DNA of 64,000 nt from Erythrobacter sp. (GCF_039988855.1 NZ_JBDXIY010000006.1:53072-117071); one strand, 5' to 3'; counted from the stretch's first letter, positions 1 to 64,000 are shown. Notes: generated by a model from the letters alone, not told the origin. Numbers and translations are program-made.

Positions 1-649
1 GACTTACGTCGTCGAACAAATCCTCCCACGAGATGGCATCAAGGGTACTGAGATTGGCGATCGCGCGTGCGACCCGTTCATTTGCTTCCAGTGCATGCGC
101 CTCGCCTGCCCATGAGGTGGTCGCGACGGGCACGTCGAGCTGATCGCACAGCAGGGTCGACAGGGTTTCCACGAGGATCTCGACGCAAGCGATGCGAAGC
201 ATGGCCGGGAACGCCCAGAGTTCTCCGATGCGGAGCGGCGCCGTGCGCTGATAAGCGATCAGGAACCGGCTCAGGGCCGATGCCGAAACCTGCATTCGGC
301 TCAGTTCGAGAAAACGGTGCGCGAGCACGAAGGCACGCGGGAAGCCAATGGTTTCTTCACCCTCGAGGGCTGGCAGTTTGCTATAGAAGCCGGTCGGCAG
401 ATCCTGTTTGATCTGCCTCAGCGCGCGGTGGACCACATAGTCATTGTCGAGCAACCATTCCGCCGCCTTGCTGGCTTCGGCCCCAGCCTTGGCGCATGCC
501 AGGCAAGCCGCACGCAGCCACTCGAGGATGGCATCGGTTCCCGTGCGAGCGGGAATCTCTTGCGCTGCTTGCGGGGATATCCGGTCCTCCTCGGCAAACT
601 GGATTGCAGCATGATCGAGCGCCGAGAAATCGCTATTAATGTCCGACAT
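1..649 (-). CDS. NdvB/Cgs-family (cyclic beta-1,2-glucan synthase-like) protein, N-terminal fragment. The ORF continues past the left edge.
   Basis: Edge-open ORF absent from the track. My translation from ATG 649-647 gives MSDINSDFSALDH..AAEWLLDNDYVVHRALRQIKQDLPTGFYSKLP..RIGELWAFPAMLRIACVEIL. This matches my recollection of the AEWLLDNFY and IGELWA motifs near the N-terminus of NdvB/ChvB. The start overlaps the upstream stop (TGATG). Confidence 0.5.
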   Translation of the reverse strand, partial: MSDINSDFSALDHAAIQFAEEDRISPQAAQEIPARTGTDAILEWLRAACLACAKAGAEASKAAEWLLDNDYVVHRALRQIKQDLPTGFYSKLPALEGEETIGFPRAFVLAHRFLELSRMQVSASALSRFLIAYQRTAPLRIGELWAFPAMLRIACVEILVETLSTLLCDQLDVPVATTSWAGEAHALEANERVARAIANLSTLDAISWEDLFDDVS

Positions 650-1674
650 CAGCTGGCGAATTCAGTTTCCGCAGCGAGGGCCTCGAACATGAAGCCAGAG
701 CGGCCCGGTTTGGCCAATGGAATCCGAAGGTCCGGTTGGACGATGAATGTCGGGCAGGGCGCACTTTTCGCCAGAGCGCCGGCGACACTTCCGTAGGGCG
801 CGCTGGCAAGGTTGGTCTGGCCATGGGAAGCGACCACAACAAGGTCGATTTCGAGGCGGGATGCGATCAGATTGAGCCGCTCGCACGTTTCGCTGTCGGT
901 TCCGAAATACACGGTAGCGTCGATGCCTTGCCGCAGGAGCCTCAACTTCCATGTTTCGAGATAGTTGCGGGCGCGCGCGGAGGTATTGCTCCTATCGGAA
1001 CCGGCCTGTGTTTCGAGTGAGGGCAACTCGGCGGTTGGAGAAACAATGTGCGCCAGGATCACTTGCGCTTCTAGCGACTGGGCAAGCCTTGTGACAACCG
1101 GCAGCACGCTCTCGGAATTGGGCGATCCATCAAGCGGCACCAGAAGTCTGCGGTACTCGGCCGAACATTTCCTTTCGCGTCCCGAAGGAAGTAGAAGCAT
1201 GGATGCTGCGCCGCTTTTCAGCAGCCGGTCGGCGGTGGTGCCCAGGCCTGAATGTGGACCTCGCCCGCTATGCCGCGCGAGGACGAGGACCGACCCGCGA
1301 TGACCCTCCGCCCAGTCTATCAGCCGTTCATGGGCGGTCCCCGGGAGAACAACGGGCAGCACATCCGAGACCGTCTCGCTTGCCTCCCCAATAAGCTCGC
1401 CTATGCCGTCGCGGCATTCGGTGAAGCGCAGGTTCCACTCGATCGGGTCGGCAGGAAGAACCCCATGCGGGGCCGTTTCAACGATCTGGGCAAAGCCAAG
1501 CTGCAGGTCGAGAGCTTTCGCGATTGCGCGCGCGTGCCGTGTCACTTCGAGGCGGTTCATGTCTTCGTCCAGACAAGCAAGAATTTGCGGCGCTTGGCTA
1601 GAAAAGCGGGTGCGTTCGTCTCCAACCGGCGACCTCAGCACCGTGCTGGCACGTGATCGGGTATTCGTCGACAT
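649..1674 (-). CDS. Tandem-domain universal stress protein (UspA family)
   Basis: Track ORF 649..1779. It has two Usp-like halves (LLVPLDGSPNSESVLPVV.. and ..LVVVASHGQTNLASAPYGSVAGALAKSAPCPTFIV). I set the start at ATG 1674 (MSTNT) because GGAG lies 9 nt upstream. Longer starts are possible. Confidence 0.7.
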   Translation of the reverse strand: MSTNTRSRASTVLRSPVGDERTRFSSQAPQILACLDEDMNRLEVTRHARAIAKALDLQLGFAQIVETAPHGVLPADPIEWNLRFTECRDGIGELIGEASETVSDVLPVVLPGTAHERLIDWAEGHRGSVLVLARHSGRGPHSGLGTTADRLLKSGAASMLLLPSGRERKCSAEYRRLLVPLDGSPNSESVLPVVTRLAQSLEAQVILAHIVSPTAELPSLETQAGSDRSNTSARARNYLETWKLRLLRQGIDATVYFGTDSETCERLNLIASRLEIDLVVVASHGQTNLASAPYGSVAGALAKSAPCPTFIVQPDLRIPLAKPGRSGFMFEALAAETEFAS

Positions 1675-2034
1675 GGCAGTACGCTCCGGCATCATCGTTT
1701 CGCCCAGGCAATCATGCCTGGTGCCCCCGCGAATGGATTTTATGGCACATCGGCCATCAGACGCAGGAAGCACCGGCATGGTCTCACCAGCCTCATGCAG
1801 GGCAGCGAGACTTCTTCTCGAAAGCCGGCCGATCGGGGAAGGCCGACATATACTTGGACGCGAGCGGCACTGATCAATTACACCCGCACCATTGGTTCGC
1901 GTGCGGTCTCGCGTTCCAAGATCGAACCGGGATTATCGATCGGTGGAGGCTCTGGCCCGGCGGGGCATCTTGCTCACCAGACTGCGCGCAAGAGTCGATG
2001 CGCATTCGCCTCCAAGCGAAGAGGCTCTGCCCTG

Positions 2035-2220
2035 TCAGGGCTGCGCAATGTGCGCCGGCGGCCCGCCTTGCTGCCGATCAATGTATTTCTCGGGGCGCTG
2101 ATCGAAGCGCCGCACGCACTGAGCCGAGCAGAAGAAATAAGACCATCCCAAAAATTCGCGGTGGGCCTCGACGGTCTCTAGCGGAATGCTACGCTGGCAT
2201 ACTGGATCGGTCACCTGCAT
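2035..2220 (-). CDS. YHS/TRASH-domain metal-binding protein
   Basis: From the internal ATG at 2220: MQVTDPVCQRSIPLETVEAHREFLGWSYFFCSAQCVRRFDQRPEKYI. This fits the DPVC...YFFCS..C YHS pattern. The start lies 3 nt after the upstream stop. Confidence 0.75.
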   Translation of the reverse strand: MQVTDPVCQRSIPLETVEAHREFLGWSYFFCSAQCVRRFDQRPEKYIDRQQGGPPAHIAQP

Positions 2221-2222
2221 CG

Positions 2223-3338
2223 TCAGAACGCCGTTCCATGTTCGCACCACACGCATGTGCAGTCCTGATGGTCGCAACTTGGGTCATGTAAGCCCCTGCG
2301 CAGGCGACGTTCTGCAGCGGGGAAGAGCATAGCGTGGAGAGATGATGCCGCATACAGCTTGTGCAGCCTCTCTCCCGTACTGGCTTGCATCAGTTTCGCT
2401 GTCACCCAATGGCGTCCTGTCGTTCCGATGCTGTTGAAGACAAAACGATTGACGATGCCCGCCTTCATTCTCGGTAAAAGCAAACGGCGCCACAATTGCT
2501 CATAGCTTCGATTTTCGAGGATGCTTTGTGCAGCGAGCGCGCCCGAAGTGATTGAATAGCGTAAACCAAACCCCGCAAGGGCATCTTGGAAACCAGCATG
2601 CTCGCCCGCAACCGGATGGCGCCCCTGGACTGCGCTTCTTGGGAGTCGCAGATTTCCATAACCGCCGAAGGCTTGTTCGTTACGCATCACGAGCCCGACT
2701 TTCTCCCGGAAGAAATCACAGGTTCGCTCGACAAATTCCTGTTGCCGTTTGAAGCCGCTAAAAAGACACGCTGCGATAGTCCCGCGGCCTTGATGGACGA
2801 GGAGATAGGCATAGCCTCGCGGTGCCAAACGGTCGTCGAAGGCAATGTAAGCTCCATCTTCACACTCGGTTTCGAATACATATCCCGAGGCGATAATATC
2901 GGCTTTGCGCGGTCCCCCGGCGAGGATCGTTTCTCCCTCGGTTTCGCGAACGCGACTCCCGAAATGGACCCGCACACCAAGCGCCTCTGCCTGCTTGAGG
3001 AGCCCATACTCGAGGCTTTGCACCGATCCGCCGCGCTCAACGAGATAATAGAGTGGGCGGCGCGCTGAAATCTCGTGCCGCCGTCCGCGCGCATCGAAAC
3101 CCGTGCCTGTCCGGACTGGATGGGCCAGGAAGTTGATATCGATCCCCCAGCTTTGGAGTTCGCACAGCGTATCCTCGTCGCAGCTCCAGTTTTCAAGGCC
3201 CTGGAAATCGCCGTGAAACCGCGCCCCGACGTGGCGGTGCCATTCGTGAAGCTCGACATCCCTTCCGCCTTTGGCGAGCACGATCGCCGCGGCGAGACCC
3301 GCCGGACCTGCGCCGACCACTGTAACGGCTGCGCTCAT
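2223..3338 (-). CDS. FAD/NAD(P)-dependent oxidoreductase (geranylgeranyl-reductase-like)
   Basis: N-terminal dinucleotide-binding fold VTVVGAGPAGLAAAIVLAKGGRDVELHE. 371 aa. Confidence 0.75.
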   Translation of the reverse strand: MSAAVTVVGAGPAGLAAAIVLAKGGRDVELHEWHRHVGARFHGDFQGLENWSCDEDTLCELQSWGIDINFLAHPVRTGTGFDARGRRHEISARRPLYYLVERGGSVQSLEYGLLKQAEALGVRVHFGSRVRETEGETILAGGPRKADIIASGYVFETECEDGAYIAFDDRLAPRGYAYLLVHQGRGTIAACLFSGFKRQQEFVERTCDFFREKVGLVMRNEQAFGGYGNLRLPRSAVQGRHPVAGEHAGFQDALAGFGLRYSITSGALAAQSILENRSYEQLWRRLLLPRMKAGIVNRFVFNSIGTTGRHWVTAKLMQASTGERLHKLYAASSLHAMLFPAAERRLRRGLHDPSCDHQDCTCVWCEHGTAF

Positions 3339-3390
3339 TAGGTCAGGTCAGTCGCGAACCGCGCCCCGGCAGGAATGGAGCAAGTTATTG

Positions 3391-4044
3391 TCACCTCCCT
3401 GGCTTGGCGGAGACGAGCGTGCGAAACTTCGGGAAAAACCGGGGAACGCGTGCTGCGTACTGACGATAGCGTTCGCCGAACTCGGCGAGTGCCTCTCGCT
3501 CCTCCCGCAGCGACAGCCGCCAGTACATGAGGAGGAGGATCGGGAACATGGCCAGCGTAAGTATGGTCGGCCACTGAACCAGAAAGCCCAGCATGATGAG
3601 GACGAAACCGACATATTGCGGGTGGCGGATGCGAGCATAAGGTCCTTCGGTTGCAAGTGCCCCCCCCTTCTGTGCCTGATAGAGCACGCGCCACGCGGCC
3701 GACAAAAGGATGAAACCACCTCCGATCAATCCAAAACTGAGGAGGTGGAACGGACCGAAATGCGGATTGCCGCGCCAGCCAAACAGCATTTCGAGCAAAT
3801 GACCGGAATCGTGCGCGAACCAGTCAACCGACGGATAATTGCTCTGCAGCCATCCGGACAGGAAGTAGATGGTAAGCGGGAAGCCGTACATCTCGGTGAA
3901 AAGCGCCACGAGAAAGGCGCTGAACGCCCCAAAGGAGCGCCAATCTCGGCCCGATTTCGGCTTGAAAAAGCTGAACGCAAAAAGAATGAAGATCGCCGAG
4001 TTGAAGGCGACCAATATCCAAAGTCCGTATGCGGAATCGTGCAT
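3391..4044 (-). CDS. Isoprenylcysteine carboxyl methyltransferase (ICMT/PEMT) family membrane methyltransferase
   Basis: Polytopic protein. GPYARIRHPQYVGFVLIMLGFLVQWP is the conserved ICMT-type motif. Confidence 0.75.
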   Translation of the reverse strand: MHDSAYGLWILVAFNSAIFILFAFSFFKPKSGRDWRSFGAFSAFLVALFTEMYGFPLTIYFLSGWLQSNYPSVDWFAHDSGHLLEMLFGWRGNPHFGPFHLLSFGLIGGGFILLSAAWRVLYQAQKGGALATEGPYARIRHPQYVGFVLIMLGFLVQWPTILTLAMFPILLLMYWRLSLREEREALAEFGERYRQYAARVPRFFPKFRTLVSAKPGR

Positions 4045-4046
4045 CG

Positions 4047-4388
4047 TCAGCGCACTCCTCTTTCGTTGCCCGGCCGGTCATTAGCCGCATAGCGGGAGGC
4101 AGTTTTCTTGGACGCGCTATCGGTTGTCTGGTCATGTGCGCCATGGTGCCCGGAAGGTGGTGTATCGGCTTGGCCATGCCCGCCGTGTCCGCCATGCCCA
4201 CCGTGCATGAAGAGGTGGATGCCCACGCAAAACGCCAGGATCAATCCGAGCAGATAATAGTCGCCGGGGATATGGGCCTGATGCTCGAACAGCAGCAGAA
4301 ACCCGGCGGCGAGAAGAAACACGATCACCGTTATTCCCGCGCGCGTTCCAAAAAATGGCCGATCCGGACCACTTGTCCCCTTTCGCAT
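4047..4388 (-). CDS. DUF2933-like small membrane protein with a His/Gly tract
   Basis: One or two TM helices followed by MHGGHGGHGGHGQADTPPSGHHGAHD. The stop lies 3 nt before the ICMT start. The DUF number is from memory. Confidence 0.6.
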   Translation of the reverse strand: MRKGTSGPDRPFFGTRAGITVIVFLLAAGFLLLFEHQAHIPGDYYLLGLILAFCVGIHLFMHGGHGGHGGHGQADTPPSGHHGAHDQTTDSASKKTASRYAANDRPGNERGVR

Positions 4389-4577
4389 AGTTATTCCTCA
4401 ATCGCAGCGCCGCGCCTCGTTTGGCGGCGCTTCAAGAAGTAGACGCAGAGGCGGCCGCGTTCTTACAGGGAGGCTTTCTTGTGGTGCCCGAAACCACCCA
4501 CGCCGGACTTGGAAGTGTAAGTTGATCACCGACCGCTCGTCTTTGGGAACACAATCATTCAAGACCTGAGAGGCGGT

Positions 4578-5951
4578 ATGACCCAGAGACAACGAGGAAA
4601 ATCAGCGCGTCACGAACTTGGTCTGCGTGCATTGAAGCCGGCCTTGCGCGCCGTCGTGAAGGCTGGTCGACTTACAGTCATCGGTGCTCACGCGACGCGA
4701 CTGGTCATCGATTCGGGTGCACCAGGACCCTCGGTTGCGATCAAGCTTCATAGCGCTGCGCTGCCGTTCAAGCTTCTCTCGCGCCCCTCGCTTGCGCTCG
4801 GCGAGGCCTATATGGATGGGTCCCTCACTGTGGAGGACGGATCCATTCGCGATCTCCTTGCAATTGTTACTTCCGGGCTCGACGGACTTGATGAATTGCC
4901 GATCGAACGCCTCCGCGCACCGCTCGCGCGCATAGCCACCCGTCTCACAGGCAACCGGCGCCGTAAAGCGGCCAGAAACGTCGCGCGTCATTACGACCTT
5001 TCGAACGAGTTCTATGCACTCTTCCTCGACGAAGACTGGCAATACTCGTGTGCCTATTTTTGCGAAGGTTGTTCCTCGCTAGAGGACGCTCAAGCCGCAA
5101 AGCGCTCCCATATTGGTCAAAAGCTGATGGTAGGTGAAGGCATGAGCGTCCTTGACATTGGCTGTGGCTGGGGCGGCCTCGCGATCGAATTGGCAAAGCA
5201 GGGCGCGGCCGAAGTGTTAGGCATCAGCCTTTCGCAAGAGCAACTGACGCTGGCGCGCCAGCGCGCCGAGGAGGCTGGGTTTGCAGAAGAGGCGCGGTTC
5301 GATTTCTGCGACTACCGCGACCTTCAGGGTGAATTCGACCGTATCGTTTCCGTCGGGATGTTCGAACATGTCGGCCCTGCCAGCTACGGGTCCTTTTTCA
5401 GAGCCATCGAAGAGCATCTTGCTCCGGATGGGGTCGCCGTCGTCCACTCGATCGGGAGAATGGCTCCCCCGGGCGGAAAGGATCCCTGGGTCGACAAGTA
5501 CATCTTTCCCGGCGGCTACATCCCGTCGCTGTCAGAGACCCTGTCCGTCGTCGAGCGCATGGGCCTGTGGGTTACCGATATCGAGATCCTGAGGCTGCAC
5601 TATGCGGAAACGCTGGCGCATTGGTACGAGCGCTTTCAATCGCGCCGCGAAAAGGCGCTCGAACTCTTCGACGAGCGCTTCTGCCGGATGTGGGAGTATT
5701 ATCTCGCCGCCTGCGAAATGATGTTTCGCAATGGCAATCTTATGGTTTTCCAGCTCCAGCTTGCGCACAAGCGGGACGCGGTCCCGCTGACGCGTGAATA
5801 TCTCTACGCCCCACGCGATCAAAGCGCCGTGCCGCGCGATGCAGGCGGGAACCATTTGCGCTGCAGCTGCTCAGCTCGCTCGCGTTTGCTTGGGACGTCG
5901 AACTCCGAAGGGGTTCCACCGATGCGCTACGATGGTTCGTCGACCAGCTGA
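4578..5951 (+). CDS. cfa: Cyclopropane-fatty-acyl-phospholipid synthase family SAM-dependent methyltransferase
   Basis: SAM motif VLDIGCGWGGLAIELA, plus VSVGMFEHVG and YLAACEMMFRNGNLMVFQLQLAHK, typical of the CFA/CMAS family. The C-terminal ~50 aa extension is unverified. Confidence 0.8.
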   Translation: MTQRQRGKSARHELGLRALKPALRAVVKAGRLTVIGAHATRLVIDSGAPGPSVAIKLHSAALPFKLLSRPSLALGEAYMDGSLTVEDGSIRDLLAIVTSGLDGLDELPIERLRAPLARIATRLTGNRRRKAARNVARHYDLSNEFYALFLDEDWQYSCAYFCEGCSSLEDAQAAKRSHIGQKLMVGEGMSVLDIGCGWGGLAIELAKQGAAEVLGISLSQEQLTLARQRAEEAGFAEEARFDFCDYRDLQGEFDRIVSVGMFEHVGPASYGSFFRAIEEHLAPDGVAVVHSIGRMAPPGGKDPWVDKYIFPGGYIPSLSETLSVVERMGLWVTDIEILRLHYAETLAHWYERFQSRREKALELFDERFCRMWEYYLAACEMMFRNGNLMVFQLQLAHKRDAVPLTREYLYAPRDQSAVPRDAGGNHLRCSCSARSRLLGTSNSEGVPPMRYDGSSTS

Positions 5952-6265
5952 GGTTGAACGGCAGAACAAAGGCACGTCCGGTAAGAGTCGAGCCGCTTGT
6001 GAGGGTGCAATTCGCAAGCGGTTGCGAAGCACAGCATCTGCGGTGCTGCCAGCGATGCGAAATTAATTGCTGATCGAAAGCATTTGTACGACCCGTCTGC
6101 GTAGTATCGCCGAGCCAACGGTTCGAAACGAACCCACGCTTCGGATCGCGCCCATCCGTGCCGTGCCTGTTCTGGCATTTGAAAATCGAGGTCACCATGA
6201 CAATTAACATCACGATGCTCTTAGCCAATATGCGTAACTTCTCGCACGAGCCGCGGCAGATTGCC

Positions 6266-7009
6266 TCAGCGGCGCTCTCCCATCAGGCGAAGCAGGAACA
6301 GGAACAGATTGATGAAATCGAGATAGAGCGTCAGGGCGCCCAGTACGATGGCCTTGCCGCGAAACTCGGTCTGCCCGACCTGGAAATAGATGTTTCTGAT
6401 CTTCTGCGTGTCATAGGCAGTCAGGCCCGCGAAGATAAGCACGCCCAGACCGCTGACAATCAGGTCCATTGTCGAGGATTGGAGGAACATATTGACGACC
6501 AGGGCAACGAGCAGGCCGACAACCCCCATGATCAAAAAGGCGCCCCAGGCCGATAGATCTTTCTTGGTTGTATATCCCCACAGGCTCAGGCCGCCAAAGG
6601 CAGAGGCGGCGGCGAAAAAGGTCCGGGCGATGCTCACCCCGGTATAGGCGAGGAATACGGTCGATAGCGACACGCCCATGAGTGCCGCATAGCTCCAGAA
6701 CAGCGTTTTCGCGGTCCTTTCCGAGAAACGATTGATCCCAAATCCCAAGGCAAAGACAATGGCCAGGGGTGCAAAGATGGCGATCCAGCCCAGCACCGTT
6801 GGCGCGCCGGTAGCGGAAAAGAAGATCTCGCGAATGCTGGCGGTATTCGCGACCCAAAGTCCGACGATACCGGTAAGAAGCAATCCGCTCGTCATGTAAT
6901 TATAGACGCCGAGCATGTATGATCGCAGCCCCGCGTCAAACGTCCCCGAGGGAACCGATTGAGGGGTAGAGGCGCGATCAAAGCTTGTCGCGGATCGGTG
7001 GTCTTCCAT
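6266..7009 (-). CDS. Bax inhibitor-1/YccA family membrane protein
   Basis: Seven predicted TM helices. LRSYMLGVYNYMTSGLLLTG and a C-terminal LYLDFINLFLFLLRL are typical of BI-1/YccA. I chose the start at ATG 7009 (MEDHR), which has AAGGGA upstream. Confidence 0.8.
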   Translation of the reverse strand: MEDHRSATSFDRASTPQSVPSGTFDAGLRSYMLGVYNYMTSGLLLTGIVGLWVANTASIREIFFSATGAPTVLGWIAIFAPLAIVFALGFGINRFSERTAKTLFWSYAALMGVSLSTVFLAYTGVSIARTFFAAASAFGGLSLWGYTTKKDLSAWGAFLIMGVVGLLVALVVNMFLQSSTMDLIVSGLGVLIFAGLTAYDTQKIRNIYFQVGQTEFRGKAIVLGALTLYLDFINLFLFLLRLMGERR

Positions 7010-7057
7010 AAGAAGAATTCCCTTTCTTGCGCGGATCGGCACCTCGCGGCCCGATCG

Positions 7058-7585
7058 TTAGTCGTGGGTATAGGTAAAGTGCGCCGTGACGGCGGGGACC
7101 CGGTGCATTCTTGGCGGCGTATTCTTGGACGGGGAGGATTGCATATGCGGGGGGCGTTCGACCTCGATCCCGATCCGGTATTTGATGCCGCGTTGGAATG
7201 TCGTGAAACCACCGAAAGTGAGCGCGCCGGCGACGGTCATGGGTTCCAGACGGATCGTTCGCTGCAAACCGCCGGGCTCGGTGATATGCGCCCTGACCTT
7301 CGCATCGGTTATCCGGGCGCCGGAAGCCTCGTCGAAAACGGCCGCAACGATATGCATGCTGTGCGAACCGGCGGGCACGCCGCCGTGCATCCTCGCTTCG
7401 GGGTGGCTCTTGGCGTGGCCGCGCACTGTCGCGGCAGGCACCACGCCCAGATACATCACTAACCCGTCCGCGGTCCTGACACCATCGACCACCCCTGCGT
7501 GACTGTTGGTCGGCGCCATGACCGCTGCGAACATACCTGCCGCTGCAACCAGCGCGATTGCTGACCGAATGTGTTTCGAAATCAT
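7058..7585 (-). CDS. Secreted protein of unknown function
   Basis: Signal peptide MISKHIRSAIALVAAAGMFAAVMAPTNSHA. GGAG lies 6 nt upstream of ATG 7585. The mature part is His-rich. I recognise no family. Confidence 0.5.
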   Translation of the reverse strand: MISKHIRSAIALVAAAGMFAAVMAPTNSHAGVVDGVRTADGLVMYLGVVPAATVRGHAKSHPEARMHGGVPAGSHSMHIVAAVFDEASGARITDAKVRAHITEPGGLQRTIRLEPMTVAGALTFGGFTTFQRGIKYRIGIEVERPPHMQSSPSKNTPPRMHRVPAVTAHFTYTHD

Positions 7586-7723
7586 ATCGGGCTCCATTTG
7601 CGTGAAAGGTAAGACGCATGGGGAGGACGGAAATTACATCGCGCGGGCGAGCGGCATCGGGACTGCGGGGTCCGGAAAACGCGGTATCGCTCTTGCCCGC
7701 CTGCGCCAAGACGCGCTTGGGTC

Positions 7724-9430
<1,707 letters not shown>

Positions 9431-11245
9431 CTAAAGCCCCGCCAGTGCCAGCATTGCTGACGCGCCTTTTTCGGCCTCGTCGGCGTGCTGGCGCATCATC
9501 GCAAAGAGCTCACGGCCCAGCCCTTGCTCGTCCCGCGGCGGCAGGGCGGGTTCGCGGTCGTTCCAGTCTTTCTCGCTCACCAGGGCTTCGACCACGCCGT
9601 TATCCGCAGACAGCCGCACCACGTCGCCGTCGCGCAAGCGCGCGAGCGGACCACCAGCATGCGCTTCGGGCCAGACATGGATCGCCGCGGGCACCTTGCC
9701 CGAAGCCCCTGACATACGGCCGTCCGTGACAAGCCCGATGCTGAGTCCGCGGTCCTGAAGGACGCCCAGAGGTGGCATGAGCTTATGCAGTTCGGGCATC
9801 CCGTTCGCGCGCGGCCCCTGAAAGCGCACGACGATCACCATGTCGCGGTCGATCTCCCCCGCCTCGAATGCGCGTAGCACGTCATCCTGGTCCGGAAAAA
9901 TCCGCGCCGGCGCCTCGATTGTCCAGCGTTCGGGGGCGACCGCGCTCGTCTTCATGACACAGCGACCGAGATTGCCGGTGAGGAGCCTTATCCCGCCATC
10001 GAGCGAAAACGGTGCCTGAGCGGTTCTCAAAATGCTTTCGTCGCGGCTTATTGTTGCACCGCTGCGCCATACAAGTTCATCACCATCTAATGCCGGCTGC
10101 TTTGCATAGGCACCGAGATCGTTCTTCCAGACGGTCAGGACATCTTGGTGAAGCAAACCTGCCTCGAGGAGTTCGCGGATGACAAAGGCCATTCCGCCTG
10201 CCGCTTGGAAGTCGTTCACATCGCCACCGCCATTCGGATAAATCCGCGCCAAGAGCGGAACGACCGTGCCCAACTCCTCAAAATCGCTCCAGTCGATCTC
10301 CAGGCCCGCCGCGCGGGCGATGGCCGGCAGATGAATGGTGTGGTTGGTCGAGCCGCCGGTTGCGAGCAGGCCCACGGCAGCATTGACGATCGCCTTTTCG
10401 TCGATGCAATGCGCTAGCGGACGGTAATCTTGGCCCTCAGATCCGATCTCGGTAATCCTGTGGACGGCAGCGCGCGTAAGTTGCTGCCGCAGCTTCGTGC
10501 CGGGATTGACAAACGCAGCGCCCGGCACGTGGAGGCCCATCACCTCCATCATCATCTGGTTGGAATTGGCGGTGCCGTAAAATGTGCAGGTGCCAGGGGC
10601 ATGATAGGAGGCGCTCTCGGCTTCGAGCAGCTTGTCATGCCCGATCTTTCCTTCGGCGAAGAGCTGGCGGATGCGCGCCTTTTCCCGGTTTGGGAGCCCT
10701 GACGGCATCGGCCCGGCGGGCACGAGGATCGCAGGCAGATGTCCGAAACGGAGCATGCCGATCAACAAGCCAGGCACGATCTTGTCGCAAATGCCGAGGA
10801 GGAGCGCACCTTCGAACATCGCGTGACTGAGCCCTACCGCGGTGGCGAGCGCGATTGTATCGCGGCTGAACAGCGAGAGCTCCATGCCGTCCTGGCCCTG
10901 GGTGACGCCGTCGCACATCGCCGGTGCGCCGCCCGCGATCTGCGCTGTCGCGCCGACCTCGCGGGCAAAAATCTTGATTTGTTCGGGATAGCGATAATAG
11001 GGCGCATGCGCGGAGAGCATATCGTTATAGGCGGTGACCACTCCGATGTTGATCGCATGGGCGCCCGCGATGGTCTGCTTGTCCTCGCCCGAAGCGGCAA
11101 ATGCGTGCGCCAGATTGCTGCAAGAAAGCGCGCTTCGTCGCGGGCCGGCATCCCGCTGACGGTCAATGAAGGCGAGATAGGCGTCGCGTCGCCGCTTCGA
11201 ACGGTTGGCAATACGGGCAGTAACGGCTTCGACGACAGGGTTCAT
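9431..11245 (-). CDS. edd: Phosphogluconate dehydratase (Entner-Doudoroff pathway)
   Basis: 604 aa. It is collinear with E. coli Edd as I recall it (..CSNLAHAFA.., [52 protein letters not shown]). Confidence 0.92.
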
Positions 11246-11315
11246 GCGCGGTCCCTCCGGGACGTTTGGGGAATGCCACTAGCCGTGGCGTGTGCTGCCT
11301 GGCTGTGCATTTGCC

Positions 11316-12917
11316 TCATGGTTGTTGCTCGCTTTGACGGCGCGATTGGATGAGGATTTGAATGGTCAGCAGGAGGGCCGCTGCGAGGATGATGGCTGCC
11401 GGGAGGGGAATATCGCCAAGCACGCGCGGACCCCGATTGGCCACCATCAGCGCTGCCGAGGCGAGGTAGCTGCCGAGCGCGGCGATCGACAAGGCGACCT
11501 GCCTGACAGCATGGTCAAGCCTGTTTCCAGGGGCGAGAGATCCGCTCGGATGCCCTGCCGTCCCGGCGGAAACCCTTTGTAGCCACCCGGCGCCGATTGC
11601 GGGCGCCCGCCGGACCAATCGGGCGATTTCCCATTCGAGCCGGGGGGTATGGAGATTGCCGATAGCCGCGCTGCGTCGCTCCGCGAGCAAGCGGTTTCCG
11701 GTCGCCTGCAACACAAGCAGCAGATCCGCCTCGGGGTCGAGCTTCCGCAATGTACTTTCTGCCGTGAACACAGTGCGGACCAAGGCGGCCAGATGCGGCG
11801 GCAAGCTGAGTGTCCTGTGCCCCGACAACCGTCCGATATCGATCATGGTCTTGGCAAGAGACCATTCCGACATGGCAGCGCCCCGCAACTCCGCCAGGAT
11901 ACCGTCCACGCCCCGGGTAAGTGCCGCGCGGTCGGCAGTGACCGAAAGGAGACCGAGGTCGATCGCCGCATCGGTGAGCCATTCGGAATCGAGGTAAATG
12001 AACGCTGCCACAAAACCGAGCAGAGCCTCGCGGGTGCCAATGTCGAGCCTGCCGACAGCTCCGAAATCGTGCACGCACAGACGCCCGTCCGACATGATCA
12101 GCAAATTGCCCGGATGCGGGTCGGCATGAAAGGCACCAAGAACGAAAAACTGTTGCAGATAGAAATCGATGAAAGTCTCGGTGAGCGTATTGCCGCGCTC
12201 GATGGCCTCGCGCTCATCCAGCGGGGTGCCCATGCTGCGCTCCTGCGTAATGACGGAGGCGTCCGACATCTCGTCGACGACATCGGGAATGTAAACCGTC
12301 TCAGAATCAGCGAAAGCGCGGGCGAACAGGCGGATGTTGCGCGCTTCCTGCCGGAAATCGGTTTCCCTTTTCAGATTGTGCGAAAGCTCCTTCGCCAGTG
12401 CCGCCGCGCGGTGACGTCTCAGCGCAGGTATGACATGCTGAAACAGGTGCACCAATATGAGCAGAATGCGCATATCTCTTGCAATTTGCTCGCCCACTCC
12501 GGGCCGGAGGACCTTGACGACCACTTCGCGTCCGTCATGCAGCTTTGCGGCGTGGACCTGGGCTACCGAGCCCGCGGCCAGAGGGTCGCGTTCAAAACTG
12601 GCAAAGGCCGTTGCTGTGTTCGCGGCCAATGACTGCTCGATGATCCTTACCGCTGCATCGGCAGGGAAAGGAGCGGCCTTGCTTTGCAGGTTCGAGAGGC
12701 TCGCGGCCCAGTTCGCATCGAGGATATCGCGGCGCTCGCTCAGCGCCTGACCGAGCTTGGTGAAGGTCGGGCCGAGATTTTCGAGACGCCGCGTGGTCCT
12801 TTGCGGAAGCGTGGTCATGCGCCGACCGAACCCCATCCGATTCAGCATCATTGCGCTCAGCACATCCAGCAGGAGCCGGGTTGCTGTCCACATGATCTGA
12901 ATTCCCCGGATTATCAT
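11316..12917 (-). CDS. ABC1/AarF/UbiB-family atypical kinase
   Basis: LENLGPTFTKLGQALSERRDIL, AAGSVAQVHAAKL and FHADPHPGNLLI are ABC1-kinase hallmarks. TM helices are present at the C-terminus. Confidence 0.85.
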   Translation of the reverse strand: MIIRGIQIMWTATRLLLDVLSAMMLNRMGFGRRMTTLPQRTTRRLENLGPTFTKLGQALSERRDILDANWAASLSNLQSKAAPFPADAAVRIIEQSLAANTATAFASFERDPLAAGSVAQVHAAKLHDGREVVVKVLRPGVGEQIARDMRILLILVHLFQHVIPALRRHRAAALAKELSHNLKRETDFRQEARNIRLFARAFADSETVYIPDVVDEMSDASVITQERSMGTPLDEREAIERGNTLTETFIDFYLQQFFVLGAFHADPHPGNLLIMSDGRLCVHDFGAVGRLDIGTREALLGFVAAFIYLDSEWLTDAAIDLGLLSVTADRAALTRGVDGILAELRGAAMSEWSLAKTMIDIGRLSGHRTLSLPPHLAALVRTVFTAESTLRKLDPEADLLLVLQATGNRLLAERRSAAIGNLHTPRLEWEIARLVRRAPAIGAGWLQRVSAGTAGHPSGSLAPGNRLDHAVRQVALSIAALGSYLASAALMVANRGPRVLGDIPLPAAIILAAALLLTIQILIQSRRQSEQQP

Positions 12918-13181
12918 AGCCCGCTCTGACCTCTTGTGTCCTCACCATGATTGGACGCTCGAAATGCGGGTGGATTACTGTGCGGGGCTGGCCTGAGAAG
13001 GAGAACCCGCGCGGCGAAGTTGCTTCACTGACCGAGGGGTATTGCCGCCCAAGGTCTGCTCGCCGGTAGCGGCGTTTGTAATCAAGCGCTGCCAAAGGCG
13101 TCCATTCTCTACGCATTGACGATATTATTCGCGGCCGCGTCGATCGGTCGCGTTTGCAAAGACTGGAGCCGGGGAGACCCC

Positions 13182-14087
13182 ATGAAATATGCGGAAATGA
13201 TGGCGCAGCTTGTGGGTGGTGCCGGTTTTGTAGCGGCCCTCGACCAGTCCGGCGGCTCGACACCTGCTGCCCTTCAGGCCTTCGGCATCGACGCGGACCG
13301 GTATTCCGGCGAGGACGAGATGTTCGCGCTTATCCATGGATTGCGCGTGCGGATCATGAAAGCCCCATGCATCGATGGGCGAAGGGTGCTTGGCGTCATC
13401 CTTTTCGAGCGCACTATGGATGCGCAGATTGACACCGTACCGGTGCCAGAGTTTCTCTGGCGGCGGGGGATCGTGTCCTTCGTCAAGATCGACCAAGGGT
13501 TGGAGAAAGACACAGGCGGCGTCCAGCTCATGAAACCCATGCCGGATCTCGAAAGCCTGCTGTCCCGGGCGCGCTCAAGGGCCGTTTTTGGCACCAAGAT
13601 GCGTTCGGTGATCAACGTCGCATCGCACCAGGGGATCGGCGACGTCGTGCGCCAGCAATTCGAGCTGGCCAACCATGTCCTCGACCAGCGACTTGTGCCG
13701 ATTATCGAACCGGAAGTGAATATCGCAAGTGCAACGCGCCAAGAGTGCGAGAGTATCCTTCTTGCCGAACTCAGTAATGCGCTCGATGGGCAAGCCTATG
13801 GCCGCCGTGTGGTACTGAAACTCTCGCTGCCGGTTTCGGACGGGCTTTACGCGCCCCTCGTTGCCCATCCCAGCTGCGCGCGGGTGCTCGCCCTTTCGGG
13901 TGGGCTCTCCCAGGATGCCGCTTGCGCCGCGCTCGAAAGAAACCGCGGGATGATCGCGAGCTTCAGCCGGGCTCTGTTGCAGGATTTGCGGGCGCACATG
14001 CAAGATCAGGAATTCAACGATGTGCTCGGGCGCGCCGTCGAGCGCATCTACCGGGCTTCGACAGTCAAGCGTTTGGCCGATCGATAA
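13182..14087 (+). CDS. fba: Class I fructose-bisphosphate aldolase
   Basis: GFVAALDQSGGSTPAALQAFGI is the class I FBA N-terminal signature. The start is ATG 13182, with GGGGAGA upstream. Confidence 0.85.
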   Translation: MKYAEMMAQLVGGAGFVAALDQSGGSTPAALQAFGIDADRYSGEDEMFALIHGLRVRIMKAPCIDGRRVLGVILFERTMDAQIDTVPVPEFLWRRGIVSFVKIDQGLEKDTGGVQLMKPMPDLESLLSRARSRAVFGTKMRSVINVASHQGIGDVVRQQFELANHVLDQRLVPIIEPEVNIASATRQECESILLAELSNALDGQAYGRRVVLKLSLPVSDGLYAPLVAHPSCARVLALSGGLSQDAACAALERNRGMIASFSRALLQDLRAHMQDQEFNDVLGRAVERIYRASTVKRLADR

Positions 14088-14135
14088 GACGCCGCCAGTC
14101 CAACACAAGCCTAGATCCCTTATGCCTATTCTGCT

Positions 14136-14960
14136 CTAGTGCGCGAGAATCATCGGGATCGGGCTGTGCAGGATCATCTCCCGGGTGACCCCACCGAGTA
14201 TGGTTTCCCGGATACGCGAGTGCCCATAGGCGCCGAGCACGATGTAAGCCGCCCCAACATCGTTCGCCGCAGCCACCAACGCTTCAGAGATCGATGCATC
14301 TTCGGCGGGTTGCCGCCGGGTCTGCGCTTCGATGCCGTGTCGTGCAAGATATTGCGCAAGTTCGTCCGGCGACGAACCTTCTTTGTCCTCGCTGACGGTT
14401 ACGATGTGGACCTCAGCAGCATCGCGCAAGAGTGATCGGCTCAAGCGAACGGCATGCCCGGCTTCGGCGGATCCATTCCACGCAATGATCGCATTCCCCC
14501 TGGGCGCGAACCGCTTTCCGCCGAGCGGTACGACGAGCGAAGGAGACTGGATATGAACGACAAGATCGGCGACGAGCGGCGCGGCTCGCGGCAGGACGGC
14601 ATCTTTCTGCTCAGGCTGACTAATGACCACCAGATCGGCCAGCGTCGCGTGCGCAGCCAGCGCCTGTCCTGCGGAACCCTCGACGCGGCGCCATTCCCAC
14701 TCAACGCCTTCTTGCGCCAGGCGGCTCTCGATCAATTGGCGATCTTCATTTTCCGCATCGCGAACCGATTGCAACGCTTCGGGCGAAATATAGCTTGCAC
14801 CATACGGATCACCGATAAAAACATAGGAATTCCAGCTTGTGGCTTGCAGACAGATGAGGAGGCCCTTGTGATCTCGCACGAGATCGATCGCCGCAGCCAG
14901 GCGGCTGTCCTGTCCGGCGTCGCGATTGACGTGCAGCAGCACTGTTTTCATTTGTCTCAT
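14136..14960 (-). CDS. Tandem-domain universal stress protein
   Basis: Track ORF 14136..15224. The Usp-like region begins at MRQMKTVLLHVN. GGAAGGGA lies immediately upstream of ATG 14960. The C-terminal motif is LGAYGHSRIRETILGGVTREMILHSPIPMILAH. Confidence 0.75.
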   Translation of the reverse strand: MRQMKTVLLHVNRDAGQDSRLAAAIDLVRDHKGLLICLQATSWNSYVFIGDPYGASYISPEALQSVRDAENEDRQLIESRLAQEGVEWEWRRVEGSAGQALAAHATLADLVVISQPEQKDAVLPRAAPLVADLVVHIQSPSLVVPLGGKRFAPRGNAIIAWNGSAEAGHAVRLSRSLLRDAAEVHIVTVSEDKEGSSPDELAQYLARHGIEAQTRRQPAEDASISEALVAAANDVGAAYIVLGAYGHSRIRETILGGVTREMILHSPIPMILAH

Positions 14961-15238
14961 TCCCTTCCTGTAACCTTGCGAGCTTCGGCAAGCCGCCCGG
15001 CGCTCCGCTGGCGTGACGCATATCAGGCCACTCTTGGCAGATGCCTTGCGTTCGCCCCTGCTGGACCTGATCCAAAAGGACGCCGGAAGCCCGCGCGACT
15101 TACACTTTTCGGCGGCGCCTTTCGCTATCTCATTGCTGCTATGTAAGCCTTCGCGCGCCATTCCGTCCCTAATGGAGGGAAGCGCGCGCGGTTGAGCCGC
15201 GACTTCGCCCCATTCCTGCAGCAAGGAGCAATAGTCGC

Positions 15239-16438
15239 ATGTCGGTTCCGCAAACCCTCGATGATCTGGGCGAAATCGCTGGCCAAATTGCGCTGGTCCG
15301 GGTCGACTTCAATGTACCAATCGGAAACGACGGCGCGGTCGGTGATGATACGCGCTTGCGAGCGAGCTTGCCAACGGTGATGGCGCTCAGAAGGCGCGGC
15401 GCGGTAATCCTTTTGCTCTCGCATCTTGGTCGTCCCAAAGGAAAACCGAACGCGGCATTCTCGCTCGCGCCGGTTGCCAAAACCTACAGCTCCCTGCTCG
15501 GAGACGAGGTTCATTTTCTCGAAGACTGGACTGGCCCGGGAGCGCAGCGCGCGGTTTCCGAGCTAGAGGCGGGCGATGTTGCCTTACTGGAAAACACCCG
15601 CTTCTACGCAGGCGAAGAAAGCAACGATCCCGAGCTTGCAAGCGCGATGGCCGACCTTGCGGATTTTTATGTCAACGATGCGTTCTCGGCCTCACACCGG
15701 GCGCATGCATCCACGGTGGGAGTGGCAAGACTGCTGCCGAGCTATATGGGCCGCGCCCTGGAAGACGAGATCGGGGCGTTGCAATCGGCGACCGGGCTCG
15801 GGCGGCGCCCTTCCACCGCGATTATCGGCGGCGCCAAGATCTCGAGCAAGCTCAACGTCCTCGAGCAGCTCAGCACGAAGGTGGATAACCTCATCATCGG
15901 CGGAGCGATGGCGAACACCTTTCTTGCCGCGCTGAACAAGCCAATCGGCAGATCGCTCGCCGAGCGGAACCTCGAGGATGCAGCGCTACGAATTCTGAAG
16001 AGTGCCAGTCAGGGAAAGTGCCAGATCCATCTGCCCCAGGACGTCATGGTAGGCAGGGAACTGACGCCGCATCCCCTTTCGCTGCGCACGGCCCTGGTCG
16101 AAGATGTCGCCGCCGATGAGATGATCCTTGATCTGGGGCCTCTCACTGTCGCGAAAACTCTGGACGTGCTGCGATCCTCGCAGCTGCTCATCTGGAATGG
16201 CCCGCTCGGTGCATTCGAGACGCCTCCTTTCGAGACATCGACTTTTGCGATCGCCCAGGCGGCCGCCGAGCTGACACGAAAGGGATCGCTGACCTCGCTT
16301 GCCGGTGGCGGTGACACAGTTGCGGCCCTCAACAACAGCGGTCTGACTGCGGACCTCACCCACGTGTCGACTGGAGGCGGCGCATTTCTCGAATGGGTAG
16401 CTGGCATCGCGCTGCCCGGTCTGCAGGTCCTTACCTGA
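15239..16438 (+). CDS. pgk: Phosphoglycerate kinase
   Basis: 399 aa. RVDFNVP near the N-terminus, FYVNDAFSASHRAHAST and GGGDTVAA. AAGGAG RBS. Confidence 0.93.
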   Translation: MSVPQTLDDLGEIAGQIALVRVDFNVPIGNDGAVGDDTRLRASLPTVMALRRRGAVILLLSHLGRPKGKPNAAFSLAPVAKTYSSLLGDEVHFLEDWTGPGAQRAVSELEAGDVALLENTRFYAGEESNDPELASAMADLADFYVNDAFSASHRAHASTVGVARLLPSYMGRALEDEIGALQSATGLGRRPSTAIIGGAKISSKLNVLEQLSTKVDNLIIGGAMANTFLAALNKPIGRSLAERNLEDAALRILKSASQGKCQIHLPQDVMVGRELTPHPLSLRTALVEDVAADEMILDLGPLTVAKTLDVLRSSQLLIWNGPLGAFETPPFETSTFAIAQAAAELTRKGSLTSLAGGGDTVAALNNSGLTADLTHVSTGGGAFLEWVAGIALPGLQVLT

Positions 16439-16543
16439 CTGGGCCTTGAGCGGTATCTGGGTTCGGCGATCTTCCAGCGGGATAGATGTCGAAACGGGAC
16501 TGCGGCGAGCAACGGTGCTGACAAGGACGGCGGGACGGAAGGC

Positions 16544-17056
16544 GTGCGCCGGCGCGATTTTATCCATATCGCGCCCGTTGCGTTCGCGGGAACCGGTGCC
16601 GCAGCAGCCGTCTGGCCGCTTATCGACAGCATGAACCCATCGGCCGACGTGGTTGCACAAGCTACGATCGAAGTCGATTTGCAACCGATTGAGCCAGGTC
16701 AACGTATCACTGTGAGCTGGCGCGAGCAGCCGGTATTCATCGTGCGGCGCACAGCTGAAGAGATCGCGCGAGCCAGAGCCGACGATGCCTCTTCAGGGCT
16801 GATCGATCCAGAGACGGACGCTGCGCGCGTGCAGCGACCAGAGTGGCTTGTGGTGGTGGGCGTCTGCACGCATCTTGGCTGCATTCCGTTGGGACAGGGA
16901 GTGGGTGAAAATCGCGGAAGATATGGGGGATGGTTTTGTCCCTGCCACGGGTCAATATACGACAACTCCGGACGCGTGCGGAAAGGGCCGGCACCGAAGA
17001 ACTTGGTCGTTCCGCAATACGTGATCAGCGACGATCTAAAGCTCTCGATCGGCTGA
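16544..17056 (+). CDS. petA: Rieske [2Fe-2S] subunit of ubiquinol-cytochrome c reductase (PetA-like). No petB/petC follows.
   Basis: Tat-like RRRDFI N-terminus and Rieske boxes CTHLGC and CPCHGS. GTG start with GGAAGG upstream. No cytochrome b ORF lies downstream. Confidence 0.8.
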
Positions 17057-17312
17057 TGAACTTGGGGGTGAGCCGGGCCGCCTCGAATGCGAGCAAGAAA
17101 TGCACCGACGACATCGGGGAACTTCGGAACTATGCAAAGTGCCCCGCATGCCAGGCAATGCACTTACACCTTTAGAGAATGCCCACCGTCCGTAGCCCCT
17201 TTTTCTCCAGTCTGCCTGCGCTGGTGCCGAGACGAGCGCGGACCAGGCTGAAAACCCTGAGCATCAATCCCCTTCGGTGAAACCATAGCAGCCAGCTCAC
17301 CCTTCTTAAAAA

Positions 17313-17981
17313 CTAGCGCACCGGCTCGCCCATTGGGGGGGAGGGTGAGACGGCGGTGTCTCTACGCAGAAAGAACATCAGGACGATCACGCTCATCGCC
17401 GCGGCAAAGAAGCACCAGACCGATATGAACCAAGTGAGATAGAACGCGCCTGCCGCAAGAAAGGAGACGATTGCTCCGACCCCAAACCAGTTGACCCAGC
17501 GATGGCTGGATAGCAGCGGGCTGACACAGGTGCCCAAGACATACAGTGTCATAACGATGCCAACGTAGAAGTGGGGGGATTCGTAGTCGATATGACCGTC
17601 GCCGGCTGTCGCGACGATTGGCAAGCGGATAAGGAAATAGAGCAAGTAGAGCCCAACCAGGGTTCCGCCAATCGCCGTCGCCATGAGGGCCTTTCGGCGC
17701 CAGGCTACCCTCTCGAGCATATAAACCGCCACCGGGACATAGATCGGCCACAGAACATGCGAAAAGATCGAATAGAGATAGGTCAGAACTGTCTTCAGCA
17801 CCGGCGCCTTGTCAGGAAATGTCAGCCAAAGTGCGCCCTCGATCAATTGCTGGACGCCAAACAGAATCGGAATCAGCGCGTAGGGTCTCTCGCCGCTGTT
17901 GCGCGCCATTCGCATTGTGAAGGCACCGGTTGCCAACAGCACGGTGCCGGCGGCGAAACTCGCTGTGGCGGAAAAACACAT
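17313..17981 (-). CDS. Polytopic membrane protein of unknown function
   Basis: 222 aa with about 7 hydrophobic helices. I recognise no catalytic motif. Confidence 0.55.
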   Translation of the reverse strand: MCFSATASFAAGTVLLATGAFTMRMARNSGERPYALIPILFGVQQLIEGALWLTFPDKAPVLKTVLTYLYSIFSHVLWPIYVPVAVYMLERVAWRRKALMATAIGGTLVGLYLLYFLIRLPIVATAGDGHIDYESPHFYVGIVMTLYVLGTCVSPLLSSHRWVNWFGVGAIVSFLAAGAFYLTWFISVWCFFAAAMSVIVLMFFLRRDTAVSPSPPMGEPVR

Positions 17982-18156
17982 ACAATCTAACCTCGCTGAT
18001 TGGACGCCCGAATATTTCTTCGTGCACCCATATTACACACGGGCCAAGTACCAAGCTTGCCGTGCGCTGTAAGTATGATTTCAGCTCGACCATGGTCTCG
18101 CTCGCAAGTACGGACGTTTGTGCACCGCGAGGTTTACAAGGCCCAGGGGAAAAACG

Positions 18157-18171
18157 GCACACCGTACGCAG
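18157..18171 (+). repeat. Left direct repeat (putative attL core)
   Basis: Exact 15-mer GCACACCGTACGCAG, followed by TAGCACTGC. The right copy is followed by CGGTAGCTGC. Confidence 0.65.
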
Positions 18172-18327
18172 TAGCACTGCTGTGTTTTGGGAAAAAGTGC
18201 AATAAAATCAGTGCGCGAAACGCTCAAAGTGCTCGGCAGAGAGGGCGCTGTTGAATGCCGTGCGGTCCCCGCAAATGACAGTATTTCCAAGGGTTCTGGG
18301 GGCAGTTTGCATGAGGGCGAATGCCAT

Positions 18328-19500
18328 ATGGTCCCCAAGCGTCGAATGTCTGCGCGCAGAGCGCTTCTCGATGGCAATTTTGCCCGCCGAGAACTGCCGC
18401 TGCGCGAACGCGAATACTGCATCTGGGACACTGAGCTTGCGGGCTTTGGATTGCGCGTAAGGCCGAGCGGCAACTACTTTTGGTTCGTTCGCTTACGCCA
18501 TCGCGGGAAGCATCGCCGCATCACCCTTGGCCGGACCGACGAGCTTGAGGCGGGGCTGGCAAGGGCGCAGGCCCGCCGCATTCTTGCGGAAGCCGCGCTT
18601 GATGGTTTGCCCAAACGCGCAGTGGTCAAGGCCACCCCGACGATGACCGATTTCGTTGAGGCCTATTGGGATGATCTTTCGCGCGTCTGGAAGCCCTCGA
18701 CCACCAAGCGGAACTGGGACGCTTGGCGGCTCACCATCAAGCCTACGTTTGGCGACACGCGCGTGGCGGACATCCTCCCACCAGACATCCACCGCTGGCG
18801 CGATGGATGCGCGGGAGAGAGCGAGGTGAAGTTCAACCGCGCCGTCCCCGTGCTCTCCGCGCTGTTCAAGTATGCCGAAGCGCTCAAGATGCGTCGGCCA
18901 GGTTCGAACCCCTGCCGAGGGATGCCACGATACAAGCGGCAAAGCGTCGAGCGCTATTTGACACCAGCCGAATATCGCCGGATCGGGGCAGCTTTGCGTG
19001 AGGCCGAGGCAGACCGACCGGCAGAGGTCGCAATCGCTCGCCTACTATTGTTTACCGGCGCACGCGTTGGTGAGATCAAGAATCTGCGCTGGGAGTGGGT
19101 GAAACCCCCACGACTTGTGCTGCCAGATAGCAAGACCGGCCCCAAGGTGATTTGGCTCAACACGCAGGCCCAGGATGTCCTTGCCGGGATCGAGCGGCGC
19201 GATGACAGCGCTCTCGTTTTTCCGAACCGGACCGGAAAATGTCCGCTGAACTTCGATACCTGGTGGTACAACTTCCGGCGGCGCTGCGCTTTGCCCGACG
19301 TTCGCATCCATGATCTGCGCCACAGCTTCGCCTCGACCGCGATCATGGACAACGTGCCGCTATCGACCATTGGCAAGCTGCTTGGCCACAAGCTGGTCGA
19401 GACGACCGCAAAATATGCTCACCTGTCCGATGACGTGATCGGCGAAGCCGCCGAGCGGGTTTCCGGCTCGCTGGCGCAAGCGATTGGCATCAGGCCATGA
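18328..19500 (+). CDS. int: Tyrosine-type site-specific integrase (P4-like, arm-binding N-terminus), copy 1
   Basis: FTGARVGEI (Arg), RIHDLRHSFAS (H-x-x-R) and LGHKLVETTAKYAHL (His..Tyr). I chose the start at ATG 18328. The track ORF begins at 18187. Confidence 0.88.
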   Translation: MVPKRRMSARRALLDGNFARRELPLREREYCIWDTELAGFGLRVRPSGNYFWFVRLRHRGKHRRITLGRTDELEAGLARAQARRILAEAALDGLPKRAVVKATPTMTDFVEAYWDDLSRVWKPSTTKRNWDAWRLTIKPTFGDTRVADILPPDIHRWRDGCAGESEVKFNRAVPVLSALFKYAEALKMRRPGSNPCRGMPRYKRQSVERYLTPAEYRRIGAALREAEADRPAEVAIARLLLFTGARVGEIKNLRWEWVKPPRLVLPDSKTGPKVIWLNTQAQDVLAGIERRDDSALVFPNRTGKCPLNFDTWWYNFRRRCALPDVRIHDLRHSFASTAIMDNVPLSTIGKLLGHKLVETTAKYAHLSDDVIGEAAERVSGSLAQAIGIRP

Positions 19501-20705
19501 CCGCCGCCAGTCTAAAGAAGATTGTCGAGGAGGCGCTTGCCGAGGTCGGGGCAACCGTAAACTTCAAGCTCGTTCCTAAAGGCAAGGCGCGGACCACGAC
19601 CTGGCTTGGTGTCGAGCACGGCTTTGGCATCCGGCATTATCCGAGCGGTCGAAACGTCTACATTGTGCAGACCCGCATGGCAGGTCGTATGCGCACGGTG
19701 ACAATCGGGCCTGCATCGGTCCTTACCCGCTACCAGGCGCAGATGGTTGCACGCCGCGTCATCGCATACGCGCAGGTCGGTCGCGATCCGGCGACCGAAC
19801 GCCAGCGCATCCGCTCCGCTCCTAGCTTCGCCGACTTCGTGACCGAGTATTGGGGTCGCTGGGCACCACGCTGGAAAGCATCGACCCTGGATACGCACAC
19901 CGGCTACCGACGCCGCTATATTGATGACGCCTTCGCTGGCGTCTACATTGACGAACTGAACGAGGGTTACGTCACCAGCTGGTTTGCGGACCTCAACAAT
20001 CGGACCGGGCCGGGAGCATCGAACCGGACTTTCGAAATCCTCAAGCACATGCTGAACAAGGCAGAGGAATGGGGCTACCGGCTCGAAAATACCAATCCAT
20101 GCCGTTCTGTTCGACCCAATCGCAAGCGCCAGTGCGAGCGCTTCCTTTCGAACGAAGAACTAGCCCGTCTGGGTGCCGAGCTGGCGAAGCTGCGATCATC
20201 GGACGACCGCACTAAGCAGTGTGTGGGCGCGGCTATCACGCTCCTGCTGCTGACCGGCTGTCGGAAGAGCGAAATCCTCACGCTCGAATGGAGCGATATC
20301 AAGGGCAATCGCCTGCACCTGCGCGACAGCAAGACCGGCCCACGAACGGTCTGGCTCGGATCGGCAGCCCGCGAAGTGATCGCCGGGCTGCCACGCTTCG
20401 AGAGGGTTCCATACCCGTTCTGGAATTACAGCTACCGCAAGCCACTTCGCTGTGTGAACGGATTCTGGCGCAGGCTCAGAGACGAAGCAGGATTACCCGG
20501 CGTTCGCATCCACGACCTGCGCCACACCTTCGCGAGTCACGCGGCGATGAACAAAGAGACATTGCCGATGATCGGACGTCTCCTCGGGCACGCCAATGTT
20601 CAGACCACGGCCCGGTATGCGCACTTGGACGACAGGCATTTGCTCGAAGCGGCACAGCAGATCGGGGATGCGGTGGGCGCCCTTATGGACACGCACAGGT
20701 GTTAG
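19497..20705 (+). CDS. int: Tyrosine-type site-specific integrase, copy 2
   Basis: LTGCRKSEI, RIHDLRHTFAS and LGHANVQTTARYAHL. ATGA overlap with integrase 1. Confidence 0.88.
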   Translation: MTAASLKKIVEEALAEVGATVNFKLVPKGKARTTTWLGVEHGFGIRHYPSGRNVYIVQTRMAGRMRTVTIGPASVLTRYQAQMVARRVIAYAQVGRDPATERQRIRSAPSFADFVTEYWGRWAPRWKASTLDTHTGYRRRYIDDAFAGVYIDELNEGYVTSWFADLNNRTGPGASNRTFEILKHMLNKAEEWGYRLENTNPCRSVRPNRKRQCERFLSNEELARLGAELAKLRSSDDRTKQCVGAAITLLLLTGCRKSEILTLEWSDIKGNRLHLRDSKTGPRTVWLGSAAREVIAGLPRFERVPYPFWNYSYRKPLRCVNGFWRRLRDEAGLPGVRIHDLRHTFASHAAMNKETLPMIGRLLGHANVQTTARYAHLDDRHLLEAAQQIGDAVGALMDTHRC

Positions 20706-20825
20706 CGCGCTAGAATATGTGGATAGCGCAGCAAAGTGCAGCACTATGCTGTATTCCGCTCCACCTTGCCAAGCTATCACGAAGACGGTACTGGGCTGGA
20801 ACGTAAAGAGAACAAAGGGGCTACG

Positions 20826-21017
20826 ATGGCTGACAAGATTCAAAGAATTTCGGTCAATCTGACTCCCAAGGAGGATGCTGAGCTTCGTCAATATGCTGAC
20901 CGACTCCAAGTCTCTTGCTCTTGGGTGGCTCGGCAAGCGATCGTTCAATATCTCGAAGAACACGCTGGCCCACAAAGTGAGCTTCCGTTGGCCCGAACGA
21001 CGGGAGGCGCGAAATGA
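20826..21017 (+). CDS. Ribbon-helix-helix (CopG/Arc/MetJ-like) DNA-binding protein
   Basis: MADKIQRISVNLTPKEDAELRQYADRLQVSCSWVARQAIVQYLEEH has the RHH beta-alpha-alpha pattern. AAGGGG RBS. ATGA overlap with the methyltransferase start. Confidence 0.7.
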   Translation: MADKIQRISVNLTPKEDAELRQYADRLQVSCSWVARQAIVQYLEEHAGPQSELPLARTTGGAK

Positions 21018-22153
21018 CCTCTGAACTCACGGCGATCGACTTGTTTTGTGGTGCGGGGGGCCTTTCCGAAGGACTCCGCCAAGCTGGTTTCCATGTGCTT
21101 GCTGGCAACGATTTCGATGAAGCAGCCGGGGCGACTTATGCTCGAACGCACAAGGAAGCACGCTTCCTCAAAGGACCGATTCAGAACCTAACCGTGGAAG
21201 ACTTCTTGCGCGCGGCTCGATTGAAGCCCGGTCAGTTGAGCGTGCTCGCCGGAGGCCCACCGTGTCAGGCTTACAGTGTCTACAACCATCAACGAGGAAT
21301 GCACGACGAGAGGAGCTTCCTGTTCAAGGAATACCTGCGCCTTGTTGATGGGTTGGCCCCCGAATGGGTAATCATGGAAAACGTCATGGGGCTGCTCTCG
21401 ACCGGACAGGGTGCAGCAGTGCGAGCAATCACCGAGGGCTTCAAGTCACTTGGCTATGACATTGCATTCAAAGTTCTCAAAGCCGAGGAATATGGTGTGC
21501 CGCAGGAGAGACGCCGCATCGTCTTCATCGGCAATCGCATGGGAAAGCCTATCAACTTCCCGTCTGTGACGCACGGCCCTGAGTTGGAACCGCTAACAAC
21601 CGTTTTCGATGCGATCTCCGATCTGCCAAGATTGAAGAACGGTGAGGCATGGCTCAATTCTCATTATGCCTCTGAACCAAGGTCAAGCTACCAAACTGAA
21701 ATGCGGCGTGGGACGCCTGGCGTTCTCAATCATGCCGCCCCGCGCTTGGCGAAGGTCAATGAGCAGCGGATGCGTCATATTCCGCCGGGAGGGAGCTGGC
21801 GAGACATTCCAATAGAGTTGCTACCAGCAGGCATGAAGAAGGCACGGCGCTGCGATCACACCAAGCGATACGGACGGCTGGAATGGCATGGGTTGTCTTC
21901 GACAATCCTCACAAAGTGTGACATCCACTGGGGAGCATATATCCACCCAGACGATGATCGTTCTTTGACCGTGCGCGAGGCCGCCCGATTTCAGTCGTTC
22001 CCTGACTGGTTCGAGTTCGAAGGAAGTAGAACTGAGCAGTTCGTCCAAGTTGGGAATGCAGTGCCCCCACTTCTTGGGCGCGCGTTGGGCGAAGAAATTA
22101 AGAAAAGTATCTTGGGGCAGGCTGCCAAGCGTCGGCTTCGGGTCGCGGCTTAG
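21014..22153 (+). CDS. dcm: DNA (cytosine-5)-methyltransferase
   Basis: All C5-MTase motifs are seen: I DLFCGAGG, IV GGPPCQAYS, VI VIMENVMGL, VIII VPQERRRIVFIG, IX LTVREAARFQSFPDWFEF, X GNAVPPLL. Confidence 0.92.
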   Translation: MTSELTAIDLFCGAGGLSEGLRQAGFHVLAGNDFDEAAGATYARTHKEARFLKGPIQNLTVEDFLRAARLKPGQLSVLAGGPPCQAYSVYNHQRGMHDERSFLFKEYLRLVDGLAPEWVIMENVMGLLSTGQGAAVRAITEGFKSLGYDIAFKVLKAEEYGVPQERRRIVFIGNRMGKPINFPSVTHGPELEPLTTVFDAISDLPRLKNGEAWLNSHYASEPRSSYQTEMRRGTPGVLNHAAPRLAKVNEQRMRHIPPGGSWRDIPIELLPAGMKKARRCDHTKRYGRLEWHGLSSTILTKCDIHWGAYIHPDDDRSLTVREAARFQSFPDWFEFEGSRTEQFVQVGNAVPPLLGRALGEEIKKSILGQAAKRRLRVAA

Positions 22154-22240
22154 CCACCCGCCTCAGTTCGATCTCATAAGATTGCCAAAAGGAGCCAGGG
22201 GCCTAAGGTCTCTGGCTTCTGACTTTTGCAGTAAGATCCA

Positions 22241-23953
22241 ATGATTATTTCAAAGCTTAAAATTGATAATTTTCGCGGCATCACGGCGCTCGAAATCGAT
22301 TTCGATCAGACGACGGTCGTTTTTGGTTCGAATAACACCGGCAAGTCGACAGTTCTGGCAGCTATACAAATGGTCCTAGGCAGGGCCGTGGGGCGCCGGT
22401 CAGCTGCTTTCTCGGAATATGATTTTCATTTGGACCAAGATGGCCAACCGACAGACGCGGCGCCGATTAAGATCGAGCTGACTTTCAAGGAAACTGAACC
22501 TGATGATTGGTCTGACGCGATGGTTCAGCAACTTGGACCAGTGGTGGGTATCGGAGGCGACGGTCTCCAAATTGTTACATTGCGCCTTAGTGGCCGGTAC
22601 GACGAGGCAATCGGTTCGTTCGTCTCAGCATTTGATTTCCTAAACCCGAACGGCGATCCCCTGCCAGCTAATGCCTCCGCCCTGCGGCGCATTCAGCAGA
22701 TTGTCCCTGCTTTTTATCTTGCGGCGCTCAGAGATGCGGCTCGCGAGTTTCGATCAAACGGGGCTTTTTGGGGACCCTTCGTCAAATCGCTAAAGATTGA
22801 TCCCGATATAAGGGAAGAGATTGAAGCTGAAATTGCACAACTCAATCAGAGGGTTCTCGATGCACATACTGGCTTTGATGCCGTAAAGGCACGGCTTGGG
22901 CAATCTGCTCAGTTGGTGCCTCTTGGCGGAGCTGACGATCCTGTCAGCATCGATGCGTTACCCAGCCGAGTATTTGACATACTCGCGAGAACTCAAGTTT
23001 TGCTCTCAGGGGTATCAGGTGCGCGCCTTCCCCTCGCGCAGCACGGTGAGGGAACTCAGAGCTTGGCTGTAATTTGTCTTTTCGATGCATTTCTCGATGC
23101 TCGCCTGGTTGGTGAGTATGGCGAGGACGCTGTCCCCATCTTGACCCTAGAGGAGCCGGAAGCGCATCTGCACCCATCGGCGGTGCGTGCGGTCGGTCAG
23201 CTGATCTCCCGGTTGGGAGGGCAAAAAATCATCACTACCCATTCCGGAGACTTGCTTGCTTCCGTTCCATTGAAAAGCTTGCGGCGTCTGCGACGGGTCG
23301 GAAATGAGATCGACGTCTTCAAGATTGAGGACGGCATGATCGATGAGCCCACATTGAGTCGCTTGGACCATCAGATTCGACGTCTCCGTGGCTCCATACT
23401 TTTTGCACGGGTGTGGCTGTTGGTGGAGGGTGAAACCGATGAGGTCATTATCCAGGAGGCAGCACGTGTTGCAGGTATTGATCTCTTCGCCGCCGGCGTA
23501 GGTTGCTTCAAGTTTACCGAGCTCGGTATTGAACCGTATATTCGTTTGGCTGACGCCCTTGGAATTCACTGGATTTGCGTCTCAGACGGAGATCCAGCGG
23601 GTCAGGGCTACGCAAACACCGCAGTCGGGCTGCTTGGTGGCAAGCCTGCGCAGGATCACATCAGGACACTGCCAGCCTGGGATATGGAAACCTATCTTTG
23701 CATGAATGGATTTGGCGACATCTTTGAGGCCAGCGCTTCTCCTCAGAAGGTTGCGGCCAATCCAAATCCACATGCGCAGGGTACGCAAGAGTATTGGCAG
23801 CACCTGGTAAACAAACATCAACCCACTAAGGGGAAGCCGGTCCGCGCTACTCAGGTCGTGGATCGCCTCGATCAACAAGGCGCAGCGTCGATACCTCCAT
23901 TCCTGGTGGACCTAGCCAATTTCGCCGTGGCCAAAGGGAGGGAAGGTCTATGA
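22241..23953 (+). CDS. gajA: OLD-family ATP-dependent endonuclease (ABC-type ATPase plus Toprim), GajA-like
   Basis: Walker A GSNNTGKST, Walker B/H-loop LTLEEPEAHLHP and Toprim LLVEGETDEV...ICVSDGDPAG. 570 aa. The region has lower GC. Confidence 0.8.
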   Translation: MIISKLKIDNFRGITALEIDFDQTTVVFGSNNTGKSTVLAAIQMVLGRAVGRRSAAFSEYDFHLDQDGQPTDAAPIKIELTFKETEPDDWSDAMVQQLGPVVGIGGDGLQIVTLRLSGRYDEAIGSFVSAFDFLNPNGDPLPANASALRRIQQIVPAFYLAALRDAAREFRSNGAFWGPFVKSLKIDPDIREEIEAEIAQLNQRVLDAHTGFDAVKARLGQSAQLVPLGGADDPVSIDALPSRVFDILARTQVLLSGVSGARLPLAQHGEGTQSLAVICLFDAFLDARLVGEYGEDAVPILTLEEPEAHLHPSAVRAVGQLISRLGGQKIITTHSGDLLASVPLKSLRRLRRVGNEIDVFKIEDGMIDEPTLSRLDHQIRRLRGSILFARVWLLVEGETDEVIIQEAARVAGIDLFAAGVGCFKFTELGIEPYIRLADALGIHWICVSDGDPAGQGYANTAVGLLGGKPAQDHIRTLPAWDMETYLCMNGFGDIFEASASPQKVAANPNPHAQGTQEYWQHLVNKHQPTKGKPVRATQVVDRLDQQGAASIPPFLVDLANFAVAKGREGL

Positions 23954-25872
23954 GCGAATTTCTCAGTTCATTGAATGAGCGGCAAGCCGCAGCAGTTTCT
24001 TGGCAGGACGGACCACTCTTGGTTCTCGCCGGTCCCGGCTCAGGTAAGACGACAGTTCTAACGAGACGCATCGGGCGCATGATCCAACAATCGCCGGATG
24101 ATCATTATCGCGTTCTAGGATTGACCTTCACGAATAAAGCAGCAGCCGAAATGCGCGCGCGTATCGAAAAGCTGGCACCTGGCTCTGGCAATCGCGTCCT
24201 GTTGACCACTTTCCATTCGTTCGCAGGCGATCTTTTGCGTCAACACGGCCACCTGCTCGGCCTGAAACCGGACTTTACGATCCTGACTCAAGACGGCGAG
24301 CGAATAGGATTGTTAGACGAAGCCATCGCAGATGCCGGTCGATCTTTTGAGGTCTCGGAATTCAGCGGTGAACGACTACTGCCTTTGATCAACAGGTTAC
24401 TTGAGAACGATGTTGGTGACGAGCGAGTTGAGAAGATCGTCGCGACGCTGCCGGAGGAACGACGAGCGTCGGTGAGCGCTGTTTATCGAGCTTACAAGGA
24501 CAGGCTGATTGCGGCCAACAGCCTCGACTTCCCCTCGATGATTTCAGAAGCAGTGCGAGTGCTAAGGACGCATGCAGCCGTAGCGAAGCAAATCCGCCGC
24601 ATCTATCGCTACGTTTGCGTCGACGAATTCCAAGACACCAATTTCGCGCAATACAGCTTGCTCATTTGTTTGGTGGCTTCTGACTCGAGAAACCTCTTCG
24701 TGGTCGCGGATGACGACCAGATAATCTACCAATGGAATGGGGCTAGCCCAGCGCGCCTTGAAGGTTTGAAGCGCGATTTCGAGATGACCGTGCTTCAGCT
24801 CCCCACGAATTATCGATGCCCACCAGCGGTCATCGATATCGCCAACAAACTTATCGCCAACAACTCCACGCGAACGGCAAACAAGGATCAGCTTCTTGCC
24901 GAAAAGCCCGCGACTGAAGATCAGGGACTCAATCTTTATCATTTTCCAGACTTTGAAAGTGAGGTCGCGTGGGTTGCTCAAGACATTTCGGCGAAATCGG
25001 CTTCAGAGAGAGAACGATGCGTAGTCCTTGCGCGGACACGAAAGACGCTCGAGCGAGCGGTCGAGCACCTAGGCAACAATGGTGTGACCGCTTATTTGGC
25101 AAACCGAAAAGATGAATTTGTAAGCGCCCCGCTGCGCTGGCTCCACGCTGCGCTGCGACTGGCCAATAGTTCAAATGATCGAGAGCAAACTCGTAGACTG
25201 ACCAGAGCCTTTTTTGCACTGGAAGGACTGCAGATTGACCCGGCTGGTGTGACTTCTGCAGCCGAGGCATTCGAGGGTAGCGCTCTTCGTTCGTTTCTTA
25301 ACTTGGCCCTTGAGCGCAACGAGCTTAGTGATCACACGCGGAAGTATCTCGTGTCCGCATTGCCACAATTGGTCGAGCGGCTCGATTTTCGATCATTCTG
25401 CGCATCCACCTTCGAATGGTTCGCAGGTTTGCCCGATCAACCATTCCTCGCTTCCTCAAACGACTTCTCCGAGTTCGAAGATGAGAAGAAAGTTTGGGAG
25501 GCCCTGGTCGCTGATATTGAGGCCCAGTTTGGAAAGGAAAGTGTGACGCTTCATATGCTCCTTCAGGAGCTTGACCTCCGATCAAAAACGCCGCCTCAGC
25601 CCAAGGAAGCAGTGCCATGTTTTACGATTCATGCCTCGAAAGGAATGGAGTTCGGGCATGTCTATTTGATCGCCATGGTCGAGGACCAGCTTCCGAGCTG
25701 GGCAGCAGTCAAGAAAGGGGCCGAAAGCCCCGAAATGCAGGAAGAGCGGCGAAACTGTTTCGTGGCGATCACTAGGACCGAAGATAGCCTAACTCTGACC
25801 TACTCCGACAAGGTATTTGGTTGGCAGAAGGCCCCCTCGCGTTTCCTCCGGGAGATGGGATTCCAAGTCTGA
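23950..25872 (+). CDS. gajB: UvrD/PcrA-like superfamily 1 helicase, GajB-like
   Basis: LNERQAAAV, AGPGSGKTTVL, VCVDEFQDTN, NYRCP, TIHASKGMEFGHVYLI and AITRTEDSLTL. ATGA overlap with the gajA-like gene. Confidence 0.8.
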   Translation: MSEFLSSLNERQAAAVSWQDGPLLVLAGPGSGKTTVLTRRIGRMIQQSPDDHYRVLGLTFTNKAAAEMRARIEKLAPGSGNRVLLTTFHSFAGDLLRQHGHLLGLKPDFTILTQDGERIGLLDEAIADAGRSFEVSEFSGERLLPLINRLLENDVGDERVEKIVATLPEERRASVSAVYRAYKDRLIAANSLDFPSMISEAVRVLRTHAAVAKQIRRIYRYVCVDEFQDTNFAQYSLLICLVASDSRNLFVVADDDQIIYQWNGASPARLEGLKRDFEMTVLQLPTNYRCPPAVIDIANKLIANNSTRTANKDQLLAEKPATEDQGLNLYHFPDFESEVAWVAQDISAKSASERERCVVLARTRKTLERAVEHLGNNGVTAYLANRKDEFVSAPLRWLHAALRLANSSNDREQTRRLTRAFFALEGLQIDPAGVTSAAEAFEGSALRSFLNLALERNELSDHTRKYLVSALPQLVERLDFRSFCASTFEWFAGLPDQPFLASSNDFSEFEDEKKVWEALVADIEAQFGKESVTLHMLLQELDLRSKTPPQPKEAVPCFTIHASKGMEFGHVYLIAMVEDQLPSWAAVKKGAESPEMQEERRNCFVAITRTEDSLTLTYSDKVFGWQKAPSRFLREMGFQV

Positions 25873-25915
25873 AGTCGATCAATCGGACGCCGTTCGCACG
25901 TCAAGTTTGTGCGCT

Positions 25916-26815
25916 TTAACTCCCCAAAGCGAGCTTGATTGCAGACGCATAGACATTCTGGTCGGGGAGATTCATTGGCGACGTAAATGCCGTAGCGACT
26001 TGATCCACGGTTGTCGTGAATTGGGCGTTGAACTCCAATGGTCGTTGCATCGTTGAGGGATCTACATCGCCAAGTTGGTAGGACCTGAAAGAAAGGGTAC
26101 CTGGACCTACTGGATACTCGTGCAGGTTATTGCCCAATCTGTCTCTGATCTTTTGATAGACCTGCCCCGGGCAGACGAAAAACAGGCCTTTGGAGCACCG
26201 CGCCTCTCGACGCAGGACATGTCCCTTGTAGATCAGCTGAGGAAGAATGCGCTTGTTCACATTCTCCCAATTCATGCCAGACTTACTCCAGCCATCGAAG
26301 GTCTCTCCAGCAAAATAGGCGTCTGATTGATCCCTATAATTGCCCGTCGTGTCTATCGTTTGAACCTCCACGGCGGTAAATTCTTGGAGCTCGCCATCGG
26401 CATCGATGCGGGCCAATATCCAGTCAACGTAATATGCGCCACTCTTCGCCCCATCGGCTCGTTTAGGGCGAGGAAGGGGGAGTTCGCCTCCCCATCCTTT
26501 TCCAAAGGCAATGACCTCAGAACCGGTCAGCGACTCCGATCCTTTTCTTGCCCTTCCTTCAGCGGCGGTAATGAGTTCGATCTGCTGGCCGAAGACTTCG
26601 GCGGCTACTTCACGAAGCACGCGATAGTTCTCCGCATACAGACGATTTGGACAGCAGATTATTGGTTCACTTGTCGTCTGCCGAACGGAGCAGGCGCCGT
26701 GGTTTGGCTTAATGCAGGGGCTAACCGTGTAGGGGCATTGCTTTCCGGAAATGTATCCTGACGCAAGTGGCGAGAGTGGTGGAAATCCAAAAAACTCAAC
26801 AATCTTCAGTGCCAT
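25916..26815 (-). CDS. Type II restriction endonuclease, NotI family
   Basis: An N-terminal EFFGFP plus a Cys cluster (CPYTVSPC..GACSV..IICCPNR), a catalytic-core-like YYVDWILARID..FTAVEVQTIDTTGNY and NWENVNKRILPQLIYKG. These parallel NotI (AEFFGH.., ..LVCPNR, ..VLEIQTMDFHGSY, ..NVFKRTFYQM) as I recall it. Confidence 0.65.
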   Translation of the reverse strand: MALKIVEFFGFPPLSPLASGYISGKQCPYTVSPCIKPNHGACSVRQTTSEPIICCPNRLYAENYRVLREVAAEVFGQQIELITAAEGRARKGSESLTGSEVIAFGKGWGGELPLPRPKRADGAKSGAYYVDWILARIDADGELQEFTAVEVQTIDTTGNYRDQSDAYFAGETFDGWSKSGMNWENVNKRILPQLIYKGHVLRREARCSKGLFFVCPGQVYQKIRDRLGNNLHEYPVGPGTLSFRSYQLGDVDPSTMQRPLEFNAQFTTTVDQVATAFTSPMNLPDQNVYASAIKLALGS

Positions 26816-27142
26816 CGCGCGGGTCCCCTCTGCAGACCCTTATCGCAAGATTTCGCGGCGCGAAAGGCGCGGGAATTTCGTTCGTCGCGTGTGGGTGAGG
26901 TCGCGGAGAAATTGCTCAACCACGGACCGAGTTGATTGCATGCTCGTGAATGCTATTTGGTCCCCATTCCGGAACAATGAGCAAAATCCAGGGCCAATCC
27001 GGAACAAAAGCTCTCTATAAGATGCGGCGCTCGGCTGTCGCGCGCCGCCGCCTATCCCACTTGAAATTCAACAATTTTCGGCGGGATTCTTTCAGGCAAA
27101 TTTCCTGGTCACTAACGCGCACTTGAGAATGGGCTTGACCCA

Positions 27143-27157
27143 GCACACCGTACGCAG
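27143..27157 (+). repeat. Right direct repeat (putative attR core)
   Basis: Exact second copy of GCACACCGTACGCAG. Confidence 0.65.
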
Positions 27158-27321
27158 CGGTAGCTGCATAGGATGGCAAAAAAGCGCGAAGTAACAGAAG
27201 CATCGCTAGTCCGAAGGGGCGAGCAATCAGGTGGTAGCCAAGGCGCAGGAGTATCCCGTCGCTGGACCTGCGCATCCCACCATTGTGGGCACCGGGATGG
27301 AAGGCTATCGCTTAACCTACT

Positions 27322-28230
27322 ATGCCAGCGCGTCTTTCCGCAATCTTTGTGATGCTTCTTTGGGCGTCCTGCTATCCGCTCATAACGGTCGGTCTCGATA
27401 GCGCGCCCCATCTCACCTTCGCCGTGCTGCGCGCGGTTCTTGCAGGCACCACGTTACTGGCGGTCGGTATCATTCTAAGAAAGCCCTTTCCGCGCGATGG
27501 AAGCATCTGGGGATGGATCATTCTTGCCGGTCTCGGCATGACGGGGCTGGGTTACTACGGGATGTTCCATGCTGCGGAGTTCGTTTCGCCCGGCCTTGCA
27601 ACCGTCATCGCCAACAGCCAACCCCTCATCGCGGCAGGCCTTGCCTTTCTTTTTCTCCGTGAGCGCCTGTCTTCCAAGGGCTGGATCGGGTTATGGCTCG
27701 GCTTTGCGGGAATCCTCATCATTGCTGGCCCGCGAATTCTCCAAGGTCCGCTGGCGCTCTCAACCGGCTTTGCATATGTGCTGCTTGCGGCCTTCGGCGT
27801 TGCCGTGGGCAACATCGCCATCAAGAAGCTCTCGGGGCGCGCCGACGCAGCGATCGCCATGGGCCTTCAACTCCTCATCGGCGCTGTCCCGCTCGCGTTT
27901 CTGGCTTTGCTTACCGAAGATCAGGGCCAAATCGACTGGTCGCCGGTTTTCATCGCGAGCCTGCTTGGGTTGGCGATCCCAGGTACAGCCCTCGCATTCT
28001 GGCTGTGGCAATATACGCTCGGCAAAATCGAACTCTCGAAGGCTAATGTATTCAGCTTCCTGGTGCCCGTTTTCGGTTTAACGATCGGCGCTGCCTTCTT
28101 CGGTGAAAGGCTTACACCCCTGATCATCATGGGCACAGCAATTGCAACCGCGGGCGTATGGCTGACGACCATAAAGTCATCGAGTGACGTTCAGCCGAAA
28201 GCGAAAGGAGCGAGGGACGGGCGCGCATAA
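27322..28230 (+). CDS. EamA/DMT-family transporter
   Basis: 302 aa and 10 TM helices in two EamA-like halves. Confidence 0.8.
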   Translation: MPARLSAIFVMLLWASCYPLITVGLDSAPHLTFAVLRAVLAGTTLLAVGIILRKPFPRDGSIWGWIILAGLGMTGLGYYGMFHAAEFVSPGLATVIANSQPLIAAGLAFLFLRERLSSKGWIGLWLGFAGILIIAGPRILQGPLALSTGFAYVLLAAFGVAVGNIAIKKLSGRADAAIAMGLQLLIGAVPLAFLALLTEDQGQIDWSPVFIASLLGLAIPGTALAFWLWQYTLGKIELSKANVFSFLVPVFGLTIGAAFFGERLTPLIIMGTAIATAGVWLTTIKSSSDVQPKAKGARDGRA

Positions 28231-28310
28231 GGGATGCTCTTCGTGAAAAAATCAGGTGGCGATGGGCTGCAGCAAAGGGCGGGCGATGACTTCGTTGGCG
28301 GATGCTAAAG

Positions 28311-29639
28311 CTAAAACTCCTCAAGCGCGCTCGAAAGCCTGGGCAAACGCGTCGCCAGGGCCGCAGCTATGCAGTCATGAACAGGTTCGGCGAAGTCCAC
28401 CGGCATCGCTTCGCGCGCTACCGTCGGCGCATCACGTGCGCGGTCCATCAGTTCGTTGATGGCTGCACGCATGAGGCCTTTGCCAAGCCCCGCTGACTTG
28501 CCCGACTGGACAAAATGCCGACCGGTCACCTCGTTCAGCCGGTAGTGACGGTTGGTGCCTGCGGACATCGCGAGCCGGAACCTGTTCTGCGCAATCTGGT
28601 CGGAGTCGACGGCCGGTTGGGCCGAGAGCACATCGTAGAAGGGGGTCAGGCTGTAGCGTCCGCCGGGCTTCAGGAAGATACTGAAATTCTTGGCGTGCCC
28701 GTCCGTTGCACCAATGAGCCAGAAGAGGATCTGGCTCTTGAAAAAGGCGGCTGCGTCGGCTTGCGGATCGTCAGCACCGCGCAACAGGCCGAAGATATCC
28801 TTCATGTTCGGGCCGCCATCGCTCTGATATTTGTGCGTGGGCGGATAGCCGAGTGCTTGGCAGCAGTCCTCTTGCGGCAGACGCAGGATTTGCTTGGCGT
28901 TGCGCCAGTGCCTGTCGAACCGTTCGACGACGAGAACTCGGCGCTGGCCGACGGTCGCAATCTCTGTCGCTGCGACCGACAGGCCGAACGCCTTCATCAG
29001 CGTCATGCAATAGTGCTCGTTGTCGACGCTGTTCGACATGTCGATCATCCCGTCGGCGCTGGGTATCTGTCCAAGTTGCGGCTTCAGGATGTGAGTTGTC
29101 GGGGTCACACCGGCCGGTCGGTGCCATTTCCCATCGATTCGAAGCAGGGCCGTCTTCTCCTGCGCGCCGGCAACCGAGATCCTGAATTCCTGTTTCCGAT
29201 CGACGCCAAGTGGAGCCCGTGCGAGATCGGCGAGAAGGGCCTCGACTTCGGTGTCGCTGACCGGTTCGCTTTCGATGTCGGTACTCTGCGCCTGATCTGC
29301 GCCTTCGGGCAGGAACTGCATGGCACCGACGCAGTCGCGTCCGATGGCTTCGAGTAGGCTGTAGAAGTCGGTGCCCTGAGCGCCCATGCGCTCGGCTACG
29401 CGGCGGCGTACTGCATCCCTGTCCGGGAGAAGATTGTCGAACACGGCGATGACCGGAGCGCCACGATAGGCCGCCGGGGTCAGAGGCAGCGAGAGCGACG
29501 CTGCGAAGCGGTGCTCCCAGGCCAGCCACTCTTCGGAATACCGGAAACTGATTGCACCGCTCGCCGCCTTTTCGAGGCGGCCGACCTGCCTGCCGTTGAT
29601 AAGTACATCGAGGGGCGCATGGGTCTTTTTGCGCGCCAT
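28311..29639 (-). CDS. hipA: Type II toxin HipA-family serine/threonine kinase
   Basis: N-terminal LDVLINGRQVGRL, then ISVAGAQEKTALL and the catalytic TDGHAKNFSIFL. 442 aa. Confidence 0.9.
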   Translation of the reverse strand: MARKKTHAPLDVLINGRQVGRLEKAASGAISFRYSEEWLAWEHRFAASLSLPLTPAAYRGAPVIAVFDNLLPDRDAVRRRVAERMGAQGTDFYSLLEAIGRDCVGAMQFLPEGADQAQSTDIESEPVSDTEVEALLADLARAPLGVDRKQEFRISVAGAQEKTALLRIDGKWHRPAGVTPTTHILKPQLGQIPSADGMIDMSNSVDNEHYCMTLMKAFGLSVAATEIATVGQRRVLVVERFDRHWRNAKQILRLPQEDCCQALGYPPTHKYQSDGGPNMKDIFGLLRGADDPQADAAAFFKSQILFWLIGATDGHAKNFSIFLKPGGRYSLTPFYDVLSAQPAVDSDQIAQNRFRLAMSAGTNRHYRLNEVTGRHFVQSGKSAGLGKGLMRAAINELMDRARDAPTVAREAMPVDFAEPVHDCIAAALATRLPRLSSALEEF

Positions 29640-29888
29640 TTAGAAGACGTCCTCAATCGAGGCGCCGTCCTGCTGACGCGGCACGATCTGAAGATCGAGG
29701 CCGAGGACTGCGATGACACTGATGAGCGTGTCCAGCTTTGTTCCTTCGCTTCCGTTCTCTATGGCCGAGATGGTTTTCTGCTGCGTCCCGGCGAGTCTGG
29801 CGAGCTCGGTTTGGGTCAGGCCCTTGCCGAGGCGATGGGTCTGGATCACGGCTCCGAGTTGACTGGGAAGCCTGACGATCTGGCGCAT
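29640..29888 (-). CDS. hipB: HipB-like XRE-family antitoxin
   Basis: MRQIVRLPSQLGAVIQTHRLGKGLTQTELARLAGTQQKTISAIENG is an HTH_XRE pattern. The stop abuts the hipA start. I chose the internal ATG at 29888 over the track start at 29987. Confidence 0.85.
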   Translation of the reverse strand: MRQIVRLPSQLGAVIQTHRLGKGLTQTELARLAGTQQKTISAIENGSEGTKLDTLISVIAVLGLDLQIVPRQQDGASIEDVF

Positions 29889-29908
29889 AGCATACCTCCA
29901 CACTCCAC

Positions 29909-29981
29909 TATACCGCCAAGGGTATAAAATGGCAATATACCTTTTGGGGAATAAATCACCCTTATTCCCTGGGGGGGTATG
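29909..29981. promoter_or_regulatory. Tandem dyads upstream of hipB (putative HipB operators)
   Basis: TATACC-N6-GGTATA at 29909-29926, TATACC-N6-GGAATA at 29936-29953, and a degenerate TATTCC-N7-GGTATG at 29963-29981. E. coli hipBA operators are TATCC-N8-GGATA. Confidence 0.55.
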
Positions 29982-30084
29982 CTGCATCCGATCGCCACGA
30001 GAGATCCATCAATGGTGCCGGCCGGGCGAACCTCGCGTAGGAGAGAGGCGTCTTGAACAGGATGATCCGACCCGTGTCGGCGAG

Positions 30085-30819
30085 TCAGGAACCGGACTTT
30101 CGTTTCCCCCTAAGCCATCCGATCCTTGGTAACCTGTTGGCCAGCAGAACAAATCCCGAAAGGGCAATGAACGTACCTGCGATACCAAACAGGAGAAGCC
30201 ACCAGCTGTTGATGCGGTCGCGCTGGGTCCAGTCCATGATGTGAACGCCCCAGATGAAATCGAAGAGCCGCCAGGTATCGCTTCGCGCTGACAGGACCGT
30301 TCCGCTCGAGGCGTCGATATAGACGCGCGTCGCGTCGCGTTCGTCATAGGTGATCTGCCAGGCCGGGAAGGGGCCCCTGAATTCGGTCCCGACGTCGCGT
30401 TCGACAAGCCGCGCGCCGGCGACCGAAGTCTCCGGGCCTATCCAGGCGCGGCGAGCGATCGCGCGCGCTGTCGCGGCCGAAATGGGGGACAACAAGCGTC
30501 CGCTATGCGGATCATGCAGCGTGACACCGCCATCCGCTCGCCGCACTTCGGTAACCACCTTGCCGTCGAGAGCACGTGTGGCAACCGAAACCACATCATC
30601 TTGCCTTTCCAGCCATTCGGGTAACTCGGCCCGGGCAGGCAATATTTGCGCAGCGCGGGACACGATATGCTCCGAGCGTACCTCCTCCAGATCGAGAAAG
30701 GACATCAAGGCACCGGTGCCCATCCACATCAGAACTTGCGCCCCGATCAGGAGCGCCAACCACTTGTGGAGCTTGCTGCTAAAGACATGCAAGCGCAGTT
30801 TGAGGGACCGCGAAGCCAA
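30085..30819 (-). CDS. PepSY-associated TM helix / PepSY-domain membrane protein
   Basis: N-terminal SSKLHKWLALLIGAQVLMWMGTGALMSF, a central periplasmic domain and a C-terminal TM helix. Confidence 0.6.
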   Translation of the reverse strand: MASRSLKLRLHVFSSKLHKWLALLIGAQVLMWMGTGALMSFLDLEEVRSEHIVSRAAQILPARAELPEWLERQDDVVSVATRALDGKVVTEVRRADGGVTLHDPHSGRLLSPISAATARAIARRAWIGPETSVAGARLVERDVGTEFRGPFPAWQITYDERDATRVYIDASSGTVLSARSDTWRLFDFIWGVHIMDWTQRDRINSWWLLLFGIAGTFIALSGFVLLANRLPRIGWLRGKRKSGS

Positions 30820-30842
30820 CTGTCTCGCCGCTCCGTAGCGGG

Positions 30843-31364
30843 TCAGGGCCGCCGCGGCGCGTGCGAGGAGGAGTGGTACTGCACGATCTTCCAGCCCGAT
30901 TCATCGTGCGAAAGGACCGAGGTCGCGACCCCGTCACGCTCGATCACGCGCCCGTCCTCGAGCTCGATCCGGTAGCCGTAGGTTTCGTAGCCATAGGCCA
31001 TATGGCCCTTACGGGTCATCGTCAGCGTCGGGTCGGTGAAAGTAAAGCTCGTGATCGCATCGAGCTCGGGTCCGAGATGGTGCTCCATGTAATTGGCGAA
31101 ACTCCCCTCGGACTTGCCGTTCTCGAAGATCGCGGAGGCTTCCGCGAACAGGGCCGACATGCCTGCGGCATCGCGCGACACCAATGCGGCGCGATAAGCC
31201 TCGAGAATATCTTCAGCGCCCGACACATCTTCGCTGGCCGAACCTGTCTTGTCGGAATGATGTGTCCCATGTCCGGAATGGTCCATGTCCTGCGCCGCAG
31301 CCGGCACTGGCGCCGCAGCAATAGCTAGCGCAACTACCGGCACTCGCAATAAAGTGTTCATCAT
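30843..31364 (-). CDS. Secreted NTF2/SnoaL-like (DUF4440-like) protein with a His-rich N-terminus
   Basis: Signal peptide ..AAPVPAAAQD, then MDHSGHGTHHSD. The body, ILEAYRAALVSRDAAGMSALFAE...GWKIVQYHSS, is NTF2-fold-like. Confidence 0.5.
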   Translation of the reverse strand: MMNTLLRVPVVALAIAAAPVPAAAQDMDHSGHGTHHSDKTGSASEDVSGAEDILEAYRAALVSRDAAGMSALFAEASAIFENGKSEGSFANYMEHHLGPELDAITSFTFTDPTLTMTRKGHMAYGYETYGYRIELEDGRVIERDGVATSVLSHDESGWKIVQYHSSSHAPRRP

Positions 31365-31385
31365 GTCAGTTTCTTCTCCCTTGAC

Positions 31386-32501
31386 CTAAAACCAGAACCG
31401 CACGCCGACGACGTAGTTCGTTACGCTGGGGTCCTCGCCGGCGGCCCTTGCGAAATCGCGGCTGTTGCCGATCTTCCATTCCTGGTCGATGCCGATATAG
31501 GGCGCGAATTCGCGCGCGAATTCGTAGCGCAGGCGAATGCCGACCTCGATCGTATCGATCCCCGAGCCGATCCCGAGTTCGGGAATGTCCTGTGCTGACA
31601 GCGCGATTTCGGCGCGCGGCTGCACGATCAGACGCTGTGTGATGAACTGATCGATTTCACCTTCAATTCGTGCGGTAAGATCGCCCTTGTTCGACAGAAA
31701 TGCTGCTGCATCGACCTCGAACTCATAGGGAACGAGCCCTTGGATGCCCACAACCGCATGGGTGCGTTCAGGCCCAGTAAAATCCTGCCGCACGCCCGCC
31801 TGAAAATCGAAGAAAGGCGCAATGGCACGGCTCCAAAGCGCCTGCACTTCGGCGCTTTCAATGGTCTCGCCGAAGCTGCCTTCGCCTTCGGATTTGAACC
31901 AGAACTTGTTGTAGTCACCGCCATAATAACCCTGGACGTCCCACAAATAGCCGTCGTCGCCCTCGCGCAGGCGGTATTCGAGCCGGTCGCCCTGAAACCA
32001 GAATACCGGCGTTCCGCTCACTTCCTTGGTGACGGCCGCCCGAGACGCAGCCATTTCCTCTGCGCCGACAAAGGCATCGGCGGCAAAGGCGGGGCCCTGT
32101 AGCGCTTCAGGCGGGGGAGGGCCTTCCGGGATCGCCATATGGTCGGCGGATGCTCCATGGCCCATCGCGGAATGATCCATTTGCGACATGCCGCCCTCAT
32201 CCTCCTTGCCGGTCATGGGCATCGCGCCATGCTGGGCTGCCCCATGATCCATGTTCGAATGATCCATAACCTCCGGGTTCTCAACCTCCTCCTGAGGATG
32301 CTGCGTCCGGGAGTGATCCATCTGAGGTTGATCCGGCGCATGGTGATCGTGCGCCTCGCTCGCAGCCTCGTCGTCTTGAGCAGCTTGCCCGGCCTGGCTC
32401 TGCGGTTCGGCAGCCTGCGTGCCGTGATCATGCTGCTGTGCCCAGACTGCGCTCGGAAGTGCCAGCAGGGGGAGGGCGATCATCATGGTCGCGCGCTTCA
32501 T
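31386..32501 (-). CDS. copB: Copper resistance protein B (outer membrane, CopB/PcoB)
   Basis: Signal peptide and a Met/His-rich N-terminal region with repeated MDHS motifs. The C-terminal beta-barrel ends in ..NYVVGVRFWF. Confidence 0.85.
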   Translation of the reverse strand: MKRATMMIALPLLALPSAVWAQQHDHGTQAAEPQSQAGQAAQDDEAASEAHDHHAPDQPQMDHSRTQHPQEEVENPEVMDHSNMDHGAAQHGAMPMTGKEDEGGMSQMDHSAMGHGASADHMAIPEGPPPPEALQGPAFAADAFVGAEEMAASRAAVTKEVSGTPVFWFQGDRLEYRLREGDDGYLWDVQGYYGGDYNKFWFKSEGEGSFGETIESAEVQALWSRAIAPFFDFQAGVRQDFTGPERTHAVVGIQGLVPYEFEVDAAAFLSNKGDLTARIEGEIDQFITQRLIVQPRAEIALSAQDIPELGIGSGIDTIEVGIRLRYEFAREFAPYIGIDQEWKIGNSRDFARAAGEDPSVTNYVVGVRFWF

Positions 32502-34315
32502 CAGCCTTCTCCTCCCTCGAGCGGTCGGACCGTCACCACCTGAAACATTCCGTTATGCATGTGGTAAAAGAGATGACAGTGGAACGCCCAGTCGCCCCGT
32601 TCATTGGCGGTCAGGTCGAATTGCGCGCTGCCGCCGGGCTGGACCGTCAGCGTATGTTTGAGCGGTTGACGGTCGGCCGGAGCCCCGTTCACGAGTTCGA
32701 AGAAGTGTCCGTGCAAATGGATCGGATGCGCCATCATGGTGTTGTTGATGAGCTTGACGCGCACGCGCTCGTTATAGGCAAATTGAATCGGCTCGGTGAT
32801 CTCGTCGAACTTCTTCCCGTCGAACGACCACATATACCGCTCCATATTGCCGGTTAGATGGATCGTCTTGAGCCGGCTCGGACGCCGGTTGTCGGTATTG
32901 GGCTTGGCGGCGATAAGCTGGTTGTAGTTGAGCACGCGGTGGCTCACATCGTCGAGCCCGAGGCCAGGAAAACCCATCCGGTCGATAGGATTCATGGCAA
33001 CCGAGTCGATCCCTGGACCAACTTTCACATTGGGTGGAAGCAGTGATGTATCGCGCATGTTCATACCCGACATGCCGGCCATCCCAGCCATTTCGGATCC
33101 ACCGCTGGAGCCATGATCCATTCCGGCCATGCCACCCGCGCTTTGATCCATGCTCGCCGCGGCACCGTGACCCGCATGCCCGTCTCCAGCAGCGCCTGCG
33201 CTATCGCCGTGCCCGGCCATGCCCATATCGGTCATGGTGAGAAGCGGCGGTTTGCGCAGGGGCGGGACGCTGGCCCGGGCGCCGGGGCGACTGGCAAGGG
33301 TCGCCACGCCCATGCCCGAGCGATCAATGGCCTCGGCGACGAGCGAATAAGCCTCGCCGCGCGGCTCGATGATCACGTCGTAGGTTTCAGCAACACCGAT
33401 CTGGAACTCGTCGGTCTCGACCGGCTGTACGTTTTGGCCATCGGCCTGAACCACGGTCATCGGCAGGCCAGGGATGCGGATATTGAAATAGGTCATCGCG
33501 GCGCCGTTGATAAAGCGCAAGCGGACCCTCTCTCCCGGCTGAAAAAGGTATTCGAGATCGTCTTCCGGCCCGTGACCATTGATGAGGAAGGTGTAGGTCG
33601 CGCCGCTCACGTCGGAGATGTCGGTCGGCATCATCCGCATGCGCGCCCACATTCGGCGCTCTTCGCCGCTCATGTCGTAGTCGTCGGTCCAGGTGGTTTT
33701 GCCATAGTTGAAGTAGCCCTCGGCGACCTTGAGTTTCTTCATGATCGAATAGGGACTCATGGTCGACCAGTCGGACAGCATGACAACATAGTCGCGGTCG
33801 TATTCATATGGTTCGGGCTCGATCGGGTCGACGATCAGGGGGCCGTAATGGCCAAGCGGCTCCTGCAGCGTATGCGCGTGCCACCAATAGGTGCCCGACT
33901 GGCGGATGGGAAACTGGTAACGATAGGTATCGCCCGGCTCAACAGCCGCCATGCTCACCCCGGGTACACCGTCCATAAGGAAGGGTACGAGCAATCCGTG
34001 CCAGTGAATGGAAGTGCCATGCGAACTCCGATTGAGGAGATCGACCGTCAGGTTCTGGCCTTCCTTGAGGCGCACCAAGGGTCCTGGGATGGTGCCATTC
34101 ACGGCAACACCCGGCCCGCGGCGCGAGCCAGTGGTGAAGGTCGTGTCGGCGACGCTCATTGTAAGATGTTCGCCGGACAGAACGTCGCTCCCGCGGCGCG
34201 CGATCGTGCCATCGAGACCTCCGCGTGCCCACGCGGGCATTGCACCGGCAAGGCCAAGCATTCCGACCCCGCTTGCGCTAGACCCCAGAAAATTACGGCG
34301 ATTGATCGCGACCAT
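32501..34315 (-). CDS. copA: Copper resistance multicopper oxidase (CopA/PcoA)
   Basis: Tat signal NRRNFLGSSASGVGMLGLAGAMPAWA. Cu sites HWHG, WWHAH, HPIHLHGH and HCHLFYHMHNGM. Met/His/Gly-rich insert. Start at ATG 34315 with an AGGAG RBS. 1-nt overlap with copB. Confidence 0.9.
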   Translation of the reverse strand: MVAINRRNFLGSSASGVGMLGLAGAMPAWARGGLDGTIARRGSDVLSGEHLTMSVADTTFTTGSRRGPGVAVNGTIPGPLVRLKEGQNLTVDLLNRSSHGTSIHWHGLLVPFLMDGVPGVSMAAVEPGDTYRYQFPIRQSGTYWWHAHTLQEPLGHYGPLIVDPIEPEPYEYDRDYVVMLSDWSTMSPYSIMKKLKVAEGYFNYGKTTWTDDYDMSGEERRMWARMRMMPTDISDVSGATYTFLINGHGPEDDLEYLFQPGERVRLRFINGAAMTYFNIRIPGLPMTVVQADGQNVQPVETDEFQIGVAETYDVIIEPRGEAYSLVAEAIDRSGMGVATLASRPGARASVPPLRKPPLLTMTDMGMAGHGDSAGAAGDGHAGHGAAASMDQSAGGMAGMDHGSSGGSEMAGMAGMSGMNMRDTSLLPPNVKVGPGIDSVAMNPIDRMGFPGLGLDDVSHRVLNYNQLIAAKPNTDNRRPSRLKTIHLTGNMERYMWSFDGKKFDEITEPIQFAYNERVRVKLINNTMMAHPIHLHGHFFELVNGAPADRQPLKHTLTVQPGGSAQFDLTANERGDWAFHCHLFYHMHNGMFQVVTVRPLEGGEG

Positions 34316-34348
34316 CGAAAGCTCCTGTATGAACGATACACCCTCAAC

Positions 34349-34378
34349 TACGAAGGGCCCGGTTCTACCCCTCAAAAA
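34349..34378 (-). promoter_or_regulatory. ECF-type promoter upstream of copA
   Basis: The minus strand reads TTTTTGAGGG-N16-CGTA. The architecture is identical to the sites at 35702-35731 and 35734-35763. It overlaps the 3' end of the sigma gene. Confidence 0.65.
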
Positions 34379-34932
34379 TTTTCCAGGCGGTCGCGCAATT
34401 TTTGCCGGGCACGATAGATGCGGGTCTCGATTGCCTTTTCCGACACGCCGAGAAGTTCGGCGGCTTCCGCCTGGCTGCGTCCGTCGATACTGACCAATAT
34501 GAGCGCTTCGCGAAGACGGATCGGAAGACGCTCGATTTGCTCCAGGAGCATTCGCAATTCCTGGCGCTGCATCGCGATCTCTTGCGGATCGGGGCTGTCG
34601 TCAACAATCGCCAGTGTTTCAGATTCCGCGCCCAATCCGAAAAAGCGCGCCGTTTTGCGTTTGCGCAGCCTGTCGCGGCATTTGTTGAGCACGACTGTCG
34701 TCAAAAAAGGGCCAACAGGACGGTCCGGGTCGAGGCGGTGCCGGGCGACCCAGACCGAAGCAAGCCCGTCCTGAACAGCGTCTTCGGCCTGATGCGGAGA
34801 CGCAAGCATGCGTGTCGCCAAAGCAATAAGCCGCGCTATATGGGGTTCGACCAGCGTCCCATATGCTGCCTTGCTGCCCCTGCGGGCATCTTCGACCAGG
34901 GCGGTCTCGGACCGGCTTTGCGCCTGCGTCAC
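34372..34932 (-). CDS. ECF (sigma-70 family, group IV) RNA polymerase sigma factor, CnrH-like position
   Basis: Region 2 (AEDAVQDGLASVWVARHRLD) and region 4 HTH (SQAEAAELLGVSEKAIETRIYRARQKLR). 186 aa. Confidence 0.88.
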   Translation of the reverse strand: MTQAQSRSETALVEDARRGSKAAYGTLVEPHIARLIALATRMLASPHQAEDAVQDGLASVWVARHRLDPDRPVGPFLTTVVLNKCRDRLRKRKTARFFGLGAESETLAIVDDSPDPQEIAMQRQELRMLLEQIERLPIRLREALILVSIDGRSQAEAAELLGVSEKAIETRIYRARQKLRDRLENF

Positions 34933-34938
34933 GGAAGC

Positions 34939-35373
34939 CTAATTACGCGAATTGCTGGTGAGCGCCTCGGAGACCTTCCGATCGAACAGGCGCTGCTGCT
35001 CGGGCTCGAGTATCTCGCGCATGTCGAAGACGTGTTGGACCGTGGCTTTCTGCAATTCGCCCATCCGTCCATGCACATCGTCAATCGCCGCGCTCACTTC
35101 GGGGCCATATTCGTGCTCGTCGGCCATCGCCTGAGCGAGCCTCGCATTTGCCGCGCGCAGCGATGACTCAAGTTCAGCACGCTCGACGGCGAAGCGGGCT
35201 TCCAGGGTCTCGAGGCGCGCGTTCTGGTCTTCGGTCAAAACCAGTTCCTCGTGCACGAACTGGTGCAGGCTGCCATTGTCTTCGTGGCTGAGCCAGCGAT
35301 CAGCCGCGATCGCCCCCAAACATCCCGCGAGCCCGGCAAGAAGAACGGCAAGCAGGAGGCGTCCGTTCGTCAA
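34939..35373 (-). CDS. Periplasmic heavy-metal sensor (CnrX / Spy-CpxP-ZraP fold family)
   Basis: N-terminal TM/signal anchor, then helical LTEDQ..LE..F repeats. HQFVH (H-x3-H) and VHGRM motifs are possible metal ligands. 144 aa. Confidence 0.65.
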   Translation of the reverse strand: MTNGRLLLAVLLAGLAGCLGAIAADRWLSHEDNGSLHQFVHEELVLTEDQNARLETLEARFAVERAELESSLRAANARLAQAMADEHEYGPEVSAAIDDVHGRMGELQKATVQHVFDMREILEPEQQRLFDRKVSEALTSNSRN

Positions 35374-35376
35374 AGT

Positions 35377-35679
35377 CTAGCTCCCGACATGCAGGAGAGC
35401 GGCGGGAGAAAGGTGCTCGTTCGACGCAAAATCATTATAGGCGGAACTCGCAGTTGAGCCCTGATTGTAGGGCATGATGGTCGTGCCGAAGCCTGCTCCA
35501 AGGCCGATGACGAACAGGCTGCAAAAGAGCGCGGCACGCCGGCGGCGATCGGCAACCTCGCCAAGCTGTCCGGCGCGCTGCCAGACACCATCCATGAAGT
35601 CTGACGGGTCATGCACAATATCATGCGCGGCCAGCTGTTTGAGCGAAGCATCGAGGGAAGGATAATCTGACATAGGCAA
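35377..35679 (-). CDS. Small single-pass membrane protein, putative anti-sigma factor (CnrY-like position)
   Basis: 100 aa with one TM helix (ALFCSLFVIGLGAGFGTTI). It is the first gene of the sensor/sigma operon, as in cnrYXH. The assignment rests on context only. Confidence 0.5.
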   Translation of the reverse strand: MPMSDYPSLDASLKQLAAHDIVHDPSDFMDGVWQRAGQLGEVADRRRRAALFCSLFVIGLGAGFGTTIMPYNQGSTASSAYNDFASNEHLSPAALLHVGS

Positions 35680-35701
35680 CCTCTAACTATTGTAACTCCT
35701 T

Positions 35702-35731
35702 TACGCCACAGCCCGCCGAAGCCCTCAAAAA
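35702..35731 (-). promoter_or_regulatory. ECF-type promoter upstream of the anti-sigma/sensor/sigma operon
   Basis: The minus strand reads TTTTTGAGGG-CTTCGGCGGGCTGTGG-CGTA. Confidence 0.65.
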
Positions 35732-35733
35732 AA

Positions 35734-35763
35734 TATTTGAGGGGTATGATATTCTCGCGCGTA
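35734..35763 (+). promoter_or_regulatory. ECF-type promoter for the divergent DUF2231 operon
   Basis: The plus strand reads TATTTGAGGG-GTATGATATTCTCGCG-CGTA. Its -35 element forms a palindrome with the -35 of the opposite promoter. CGTA ends 9 nt before ATG 35773. Confidence 0.6.
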
Positions 35764-35772
35764 TCAAGGCAT

Positions 35773-36447
35773 ATGAGCATATTCACCCGCCTTGGCCTCG
35801 CCGCCCTCTTCGCAGCCTTTCTGCTTTCGGCACCCTTGCACGCGCATGAAGGGCATCAGGACAATATGTCCGACGCTGAAATGCTGGCGATGGAGGAGGG
35901 TATGGCCATGCCGGACGACGCCCATGCCGGCGAGCTTGCGCCGCCCGGGGAAGAGATGGACAGGCCGAACGCGCAGCAGTCCATGTCGCCTGAAGACATG
36001 ATGCAGCAGAAAATCACGGAAAACCGCCTGACCTCGGCAGAGGACCTTCTGTCGCGCCTTCATCCGGTCGCGGCGCATTTCCCGATTGCGCTTCTCCTCG
36101 TCGCCGCACTCGCCGAACTCGCCTTGATGGTGCGCCCGACCTTGGGGCTTGAGACGACGATCCGGTTTCTCGTAGCCGGCGGCGCGATCGGGGCGGTCGT
36201 TGCGGCTTTGCTCGGATGGTTTGCGGGTGGATGGCGACTGCTGGACCGGTCGGAAAATCTCGCCATTCACCGCTGGAACGGCACGACGATTGCCATATTG
36301 AGCCTCCTCGCCTGGTGGGTTGCTGCGCGCGGAAAGGGGAGAGGCGCGCTGCGCTTGCTTCTGGCGCTGATCGCTGCGGCGCTCATCGTACAAGGCTATT
36401 TCGGCGGGGAGATGGTGCACGGGCCCAATCATATGGGCATCATGTAG
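35773..36447 (+). CDS. DUF2231-like membrane protein with a Met/His-rich periplasmic N-terminus
   Basis: Signal peptide MSIFTRLGLAALFAAFLLSAPLHA, then HEGHQDNMSDAEMLAMEEGMAMPDDAH and four TM helices (HPVAAHFPIALLL..). Confidence 0.6.
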   Translation: MSIFTRLGLAALFAAFLLSAPLHAHEGHQDNMSDAEMLAMEEGMAMPDDAHAGELAPPGEEMDRPNAQQSMSPEDMMQQKITENRLTSAEDLLSRLHPVAAHFPIALLLVAALAELALMVRPTLGLETTIRFLVAGGAIGAVVAALLGWFAGGWRLLDRSENLAIHRWNGTTIAILSLLAWWVAARGKGRGALRLLLALIAAALIVQGYFGGEMVHGPNHMGIM

Positions 36448-37134
36448 GTGGGACGGGTAGCCGCTCCTCAAGGCGACCGAGCCTTCACGCCAGCCCTTGG
36501 CAAAGCTTGGCTGACCCCGGTCTATGACCTCACCATCGCCTTGTTTACGCGTGAGCGGACATGGCGGCGCGCGGTTGTCCGCGCCGCCAATCTTGCGCCC
36601 GGCGATCATCTTATCGATGTTGGGTGCGGAACCGGCACCTTGCTTCGCGATCTCATGATCAGCTGTCCGCAGGCGGGTCTCGCCGGCGTTGAGCCCGATC
36701 CGGCAGCACTGGCCATCGCGCGTCGCAAGTTTGGCGCCGGGGCGGATCTGATCCGTTGGCACAATGGCTTTCTCGATACCCTCGACCTGACCGCGCGATG
36801 GCAGCCAAACAAGATCGTCAGCAGCCTCGTCTTTCATCAGGTTCCGCTGGGTGAAAAGCGGGCAATCCTGGAGCAGATGCACGATCTGCTCCAGCCCGGA
36901 GGCATGGTGCTGATTGCCGACTATATGGCTCAGGACTCCGCCCTTATGCGCAAGCTTTTCCGCGCCACGGTGCAGCAGCTCGACGGTGTCGAAGACACGC
37001 AGCCCAATGCCGACGGTATCCTGGAGCGGCAGCTTGCCGAAATTTTCACCGACGCCGAAAGGCTTCACGTCTTCCCGACCGCCACCGGAGCGATATCGCT
37101 CTGGCACGGCTACAAGAAAGGTCCCCATACATGA
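36448..37134 (+). CDS. Class I SAM-dependent methyltransferase
   Basis: Motif I LIDVGCGTGTL and a post-I acidic residue. GTG start directly after the upstream TAG stop. Confidence 0.7.
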   Translation: MGRVAAPQGDRAFTPALGKAWLTPVYDLTIALFTRERTWRRAVVRAANLAPGDHLIDVGCGTGTLLRDLMISCPQAGLAGVEPDPAALAIARRKFGAGADLIRWHNGFLDTLDLTARWQPNKIVSSLVFHQVPLGEKRAILEQMHDLLQPGGMVLIADYMAQDSALMRKLFRATVQQLDGVEDTQPNADGILERQLAEIFTDAERLHVFPTATGAISLWHGYKKGPHT

Positions 37135-37598
37135 CCCGCACGTTTGCGCGAAAGCGCTTTCGCAACTCGTTCGCCGCAACAGCCCTCCTGGTAATTGCCG
37201 CCTGTTCGAACGTTGCCCAGGCGGCCACCTACACGATGTATCGCGATCCCGGCTGCGGCTGCTGCCTCAAATGGGCCAACCATTTCGAGAACGGCATGGA
37301 CGCCGAGGTTGCGACTGTCGACACCACTGACATGGGTTCGGTGAAAGCCGACAAGGGCGTACCTTCCGATCTGTGGTCGTGCCATACGATGGTGATCGAG
37401 GGATATGTCATCGAAGGTCACGTCCCGGCAGAAGCAATCTCAAAATTGCTGCGCGAGCGCCCGGCAGGCGTTTCCGGACTTGCCGTTCCCGGCATGCCGC
37501 TGGGCTCACCTGGCATGGAATACGAGAACCGTGTGCAACCCTATGACGTCATCGCCTTTGGGCCCGGCGGCCGTACGGTTTTCGCAAGTTACCCCTGA
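37131..37598 (+). CDS. DUF411 (CopG-like) periplasmic metal-binding protein
   Basis: Signal peptide, YRDPGCGCCLKWANHF and CHTMVIEGYVIEGHVP. ATGA overlap with the methyltransferase gene. Confidence 0.75.
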   Translation: MTRTFARKRFRNSFAATALLVIAACSNVAQAATYTMYRDPGCGCCLKWANHFENGMDAEVATVDTTDMGSVKADKGVPSDLWSCHTMVIEGYVIEGHVPAEAISKLLRERPAGVSGLAVPGMPLGSPGMEYENRVQPYDVIAFGPGGRTVFASYP

Positions 37599-37633
37599 AC
37601 GGGCAAGAAAACGCCCCCAACTTTTGGAGAATA

Positions 37634-37915
37634 ATGATGAAAATGATCCTCACCGTCACTGGCGCGCTTGCTTTCTCGGCAAGCCCGGTCCTTGCTCAGG
37701 AGGCCCCTTCTGAAAAGCCCAAAATGTGCGAGATGATGCTCGATGGCAAGAAAATGCAGGGTATGATGAAGAAGGACAAGGACGGAAAAATGTCATGCCA
37801 GATGATGGACCATTCCAAGATGGACCATTCGAAAATGGACCATGGCCAGTCCGGCCATGGCAAGAAAAAGGCCGCCGAGGCTGAAAAGCCGCAGACCGAA
37901 CACAAGCACGACTGA
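37634..37915 (+). CDS. Small secreted Met/His/Lys-rich protein (probable periplasmic Cu-binding peptide)
   Basis: Signal peptide ..SPVLAQE. The mature part is MCEMMLDGKKMQGMMKKDKDGKMSCQMMDHSKMDHSKMDHGQSGHG. GGAGAA RBS. Confidence 0.6.
   Translation: MMKMILTVTGALAFSASPVLAQEAPSEKPKMCEMMLDGKKMQGMMKKDKDGKMSCQMMDHSKMDHSKMDHGQSGHGKKKAAEAEKPQTEHKHD
37805..37849 (+). repeat. Three tandem 15-nt repeats encoding the MDHSK/MDHSK/MDHGQ units
   Basis: ATGGACCATTCCAAG / ATGGACCATTCGAAA / ATGGACCATGGCCAG, read directly from the sequence. Confidence 0.9.
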
Positions 37916-37926
37916 CCAGCCTTTGG

Positions 37927-37960
37927 CGTCTGGAGCCGACAATTCAATCGGCTCCAGACG
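37927..37960. terminator. Bidirectional hairpin between convergent genes
   Basis: A 13-bp perfect stem, CGTCTGGAGCCGA / TCGGCTCCAGACG, with an 8-nt loop (CAATTCAA). It lies between the small Met/His-rich gene (+) and the csoR-like gene (-). Confidence 0.7.
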
Positions 37961-37962
37961 GT

Positions 37963-38247
37963 CTAACGGGCCATGCGCTCGATGAGAGTGAGAAGTTCGG
38001 CGATCTTCTCCGATTGATCGGCCTTGTTGTTCGATGAGAGCGCCTGTTCGATGCAGTGCTTGGTATGGATGTCGAGTACTTTGGTCCTGGCGGCGCGCGC
38101 GGCGGCTTCGAGCGCGAGGATCTGCTGCAGGATATCGACGCAATAGCGCTCTTCTTCCATCATTCTCGATATTCCTCGCGCCTGCCCCTCGATCTTGCGC
38201 ATTCGGGTCAAGACATCACGAAACTTGGGGTTTTGATCATCGCTCAT
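37963..38247 (-). CDS. csoR: CsoR/RcnR/FrmR-family metal-sensing transcriptional repressor (CsoR-like x-C-H-C fingerprint)
   Basis: From ATG 38247 (GGAGAG RBS): MSDDQNPKFRDVLTRMRKIEGQARGISRMMEEERYCVDILQQI...HTKHCIE. It carries a Cys in helix 2 plus H-x3-C in helix 3. Confidence 0.8.
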   Translation of the reverse strand: MSDDQNPKFRDVLTRMRKIEGQARGISRMMEEERYCVDILQQILALEAAARAARTKVLDIHTKHCIEQALSSNNKADQSEKIAELLTLIERMAR

Positions 38248-38316
38248 GCCGTTCTCTCCAGACGCCGAGTTCATTCCTGACTGCTTTTGACACAGTTGCA
38301 AAGCAGTTCGCAATAC

Positions 38317-38334
38317 ACTATACCCCCCTATAGT
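38317..38334. promoter_or_regulatory. CsoR-type operator (inverted repeat around a C6 tract)
   Basis: ACTATA-CCCCCC-TATAGT, a perfect 6-bp inverted repeat flanking C6. It lies between the divergent csoR-like and DUF5676-like genes. A TTGACA hexamer lies at 38287-38292. Confidence 0.65.
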
Positions 38335-38351
38335 ATACGACGGAGGCAAAG

Positions 38352-38624
38352 ATGACCAATGCGACGACGAAAGGTTCAATCCTTGCCTGGGGCTGGGCTT
38401 TCAGCGTCTTACTGCTGATTACCTATCTGCTCTGCGTGGCCTTTGGCCTGATCGCGCCCGATACTTTCCATATGCATGAAGCATGGGCGCCTTTGCTGCC
38501 AGGCTTCGATTGGTTGACATGGCCTGGCTTCTTCGCCGGGGCTATCGGCAGCTTTCTCTATGGCTGGTATATCGCGATCCTAGGGGTCCCGCTCGTCCGC
38601 TATTTCAGAAAAAGGATCGGGTGA
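38352..38624 (+). CDS. Small two-TM membrane protein (DUF5676-like)
   Basis: 90 aa with two hydrophobic helices. GGAGGC RBS. The DUF assignment is from memory. Confidence 0.5.
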   Translation: MTNATTKGSILAWGWAFSVLLLITYLLCVAFGLIAPDTFHMHEAWAPLLPGFDWLTWPGFFAGAIGSFLYGWYIAILGVPLVRYFRKRIG

Positions 38625-38681
38625 AGAACCGGCAATGTGGATTTATCCGCTGCCGCGAATTCCGCACAGGTCGCAAAGCCT

Positions 38682-39521
38682 ATGACAATGCACAGCTTAC
38701 CCTTTTCCGGTTCGTCTTTCAGCAAAAAGAGGGAATTGTTCCTGCATACGGTTATCGGGCCAGTGCTGGGCATCTTAATCCTTCATCCGCTCACCGCGCT
38801 CGTTTATGGGTCTGGAGGGGCAGCAGCGGCGAGCGTGCCATTTGCTGAGCAGTTGGGCTCGGCGGTCGATCGACTGAGCGCGGCATTTGAAATCGAAATG
38901 CTGCCCATGAGCCTGGCTTTCGCGGTGATCGGCGGCGCAATCGGCCTGACGTTTGGTCTTTATCATCTGCGGCTCATGGCAGATCGCCAGATAATCCGCT
39001 CTCTGGAGCATCAATTGGCCGAAGAGCTGCCGCTGCTCATCGCCCGAGGCGAGGGCGCACAGCTGGAATTCAAATCGTCGCTGCGTTGGGGTACGCGTGA
39101 ACAGCGCGCAAATCGAAGCCTTCAACAGGTCGTGTTCAAAACGATTGCCGGATTTCTCAACAATGATGGCGGCACGCTGCTCATCGGCGTCGACGATAGC
39201 GGGGGCATCGTAGGAATCGAGGCCGATCTGAAGACTCTCAAGCACCCCAATAAGGACGGGTTCGAGCGCGTGCTGATGGACGCGATACGATCAGCACTCG
39301 GCGGTAACGCCTGCGCCCTGATCCATTGTTACTTTCACGATCTCGATGGCCGAACTGTTTGCCGCGTGATCGCACAAAAGAGCCTCGAACCGATCTATTT
39401 TCTCGACAATGGAGTGGCGCGCTTCTTGCTCCGCGCCGGCAACAGTACACGGGAATTGGATGCGCGCGAAGCGCACACTCACCTTTCGCAGCGCGGAAAA
39501 GAATATGCACGGCAGGCATGA
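38682..39521 (+). CDS. Membrane-anchored AlbA_2 (divergent AAA_4 / Schlafen-like) domain protein
   Basis: Two to three N-terminal TM helices, then GEGAQLEFKSSLRWG....VFKTIAGFLNNDGGTLLIGVDDSGGIVGIE, the AlbA_2 core as I recall it. The start is uncertain (GTG 38637 or ATG 38682). Confidence 0.55.
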   Translation: MTMHSLPFSGSSFSKKRELFLHTVIGPVLGILILHPLTALVYGSGGAAAASVPFAEQLGSAVDRLSAAFEIEMLPMSLAFAVIGGAIGLTFGLYHLRLMADRQIIRSLEHQLAEELPLLIARGEGAQLEFKSSLRWGTREQRANRSLQQVVFKTIAGFLNNDGGTLLIGVDDSGGIVGIEADLKTLKHPNKDGFERVLMDAIRSALGGNACALIHCYFHDLDGRTVCRVIAQKSLEPIYFLDNGVARFLLRAGNSTRELDAREAHTHLSQRGKEYARQA

Positions 39522-39667
39522 GATGATCCTCTGCCATAAATCGGCAAGTCGGGTTGATCTCGTTCCCCGTTTCACGCTGTCACTTTCAGCGGGGTACGCC
39601 GCCTGTCAGCTCGGTTCGGCCTTGTCGGCGGAACACTGGCACACCTTTGGCCAGATCCAGGGAGACT

Positions 39668-41881
39668 ATGATGGACCATTCTAATTGCAGCCATAGCGGC
39701 CACGGCGAAGCCGTTGCTGGCGATGATGGCCGCTACGATCTCGTTCCCGCTGGTTATGACGGACCGGTTTATACCTGCCCTATGCACCCGCAGGTCCGGC
39801 AGCCAAAGATGGGGTCGTGCCCGATCTGCGGCATGGGTCTCGAACTCGAATCCGCGGCCATGGTCGATGACGGACCGAACCCGGAGCTCGTCGACTTTAC
39901 AAGGCGTTTCTGGGTCGGCGCCATCCTCACCTTGCCGCTGCTTGTTCTCACGATGGGCCCCTATGTGGGCTGGCCGGGCGTGCGCGAAATATTTGGCGAG
40001 CGGGCCACCCTATGGATTGAACTGGTGCTCGGTACACCGGTCGTGTTGTGGAGCGGATGGCCGTTTCTCGAACGGGGCTGGAATTCGTTCCGCACCTGGA
40101 ACCTCAACATGTTCTCGCTCATCGGCATGGGCGTTCTCGCCGCATGGATTTTCAGTGTCGTCGCCGTCCTGGCACCGGACATCTTCCCGGATGGCTTTCG
40201 CGATCCAGAGGGACATGTCGGCGTCTATTTCGAAGCCGCGGCCGTTATCGTTACGCTTGTGCTCCTCGGCCAAGTCATGGAGCTGCGCGCGCGTGAAGGC
40301 ACCGGTAAGGCCATTCGCGCTCTCCTTGATCTTGCAGCCAAAACCGCCCGCGTCATCAGGGCAGACGGCACTGAAGAAGAAATCCCCCTTGAGCACGTGG
40401 CTGTTGGCGACCAATTGCGGGTCCGCCCAGGCGACAAGGTGCCCGTTGACGGTGTAGTGCTCAAAGGCCGCTCGTCGATCGACGAAAGCATGATCACCGG
40501 TGAACCAGTCCCGGTCGAAAAGGTCGAGGGCGACGCCGTGACCGGGGCAACGATCAACGGAACAGGCAGCCTGGTGATCGAAGCGAAACGTGTCGGATCA
40601 GACACCATGCTCGCGCAGATCGTGGAAATGGTTGCGGCCGCACAGCGCTCGCGCGCGCCGATCCAGAAGTACGCCGACAAGGTGGCCGGCATGTTCGTCC
40701 CCGCGGTTATCGGCATAGCCGTGCTCGCCTTCATCGCCTGGGCGATCTGGGGCCCCGCACCAGCGCTTGCCTATGCCCTCATTGCTGCAGTTGCGGTACT
40801 GATCATCGCCTGCCCCTGCGCTCTCGGCCTGGCGACGCCGATGTCGATCATGACCGCGACAGGAAGAGGGGCGCAGGCGGGCGTTCTGATCAAGAACGCC
40901 GAAGCGCTCGAGCGCTTCGAGAAAATCGATACGCTGATCGTCGACAAGACGGGTACGCTGACCGAGGGGCGCCCAAGGCTCGTCGCGGTTATGCCCGAAG
41001 AGGGCCACGATGAAATCGAGGTGTTGAGCCTGGCGGCGTCGCTCGAGCGCGGGTCGGAGCACCCGCTCGCAGAAGCGATCGTGCGCGGCGCCGAAGAACG
41101 CGGCGTCGCGATGGAAGCCGCCAGCGAGTTCGAGGCCGTAACCGGTAAAGGCGTCATGGGCACGGTTTCCGGTAAACGCGTCGCGCTGGGTAACCTTGCG
41201 CTCCTGTCAGACCTCGGTTTGGAAGGTGCCACGCTCAGCGAAAAGGCCAATGCGCGCCGCGACGAAGGCGAAACCGTCATGTTCGTGATCGTGGCAGGCA
41301 AGATTGCTGGCCTCATCAGCGTTGCCGACCCGGTCAAGGAAACCACTCCTGCGGCGATCAAGGACCTGCACAAGCTCGGCCTTACGATCATTATGGCGAC
41401 CGGCGACAATGAGCGGACGGCGCAGGCGGTTGCCGCCCGCCTTGGTATCGACGACATTCGCGCAGGCGTTCTTCCCGCGGACAAGGCGCGGCTCATCCGT
41501 GAATTGCAGGAAGGCGGTGCCAAGGTGGCCATGGCCGGCGACGGGGTTAACGACGCTCCGGCGCTTGCCCAGGCAGATGTCGGCATTGCGATGGGAACCG
41601 GCGCGGATGTCGCGATCGAAAGTGCGGGGATTACGCTCGTTAGAGGCAATCTCGACGGGATCGTCCGGGCCCGCAAGCTTGCCCGGGCTACGATGCGCAA
41701 TATTCGGCAAAATCTGTTTTTTGCGCTGATTTACAACGCCTCGGGCGTGCCCGTCGCGGCCGGTGTTCTTTATCCTTTCTTCGGCATCCTGATTGGCCCA
41801 ATGTTCGCAGCCTTTGCGATGAGTGCGTCCTCCATATCGGTAGTCCTGAACTCGCTCAGACTTCGTAGTGCGAAGCTGTGA
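39668..41881 (+). CDS. P1B-type heavy-metal (Cu+-type) translocating ATPase
   Basis: His-rich [13 protein letters not shown], a Cys-rich [22 protein letters not shown] module, TGEPVP, CPC ([13 protein letters not shown]), [15 protein letters not shown], and YN..P / MSASS in the last TM helices, which are copper-type. Start at ATG 39668. Confidence 0.9.
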
Positions 41882-42001
41882 ACATTCGACAATCGAACAA
41901 ATCGCCATCCCTGATCCATGCCTCAATGCCTCCGCATTGCGGCAGGGCCGGTCGCCTGTGGAAGATGGCAGCGCGACGCAAGCCATAGAAAGGTAAACCG
42001 C

Positions 42002-43375
42002 ATGGATAACCATTCGGCGCACGAAGATAATCTGAACAAGAGCAGCATCACCCTGCTTGGCGGCGTTGCCATGGGGACTGGCGTCATGATCGGTGCGGGC
42101 ATTTTTGCGCTCACCGGTCAGATCGCGGAGCTTGCCGGCCCTCTCTTCCCCCTCTCCTTCGTCGCAGGCGCGCTCATCACCGCGCTCGCATCATACAGCT
42201 ACATCAAGATGTCGAATGCCTGGCCATCGTCGGGTGGCATCGCGATGATCCTGCAAAAGGCCTATGGTCCGGGTGTCGTCGCGGCCTCCGCATCAGTGCT
42301 GATGGCCATGTCGATGGTTATCAATGAGAGCCTGGTGGCGCGAACCTTCGCGACCTATGCGCTGCGTCCGTTTGGGCTCGAAGAAAACGCATTGCTGATA
42401 TCGGGCTTGGCGCTGGGACTCATCGTTTTCGCCTATCTGGTCAACGCCGCGGGCAATAGATCGGTAAGCGGGTTTTCGCTCGTTATGTCGGCGATAAAGG
42501 TTGGCGGGATAGCGGTGTTCGCAGTTGCGGCGATCTGGGCCAGCGGACTGTTCGCAGGCGCCTTTACCGAGCCTGCTTCCTTGTCGAACGGCGAAGCATT
42601 GCTCGCTTCGGTGGCCTTCTCGATCCTTGCATTCAAGGGGTTTACAACCATCACCAACAGTGGCGGAGAAATCGTCGATCCGCACAAGAATGTCGGTCGC
42701 ACAATCATGATCTCGATTGCCGTGTGCATCGTGGTTTATCTGCTCGTCGCCTTGGCCGTTGGCTCCAGTCTCAGCATCGGCGAGATCGTTCAGGCGCGTG
42801 ACTATTCCCTGGCCGCGGCAGCGCGCCCCGCATTGGGAGATCTCGGGTTCTATTTCACCGTAGCGATTGCCATCTCGGCGACTACGTCGGGGGTCATTGC
42901 GAGCGTGTTCGCCGTCTCGCGGATGCTGACAATGCTGACCGAGATGAAGATGATCCCCCACAGCCATTTCGGAATGAAGGGCGGCATCCGTAGCCACATG
43001 CTGGTCTATACGGTCGTCATAGCCGGCACACTGGCGGTCCTGTTCGACCTTTCCCGCATCGCCTCGCTCGGCGCCTTCTTCTACCTTGTCATGGACATGC
43101 TCGTCCATTGGGGCGTGTTTCGCAGTCTTCGCAAAGAGATCGGCGCCCGCGCTTCCGTCCTGCTCACCGCGCTGGCGGCCGACGCCGTTGTGCTCGCCGC
43201 ATTTACGGCCGCCAAACTCAAGAGCGATCCGGCCGTGGTTTCCTATGCGGTGATCGGAATCGCGGCCGTGTTCGTGGCGGAATGGATATTTCTGTCCGGC
43301 CAGCGCAGGGAGACGAACACAGATTCTATTGAAAACAAGGTCGAGAGCGGAAGCGGCGATCACGACCGTCCTTGA
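42002..43375 (+). CDS. APC-family amino acid/polyamine permease
   Basis: About 12 TM helices. GGVAMGTGVMIGAGIFALTGQ is typical of the APC N-terminus. Start at ATG 42002. Confidence 0.75.
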   Translation: MDNHSAHEDNLNKSSITLLGGVAMGTGVMIGAGIFALTGQIAELAGPLFPLSFVAGALITALASYSYIKMSNAWPSSGGIAMILQKAYGPGVVAASASVLMAMSMVINESLVARTFATYALRPFGLEENALLISGLALGLIVFAYLVNAAGNRSVSGFSLVMSAIKVGGIAVFAVAAIWASGLFAGAFTEPASLSNGEALLASVAFSILAFKGFTTITNSGGEIVDPHKNVGRTIMISIAVCIVVYLLVALAVGSSLSIGEIVQARDYSLAAAARPALGDLGFYFTVAIAISATTSGVIASVFAVSRMLTMLTEMKMIPHSHFGMKGGIRSHMLVYTVVIAGTLAVLFDLSRIASLGAFFYLVMDMLVHWGVFRSLRKEIGARASVLLTALAADAVVLAAFTAAKLKSDPAVVSYAVIGIAAVFVAEWIFLSGQRRETNTDSIENKVESGSGDHDRP

Positions 43376-43417
43376 GCGCAACATTGGCTGTTTGGCAGCT
43401 CAGATAAATATTTTTGA

Positions 43418-43442
43418 GGCGGCGCCGTAATTTCGCGCCGCC
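43418..43442 (+). terminator. GC-rich hairpin downstream of the permease gene
   Basis: GGCGGCGC-(9 nt)-GCGCCGCC, with only a weak T-run afterwards. Confidence 0.35.
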
Positions 43443-43670
43443 CCGCCCGTCTTTATTCCTTCGGCTGCAATCGGAATACCGGAAGTTTGTCCATCTTGTC
43501 CGTACCAGGCCGCGCGATCGACCGGCAGAAAGAGATTCGCGGGAGGAATGTCGGCGATTGCGACAAACATCGTTTCTCTTTCGAAGAACGATGAAACGAA
43601 AACGCGAAACGAACATTGGAATTGAACAAGCAGCCCCAGGCTGTGCGTGTGAACAAGGGGCTGTAAAGGC

Positions 43671-44414
43671 ATGAAAACTGCGAGTGTTTACCGGATGGTG
43701 ATGGAGGATCATGTCTGTCCCTATGGCATCAAAACGGTCGATCTTCTCAAGCGGCAAGGCTTCGAGGTCGACGATCATCACCTGACCAGCAGGGAGGAAA
43801 CCGACGCGTTCAAGGACAAGCACGACGTCGAGACCACGCCGCAGACCTTTATGGAAGGCAAGCGCATTGGCGGCTATGACGATGTCCGCGAGTTCTTCGG
43901 CAAAAGCCGCTCGCAGCCCGAGGAAGGCGAAACCAGCTATCAGCCTGTCATTGCGATTTTCGCGGTCGCGCTGCTGCTCGCGCTCGGGCTGAGCTGGGCG
44001 TTTTTTGACGACCTCTTCACCGTTCGGGCCGCGGAGTGGTTCGTCAGCCTCTCGATGACCTTGCTCGCCGTCCAGAAGCTTCAGGACGTGCGCAGTTTCT
44101 CGACCATGTTCCTCAACTACGATCTACTCGCACGGCGCTGGGTGCCCTATGGCTTCGTCTATCCGTTCGGCGAAGCCGCTGCCGGCATTCTCATGACCGC
44201 GGGCGCACTGACCTGGCTTTCTGCCCCGCTGGCATTATTCATCGGCACCGTCGGCGCTGTCAGCGTCTTCAAGGCTGTCTACATCGACAAGCGTGAGCTC
44301 AAATGCGCTTGCGTCGGAGGTAGCAGCAACGTCCCGCTCGGTTTCGTCTCGCTGACAGAGAACCTGTTCATGATGGGGATGGGGCTCTGGATGGGTCTCA
44401 AGGTCTTTACATGA
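43671..44414 (+). CDS. Glutaredoxin-like domain fused to a MauE/DoxX-type membrane domain
   Basis: The N-terminus, VYRMVMEDHVCPYGIKTVDLLK...TTPQTFMEGKRIGGYDDVREFF, is Grx-like with a CPYG motif. Four TM helices follow, and a CAC/CVGG motif sits near the C-terminus. Confidence 0.65.
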   Translation: MKTASVYRMVMEDHVCPYGIKTVDLLKRQGFEVDDHHLTSREETDAFKDKHDVETTPQTFMEGKRIGGYDDVREFFGKSRSQPEEGETSYQPVIAIFAVALLLALGLSWAFFDDLFTVRAAEWFVSLSMTLLAVQKLQDVRSFSTMFLNYDLLARRWVPYGFVYPFGEAAAGILMTAGALTWLSAPLALFIGTVGAVSVFKAVYIDKRELKCACVGGSSNVPLGFVSLTENLFMMGMGLWMGLKVFT

Positions 44415-44824
44415 TCCTCGGTTTAATCCTGGCGACCTCGCTGTTCCTGATATCGGTGGGCTCGCACCTCGTCATACTGAATGCGGGCCATACGCTGCTC
44501 GAGCAAAACTGCAGCCTTCTGCACAAGCTGGGCATCGCGCTGCTCGTTCTTTTCTCGCATCTGACCGTAGCGGCGTTCTTCGCCGCCGGCTTCTGGATCG
44601 GCGAGGAGCTGGGTCTGGGCGGCTTCCGGCAGGCCGGCGCGATGACCGCGATGGACTATTTCTATTTTTCTCTGATCAACGTGACGACGCTTGGTTTGGC
44701 GGACATTTTCCCAACCGAGCACCTGCGGGTTCTCGCCGGCGTCGAGGCCCTCACCGGCTTCGCTCTCATCAGCTGCTCGGCGCAGCTATTCTGGACCATG
44801 ATGCACAAAGGAGAAGAAGCATGA
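44411..44824 (+). CDS. Ion-channel (two-TM potassium-channel-like, Ion_trans_2) protein
   Basis: The pore-like segment YFSLINVTTLGLADIFP lies between TM helices. ATGA overlap upstream. Confidence 0.6.
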   Translation: MILGLILATSLFLISVGSHLVILNAGHTLLEQNCSLLHKLGIALLVLFSHLTVAAFFAAGFWIGEELGLGGFRQAGAMTAMDYFYFSLINVTTLGLADIFPTEHLRVLAGVEALTGFALISCSAQLFWTMMHKGEEA

Positions 44825-45348
44825 CCGAAAAGACGACCCACTCGGACAAGGGAGGGGGCGGCAACTACTGGCGGTTCATGGCCATGGTATCGACTTCGAC
44901 CGTCATCATGTTCTTCCTGATGTATGCCAACACCTTCACCATTGACGATGTCTTCTGGAGTGAAACGCGCTTCTGGATGATGTTTGTCATGGGCGCGATG
45001 ATGATGGTCGTCATGCTCCTCTTCATGTGGGGCATGTACAAGGACCGGACCAAGAATTTTATCATTCTGGGCGTCGGCGCCTTTGTGTTCGCGCTCGCAC
45101 TTTGGCTGGTACGCAGCCAGACCACCGTCGACGACACCGAATATATGGCAGCGATGATCCCGCACCACTCGATCGCGATCATGACCAGCGAACGGGCCAG
45201 CCTCAAGGATCCGCGCGTTCGCGAACTCGCCAAGGCAATCATCGTCGCCCAGCGCCGCGAGATCGCCGAGATGAAATATCTCATAGACGATATCGAGCAG
45301 AACGGTCCTCGGACCGAAGAACGCCTGCCCGAGGAGATGCAGCCATGA
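44821..45348 (+). CDS. DUF305-domain protein
   Basis: AAMIPHHSIAIMTSE...LAKAIIVAQRREIAEMKYLI is the DUF305 pattern. It has N-terminal TM helices. ATGA overlap upstream. Confidence 0.7.
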   Translation: MTEKTTHSDKGGGGNYWRFMAMVSTSTVIMFFLMYANTFTIDDVFWSETRFWMMFVMGAMMMVVMLLFMWGMYKDRTKNFIILGVGAFVFALALWLVRSQTTVDDTEYMAAMIPHHSIAIMTSERASLKDPRVRELAKAIIVAQRREIAEMKYLIDDIEQNGPRTEERLPEEMQP

Positions 45349-45833
45349 ACAAGATAGCTTTAACGGCGCTCATCGCGCTGCCGCTCGCCGCCTGCAATTC
45401 GAACACCGCTCCGGGCAACGACCGCGAAGCCCAGCTCGACCCGCCTGCCACTGCCGCGCCGATCGAGGACGCGGCCAGTGCACTGGCAAATGTTGACCCG
45501 GGCCTCATGCTTCCCGGGACTATGAATGACGCGGACCTTGCTGCTCTGGGCGCAGGACAGGCCTGCCAGTTTCGTCTGACCGAAGTAGCCTTTCCCTCGT
45601 TTGTATATGACGGCGACGGGGGCGGTGCGATCAAGATCAATGGCAAATTGATCCCCGTCACCGCCGATGGCACCGGCAGCTATTCGAATGGCGAGCTTCG
45701 GATCAGGACCCGCATGCTGGATGATGAAGGCGATGCGGGTCTGCAAATGCAGGAGATGATCGTCGTCGGACCCCGGATGAAGGACGAGTTCGGGTTCTGG
45801 GGATATACCACCTGTCCGGCAGGCGGAGCCTGA
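45345..45833 (+). CDS. Lipoprotein of unknown function
   Basis: MNKIALTALIALPLAACNS lipobox. ATGA overlap with the DUF305 gene. Confidence 0.6.
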   Translation: MNKIALTALIALPLAACNSNTAPGNDREAQLDPPATAAPIEDAASALANVDPGLMLPGTMNDADLAALGAGQACQFRLTEVAFPSFVYDGDGGGAIKINGKLIPVTADGTGSYSNGELRIRTRMLDDEGDAGLQMQEMIVVGPRMKDEFGFWGYTTCPAGGA

Positions 45834-45926
45834 TACTGGCAGGGCGCATGGGCGGGCCGTTGGCTACCCCGTGCGCCCGCAGCTCCTCCGTTCGTCGCCC
45901 ACACCTGTCTTAACAGGAACAAGCAG

Positions 45927-46058
45927 ATGACCGATACGAGGCCCATCGCTGTCTTCGGTGCAGGCGGGAAGACCGGCACCGAGCTATTGCGGCGTGCCCT
46001 TGCGCGGGACATACCGATCCGCGCCTTCGAACACACCGTGCCCGGGCCAGACGAGCGC
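45927..46058 (+). pseudogene. 5' fragment of an NAD(P)H-binding (NmrA/SDR-like) gene
   Basis: MTDTRPIAVFGAGGKTGTELLRRALARDIPIRAFEH is a Rossmann N-terminus. Similarity is lost after about 44 codons, where the truncated lspA begins on the other strand. Confidence 0.45.
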
Positions 46059-46353
46059 CAATCGCCAGGCTCAAGCCGAGCGCATGGATGGGGGATCGGG
46101 TTCTCATCAGCCAAATCCCGAGCATGCCCGAAAGCAGAACGCCGATCGCGATAAGGATCACGGGGGCTGCTCCACCGGCCAGTCCGAAAGCCACGCCGCT
46201 ATTGGCGATGGCGACTAGATTGAAGCCCGGGAACACTGCGATCACGTTACCCGAACCAACCAAAGAATGCGCCCAGGTTTTCGACAATTGATCGAGGCCG
46301 AAGGCGGCCAGTATCAAGAGGGGCGCAAGCCGTTTCGCCGCGCTCAAGGTCAT
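46056..46353 (-). pseudogene. lspA: Truncated signal peptidase II (lspA), first ~99 codons only
   Basis: MTLSAAKRLAPLLILAAFGLDQLSKTW...FNLVAIANSGVAFGL...ALGLSLAIG, then non-LspA sequence. The expected GALGNxxDR and downstream motifs are missing. ATGA overlap with the upstream aldehyde dehydrogenase gene. Confidence 0.6.
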
Positions 46354-47753
46354 CGGACGCTGGATGGTGCATTCACGACCACCATCTTTTCTTCGCTCAT
46401 ATCGGCCATCGTGTAACCTATACCGCCTGTTCCGAGGCCCGACTGCCGACGTCCTGCGAACGGCATCCAGTCGACGCGAAATGCGGTATGATCGTTGACC
46501 ATTACGGCTGACGCGGCCAGCGTTTCGACGCAGTAATCGGCCCAGGACATTCGGTCGGTAAACACAGCCGCCTGAAAGGCGTAGGGAAGCGCGTTCGCTT
46601 GGCCGATCGCAGCATCGACGTCGTCGTATCCGTAAATGCAGACCACAGGGCCAAACACTTCCTTGCGCGATACATCGGCGTCGCACGGCGGATCGACAAG
46701 GACCGTGGGCTGGTAAAGGGTGGAACCCATGCGCTTACCCCCTGCGGCGAGCCTGGCGCCGCCCTGAACGGCTGCATCGACCCAGGATGCGACGCGGTCG
46801 ACTTCGGCAGGACGAATGAGCGGACCGCATTGGGTTTCCGCTTTGGTCGGATCGCCCACAGTCAGCGCTTCTGCTCCCTCAGCGAGCTCGGCAGCGAAGT
46901 CCGGCAGTTCGGCGCGCGGAACGAACACGCGCTGCACCGAGACGCAGACTTGTCCAGAATGATAAAAGCCGCCTTTCAGGAGAGGAGGAATTACCTTGCC
47001 GCTTGCGACGCCCTCATCGACGAGGACTGGAGCCGCGCCACCGTGTTCCAGTGCCAGGCGGGTGCCCGGCGCCAGTTTGGAGCGGAGCATCCAGCCAACT
47101 CTGGCCGAACCGATGAAGGAGAAAAATGCCGTCCGCGAATCGATGACCATTTGTTCGGCGACCCCGTCCGAGCACGGCACGAAACGGCACCAACTTTCAT
47201 CGAGTCCGGCTTCATAAAGGATTTCGACGAAGCTCTTGCAGGAAAGGGGCGTGTCCTTGGCCGGTTTCACCAGAACAGGGCATCCGCTTGCGACTGCCGG
47301 TCCCACCTGATGGGCGATCAGGTTCAGAGGATGATTGAAAGCGGAGATCGCCACGACCGGCCCAATCGGCTCACGGAAGGTATAGGCTTTGCGTCCTGCC
47401 CCCGCCTGCGTCAGGTCCATCGGGATTTCGCGCCCGCCGCTGGCGAACAATTCGTGTATGCACAATTCGACGCTCTGAATGGCGCGACTGGTTTCCACGC
47501 GCGCGTCGACGATGGGTTTACCGCCCTCGAGCGCAATCTGCATTGCCAGTGTCTCCGCGCGCTCGCGCATCAGCCCGATGGCGCGCTGCAGGATGGCGAT
47601 GCGTTCATGCGCGGGGAGCCGCGCTTGTCGGTCTTCGTGCAGCGCGCGCGCCTCGTCGAGCCAACGATCGACTTGCGGCCAGTCGACCAGCTCAACGCTG
47701 CCAATGCATTCCTGGTCGTAGGGATTGAGGACCTGCCACGTCATTGGGGACAC
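46350..47753 (-). CDS. NAD(P)-dependent aldehyde dehydrogenase family protein
   Basis: 467 aa. LALEHGGAAP (catalytic Glu region), YHSGQVCVSVQRVFV (catalytic Cys) and KEVFGPV. Confidence 0.85.
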   Translation of the reverse strand: MSPMTWQVLNPYDQECIGSVELVDWPQVDRWLDEARALHEDRQARLPAHERIAILQRAIGLMRERAETLAMQIALEGGKPIVDARVETSRAIQSVELCIHELFASGGREIPMDLTQAGAGRKAYTFREPIGPVVAISAFNHPLNLIAHQVGPAVASGCPVLVKPAKDTPLSCKSFVEILYEAGLDESWCRFVPCSDGVAEQMVIDSRTAFFSFIGSARVGWMLRSKLAPGTRLALEHGGAAPVLVDEGVASGKVIPPLLKGGFYHSGQVCVSVQRVFVPRAELPDFAAELAEGAEALTVGDPTKAETQCGPLIRPAEVDRVASWVDAAVQGGARLAAGGKRMGSTLYQPTVLVDPPCDADVSRKEVFGPVVCIYGYDDVDAAIGQANALPYAFQAAVFTDRMSWADYCVETLAASAVMVNDHTAFRVDWMPFAGRRQSGLGTGGIGYTMADMSEEKMVVVNAPSSVR

Positions 47754-49381
47754 TCCATCGCCTTGAGTTCATCGATCAGAACCTTGCGGTTCTCGGAGTA
47801 ATCCACCGGCAAGTCGACAAGGTGAACGCCGCCGCTTTCAAACCCTTCATTCAAGGTCGGTACCAGTGCTTCGCTGCTTTCGATCCGGTGGCCCGTCGCA
47901 CCATAACTCTTCGCATAGGTAACGAAGTCGGGGTTGGCGAAGCTCAGACCGTAATCGGGAAAGCCAAGTTCTTCCTGCTTCCACCGGATCATACCGTAAG
48001 CGGAATCATTGAGGATGAGTACGACGAGGTTGAGGCCGAGCCTGACCGCGGTTTCCACCTCCTGCGAATTCATCATGAACCCGCCATCGCCGCATACGGC
48101 GAGCACGCGGCGCTCGGGCGACAGCATCGCTGCCATCATCGCCGAGGGGAGACCCGCTCCCATCGTCGCCAGCGCGTTGTCGAGCAGAATCGTGTTCGGC
48201 TCATGCGCGATATAGTTGCGGGCGAACCAGATCTTGTAGATGCCGTTGTCGAGTGCGACGATGTCGTCGCGGCCCATGACCGCCCGTACATCTGCAACGA
48301 TGCGCTGGGGCACCATCGGAAAGCGGCCATCGTCGCTGCCTTGGCGGATGTGCGCCGCGATGTCCTCATGGACTTTGGCGTAGGCTGCCGGGTCACTAGG
48401 GTGTTTGCCGCGCAGCCGGTTTCCCAGTCGCTCGACAGATCCGGCAATATCGCCGATGACTTCCAGCTGCGGGAAATAGACCTGGTCGACCTCTGCGGCC
48501 TTGTAATTTATATGGATAACAGTGCGTCCGTCAGGCTCCATGAAAAAGGGCGGTTTCTCGACCACGTCATGGCCGATATTGACGATCAGGTCTGCGCGAT
48601 CGATGGCGCAATGAACATAGTCATCCGATGATAGAGCCGCCGTTCCAAGATACAGGGGGCTTGCCTCATCAAGCACTCCCTTGCCCATTTGCGTATTGAA
48701 AAACGGAAATTGGGTGTCGTCGACGAACTTTCGGAGCGCCTTACAAGCGCTACGTCGGTTGGCCCCGGCACCAACCAGTAGCAGCGGGCGATCGGCGGCC
48801 AGAATACGCTCGGCGGCTTCGTCTAGCGCGGCATCTCCGGCCACCGCATATTGTCGGGGGTGGGGCGCCACGACAGGTTCGGAGGTTTCTTCCTCGGCAA
48901 TGTCTTCGGGCAGCTCCAGCAGAACTGCACCGGGCCGCTCTTCCTGAGCTCTCCTGAAACCCTCTCGTACGAGCGAGGGAATCCGCTCTCCATTTACGAT
49001 CTGCTTCGCCATCTTGCACAAGGGGGTAAAAAGCGAGACGACATCGACGATCTGGAACTGTGCTTGCTTCGAGACCTTGATGGGTTTCTGGCCGGTTATC
49101 ATGACCAGCGGGAAAGCGCCCAGAGCGGCATAAGCTGCGGGCGTCGTGAGGTTTGTCGCCCCTGGTCCCAGCGTGGCAAGGCATACGCCGGCGTTACCGG
49201 TAAGGCGACCGTAGGTTGCCGCCATGAACCCTGCCCCTTGCTCGTGCCGGGTAACGATCAGACGGATCGACGAGGTGCGCAGCGACTCCAGAAGATCGAG
49301 GTTTTCTTCGCCCGGAACCGCGAAGATATACTCGACGCCTTCGGCTTCCAACGCGGCGACAAGAAGATCGGATGCTTTCAT
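47741..49381 (-). CDS. Thiamine-pyrophosphate enzyme, acetolactate synthase large-subunit-like
   Basis: VEYIFAVPGEENLDLLESL, HEQGAGFMAATYGRLTG and the TPP-binding motif GDGGFMMNSQEVETAVRLGLNLVVLILND. Confidence 0.85.
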   Translation of the reverse strand: MKASDLLVAALEAEGVEYIFAVPGEENLDLLESLRTSSIRLIVTRHEQGAGFMAATYGRLTGNAGVCLATLGPGATNLTTPAAYAALGAFPLVMITGQKPIKVSKQAQFQIVDVVSLFTPLCKMAKQIVNGERIPSLVREGFRRAQEERPGAVLLELPEDIAEEETSEPVVAPHPRQYAVAGDAALDEAAERILAADRPLLLVGAGANRRSACKALRKFVDDTQFPFFNTQMGKGVLDEASPLYLGTAALSSDDYVHCAIDRADLIVNIGHDVVEKPPFFMEPDGRTVIHINYKAAEVDQVYFPQLEVIGDIAGSVERLGNRLRGKHPSDPAAYAKVHEDIAAHIRQGSDDGRFPMVPQRIVADVRAVMGRDDIVALDNGIYKIWFARNYIAHEPNTILLDNALATMGAGLPSAMMAAMLSPERRVLAVCGDGGFMMNSQEVETAVRLGLNLVVLILNDSAYGMIRWKQEELGFPDYGLSFANPDFVTYAKSYGATGHRIESSEALVPTLNEGFESGGVHLVDLPVDYSENRKVLIDELKAMECPQ

Positions 49382-49448
49382 GAAATGGTTCTCGCATTGG
49401 TGAGGGCCTGGAGGCCGTCGGTGGCAGGTCTTCTGCCCGGTTACTGAT

Positions 49449-51068
49449 TCAGGCTGTGACGGTGAATTGCCCCATCATGCCGGCGTCTTCGTGCTCGAGG
49501 ATGTGGCAGTGATACATGTAAGGCAAATCCGGGTCGGTATAGTCCTCGAACCGCAAAAGGAGCCGCACGGCTTCGCCCGGATAGACGACAACCGTGTCCT
49601 TTAGCCCCTGTTCCGTCGCATCAGGGGCCCTGCCGTTCCGGTCGAGGATACGGAACTGCACATCGTGGATGTGGAACGGATGCGCCATCATCGAGGCATT
49701 CTCGACCTGCCAGATTTCGGTGGTATTGACCCGTACTGTCTCGTCGATACGCTGCATATCCATCGATTTGCCGTTGATGGTGAAACCACCTCCACGCATC
49801 ATGCGCATTCCCATGCCCATATCGAGAACAAAACGGCGCGTGCGAACGGCATTGCCCGGATCGACCTGAGGCAAAGTAGCGAGCTGGCGAGGCATAGCGA
49901 TCGCCCGCCTGCGGCTCGCGGCCGGCTGGATATCCAGCACGATAAAGCGACGCCTTTCATCCATCATGCCGCCCATCATCCCATCGCGACGCTCCTCTTC
50001 GCCCATCATACCGCCACGGCCGCCTCGGTCGCCCATCATCCAATTGTCCGTCGGCCGGTCGGAATCGCCCACGGGTCCGGACCCTCTCATTCCCCGGCCC
50101 ATATTTCCCATACCCATGATTTCGAGCCCGTCCGCAAGCAGCGAAACCGGCCTTCCATCGCTGACATCGACGATTACCTGCGCGCGTTCGCCGGGAGCGA
50201 GAACAACATTGTCGGTTGGCAGCGGCGCAGTGAGCAAACCGCCGTCGGTTCCGATCTGATGGAAGCTGCGGCCATCGTCGAACCCGAAACGGTAAAAGCG
50301 TGCGTTCGAGCCATTGACTAGTCGCAGCCTCAAACGATCGGACTTTGCCTCGAAGACGGGCTCGACGACGCCGTTGACCAGCATCGTGTCACCCATCATT
50401 CCCATCATGATATTATGCATTCGCGTGGAGTAAATGAAGCTTCCATCGCTCGCGAACGCGCGGTCTTGAACGACCAGCGGTATATCATCGATGCCATAAT
50501 CGTTGGGAAGGTCGAACGCCTCGCTCTCGCTGTCCCGGACATAAATCATTCCGGCCAGACCCTGATAGACCTGTGGCCCCGAACGACGGTGCGCATGCGA
50601 ATGATACCAGAACATCGATGCGCGCTGGCGGACATCGAAACGCGCGGTCCAGCTGCCTCCTGGCTCGATCGGTTGATGCGGTCCGCCATCGGCGCGCGCA
50701 GGCAGATGAAAACCGTGCCAATGGACGGTCGCCGTTTCGGATAGATCGCTCGTGATATTCATACGCACCGTATCGCCCGCGTTCAGTTCAAGCGTGGGGC
50801 CGAGATAGGGCTGGTTGATGCCGATGGTCGGCGTTTCGATCCCGTCAAAAAATTGCGAGACGCCGTGGCGCAGATTGAGATCGAAAACCCGCTCGCCACT
50901 ATCTCGTTCGCCTGAATAAAGAGGAGGAATGAGAAGTTGCGAGTGCGCGGTTACCGAAGCAAGCGCCGTATTCCGGTCTGTCAACAGGTCGCGCCGGGCA
51001 TACGCGGCTATTCCCAGTGCACCTGCGCCAAGCACTGCACCGCCCAGAATAGAACGTCTGTCGATCAT
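49449..51068 (-). CDS. Multicopper oxidase (CueO-like) with a Met/Gly/Arg-rich insert
   Basis: Tat signal MIDRRSILGGAVLGAGALGIAAYA. Cu sites HWHGFH, FWYHSHAH, HPFHIHD and HCHILEHEDAGMM. The insert is MGMGNMGRGMRGSG...MMGDRGGRGGMMGEEERRDGMMGGMMDE. Confidence 0.88.
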   Translation of the reverse strand: MIDRRSILGGAVLGAGALGIAAYARRDLLTDRNTALASVTAHSQLLIPPLYSGERDSGERVFDLNLRHGVSQFFDGIETPTIGINQPYLGPTLELNAGDTVRMNITSDLSETATVHWHGFHLPARADGGPHQPIEPGGSWTARFDVRQRASMFWYHSHAHRRSGPQVYQGLAGMIYVRDSESEAFDLPNDYGIDDIPLVVQDRAFASDGSFIYSTRMHNIMMGMMGDTMLVNGVVEPVFEAKSDRLRLRLVNGSNARFYRFGFDDGRSFHQIGTDGGLLTAPLPTDNVVLAPGERAQVIVDVSDGRPVSLLADGLEIMGMGNMGRGMRGSGPVGDSDRPTDNWMMGDRGGRGGMMGEEERRDGMMGGMMDERRRFIVLDIQPAASRRRAIAMPRQLATLPQVDPGNAVRTRRFVLDMGMGMRMMRGGGFTINGKSMDMQRIDETVRVNTTEIWQVENASMMAHPFHIHDVQFRILDRNGRAPDATEQGLKDTVVVYPGEAVRLLLRFEDYTDPDLPYMYHCHILEHEDAGMMGQFTVTA

Positions 51069-51093
51069 AATGCTTCCCTTGCCCGGAGCGTCG

Positions 51094-53034
51094 TCAACCG
51101 GTTTCGGCCTGCGGCGCCCGGGCTTGCATGCCTTTCATTCTGTTGCGCCAATAACCCAGCGCGATGAGCGCGAGCGTGAGAATTTGCGCCGCCACTGGCT
51201 CAAGTGCCGGTGCGATGCCCAGAATCGGCATGCGGGGCAGATTCGGAAGCGGAGTGATGCCCAACAATCCGGCTTCCTGGAGCCCCGAAATACCCTTCCC
51301 GGCCAGAACGACGGCAAGAATGCCGATCAGAACCGAACTATACGCGAAGAATGTTCCAATTGGCAGTCGGCGGCTGTAGCGAAGCATCGCCCACGCAATC
51401 AGCGCTAGCAAGACGATTGCGGCGGCAGCGCCAGCAAGAATCGCGTCGGTATGGCCCTGACTCCAGAGCGCTGCGAAGAACAGGATCGTCTCGAAGACTT
51501 CCCGGTAAACCACGAGGAAGGCCAGCCCGAACAGAAACCATGCGGATCTGCGCGAGAGAGCGTGCTGCATGGTTTTCTGGATATAGCGTTGCCATTCGCC
51601 GGCCTGCGACTTGCCGTGCATCCATATACCGACCGACAGCAGGACGAGAGCGGCAAAAAGCGATCCGAACCCCTCCACGAGTTCACGGCCTGCTCCACTT
51701 ATGCCGATCAGGTAAGTCGCTGCCACCCAAGTCAGGCCACCGGCGACAAGGGCCGACAGCCATCCGCCATGGACGAAGGGCAAGACTTCCGTCCTCTTGG
51801 CCTTGCGCAGGAACGCGATCATCGCGATCACGATCAGCAACGCCTCGAGCCCTTCGCGCAACAAGATCGCAAAGGCTCCCGCGAATGCCGACGCCGCGCT
51901 GGCATTGTCCGGGGCGAGGACCGTCTCGACGCGGTAGAAAAGAACGTCGAGCGCATTCACCCTTTGGGCGACGGCGGCCAGCGGATCCCCGCGACCTATT
52001 GCCGCTCGAAGCTCCGCCATGCCGGTTTCGACAGATGCGAGCAGGTCTGCATCGCGCGTGCTTAAAACGGCTTCCAATGGTTCGAAGCCATCCAGATAGG
52101 CCGAGAGTGCGAGTTCGCGCGCTTCGGCCTCATTACCCGCTTCGTAAGCGGCAAGACTTTGCTGCAAGCGTTTGCGTGCCAAAGCGAGTGAGCCGGTCGT
52201 ATCGCTCGCCACGGCTTCGGGATGAGCCCGCAAATAGGCCATAACGGCATCGGCACGCTCGGTTCCGATCGCCTCGCCAAGGGTTGCCGGCGTAAGGCCG
52301 GATAGAGCGGCGAGGTCAGGAATACGCGCCCGGATTTCCGGATCGTCGTTCCAGATCCGTCTGCCGCGCTCCACATCCTCAAATGCGATCGACCCTGAAT
52401 AGTAGGCCAGGCTCCAGCGATCTTCCGCCCCGAGATCGGAAAAGCCCGGCATGGCCGTTCCCTCCAGACCCTGTCCAATGACCTGGTAGAGCGCGAAAGC
52501 GCTTCGCTCGCGGGCACGGACGACGTCGTCGAACGCGATTGGCGGGGGATCGAGTCCCTCTGCCGCGGGGCCGTCGCCTCCTCCGCTCACGCCATGACAG
52601 CTTGCGCAGTTCTGGGCGTACAGCGCGGCACCTCGCGCGAGGTCGGGTGCCGCCTCGGGAGCAAGCGGAACGGGAAACGCCGCGATCAGCTCGCTTGCCA
52701 ATCTGCGCGCGTCTCGTGCGACGACAGCAGGCTCCACCTTCGTCGAGATTGACTCGACGAGAGCCTCTGCCTCCGCAACCAGCTGGGCACGGTGCGCGTT
52801 TGCGGGCAGGGCAGCCATGCGTTCGGCTACCGAGGCAGAAAATTCCTGCATTTCGGCATACTCCAGCTCGTTCGTGACTTCACCGCCGCTAACGGCTTCG
52901 GTGTAATCCACGGCGATGTAATCGAGCAGGCGCCAGGTCGTCTGAACCGCGTCATGCGTGCCTGCAGAAGCGGGCATTGCGACTGCGATCGACAAGAAAG
53001 CGATCAATTGGACCGCAAAAGCACGTAGCGTCAT
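51094..53034 (-). CDS. Cytochrome c domain fused to an FTR1-family iron permease
   Basis: Signal peptide MTLRAFAVQLIAFLSIAVAMPASA, heme motif CASCHG, and an FTR1 membrane domain with two REXXE motifs (REGLE, REVFE). The ATG at 53034 overlaps the CDF stop (ATGA). Confidence 0.8.
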   Translation of the reverse strand: MTLRAFAVQLIAFLSIAVAMPASAGTHDAVQTTWRLLDYIAVDYTEAVSGGEVTNELEYAEMQEFSASVAERMAALPANAHRAQLVAEAEALVESISTKVEPAVVARDARRLASELIAAFPVPLAPEAAPDLARGAALYAQNCASCHGVSGGGDGPAAEGLDPPPIAFDDVVRARERSAFALYQVIGQGLEGTAMPGFSDLGAEDRWSLAYYSGSIAFEDVERGRRIWNDDPEIRARIPDLAALSGLTPATLGEAIGTERADAVMAYLRAHPEAVASDTTGSLALARKRLQQSLAAYEAGNEAEARELALSAYLDGFEPLEAVLSTRDADLLASVETGMAELRAAIGRGDPLAAVAQRVNALDVLFYRVETVLAPDNASAASAFAGAFAILLREGLEALLIVIAMIAFLRKAKRTEVLPFVHGGWLSALVAGGLTWVAATYLIGISGAGRELVEGFGSLFAALVLLSVGIWMHGKSQAGEWQRYIQKTMQHALSRRSAWFLFGLAFLVVYREVFETILFFAALWSQGHTDAILAGAAAAIVLLALIAWAMLRYSRRLPIGTFFAYSSVLIGILAVVLAGKGISGLQEAGLLGITPLPNLPRMPILGIAPALEPVAAQILTLALIALGYWRNRMKGMQARAPQAETG

Positions 53035-53693
53035 TTGGAGGCGGCCTTTCCGAGAGCCGGAGCATGTTGCGCGCGAAGTTCTTCGGTCGCGCGTTTTACA
53101 ATGAGGTAAGCCGAATGCAGGAAGATCAGGGCGATCACCGCTGCGACCAGCAGATCGGGCCAAGCTTGCCCGGTCCAGGCGACCAGGGCAGCAGCGATGA
53201 TCACTCCGACATTGGCGATCGCGTCATTGCGGCTGAACAGCCAGATCGCGGATACATGTGCGTCGCCTTCGCGAAACCGCATCAGCACAAGCGCCGCCGC
53301 GATGTTGACTATCAAGGCTGCGACGGCGATCCCGCCCATCAAGCCGGCTTCCGGCGCGACCGCGTTAAGCGATCGCCAGGCCGCCAGACCGATCACTCCG
53401 AGGCCTAGTACGCCCAGAAACAGGCCCTGTGCCAGCGCGACCCGGGCGCGCGTGCGGGCAGTCCACGCAAGAGCAAGGATGCCGATGAGCGTGATCGATC
53501 CATCGCCGATGAAGTCGAGAGCGTCGGCCTTGAGCGCTTGGCTGTCCGCCAGAAACCCGCCGAAGGCCTCGAAAACGCCAAAGCCCAGATTGAGCAATAC
53601 GACGATCCAAAGGGCGCGGCGATAGGCGGGGTCTGCGCCTGCTCTTTGCGTATCGCCTGTGCAGCCGCAATCCGATGTTTCGTTATTCGACAT
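53031..53693 (-). CDS. Cation diffusion facilitator (CDF) transporter, short form lacking a C-terminal cytoplasmic domain
   Basis: ADSQALKADALDFIGDG (TM2 metal site) and a Cys/His-containing N-terminus, MSNNETSDCGCTGD. 220 aa and six TM helices. Confidence 0.8.
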   Translation of the reverse strand: MSNNETSDCGCTGDTQRAGADPAYRRALWIVVLLNLGFGVFEAFGGFLADSQALKADALDFIGDGSITLIGILALAWTARTRARVALAQGLFLGVLGLGVIGLAAWRSLNAVAPEAGLMGGIAVAALIVNIAAALVLMRFREGDAHVSAIWLFSRNDAIANVGVIIAAALVAWTGQAWPDLLVAAVIALIFLHSAYLIVKRATEELRAQHAPALGKAASK

Positions 53694-53700
53694 GAGGCAT

Positions 53701-53731
53701 TAGGTAACACCTCTAGCAACTGTAGGAGCAA
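53701..53731 (-). promoter_or_regulatory. MerR-type promoter (19-bp spacer) for the CDF operon
   Basis: The minus strand reads TTGCTC-CTACAGTTGCTAGAGGTGT-TACCTA. An imperfect dyad, CCTACAGTTGCTAGAGG, lies in the spacer. The -10 ends 7 nt before the CDF ATG. Confidence 0.6.
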
Positions 53732-53779
53732 GCCAAAATTGCGAATGGTTCGCGGTTTCGGAGCTGGAGGAGTGAGTTC

Positions 53780-54193
53780 ATGCTTATCGGAGGTCTTTCG
53801 AAGGCGACGGGCACCAAGGTCAATACGATAAGGTTTTATGAGGATATCGGACTGATGCCCGAAGCCGCGCGTACGGCAGCGGGGCAGCGAACCTACAAAG
53901 AGCAGGACGTCGAGCGCCTTTCCTTTATTCGGCATGCTCGAAAATTGGGGTTTTCGATCGATGAAACACGCTCGCTTTTAAGCGTGAAGGCGAGACCGGA
54001 TCAGAGCTGTGACGAGGCGGGTGACATCGCTTTGCGGCACCTTCGAGCCGTGGACGAGCGCATCAGTCGGCTACAAGCGCTTCGTTCCGAACTGAGAAGT
54101 GTGGTCGCGGCCTGCACGGGCGGCGAGGTTTCCGAATGCAAAATCATCGAAACGCTTTCTCGAAACCCAGCCGCCTCTTCCGCGGGTCGCTGA
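53780..54193 (+). CDS. MerR-family heavy-metal-responsive transcriptional regulator
   Basis: HTH MLIGGLSKATGTKVNTIRFYEDIGLM, a coiled-coil, a C-terminal loop CTGGEVSEC (C-x7-C) followed by KIIETL, and an extra Cys in ..PDQSCDE.. Confidence 0.88.
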   Translation: MLIGGLSKATGTKVNTIRFYEDIGLMPEAARTAAGQRTYKEQDVERLSFIRHARKLGFSIDETRSLLSVKARPDQSCDEAGDIALRHLRAVDERISRLQALRSELRSVVAACTGGEVSECKIIETLSRNPAASSAGR

Positions 54194-54247
54194 CGCGAAA
54201 GCTATAATGGGACTATGGACACCGAACCCAGACAGCAAAAAAAGTGC

Positions 54248-54278
54248 TTGCACCTCCAGTCGCTGGAAGCGTTATCAT
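54248..54278 (+). promoter_or_regulatory. MerR-type promoter (19-bp spacer) facing the czc genes
   Basis: TTGCAC-CTCCAGTCGCTGGAAGCGT-TATCAT with the dyad TCCAG-TCG-CTGGA. By my count it matches the CDF promoter at 23 of 30 aligned positions. Confidence 0.6.
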
Positions 54279-54523
54279 CGTGATAATCCAGATTCTGATG
54301 TCGTGATCTAGGATTGGATGGCTGATTATGACGGAACTTGGGTAATTTGAATATTAATCAGCTTTCGCCTTATAAGAACGCTGCATTCATTCCATGGAAT
54401 TTGGTCGAAAAAGAAACTACTCGAACAATATTCATTGTCCGGACGCTTCGTGACAATATCACATTACAGCAACCGAGAAGATTTTTGTTTCAACTTTCGT
54501 TTCACCTTGTTAGGGGCCACAGG

Positions 54524-54871
54524 ATGTTCGATCTGAACGCCTTGATTCCCGTCAGGATTGTCGCCGCCCTTTTGGCGGTCGCAGCGCTGATGGCGTCTCC
54601 GGCGGTCGAAGCAGCGCAATGTGCGGACGAGCTGTCAGAAATAGCCTATTCGGTCCAGATGTTCGACATTGATGCGGACGAGAGCCCGCAAAACGAAAGC
54701 CCGGAGCAGCAGGAATGCGCCCACGGGCATTGCCATCACGTCGCCGCAGCACTGAAATCGAAGCTTTTAAACGACATGCCCGACCGGCTTAACATCACGG
54801 TTGGGTCGCATATGGCCGAAGAATTATTCGGCGATGCGAGCAATTTACCCAAACGCCCTCCTCGCGCCTGA
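54524..54871 (+). CDS. Small secreted Cys/His protein upstream of czcCBA (CzcI-like position)
   Basis: From ATG 54524: a signal peptide ..LMASPAVEAAQC and a HGHCHH motif. 115 aa. The function is inferred from position only. Confidence 0.45.
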   Translation: MFDLNALIPVRIVAALLAVAALMASPAVEAAQCADELSEIAYSVQMFDIDADESPQNESPEQQECAHGHCHHVAAALKSKLLNDMPDRLNITVGSHMAEELFGDASNLPKRPPRA

Positions 54872-54934
54872 CGACCGTCACTGCGCTGCTTGACGCAGCG
54901 CATTTCGATTTGTCAGCAGAGAGAGTTTTGAAAA

Positions 54935-56188
54935 ATGCCAGCCATCAAATGGCGAGGGGCCCTGATAGCAGGGCTAGCCCTCGCCGCAATTGTCACGCCT
55001 GTGGCAGCGCAGGAGCGGGAGCTTCTGACGCTCGACGAGGCGTTGGGCCGGACAGGCGTGGTTGCCGAACCCGCTAACACCGAGTTAAACCCGCGCATCG
55101 TCGGCCCTCGAGCGGAAGCCGAGGCGGCGCAGGCTCTTGTCGGACAGGCGCGGTTGCGGCCCAACCCTGAAATATCGCTCGAGGTCGAGAACATCGCCGG
55201 GAGTGGGGCCTTCTCCGGGCTAAGCGCCACCGAATATACGCTTGCTGTCGGACAGCGGCTCGAACTTGGAGGTAAACGCGGCACACGCGTCGAGGCTGCC
55301 CGGGCGCAGGCACAGCTGGCGGATCTGCGGGCTGACCTTGCGGGGGCCGAACTCGGATTTCTTGTCCGTGAACGCTACGTAGCAGCGGCTGCAGCAGCCT
55401 CGCGCGTCGAACTGGCCCTCGATGTGGTTGAGCGAAACGAAGAACTCGCCCGCATTGCCGGTCTCCTCGTAGAAGTCGGGCGCGAGCCCCCGCTCCGTGC
55501 TCTTCGGGCCGAAGCGGCCTTGGCGGAAGCGCAAGCCGAACTTCAGGCCGCCGAAGCGACAAGTCTTGCAGCCCGAACGGCCCTCGCCTCGCTATGGGGC
55601 GATCAGGGGGCGCCGCCGCTTGTTCCGAGCAGGTTCCCCGGGATCGAACCGCCCGGTGCTGTAATGGCGACAGCAAGCGGTCTGCAATTGCGAGTGGCGC
55701 GTGCGGAAAGCACCGCCGCTGCCGCCGAGATCGATCGTGAGCGCAGCCTGCGCATTCCCGATCCCGTCGTTTCCGCCGGTGTTCGACGCTTCGAGGAAAG
55801 CAATGACAGTGCCTTTCTTCTCGGTGTCTCGATCCCGCTTCCCTTCTTGAATCGTAATCAGGGCAATATCGCTGCAGCCGAAGCAAGGCTGCGCGCCGCC
55901 AATGCTCGCGAGGCTGTAGCGTTGGCCGATTTCGAGCAAGCCGTGACGCGCGCACGATCGCAATATCTTGCCGCCGAAGCGCGCGTCGAGACGCTTTCCA
56001 CGACATCACTCCCCCAGGCCGAGGAGGCTCTTCGGCTCGTCCGCATCGGTTATCGCAATGGCCGCTTTCCGCTGATCGAAGTGTTGAGCGCAGCCGAAGC
56101 GCGCGATGCCATTCGCGAGGCGTTGATTGCTGCGCAAGAAGACCGGGGACAAGCTGCCGCCGAACTGATCAGGCTGGCCGCACAATGA
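54935..56188 (+). CDS. czcC: Outer-membrane efflux protein (TolC/CzcC family)
   Basis: 417 aa with a signal peptide and two OEP repeats. It precedes the adaptor and RND pump genes. Confidence 0.85.
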   Translation: MPAIKWRGALIAGLALAAIVTPVAAQERELLTLDEALGRTGVVAEPANTELNPRIVGPRAEAEAAQALVGQARLRPNPEISLEVENIAGSGAFSGLSATEYTLAVGQRLELGGKRGTRVEAARAQAQLADLRADLAGAELGFLVRERYVAAAAAASRVELALDVVERNEELARIAGLLVEVGREPPLRALRAEAALAEAQAELQAAEATSLAARTALASLWGDQGAPPLVPSRFPGIEPPGAVMATASGLQLRVARAESTAAAAEIDRERSLRIPDPVVSAGVRRFEESNDSAFLLGVSIPLPFLNRNQGNIAAAEARLRAANAREAVALADFEQAVTRARSQYLAAEARVETLSTTSLPQAEEALRLVRIGYRNGRFPLIEVLSAAEARDAIREALIAAQEDRGQAAAELIRLAAQ

Positions 56189-57348
56189 GGAATACCAAAA
56201 TGAACCGCAAAAGACTGGCGATCATCGCCGGAATTGTCATACTTGTTTCGGCCTTGATGCTGATGTTCTGGCCTGACAGCCAGGTCGACACCCACGCGGA
56301 CGAAGAGGTCGCAGAGACAGAACTGCCCGAGGGGCTCGTGCTAATCGAGCAAGAGCAGATCCGCACCGCCGAGATCGAGGTCGCAGCGGTGCAAACGGGT
56401 GCCGCTGTCGAACTCGTATTTCCTGCAACGGTTGCGGCAAGTCCGACCGCCAGCGCACGCATCGATGCACGGGCTTCCGGTGTCGTGCGCAGCGTTGGCA
56501 AGACGCTTGGCGATTATGTCCGGCAGGGCGAGACCGTCGCTCGGATCGAAAGCGCCGATGCGGCTGCACTCGCTTCCCAGCTTAGTGCCGCCCGCGCCCG
56601 CGTAACCGAGCTTTCGGCGGCCTATGAACGGGAGCGCCGGCTATTCGAAGCCAATGTGACAGCGCGCCAGGATCTCGAAGCGGCGCGCGCCAATCTTGAC
56701 GTTGCCCGTTCCGAACTGAACCGGTCGCAGGCTGCTGTCGCGGCAGCAGGTGTGAGCGGCGATGGGCGCTCGCTCGCTGTCACAAGCCCGCTTTCGGGCC
56801 GTGTGACCGCCGCTCCAATCGTGCTCGGCTCGTTCGTCGACGCCGGGGAGGAGCTTTACAGCGTGGTCAATCCCAGCGGCTTGCAGATCGAGGTTGCGCT
56901 GCCTTCCGAAGATGCTTCACGCATCCAGCCTGGCGACGAGGCTGCGTTGATCCTCGGCGATGGAAGGGAGATCGGCGCTCGCGTCCGGTCGGTAACGCCT
57001 TCGCTCGATGCCGAGAGCCGTAGCGCGACAGCGGTTCTTACCTTGACGCGCGCCGTTCCCGGTCTGCAGCCCGGATCGTTCCTTCAGGCGCGTATTCGCC
57101 CCTCGGGCGAATTGGACCAGAGCCGTATCGCGGTACCCGAAGATGCTGTGCAGGTGCTCGAAGGACGCGATGTTGTCTTCGTGCGGACACGACGCGGATT
57201 TCAGGCTCGGGAGGTCGAGATCGGCAGCCGGTCTGCCGGAATGGTGACGATCCTCTCCGGGCTCGAGCCCGGTCAGCGGATCGCGACTGCCAATGCCTTC
57301 CTGTTGAAGTCCGAGCTCGAAAAGGAGGGCGCAGAACATGGCCATTGA
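56185..57348 (+). CDS. czcB: RND efflux periplasmic adaptor (CzcB family)
   Basis: N-terminal TM helix, a coiled-coil hairpin (..RRLFEANVTARQDLEAARANLDVARSEL..) and a beta-barrel domain. ATGA overlap with czcC. Confidence 0.85.
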   Translation: MRNTKMNRKRLAIIAGIVILVSALMLMFWPDSQVDTHADEEVAETELPEGLVLIEQEQIRTAEIEVAAVQTGAAVELVFPATVAASPTASARIDARASGVVRSVGKTLGDYVRQGETVARIESADAAALASQLSAARARVTELSAAYERERRLFEANVTARQDLEAARANLDVARSELNRSQAAVAAAGVSGDGRSLAVTSPLSGRVTAAPIVLGSFVDAGEELYSVVNPSGLQIEVALPSEDASRIQPGDEAALILGDGREIGARVRSVTPSLDAESRSATAVLTLTRAVPGLQPGSFLQARIRPSGELDQSRIAVPEDAVQVLEGRDVVFVRTRRGFQAREVEIGSRSAGMVTILSGLEPGQRIATANAFLLKSELEKEGAEHGH

Positions 57349-60300
57349 TCAAACCACGGCATCTTCTCCCATGTCTTCGGACGAAGGTAGCCACCGTCAC
57401 GGCCCGATCGGAGTCATCCTCGATGTCGCCGTTCGTTTCCGCTGGGCGATCATCGTCCTGACCGTGTTCGCAGCGATCTACGGAGCGTTCAATCTGGTGC
57501 GCCTGCCGATCGACGCGGTTCCCGACATCACCAACACGCAGGTCCAGATCAACACCAGCGCTGCCGCGCTCTCACCTTCGCAGGTCGAGACGCAGGTGAC
57601 CTTCCCCATCGAAACCGGACTTGCCGGGATCGAAGGCCTGGAGATGACACGATCGATTTCGCGCAACGGCTTCAGCCAGGTCACCGCGATTTTCGAGGAG
57701 GGCACCGACCTCTACTTCGCCCGGCAGCAGGTGAACGAACGGCTCGCGCCGATTGGCGCTTCATTGCCCGAAGGAGCGGAGCCTACCATGGGGCCGATCT
57801 CCACCGGCCTTGGCGAAGTGCTGATGTATACGATCGAGTATGAGCATCCCGGTGGCAAGGGTGCGACCACTGGTGGCCGCACAGGCTGGCAGTCCGATGG
57901 CAGCTTCATCACCGAACGCGGCGACCGCCTCGAGAGTGAGGTGGCTAAGGCGGCCTATCTGCGCACTGTGCAGGATTGGGTGGTCGCGCCGTTGATGCGC
58001 TCGATCGACGGCGTGGCCGGCGTGGATTCGATTGGCGGGTTCGAAAAGCAATTCCTTGTTCAGCCCGATCCGGCACGTCTCACCGGCTATGGCCTGTCAT
58101 TCGACTCACTCATCGATGCTCTAGAAGCCGCCAATCTGGCGGCAGGCGCCAATTTCGTCGATCGTGCCGACGAAGCCCTGCTTGTCCGCGTGGACGCGAG
58201 GCTGGGCAGCATTGCCGACATCGAAGAAGCCGTCATTGCGACCCGCGAGGGCGTGCCCATCCGCATCGGCGATGTGGCCGATGTGGAGATCGGCGGCGAC
58301 CTGCGAACCGGTGCTGCTTCACTGAACGGTGAAGAGGCGGTGGTGGGAACCGTGCTGATGCGCGCGGGCGAGAACAGCCGGACCGTTGCGGCTGGTGCTG
58401 CCGAGAGACTTGAAGAGGTCCGCGCATCGCTTCCGGACGGAGTTGTCGCTGAGATTGTCTACAATCGTTCCTCACTAGTCGATGCGACGATCTCCACCGT
58501 CGAAAAGAACCTGCTCGAAGGCGCATTGCTCGTGATCGCCGTCCTGTTCCTCTTGCTCGGCAATATCCGCGCCGCCATAATCACCGCACTGGTCATTCCC
58601 GTTTCGATGCTGATGGCAGCGGTGGGGATGAACCGGCTTGGTGTCTCAGGTAATCTGATGAGCCTGGGCGCGCTCGACTTCGGGCTGATCGTCGATGGTG
58701 CGGTCATCATTGTCGAGAACAGCGTCGCCCGGCTTGCGGCCCGGCAACATCGCGAAGGACGCTTGCTTACCTTGGGTGAGCGGCTGACCGAAACGCGTCT
58801 CGCAGCGCAGGAAATGATCAAACCGACCGTCTACGGTCAGGCGATTATCTTCCTCGTCTTCGCGCCGCTGCTGACCTTTACCGGGGTCGAGGGCAAGACG
58901 TTCTCGCCCATGGCGATCACGATGATGCTCGCGCTGGCTTCGGCCTTCGTTCTTTCATTGACCTTCGTGCCAGCGATGATTGCGGTCCTGCTCAACAAGA
59001 AGCTGACCGAAAAGGAGGTGAAGCCCATTCGCTGGGCCAAAGAGCGCTACGGTCCCGCCGTGCGCAAGGTCATTGCGCGGCCCTGGCCGATGATTGGTGC
59101 CGGGGTTGGTCTCTTCACAGTAGCGGTTTTTGTGTTCGGCTTTCTGGGCAGCGAGTTCACCCCGCAGCTCGATGAACGCGACATCGCGGTGCAATCCTTG
59201 CGCATCCCCTCGACATCGCTCGAACGCTCGCTGGCGATGCAGCGGCGGGTCGAAGACCGGCTCGAAGAGTTTCCCCAAGTTGATCTTGTGTTCTCACGGA
59301 CGGGCACGGCCGAAGTCGCCAGCGATCCAATGCCCCCCAATGCTTCGGACGCTTATGTCATCCTGAAGCCTCGCGACGAATGGCCCGATCCCGATTTGCC
59401 GAAAGATGAGCTTGTTGGTGAAATGGAAAGCGCGCTCGGAGGCCTCATCGGCAATCTCTACGAGTTCAGCCAGCCTATCGAGCTGCGCTTCAACGAGCTG
59501 ATCGCCGGTGTGCGCGGCGATGTCGCGGTCAAGCTCTACGGCGATGACCTCACTGCGCTCACCGAAGCTGCGGGCGAGGTCGCGGGCGTGCTTGGAGGCG
59601 TCGAAGGCGCCGCGGACGTGAAGGTGCAGCAGGTGACCGGCTTTCCTACGCTGGACATCGCCTTCGATCGCCCGACCATCGCGCGCTATGGTCTGACCGT
59701 CGAGGAAGTGGCACAGTCGGTTGCTATCGCGCTCGGCGGGCGGCCAGCAGGACTGGTGTTCGAGGGCGATCGCCGTTTCGATGTTGTCGTGCGCCTCGAG
59801 GATGCTACGCGCGACGATTTCGACCAGCTCGGCGCGCTCCCGATCGTGCTTGAAAACGGGGTCACCGTTCCTTTGCGGACATTGGCCGATTTTCAGGTCG
59901 TCGATGGCCTTGCCGAGGTTCGGCGAGAGCAGGGCCGAAGGCTTGTGATCGTCTCGGCCAACGTACGCGAGCGCGATCTCGGCTCCTTTGTTGAGGAAGC
60001 GCAGGAAAGGGTTTCGACCGGCGTCGATATGCCGCCGGCCTCCTTCATCGAATGGGGCGGACAGTATCAGAACCTGCAGGAAGCGCAGGCGCGGCTCACC
60101 ATCGTCGTCCCGATTGCCTTCGCTCTGGTTCTCCTCTTGCTGTTCATGGCTTTGGGTGGATGGGTTCCAGCGCTTGCCGTGTTCAGTGCCATTCCCATGG
60201 CCTTGGCTGGCGGGGTGTTCGCTCTGGCGCTGCGAGGCTTGCCATTCTCGGTGTCGGCAGCGGTCGGCTTTATCGCGCTTTCCGGCGTGGCGGTGCTCAA

Positions 60301-60667
60301 CGGTCTCGTCATGATGACCGCGATCCGGCAGCGACTCGACAGCGGGATGTCACTGGATGAGGCGATTGCCGATGGCGCGCTGGCGCGACTGCGACCGGTG
60401 CTCATGACCGCGTTGGTGGCGTCGCTGGGTTTTGTGCCGATGGCGATTGCCACAGGAACAGGTGCTGAGGTGCAACGTCCCTTGGCTACGGTGGTTATCG
60501 GCGGGCTGATCACAGCCACTGCGCTCACGCTGTTCGTTTTGCCAGCGATCGCTCGCCTGGTACTCGATGATGGCAAGGAGAAGCGAAGCTGGCGCCAAAG
60601 ATGGTGGGACCGCCTGCGTCGCAACGTCACGCCTGAGGAACGTAAAGAACTTCGGGATGTTACTTGA
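57338..60667 (+). CDS. czcA: Heavy-metal efflux RND pump (CzcA family, divalent-cation type)
   Basis: 1109 aa. The TM4 signature LDFGLIVDGAVIIVEN (DFG-DGA-VEN) is the divalent HME-RND pattern as I recall it, as opposed to the CusA-type pattern. Confidence 0.9.
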   Translation: MAIDQTTASSPMSSDEGSHRHGPIGVILDVAVRFRWAIIVLTVFAAIYGAFNLVRLPIDAVPDITNTQVQINTSAAALSPSQVETQVTFPIETGLAGIEGLEMTRSISRNGFSQVTAIFEEGTDLYFARQQVNERLAPIGASLPEGAEPTMGPISTGLGEVLMYTIEYEHPGGKGATTGGRTGWQSDGSFITERGDRLESEVAKAAYLRTVQDWVVAPLMRSIDGVAGVDSIGGFEKQFLVQPDPARLTGYGLSFDSLIDALEAANLAAGANFVDRADEALLVRVDARLGSIADIEEAVIATREGVPIRIGDVADVEIGGDLRTGAASLNGEEAVVGTVLMRAGENSRTVAAGAAERLEEVRASLPDGVVAEIVYNRSSLVDATISTVEKNLLEGALLVIAVLFLLLGNIRAAIITALVIPVSMLMAAVGMNRLGVSGNLMSLGALDFGLIVDGAVIIVENSVARLAARQHREGRLLTLGERLTETRLAAQEMIKPTVYGQAIIFLVFAPLLTFTGVEGKTFSPMAITMMLALASAFVLSLTFVPAMIAVLLNKKLTEKEVKPIRWAKERYGPAVRKVIARPWPMIGAGVGLFTVAVFVFGFLGSEFTPQLDERDIAVQSLRIPSTSLERSLAMQRRVEDRLEEFPQVDLVFSRTGTAEVASDPMPPNASDAYVILKPRDEWPDPDLPKDELVGEMESALGGLIGNLYEFSQPIELRFNELIAGVRGDVAVKLYGDDLTALTEAAGEVAGVLGGVEGAADVKVQQVTGFPTLDIAFDRPTIARYGLTVEEVAQSVAIALGGRPAGLVFEGDRRFDVVVRLEDATRDDFDQLGALPIVLENGVTVPLRTLADFQVVDGLAEVRREQGRRLVIVSANVRERDLGSFVEEAQERVSTGVDMPPASFIEWGGQYQNLQEAQARLTIVVPIAFALVLLLLFMALGGWVPALAVFSAIPMALAGGVFALALRGLPFSVSAAVGFIALSGVAVLNGLVMMTAIRQRLDSGMSLDEAIADGALARLRPVLMTALVASLGFVPMAIATGTGAEVQRPLATVVIGGLITATALTLFVLPAIARLVLDDGKEKRSWRQRWWDRLRRNVTPEERKELRDVT

Positions 60668-60712
60668 AGGGGAGGGCTAATTGAAGTTAGCTAGGTCAAT
60701 TTGTCTGCCTCA

Positions 60713-60746
60713 GATCGCTTCGGGACTGACAAGTCTCGAAGCGATC
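60713..60746 (+). terminator. Strong hairpin 46 nt downstream of czcA
   Basis: A 15-bp stem, GATCGCTTCGGGACT / AGTCTCGAAGCGATC, with one G-U pair and a GACA loop. No T-tract follows. Confidence 0.5.
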
Positions 60747-61107
60747 CGGTATCGGACTCAATTGCGGGCGCGCGGAGCCTCGGCAGAACGCCCGGCTGCG
60801 ATACGGGCACGGCGTGGGTGTTTTTCGCCGATGGCTTCTATGCAGAGGTGCAACCTTCGGACGGTGATCTGTCCGCTGTCGGCATCTGGCGCGATGAGGG
60901 TGAGGCCATCGCATATACCATGACCATAAGCCCTTCGAACGGCATGCGCGGCCAATGCAAGTGCGCCATCTTACGATCGAAGATTGTAGCCCGGGACGGC
61001 CCTTCACCTGCAACTATCGAGGTTTCGAGCGCATCTTTTACCGCTGTCCAGAGGACGCGCCAAAGCCGCTCGACGGTCGCGCGGAACATTCAAGAGGAGA
61101 AATCGCC

Positions 61108-61479
61108 ATGCTCACCGCAATCGAAGATAACGGTCTGTTGCTCATCAGGGCGGACGGAACGCTTTCCGATAGCGACTATGACCGCTTCGTTCCGTTTTTC
61201 GAGCGCGTCGCGGCGCGAGTTCCTGGGACGGTTCCGATGCTTATCGAACTTGCTCCCGACTTTTCTGGCTGGGATATGGGCGGTCTCTGGCGCGACCTGA
61301 AATTCGATGCGAAGCACAAGGACAGCTTCGGCCGGATCGCGATGGTCGGCGATAGTAGTTGGGAAGAGTGGGGCACCAAGCTTTTCGATCCGCTATTCCG
61401 CGCGGAGATGAGGTTTTTCACACCTGTCGAGCGGGTTGCCGCCGAAAGCTGGGCGAGAGACGGAAGGAATGCGTCATGA
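61108..61479 (+). CDS. STAS/SpoIIAA-like (DUF3478-like) protein
   Basis: From ATG 61108 (AGAGGAGA RBS): MLTAIEDNGLLLIRADGTLSDSDYDRFVP...FGRIAMVGDSSWEEWGTKL. The family assignment is from memory. Confidence 0.55.
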   Translation: MLTAIEDNGLLLIRADGTLSDSDYDRFVPFFERVAARVPGTVPMLIELAPDFSGWDMGGLWRDLKFDAKHKDSFGRIAMVGDSSWEEWGTKLFDPLFRAEMRFFTPVERVAAESWARDGRNAS

Positions 61480-62105
61480 GCGGCGAAGGCGAACTCAACC
61501 TCGATTCGGCCGAAAAGCGCCGCACTCTCTGGATCGTTTTCTGGCTCAATGTGGCGATTGCGATAGGGTTTTTCATCACCGGGGTAATCGGCGATTCCAA
61601 CGCGCTGATTGCCAATGGGCTCGACAATTCGTCGGACGCGATTGTCTATGCATTGAGCCTGCTTGCGCTCACCCGCTCCCGGGTCTGGAAGCGCGGAGCC
61701 GCGCGTTTTTCCGGGGTCATGCTGCTTGTGTTCGCAGGCGGTGTGATTCTCGATGCCATCCGGCGCTTCATGGAGGGTTCGGATCCGATCGGCGGCGTCA
61801 TGATGGTGATGGCGCTGGTTGCCGGTGCGGTGAACCTCTGGTGCCTTTACCTGCTGAAACGGCTGCAGAACAAGGATGTGAATTTGCGTGCGGCCACCAC
61901 GTTCAGTTTGAATGATTTCGTTTCGAACGGCGGGATTATCATAGCGGGTATCGTAGTGTTTTTCACCGGATCGAACTGGCCCGATCTCGTCGTCGGGATC
62001 GGTGTGGCCTGCATAGCGATCTACGGCGGCATCGAGATCCTGCGCGACGCGCATATTGACGTTCACGAGGAAGAGGGCACAGAGCACAAGGGCTGGCGCA
62101 AGTGA
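61476..62105 (+). CDS. Cation diffusion facilitator transporter, short form
   Basis: GDSNALIANGLDNSSDAIVY (TM2 site) and NDFVSNGGIIIAG (TM5 site). About 209 aa and six TM helices. ATGA overlap with the STAS gene. Confidence 0.75.
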   Translation: MSGEGELNLDSAEKRRTLWIVFWLNVAIAIGFFITGVIGDSNALIANGLDNSSDAIVYALSLLALTRSRVWKRGAARFSGVMLLVFAGGVILDAIRRFMEGSDPIGGVMMVMALVAGAVNLWCLYLLKRLQNKDVNLRAATTFSLNDFVSNGGIIIAGIVVFFTGSNWPDLVVGIGVACIAIYGGIEILRDAHIDVHEEEGTEHKGWRK

Positions 62106-63124
62106 TCGCGGTCTGGGCAGCGGTTCTCCTCGCCGCCGTCTGGGCCGCTCATTGGGGCGCGGAACGCCTGTCCGCCCCGCTCAAGAAACTGCGCAAGCAA
62201 TGGGGCTTCTCCGTCGCGGCCGGGGGCTCCTTTTTAGGTCTAGCCGCCGCTTCGCCGGAGATGGGCATCAATGTGACGAGCGCTGCTCGCGATGTGTCCG
62301 ATATCGGCCTTGGCGCCATGCTGGGTTCGACCGTTCTGGTGATTCCGGTGATCGTGACGACCGCTTATCTGGCGACCCGTAAAGCGGCCCTTGAAGGTGC
62401 TGACAAGGAGCACGGGAAGCATCGGCGCGATCATTACGTCGCGGTCGACAAGGGGGCTCTTACCGTCCAGGCGCTGCCTTACCTGGCGATCCTCGGGGTC
62501 TTCGCTCTACTGACGCTTCCCGCCCCCTGGCGCGGGTTGCAGCCGATCGATGGATGGCTGCTGCTGATCGCGTATCTCGCCTATCTCGTACAGGCTCTCG
62601 TTCGGGGCCGAGAGAAGGGAGAAGAGGTCGAGTGGAGCCGAAAGGAGAAATGGATGGCCATAGCGGGCGTCGGCGCCTTGGCGGTCGGGGCCTACTTCAC
62701 CGTATTCTCGACCGAGAGGATCGTGAGCGCACTCGGCATCCCGAATATCGTCGGCGGTCTTTTCATCACTGCCGCCGTCGCATCGCTGCCCGAGGTGTTC
62801 ACGACTTGGAGCGTCGCGCGCTCCGGTCAGGTGACCTCCGCTAGCACAAGCGTGATCGGCGACCATGTTGTGACCATGACGCTCGCCTTCATCCCGCTCA
62901 CGATCATCGGAACCCCGATCGAGAATTTTCAACTTTTCTGGGTCAGTCTCCTGTTCGTCGTGCTGATGGCCGCGCTATACGCTCTCTTTCTTTCGTTGGG
63001 AGACGAAGAGAAAAGAGGCTTCGGTCGATGGCACATCTTCGCGTTCTGGGCAGCCAATGCGGCTTTTATTGCCGTAATATTCCTGTGGGTGCAGCCTTTG
63101 CAAGTCTCCGGAGGAGCCGGATGA
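62102..63124 (+). CDS. CaCA-family (sodium/calcium exchanger-like) cation antiporter
   Basis: Two alpha-repeat-like regions (GLAAASPEMGINV.. and ..ITAAVASLPEVFTTW) and about 10 TM helices. The GTG start overlaps the CDF stop (GTGA). Confidence 0.7.
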   Translation: MIAVWAAVLLAAVWAAHWGAERLSAPLKKLRKQWGFSVAAGGSFLGLAAASPEMGINVTSAARDVSDIGLGAMLGSTVLVIPVIVTTAYLATRKAALEGADKEHGKHRRDHYVAVDKGALTVQALPYLAILGVFALLTLPAPWRGLQPIDGWLLLIAYLAYLVQALVRGREKGEEVEWSRKEKWMAIAGVGALAVGAYFTVFSTERIVSALGIPNIVGGLFITAAVASLPEVFTTWSVARSGQVTSASTSVIGDHVVTMTLAFIPLTIIGTPIENFQLFWVSLLFVVLMAALYALFLSLGDEEKRGFGRWHIFAFWAANAAFIAVIFLWVQPLQVSGGAG

Positions 63125-63303
63125 GCAATGGCAACCAAGATCAGGGTGAGCGGAGCGGCCATAGCCACCGCGAAGAGGGTCATGACGATCAGCCCTTGCT
63201 TATGAAGACATCTCCTCGAAAAGACTGTGATGGAGATTTGCCTGTCGCGCGGAAGAAAGTCGCAGACGAACTTCCGGCGGTACGGGGTGTGAAAAGCAAA
63301 TGA
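63121..63303 (+). CDS. Small hydrophilic His/acid-rich protein
   Basis: MSNGNQDQGERSGHSHREEGHDDQ.. It is 60 aa, with ATGA overlaps at both ends, which support translation. Confidence 0.4.
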   Translation: MSNGNQDQGERSGHSHREEGHDDQPLLMKTSPRKDCDGDLPVARKKVADELPAVRGVKSK

Positions 63304-64000
63304 GCCTTTTCGACACTATCTTTGAGACACAAGGCCGATCGCATGTTTTGCTTCTTGCGATATTCGCAAGCACCGGCTTGGTCGTAGGGACGTTGTGGGT
63401 CGAACGGGTGGGGGCGGGATTGCGCCGGTCCGATCTGTTGTATCCCGGTGCTGCGGGCTTTCTGTTTGCGACCGTCGCGCTGGCGATCACGCCGTTCGTA
63501 CAATCGACAGTCGACAGCTGGGCCATCCCTGTGCTCTTTTTGCTCGGCGGAGGAGCCTATGTTCTTCTGTGCAGGGCAGCCGGCTATTTCAGAGGCCGTT
63601 TCGCGGACGGCAAAAGAAAGCAGCATGATCGCGACGAGGATTTGTCCAATGTTGCTGTATCCTCGATCTTTTCAATCGTCGATTTGATCGGCTATGGTTT
63701 GACGCTCGGTATTGCAGCAGCCGCTTCCGTGACTTTGGCAATAGTCACAGCGGCAGGGTTAGCCACGGCGAATATCTTGGTCAGTCGCCAGATTGGCTCT
63801 AGGTTCATAGCCGCTAGCTCAAGCCGAATGGACCGCATCGCGCTACAGGTCGGTCTCGCTCTGGCCTTCATCGGTTCTGCGCTGTTGGCATTCTGGATGG
63901 TACACAGTGTCGATAGTTTCGGCCTGCCTTGGCTTCTCACCGTCCTTGCAGGGTTGCTCTTGGCTGCAGCGGTAAGAGCTTTGCTTCTTCATCAAGCGGC
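63300..64000 (+). CDS. Polytopic membrane protein (possible metal-ion transporter). The ORF continues past the right edge.
   Basis: Edge-open ORF absent from the track. My translation: MSLFDTIFETQGRSHVLLLAIFASTGLVVG...DEDLSNVAVSSIFSIVDLIGYGLTLGIAAAAS... No stop codon occurs before position 64000. Confidence 0.5.
   Translation, partial: MSLFDTIFETQGRSHVLLLAIFASTGLVVGTLWVERVGAGLRRSDLLYPGAAGFLFATVALAITPFVQSTVDSWAIPVLFLLGGGAYVLLCRAAGYFRGRFADGKRKQHDRDEDLSNVAVSSIFSIVDLIGYGLTLGIAAAASVTLAIVTAAGLATANILVSRQIGSRFIAASSSRMDRIALQVGLALAFIGSALLAFWMVHSVDSFGLPWLLTVLAGLLLAAAVRALLLHQA

Follow-up and report, generated by a model that had tools for sequence, protein, structure and literature searches.

A MerR-wired PbrT-family permease beside a short CDF exporter and a CueO-type oxidase in a marine Erythrobacteraceae

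PbrT, encoded in the pbr region of plasmid pMOL30 of C. metallidurans CH34, figures in publications as a putative protein for Pb(II) uptake, with a proposed 'watch out for lead' role (PMC3431237, PMC9045368), and a biosensor design employed it as a Pb importer (PMC11707191). The current model of lead resistance gives it no role (PMC3431237). In C. metallidurans, the PbrT protein rose 4.1-fold with EDTA and did not rise with a metal mix without Pb (PMC11647595 Table 2). In yeast, the partner of the FTR1-type permease is a multicopper oxidase (PMC11966278, PMC9174327).

The part played by PbrT in metal resistance has been a question since the pbr operon was described, and points from the locus presented here make the question testable: the steady partner of MerR-wired PbrT genes is a short CDF exporter, the same protein family is apparently Fur-controlled and occupies the feoAB slot in related bacteria, and a soluble CueO-type oxidase has joined it in one marine clade. 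The locus belongs to a marine Erythrobacteraceae, whose accessory contig of 190 kb contains the stretch of 64,000 nucleotides considered here (the window), and is best explained as a module of a plasmid-type heavy-metal island.

The gene row and its promoters

The order of the genes, their homologies, the layout of the promoters and the counts of neighbours are direct observations in this study. Starting from the MerR-type promoter P1, the minus strand carries a short CDF, a cytochrome c-FTR1 permease, a multicopper oxidase (MCO), a TPP enzyme, an aldehyde dehydrogenase (ALDH) and a truncated lspA. An earlier note on this DNA had listed these parts and their MerR wiring, and every gene lies at the place it gave, on the minus strand. 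The permease ATG overlaps the CDF stop as ATGA, the MCO starts 25 bp past the permease and the TPP enzyme 67 bp past the MCO, while lspA is ATGA-coupled to the ALDH gene. The 13-nt overlap that the note had described between the TPP and ALDH genes holds if the ALDH starts at the GTG at 47753; with the in-frame ATG at 47744 it shrinks to a 4-nt ATGA, which is how relatives are annotated. Scanning the gaps between the genes of the row revealed no terminator-like site. Tight spacing and translational overlaps are conserved across genera at 92-97% identity, and marine metatranscriptome contigs of relatives span the junctions of the row, which is weak evidence for co-transcription.

P1 (53701..53731, minus strand), found by direct reading, has the form TTGCTC-19 bp-TACCTA with a dyad in the spacer, and its predicted transcript would start at or near the CDF ATG and thus be leaderless. 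Its spacer is identical to the pMOL30 PbrR operator (PpbrA) at 13 of 19 positions, and a paralogous module on the contig has the same promoter layout. The merR gene (53780..54193, plus strand) is flanked by P1 and by a second MerR-type promoter, P2 (54247..54278, plus strand; TTGCAC-19 bp-TATCAT, also read directly), each with a dyad in its 19-bp spacer. P2 points toward czcCBA-like genes: profile matches identify an OEP/IhpA-like gene at 54935-56188, and the annotation of relatives has a CusA/CzcA RND transporter at the matching place.

The MerR-family protein (137 aa, Pfam MerR domains) is PbrR/CadR/ZntR-like and 43% identical to pMOL30 PbrR (E 1e-33). Its residues Cys77, Cys112 and Cys120 align with C79, C114 and C123 of PbrR and with three conserved cysteines of the pMOL30 mer-operon MerR, and are invariant in the alignment. 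It is best explained as a three-cysteine sensor of divalent thiophilic metals of the Zn/Cd/Pb class. It does not fall into one named equivalog: the NCBIfam models for CueR, CadR-PbrR and ZntR all score about 111-115 bits, under their cut-offs of 143-151.

The short CDF cation exporter (53031..53693, minus strand; 220 aa) has a complete membrane domain, covering positions 1-197 of the 198 of PF01545 Cation_efflux. TIGR01297 matches over positions 2-198 of 285, scoring 79.7 against a cut-off of 82.35, and in these profile matches the cytoplasmic C-terminal domain is absent. The MCO (49449..51068, minus strand; 539 aa) has three cupredoxin domains (Pfam Cu-oxidase, Cu-oxidase_2 and Cu-oxidase_3), the complete set of four copper-ligand motifs (HWHG, WYHSH, HPFHIH and HCHILEHEDAGMM), a twin-arginine, Tat-type signal (DRRSIL) and a Met/Gly/Arg-rich insert, and lacks a lipobox; the signal and the Met-rich insert had already been picked out in the earlier reading, and the ligand motifs and the signal were read directly. 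Among solved structures it matches copper efflux oxidase/CueO best (E 5e-95), and it scores 430 bits against the CueO model NF008205, under the cut-off of 525. The window holds separate copper genes elsewhere.

Further along the row lie an acetolactate-synthase-like TPP enzyme (47741..49381, minus strand; 546 aa; NF006187, 866 bits, over cut-off), the ALDH (46350..47753, minus strand; 464-467 aa depending on the start codon; PF00171, E 4e-110) and the lspA remnant (45910..46353, minus strand). Alignment with intact copies of 157-159 aa from Croceicoccus and Aurantiacibacter plasmids (loci L001 and L002) shows that the remnant keeps 99 good codons followed by unrelated sequence. Contigs of relatives diverge at 46057, the lspA truncation, and population breakpoints fall at 49464-49520, the MCO/TPP junction. 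The TPP-ALDH cassette occurs in three different arrangements, and in loci L056 and L077 it stands beside merR-CDF-PbrT modules in other orientations. The TPP enzyme is probably part of a cassette of its own that became attached downstream. In relatives, IS elements and genes for relaxases lie close by.

The permease and its relatives

The permease (51094..53034, minus strand; 646 aa; Pfam FTR1, PF03239, and Cytochrom_C) consists of a signal peptide, a four-helix bundle, a mono-haem cytochrome c, a second four-helix bundle and an FTR1 membrane domain. It is collinear with pMOL30 PbrT over its full length (48% identity over 629/646 residues, 578 bits), and by sequence it is a member of the PbrT family (cytochrome c/FTR1; iron/lead transporter superfamily). 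The haem site CASCHG is followed by a TAMP Met, with Pfam matches to Cytochrom_C and Cytochrome_CBB3. This site and both REXXE motifs, noted before, are present and do not vary in the alignments of the family: CxxCH is invariant in 32 sequences, and the full-length alignment shows no change in REGLE or REVFE. An AF2 model of residues 1-395 has a pLDDT of 81.8, and fold searches returned cytochrome c and generic helical bundles only.

We surveyed the neighbours of 80 related permease loci. A MerR gene lies within 2 kb of the permease in 49 of them, a short CDF within 1.5 kb in 40, and some metal-resistance gene nearby in 60. Among 19 sampled close orthologues of the CDF (at least 64% identity), MerR adjoins every one and PbrT 16; the short CDF is a regular partner of MerR-wired PbrT genes. 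Since the permease is a PbrT homologue and the regulator is PbrR-like, MerR control is normal for the PbrT family, and the combination of a CDF with a heavy-metal MerR, which had struck the earlier reader as odd, is in fact the norm.

The oxidase behaves differently in the same survey. Permeases of this family do not regularly stand beside an MCO: an orthologous MCO adjoins the permease in 4/80 loci, all of one clade, and the paralogous merR-CDF-PbrT module on the contig has none. The MCO-permease adjacency occurs in two sister lineages (MCO 70-93% and PbrT 63-95% identical). Other relatives of the MCO (51-59% identity) are flanked by cusA-like and copA-like genes, a copper-resistance context; compared with these, the PbrT-linked clade lacks the lipobox Cys and has a longer Met/Gly/Arg insert in the alignment. 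The oxidase is a rare, lineage-specific addition in one marine clade.

Chromosomal permease members without MerR (n=9) carry GTTATTGATAATCATTC 15-90 bp upstream of the start, and of the 11 matches to GTTATTGATAATCATTC in 1.46 Mb, 10 immediately precede a PbrT gene. The element is identical at 16/19 positions to the Fur1-bound Fur box of feoAB in Sphingobium SYK-6 (PMC7376174 Table S1), and the Fur-box members hold the same COQ9-like...ssb slot as SYK-6 feoAB. These loci come from related genomes sharing synteny and represent few independent events. We searched for FeoB_C in five genomes of Fur-box members and in the 99.9%-complete genome of the window itself, and found it in none. Fur-linked and MerR-linked permeases interleave on a midpoint-rooted tree built with FastTree only. 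The copy in the window has no Fur box. Plasmid pSLPG of SYK-6 carries a merR-CDF-PbrT copy, SLG_p-00340, 58.6% identical to the permease of the window; its deletion had no reported growth defect under iron limitation, in a setting without added inducing metal (PMC7376174).

What the permease may transport

Is wiring to a toxic-metal sensor compatible with the import of iron? From the features above we infer which metal may induce the operon and which may be transported, what the haem would do and how the oxidase may be linked. In the reading we favour, at a probability of roughly 45%, the permease would be an importer of iron that came under the control of a toxic-metal sensor, and the oxidase would be an optional extra. 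The latter may be an electron sink or a ferroxidase for the permease, or simply a cuprous oxidase. P1 would start an operon of the short CDF exporter, the PbrT-family permease and the CueO-type oxidase, with the TPP enzyme, ALDH and lspA remnant probably transcribed by read-through, and P2 would drive the czcCBA-like efflux pump. The permease would import iron in the oxidase-dependent manner of FTR1, and its own periplasmic haem c would carry out or relay Fe(II) oxidation, as Fet3, EfeO/B and FtrB do elsewhere. Its wiring would keep iron entering by a route shut to redox-inert Zn, Cd and Pb, and the toxic ion would leave through the CDF and the RND pump. The PbrT and PbrR homology, the sensor cysteines, the promoters, the neighbour counts and the paralogous module support the module as drawn here. 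The invariant REXXE motifs, Fur boxes, feoAB slot, FeoB_C searches without a match, interleaved tree and EDTA-raised PbrT argue for import of iron, and the Fur-box members in the feoAB slot lend indirect support to its import during metal stress; the Pb(II)-uptake literature, the pSLPG deletion without a reported growth defect, the shared synteny of the Fur-box loci and the lack of a Fur box in the copy of the window weaken it. If true, it would call for revision of many 'lead uptake' annotations on resistance plasmids, and the locus would show how cells under stress from Zn, Cd or Pb guard their supply of iron; if not, the cluster would be an ordinary resistance mosaic.

We consider somewhat unlikely the classical role of PbrT, in which the permease would admit Pb, perhaps Cd or Zn, for cytoplasmic sensing by MerR, much as MerT/MerP in mercury operons, with CDF, P-type ATPases and RND pumps disposing of the sensed metal and the oxidase as unrelated cargo. 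The published naming as a putative Pb(II) uptake protein, the lead-watching proposal and the biosensor use cited above speak for it, as does the tight linkage of PbrT with MerR and exporters. However, close relatives appear to be under Fur-box control in the feoAB slot, PbrT rises with EDTA and not with the metal mix (which lacked Pb), and iron-type REXXE motifs and a redox haem would serve no evident purpose in moving redox-inert Pb, Cd or Zn.

A true Fet3/Ftr1-like couple, in which the MCO would oxidise Fe(II) or re-oxidise haem c and pass Fe(III) to the REXXE pore, seems to us improbable. The two genes share a strand across a 25-bp gap, their adjacency is retained in two sister lineages, the PbrT-linked MCO clade is distinct from its copper-cluster relatives, and yeast Ftr1p requires Fet3p (PMC11966278). 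Yet so few permeases, in a single clade, adjoin an MCO, the paralogue on the contig and most of the PbrT family lack one, and the MCO is CueO-type, with relatives in cus/copA clusters; the couple that the earlier note had proposed does not stand as a feature of the family.

We give as little credence to a wider scheme in which members of the PbrT family would import iron on their own, gated by redox chemistry. Periplasmic Fe(II) would be oxidised by the fused haem c, and Fe(III) would enter the REXXE pore. The permease gene would have moved repeatedly from one control to the other: under Fur it would replace feoAB, and under a toxic-metal MerR a dedicated short CDF would pair with it, sending the toxic ion out while iron comes in by a path that Zn, Cd and Pb cannot take. 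In this clade the haem would have gained a soluble CueO-derived oxidase as its terminal electron acceptor, resulting in a three-part periplasmic iron-oxidising chain analogous to Fet3/Ftr1.

Quite unlikely, too, is a mosaic built by recombination on a mobile island, in which MCO, TPP-ALDH and lspA would have joined the merR-CDF-PbrT core with no functional logic other than co-selection and each part would act alone (the MCO as cuprous oxidase, TPP/ALDH in carbon metabolism): the breakpoints at the MCO/TPP junction and the lspA truncation, the varied TPP-ALDH arrangements, the IS and relaxase genes of relatives and the separate copper genes are consistent with it, but the conserved tight spacing and overlaps and the gaps without a terminator-like site speak against it.

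Comparison with known systems

The closest described system is PbrT-PbrR of pMOL30, which shares a permease of similar length (642 aa against 646 here) with CASCHG and both REXXE motifs, an adjoining MerR-family regulator with the same three cysteines, a promoter with a 19-bp spacer and a similar dyad, and a signal peptidase II gene within the cluster. In contrast, the permease here follows a short CDF, diverges from merR and is followed by the MCO, whereas in pMOL30 pbrT comes after pbrR in the same orientation; the PbrA ATPase, PbrB phosphatase and PbrD are absent here.

In E. coli CueR-CueO, likewise, a MerR-family activator turns on a Tat-exported, Met-rich multicopper oxidase. The regulator here differs by Cys77, typical of divalent-metal sensors, and the Met-rich insert of the oxidase lies at another place than in CueO and is Gly/Arg-rich. 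A serine stands at what we take to be the position of CueO Asp439.

On the island CMGI-1 of C. metallidurans, cdfX-pbrR2-cadA-pbrC2 similarly places a putative CDF-like gene beside a PbrR-type regulator, with an lspA-like gene (PMC2864759 Table 5); the likeness is one of description only, and a P-type ATPase, but no PbrT, is encoded there. Sphingobium SYK-6 feoAB resembles the chromosomal permease members by its slot between COQ9-like and ssb genes and by a near-identical Fur box, but feoAB encodes an unrelated transporter family and the copy of the window is MerR-wired, without that box.

Fet3p-Ftr1p, EfeUOB, FtrABCD, FetMP and P19-cFtr1 all set a REXXE FTR1 permease beside a periplasmic redox protein (PMC11966278, PMC9174327), and such a pair of genes is present here. 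Compared with these systems, the redox module of our permease is a fused haem c rather than a separate cupredoxin or peroxidase, its MCO is CueO-like and rarely present in the family, and its regulation is by a toxic-metal MerR instead of iron.

Layout and predicted regulator of the putative operon

The six minus-strand genes that the earlier note had placed in one operon are all present where it had put them. The CDF gene (53693-53031) encodes 220 residues, with the usual cytoplasmic C-terminal domain missing, and its stop overlaps, as ATGA, the ATG of the cytochrome c-FTR1 permease gene (53034-51094). In the 646-residue permease a signal peptide is present, CASCHG forms the haem c site, and the FTR1 domain contains the motifs REGLE and REVFE. 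The multicopper oxidase (MCO) gene follows after 25 bp and encodes 539 residues, in which the set of copper-ligand motifs is complete and a twin-arginine signal is present; 67 bp further on comes the gene for a TPP enzyme, which scores above the cut-off of NCBIfam model NF006187. Together with the ALDH gene it occupies 46350-49381. ALDH and lspA lie downstream of it. The 13-nt overlap proposed between the TPP and ALDH genes holds only for an ALDH start at GTG 47753; ATG 47744, annotated as the start in relatives, is a possible start and gives an ATGA overlap. Set against the intact lspA of related plasmids, the copy here has 99 good codons and is then broken off.

The merR gene (53780-54193) is divergent from CDF, and its product is 43% identical to PbrR of pMOL30. 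MerR Cys77, Cys112 and Cys120 align with PbrR C79, C114 and C123, and likewise with the three cysteines conserved in MerR of the pMOL30 mer operon; this pattern is that of a predicted divalent-metal sensor, and the protein reached no single NCBIfam equivalog. A CueR-like Cu(I) sensor, considered because it would fit the MCO, was rejected since the Cys equivalent to PbrR C79 is present. Upstream of CDF, the promoter P1 (53701-53731) consists of TTGCTC, a 19-bp spacer and TACCTA, with the predicted transcript start at or beside the CDF ATG; its spacer is identical at 13 of 19 positions to that of the footprinted PbrR operator of pMOL30 (PMC3431237). P2 (54247-54278, plus strand), a further promoter built like P1, lies after merR and is directed at czcCBA-like genes. 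A consensus scan for promoters and terminators gave counts at chance level. Metatranscriptome contigs cover every gene and bridge the junctions; these come from relatives and may include DNA, so that one transcript is not deducible from them and uncovered parts carry no meaning.

A conserved unit and an added oxidase

From species genomes we collected 80 related loci, whose neighbouring genes were scored with tblastn. A MerR gene lies less than 2 kb from the PbrT gene, the homologue of our permease gene, in 49 of the 80 loci, and a short CDF gene less than 1.5 kb away in 40, including 22 where it is immediately upstream on the same strand. P-type ATPase genes within 1 kb (13/80) and CzcA-like genes within 10 kb (29/80) are also found, and 60 of the 80 loci have at least one of these metal-resistance genes nearby. 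An orthologous MCO gene adjoins PbrT in four loci. Three of them are relatives almost identical to the window and the fourth is a Parasphingorhabdus; on the tree these fall into sister lineages. Seen from the CDF side, a homologue occurs in 141 of 301 Sphingomonadales genomes; among loci with at least 64% CDF identity (n = 19), MerR adjoins in all 19 and PbrT in 16; in the 11 loci whose CDF is 44-50% identical, PbrT never adjoins.

The genome holding the window has a second merR-CDF-PbrT module outside it on the same contig (C6:10178-13319, locus L008), with a permease 56% identical to ours and TetR, HlyD and ABC genes after it in place of the MCO. Taken together, the neighbour counts, this MCO-free paralogue and the CDF survey identify merR, the short CDF and PbrT as the conserved unit, and the oxidase is therefore a local addition. 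The MerR-controlled setting proposed earlier is thus borne out and usual for the family. Its placement beside a CDF and under a heavy-metal MerR, which the earlier note had called odd, is instead typical of PbrT genes. The Fet3/Ftr1-like couple of oxidase and permease does not hold as a family feature, with an orthologous MCO in 4 of 80 loci and none beside the same-contig paralogue; the two are seldom paired, and a functional couple is unproven. A complex prediction for the periplasmic domain of the permease (residues 25-385, with haem) and the mature MCO scored 0.00, and the tool gave no verdict, so that this result weighs neither for nor against the couple.

Where does the oxidase come from? 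Among solved structures it is most similar to a copper efflux oxidase and CueO. In other Erythrobacteraceae, homologues sharing 51-59% identity with it are flanked by a cusA-like RND gene on one side and a copA-like ATPase gene on the other, as is a 59% identical CueO-type paralogue at C6:135893-137392, outside the window; this is a copper-resistance setting. Compared with these copper-cluster relatives, the PbrT-linked clade is without the lipobox cysteine and has a longer Met/Gly/Arg-rich insert, which in the window (49947-50117) and close relatives is some 30 residues longer and sits at the linker between domains 2 and 3. In the alignment the window MCO has Ser at the position of CueO Asp439, and the motif NASMMAHPFHIH is common to most aligned relatives.

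A probable downstream cassette and plasmid-borne relatives

The window belongs to a 190-kb contig of a 3.35-Mb genome. Plasmids of Croceicoccus marinus and Aurantiacibacter atlanticus have the same gene order (permease identity 97% and 93%, respectively), an intact lspA, and IS elements or a relaxase close by. In close relatives the module is accompanied by the TPP enzyme, ALDH and lspA. An Aurantiacibacter and a Qipengyuania (L056 and L077) have the TPP-ALDH pair next to merR-CDF-PbrT modules in two further orientations, making three arrangements in Erythrobacteraceae. Contigs from marine RNA libraries depart from the window at 46057, the lspA break point, and at 49464-49520, at the 3' end of the MCO gene and the MCO/TPP junction; these breaks mark recombination breakpoints in natural populations. 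Because of the two other orientations and the breaks at its edges, we read TPP-ALDH-lspA as a probable separate cassette joined downstream. One idea is that the pair, as a decarboxylase plus a dehydrogenase that need no lipoate, could bypass 2-oxoacid dehydrogenases when thiophilic metals poison them.

The permease family and its metal

PbrT of Cupriavidus metallidurans pMOL30, encoded in the pbr operon and described as a 'putative Pb(II) uptake protein' (PMC3431237), is a full-length homologue of the permease; identity is 48% across 629 residues, and the shared stretch takes in the haem site and the two REXXE motifs. The family, named 'cytochrome c/FTR1 family iron permease' by NCBI, is large: one search matched more than 5,700 proteins, and 1,025 clusters at the 50% identity level match at E <=1e-30, most of the best 150 aligning over almost their full length. 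In an Allosphingosinicella MAG (L085:7745-11845), a 1366-codon open frame runs into the permease gene; a missing stop, or a fusion at the upstream end, could explain it. For residues 1-395, an AlphaFold model (pLDDT 81.8) places the cytochrome c domain between two four-helix bundles. Fold searches with this model returned only cytochrome c matches, the strongest at a Foldseek E of 0.014, along with generic four-helix bundles at Z of about 12, within the range of helical-bundle noise, with no imelysin/EfeO-like or other metal-binding fold prominent. Pfam at E up to 10 gave nothing meaningful for the helical parts, and a profile search of solved structures returned cytochrome c chains and no FTR1 structure.

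Expression of pbrT reportedly caused lead hypersensitivity in the 2001 work of Borremans on pbr, a result that does not enter the weighing here. PbrT has been seen as a possible lead importer, and has no role in the current model of lead resistance (PMC3431237; PMC9045368). Fur boxes, the feoAB slot described below and proteomics with EDTA point towards iron for the family. In C. metallidurans the PbrT protein rose 4.1-fold with EDTA and did not rise with a metal mix (PMC11647595). For the permease, iron import under metal stress, raised in the earlier note, now has the better support among the readings, all of it comparative.

Against the iron reading, no Fur box is present at the window copy, and in the genome (99.9% complete) FeoB_C had no match and the two MerR-linked copies were the sole FTR1-family genes found. 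Its inner-membrane iron route is not evident from these FeoB_C and FTR1 searches. On a FastTree tree, Fur-linked and MerR-linked proteins are intermixed and the L008 paralogue is sister to a Fur clade, so the regulator has been swapped between close relatives.

Nine chromosomal members with neither MerR nor CDF, from Sphingomonas, Sphingomicrobium and Allosphingosinicella (L042, L047, L057, L061, L062, L066, L068, L085 and L087), have the Fur box GTTATTGATAATCATTC 15-90 bp before their start. Allowing up to three mismatches, 1.46 Mb of fetched loci contain 11 matches, 10 of them just upstream of a PbrT gene. Six of the Fur-linked genes have a COQ9-like gene on one side and ssb on the other; the remaining loci keep one flank or end early. 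FeoB_C was not found in the five genomes with Fur-box loci that we searched; this domain alone was used because FeoB_N (PF02421) is unspecific, matching every control genome and small GTPase-sized frames.

Counting against the iron reading, deletion of the plasmid copy of Sphingobium SYK-6 (SLG_p-00340, in the order merR-CDF-PbrT-czcCBA) caused no reported defect when iron was limiting, in a test with no inducing metal present (PMC7376174). GTTATTGATAATCATTC is identical at 16 of 19 positions to the SYK-6 feoAB Fur box, which is bound by purified Fur1 (PMC7376174 Table S1). The slot between the COQ9-like gene and ssb holds feoAB in SYK-6 and Fur-linked PbrT genes elsewhere, and these genes look like a replacement of feoAB.
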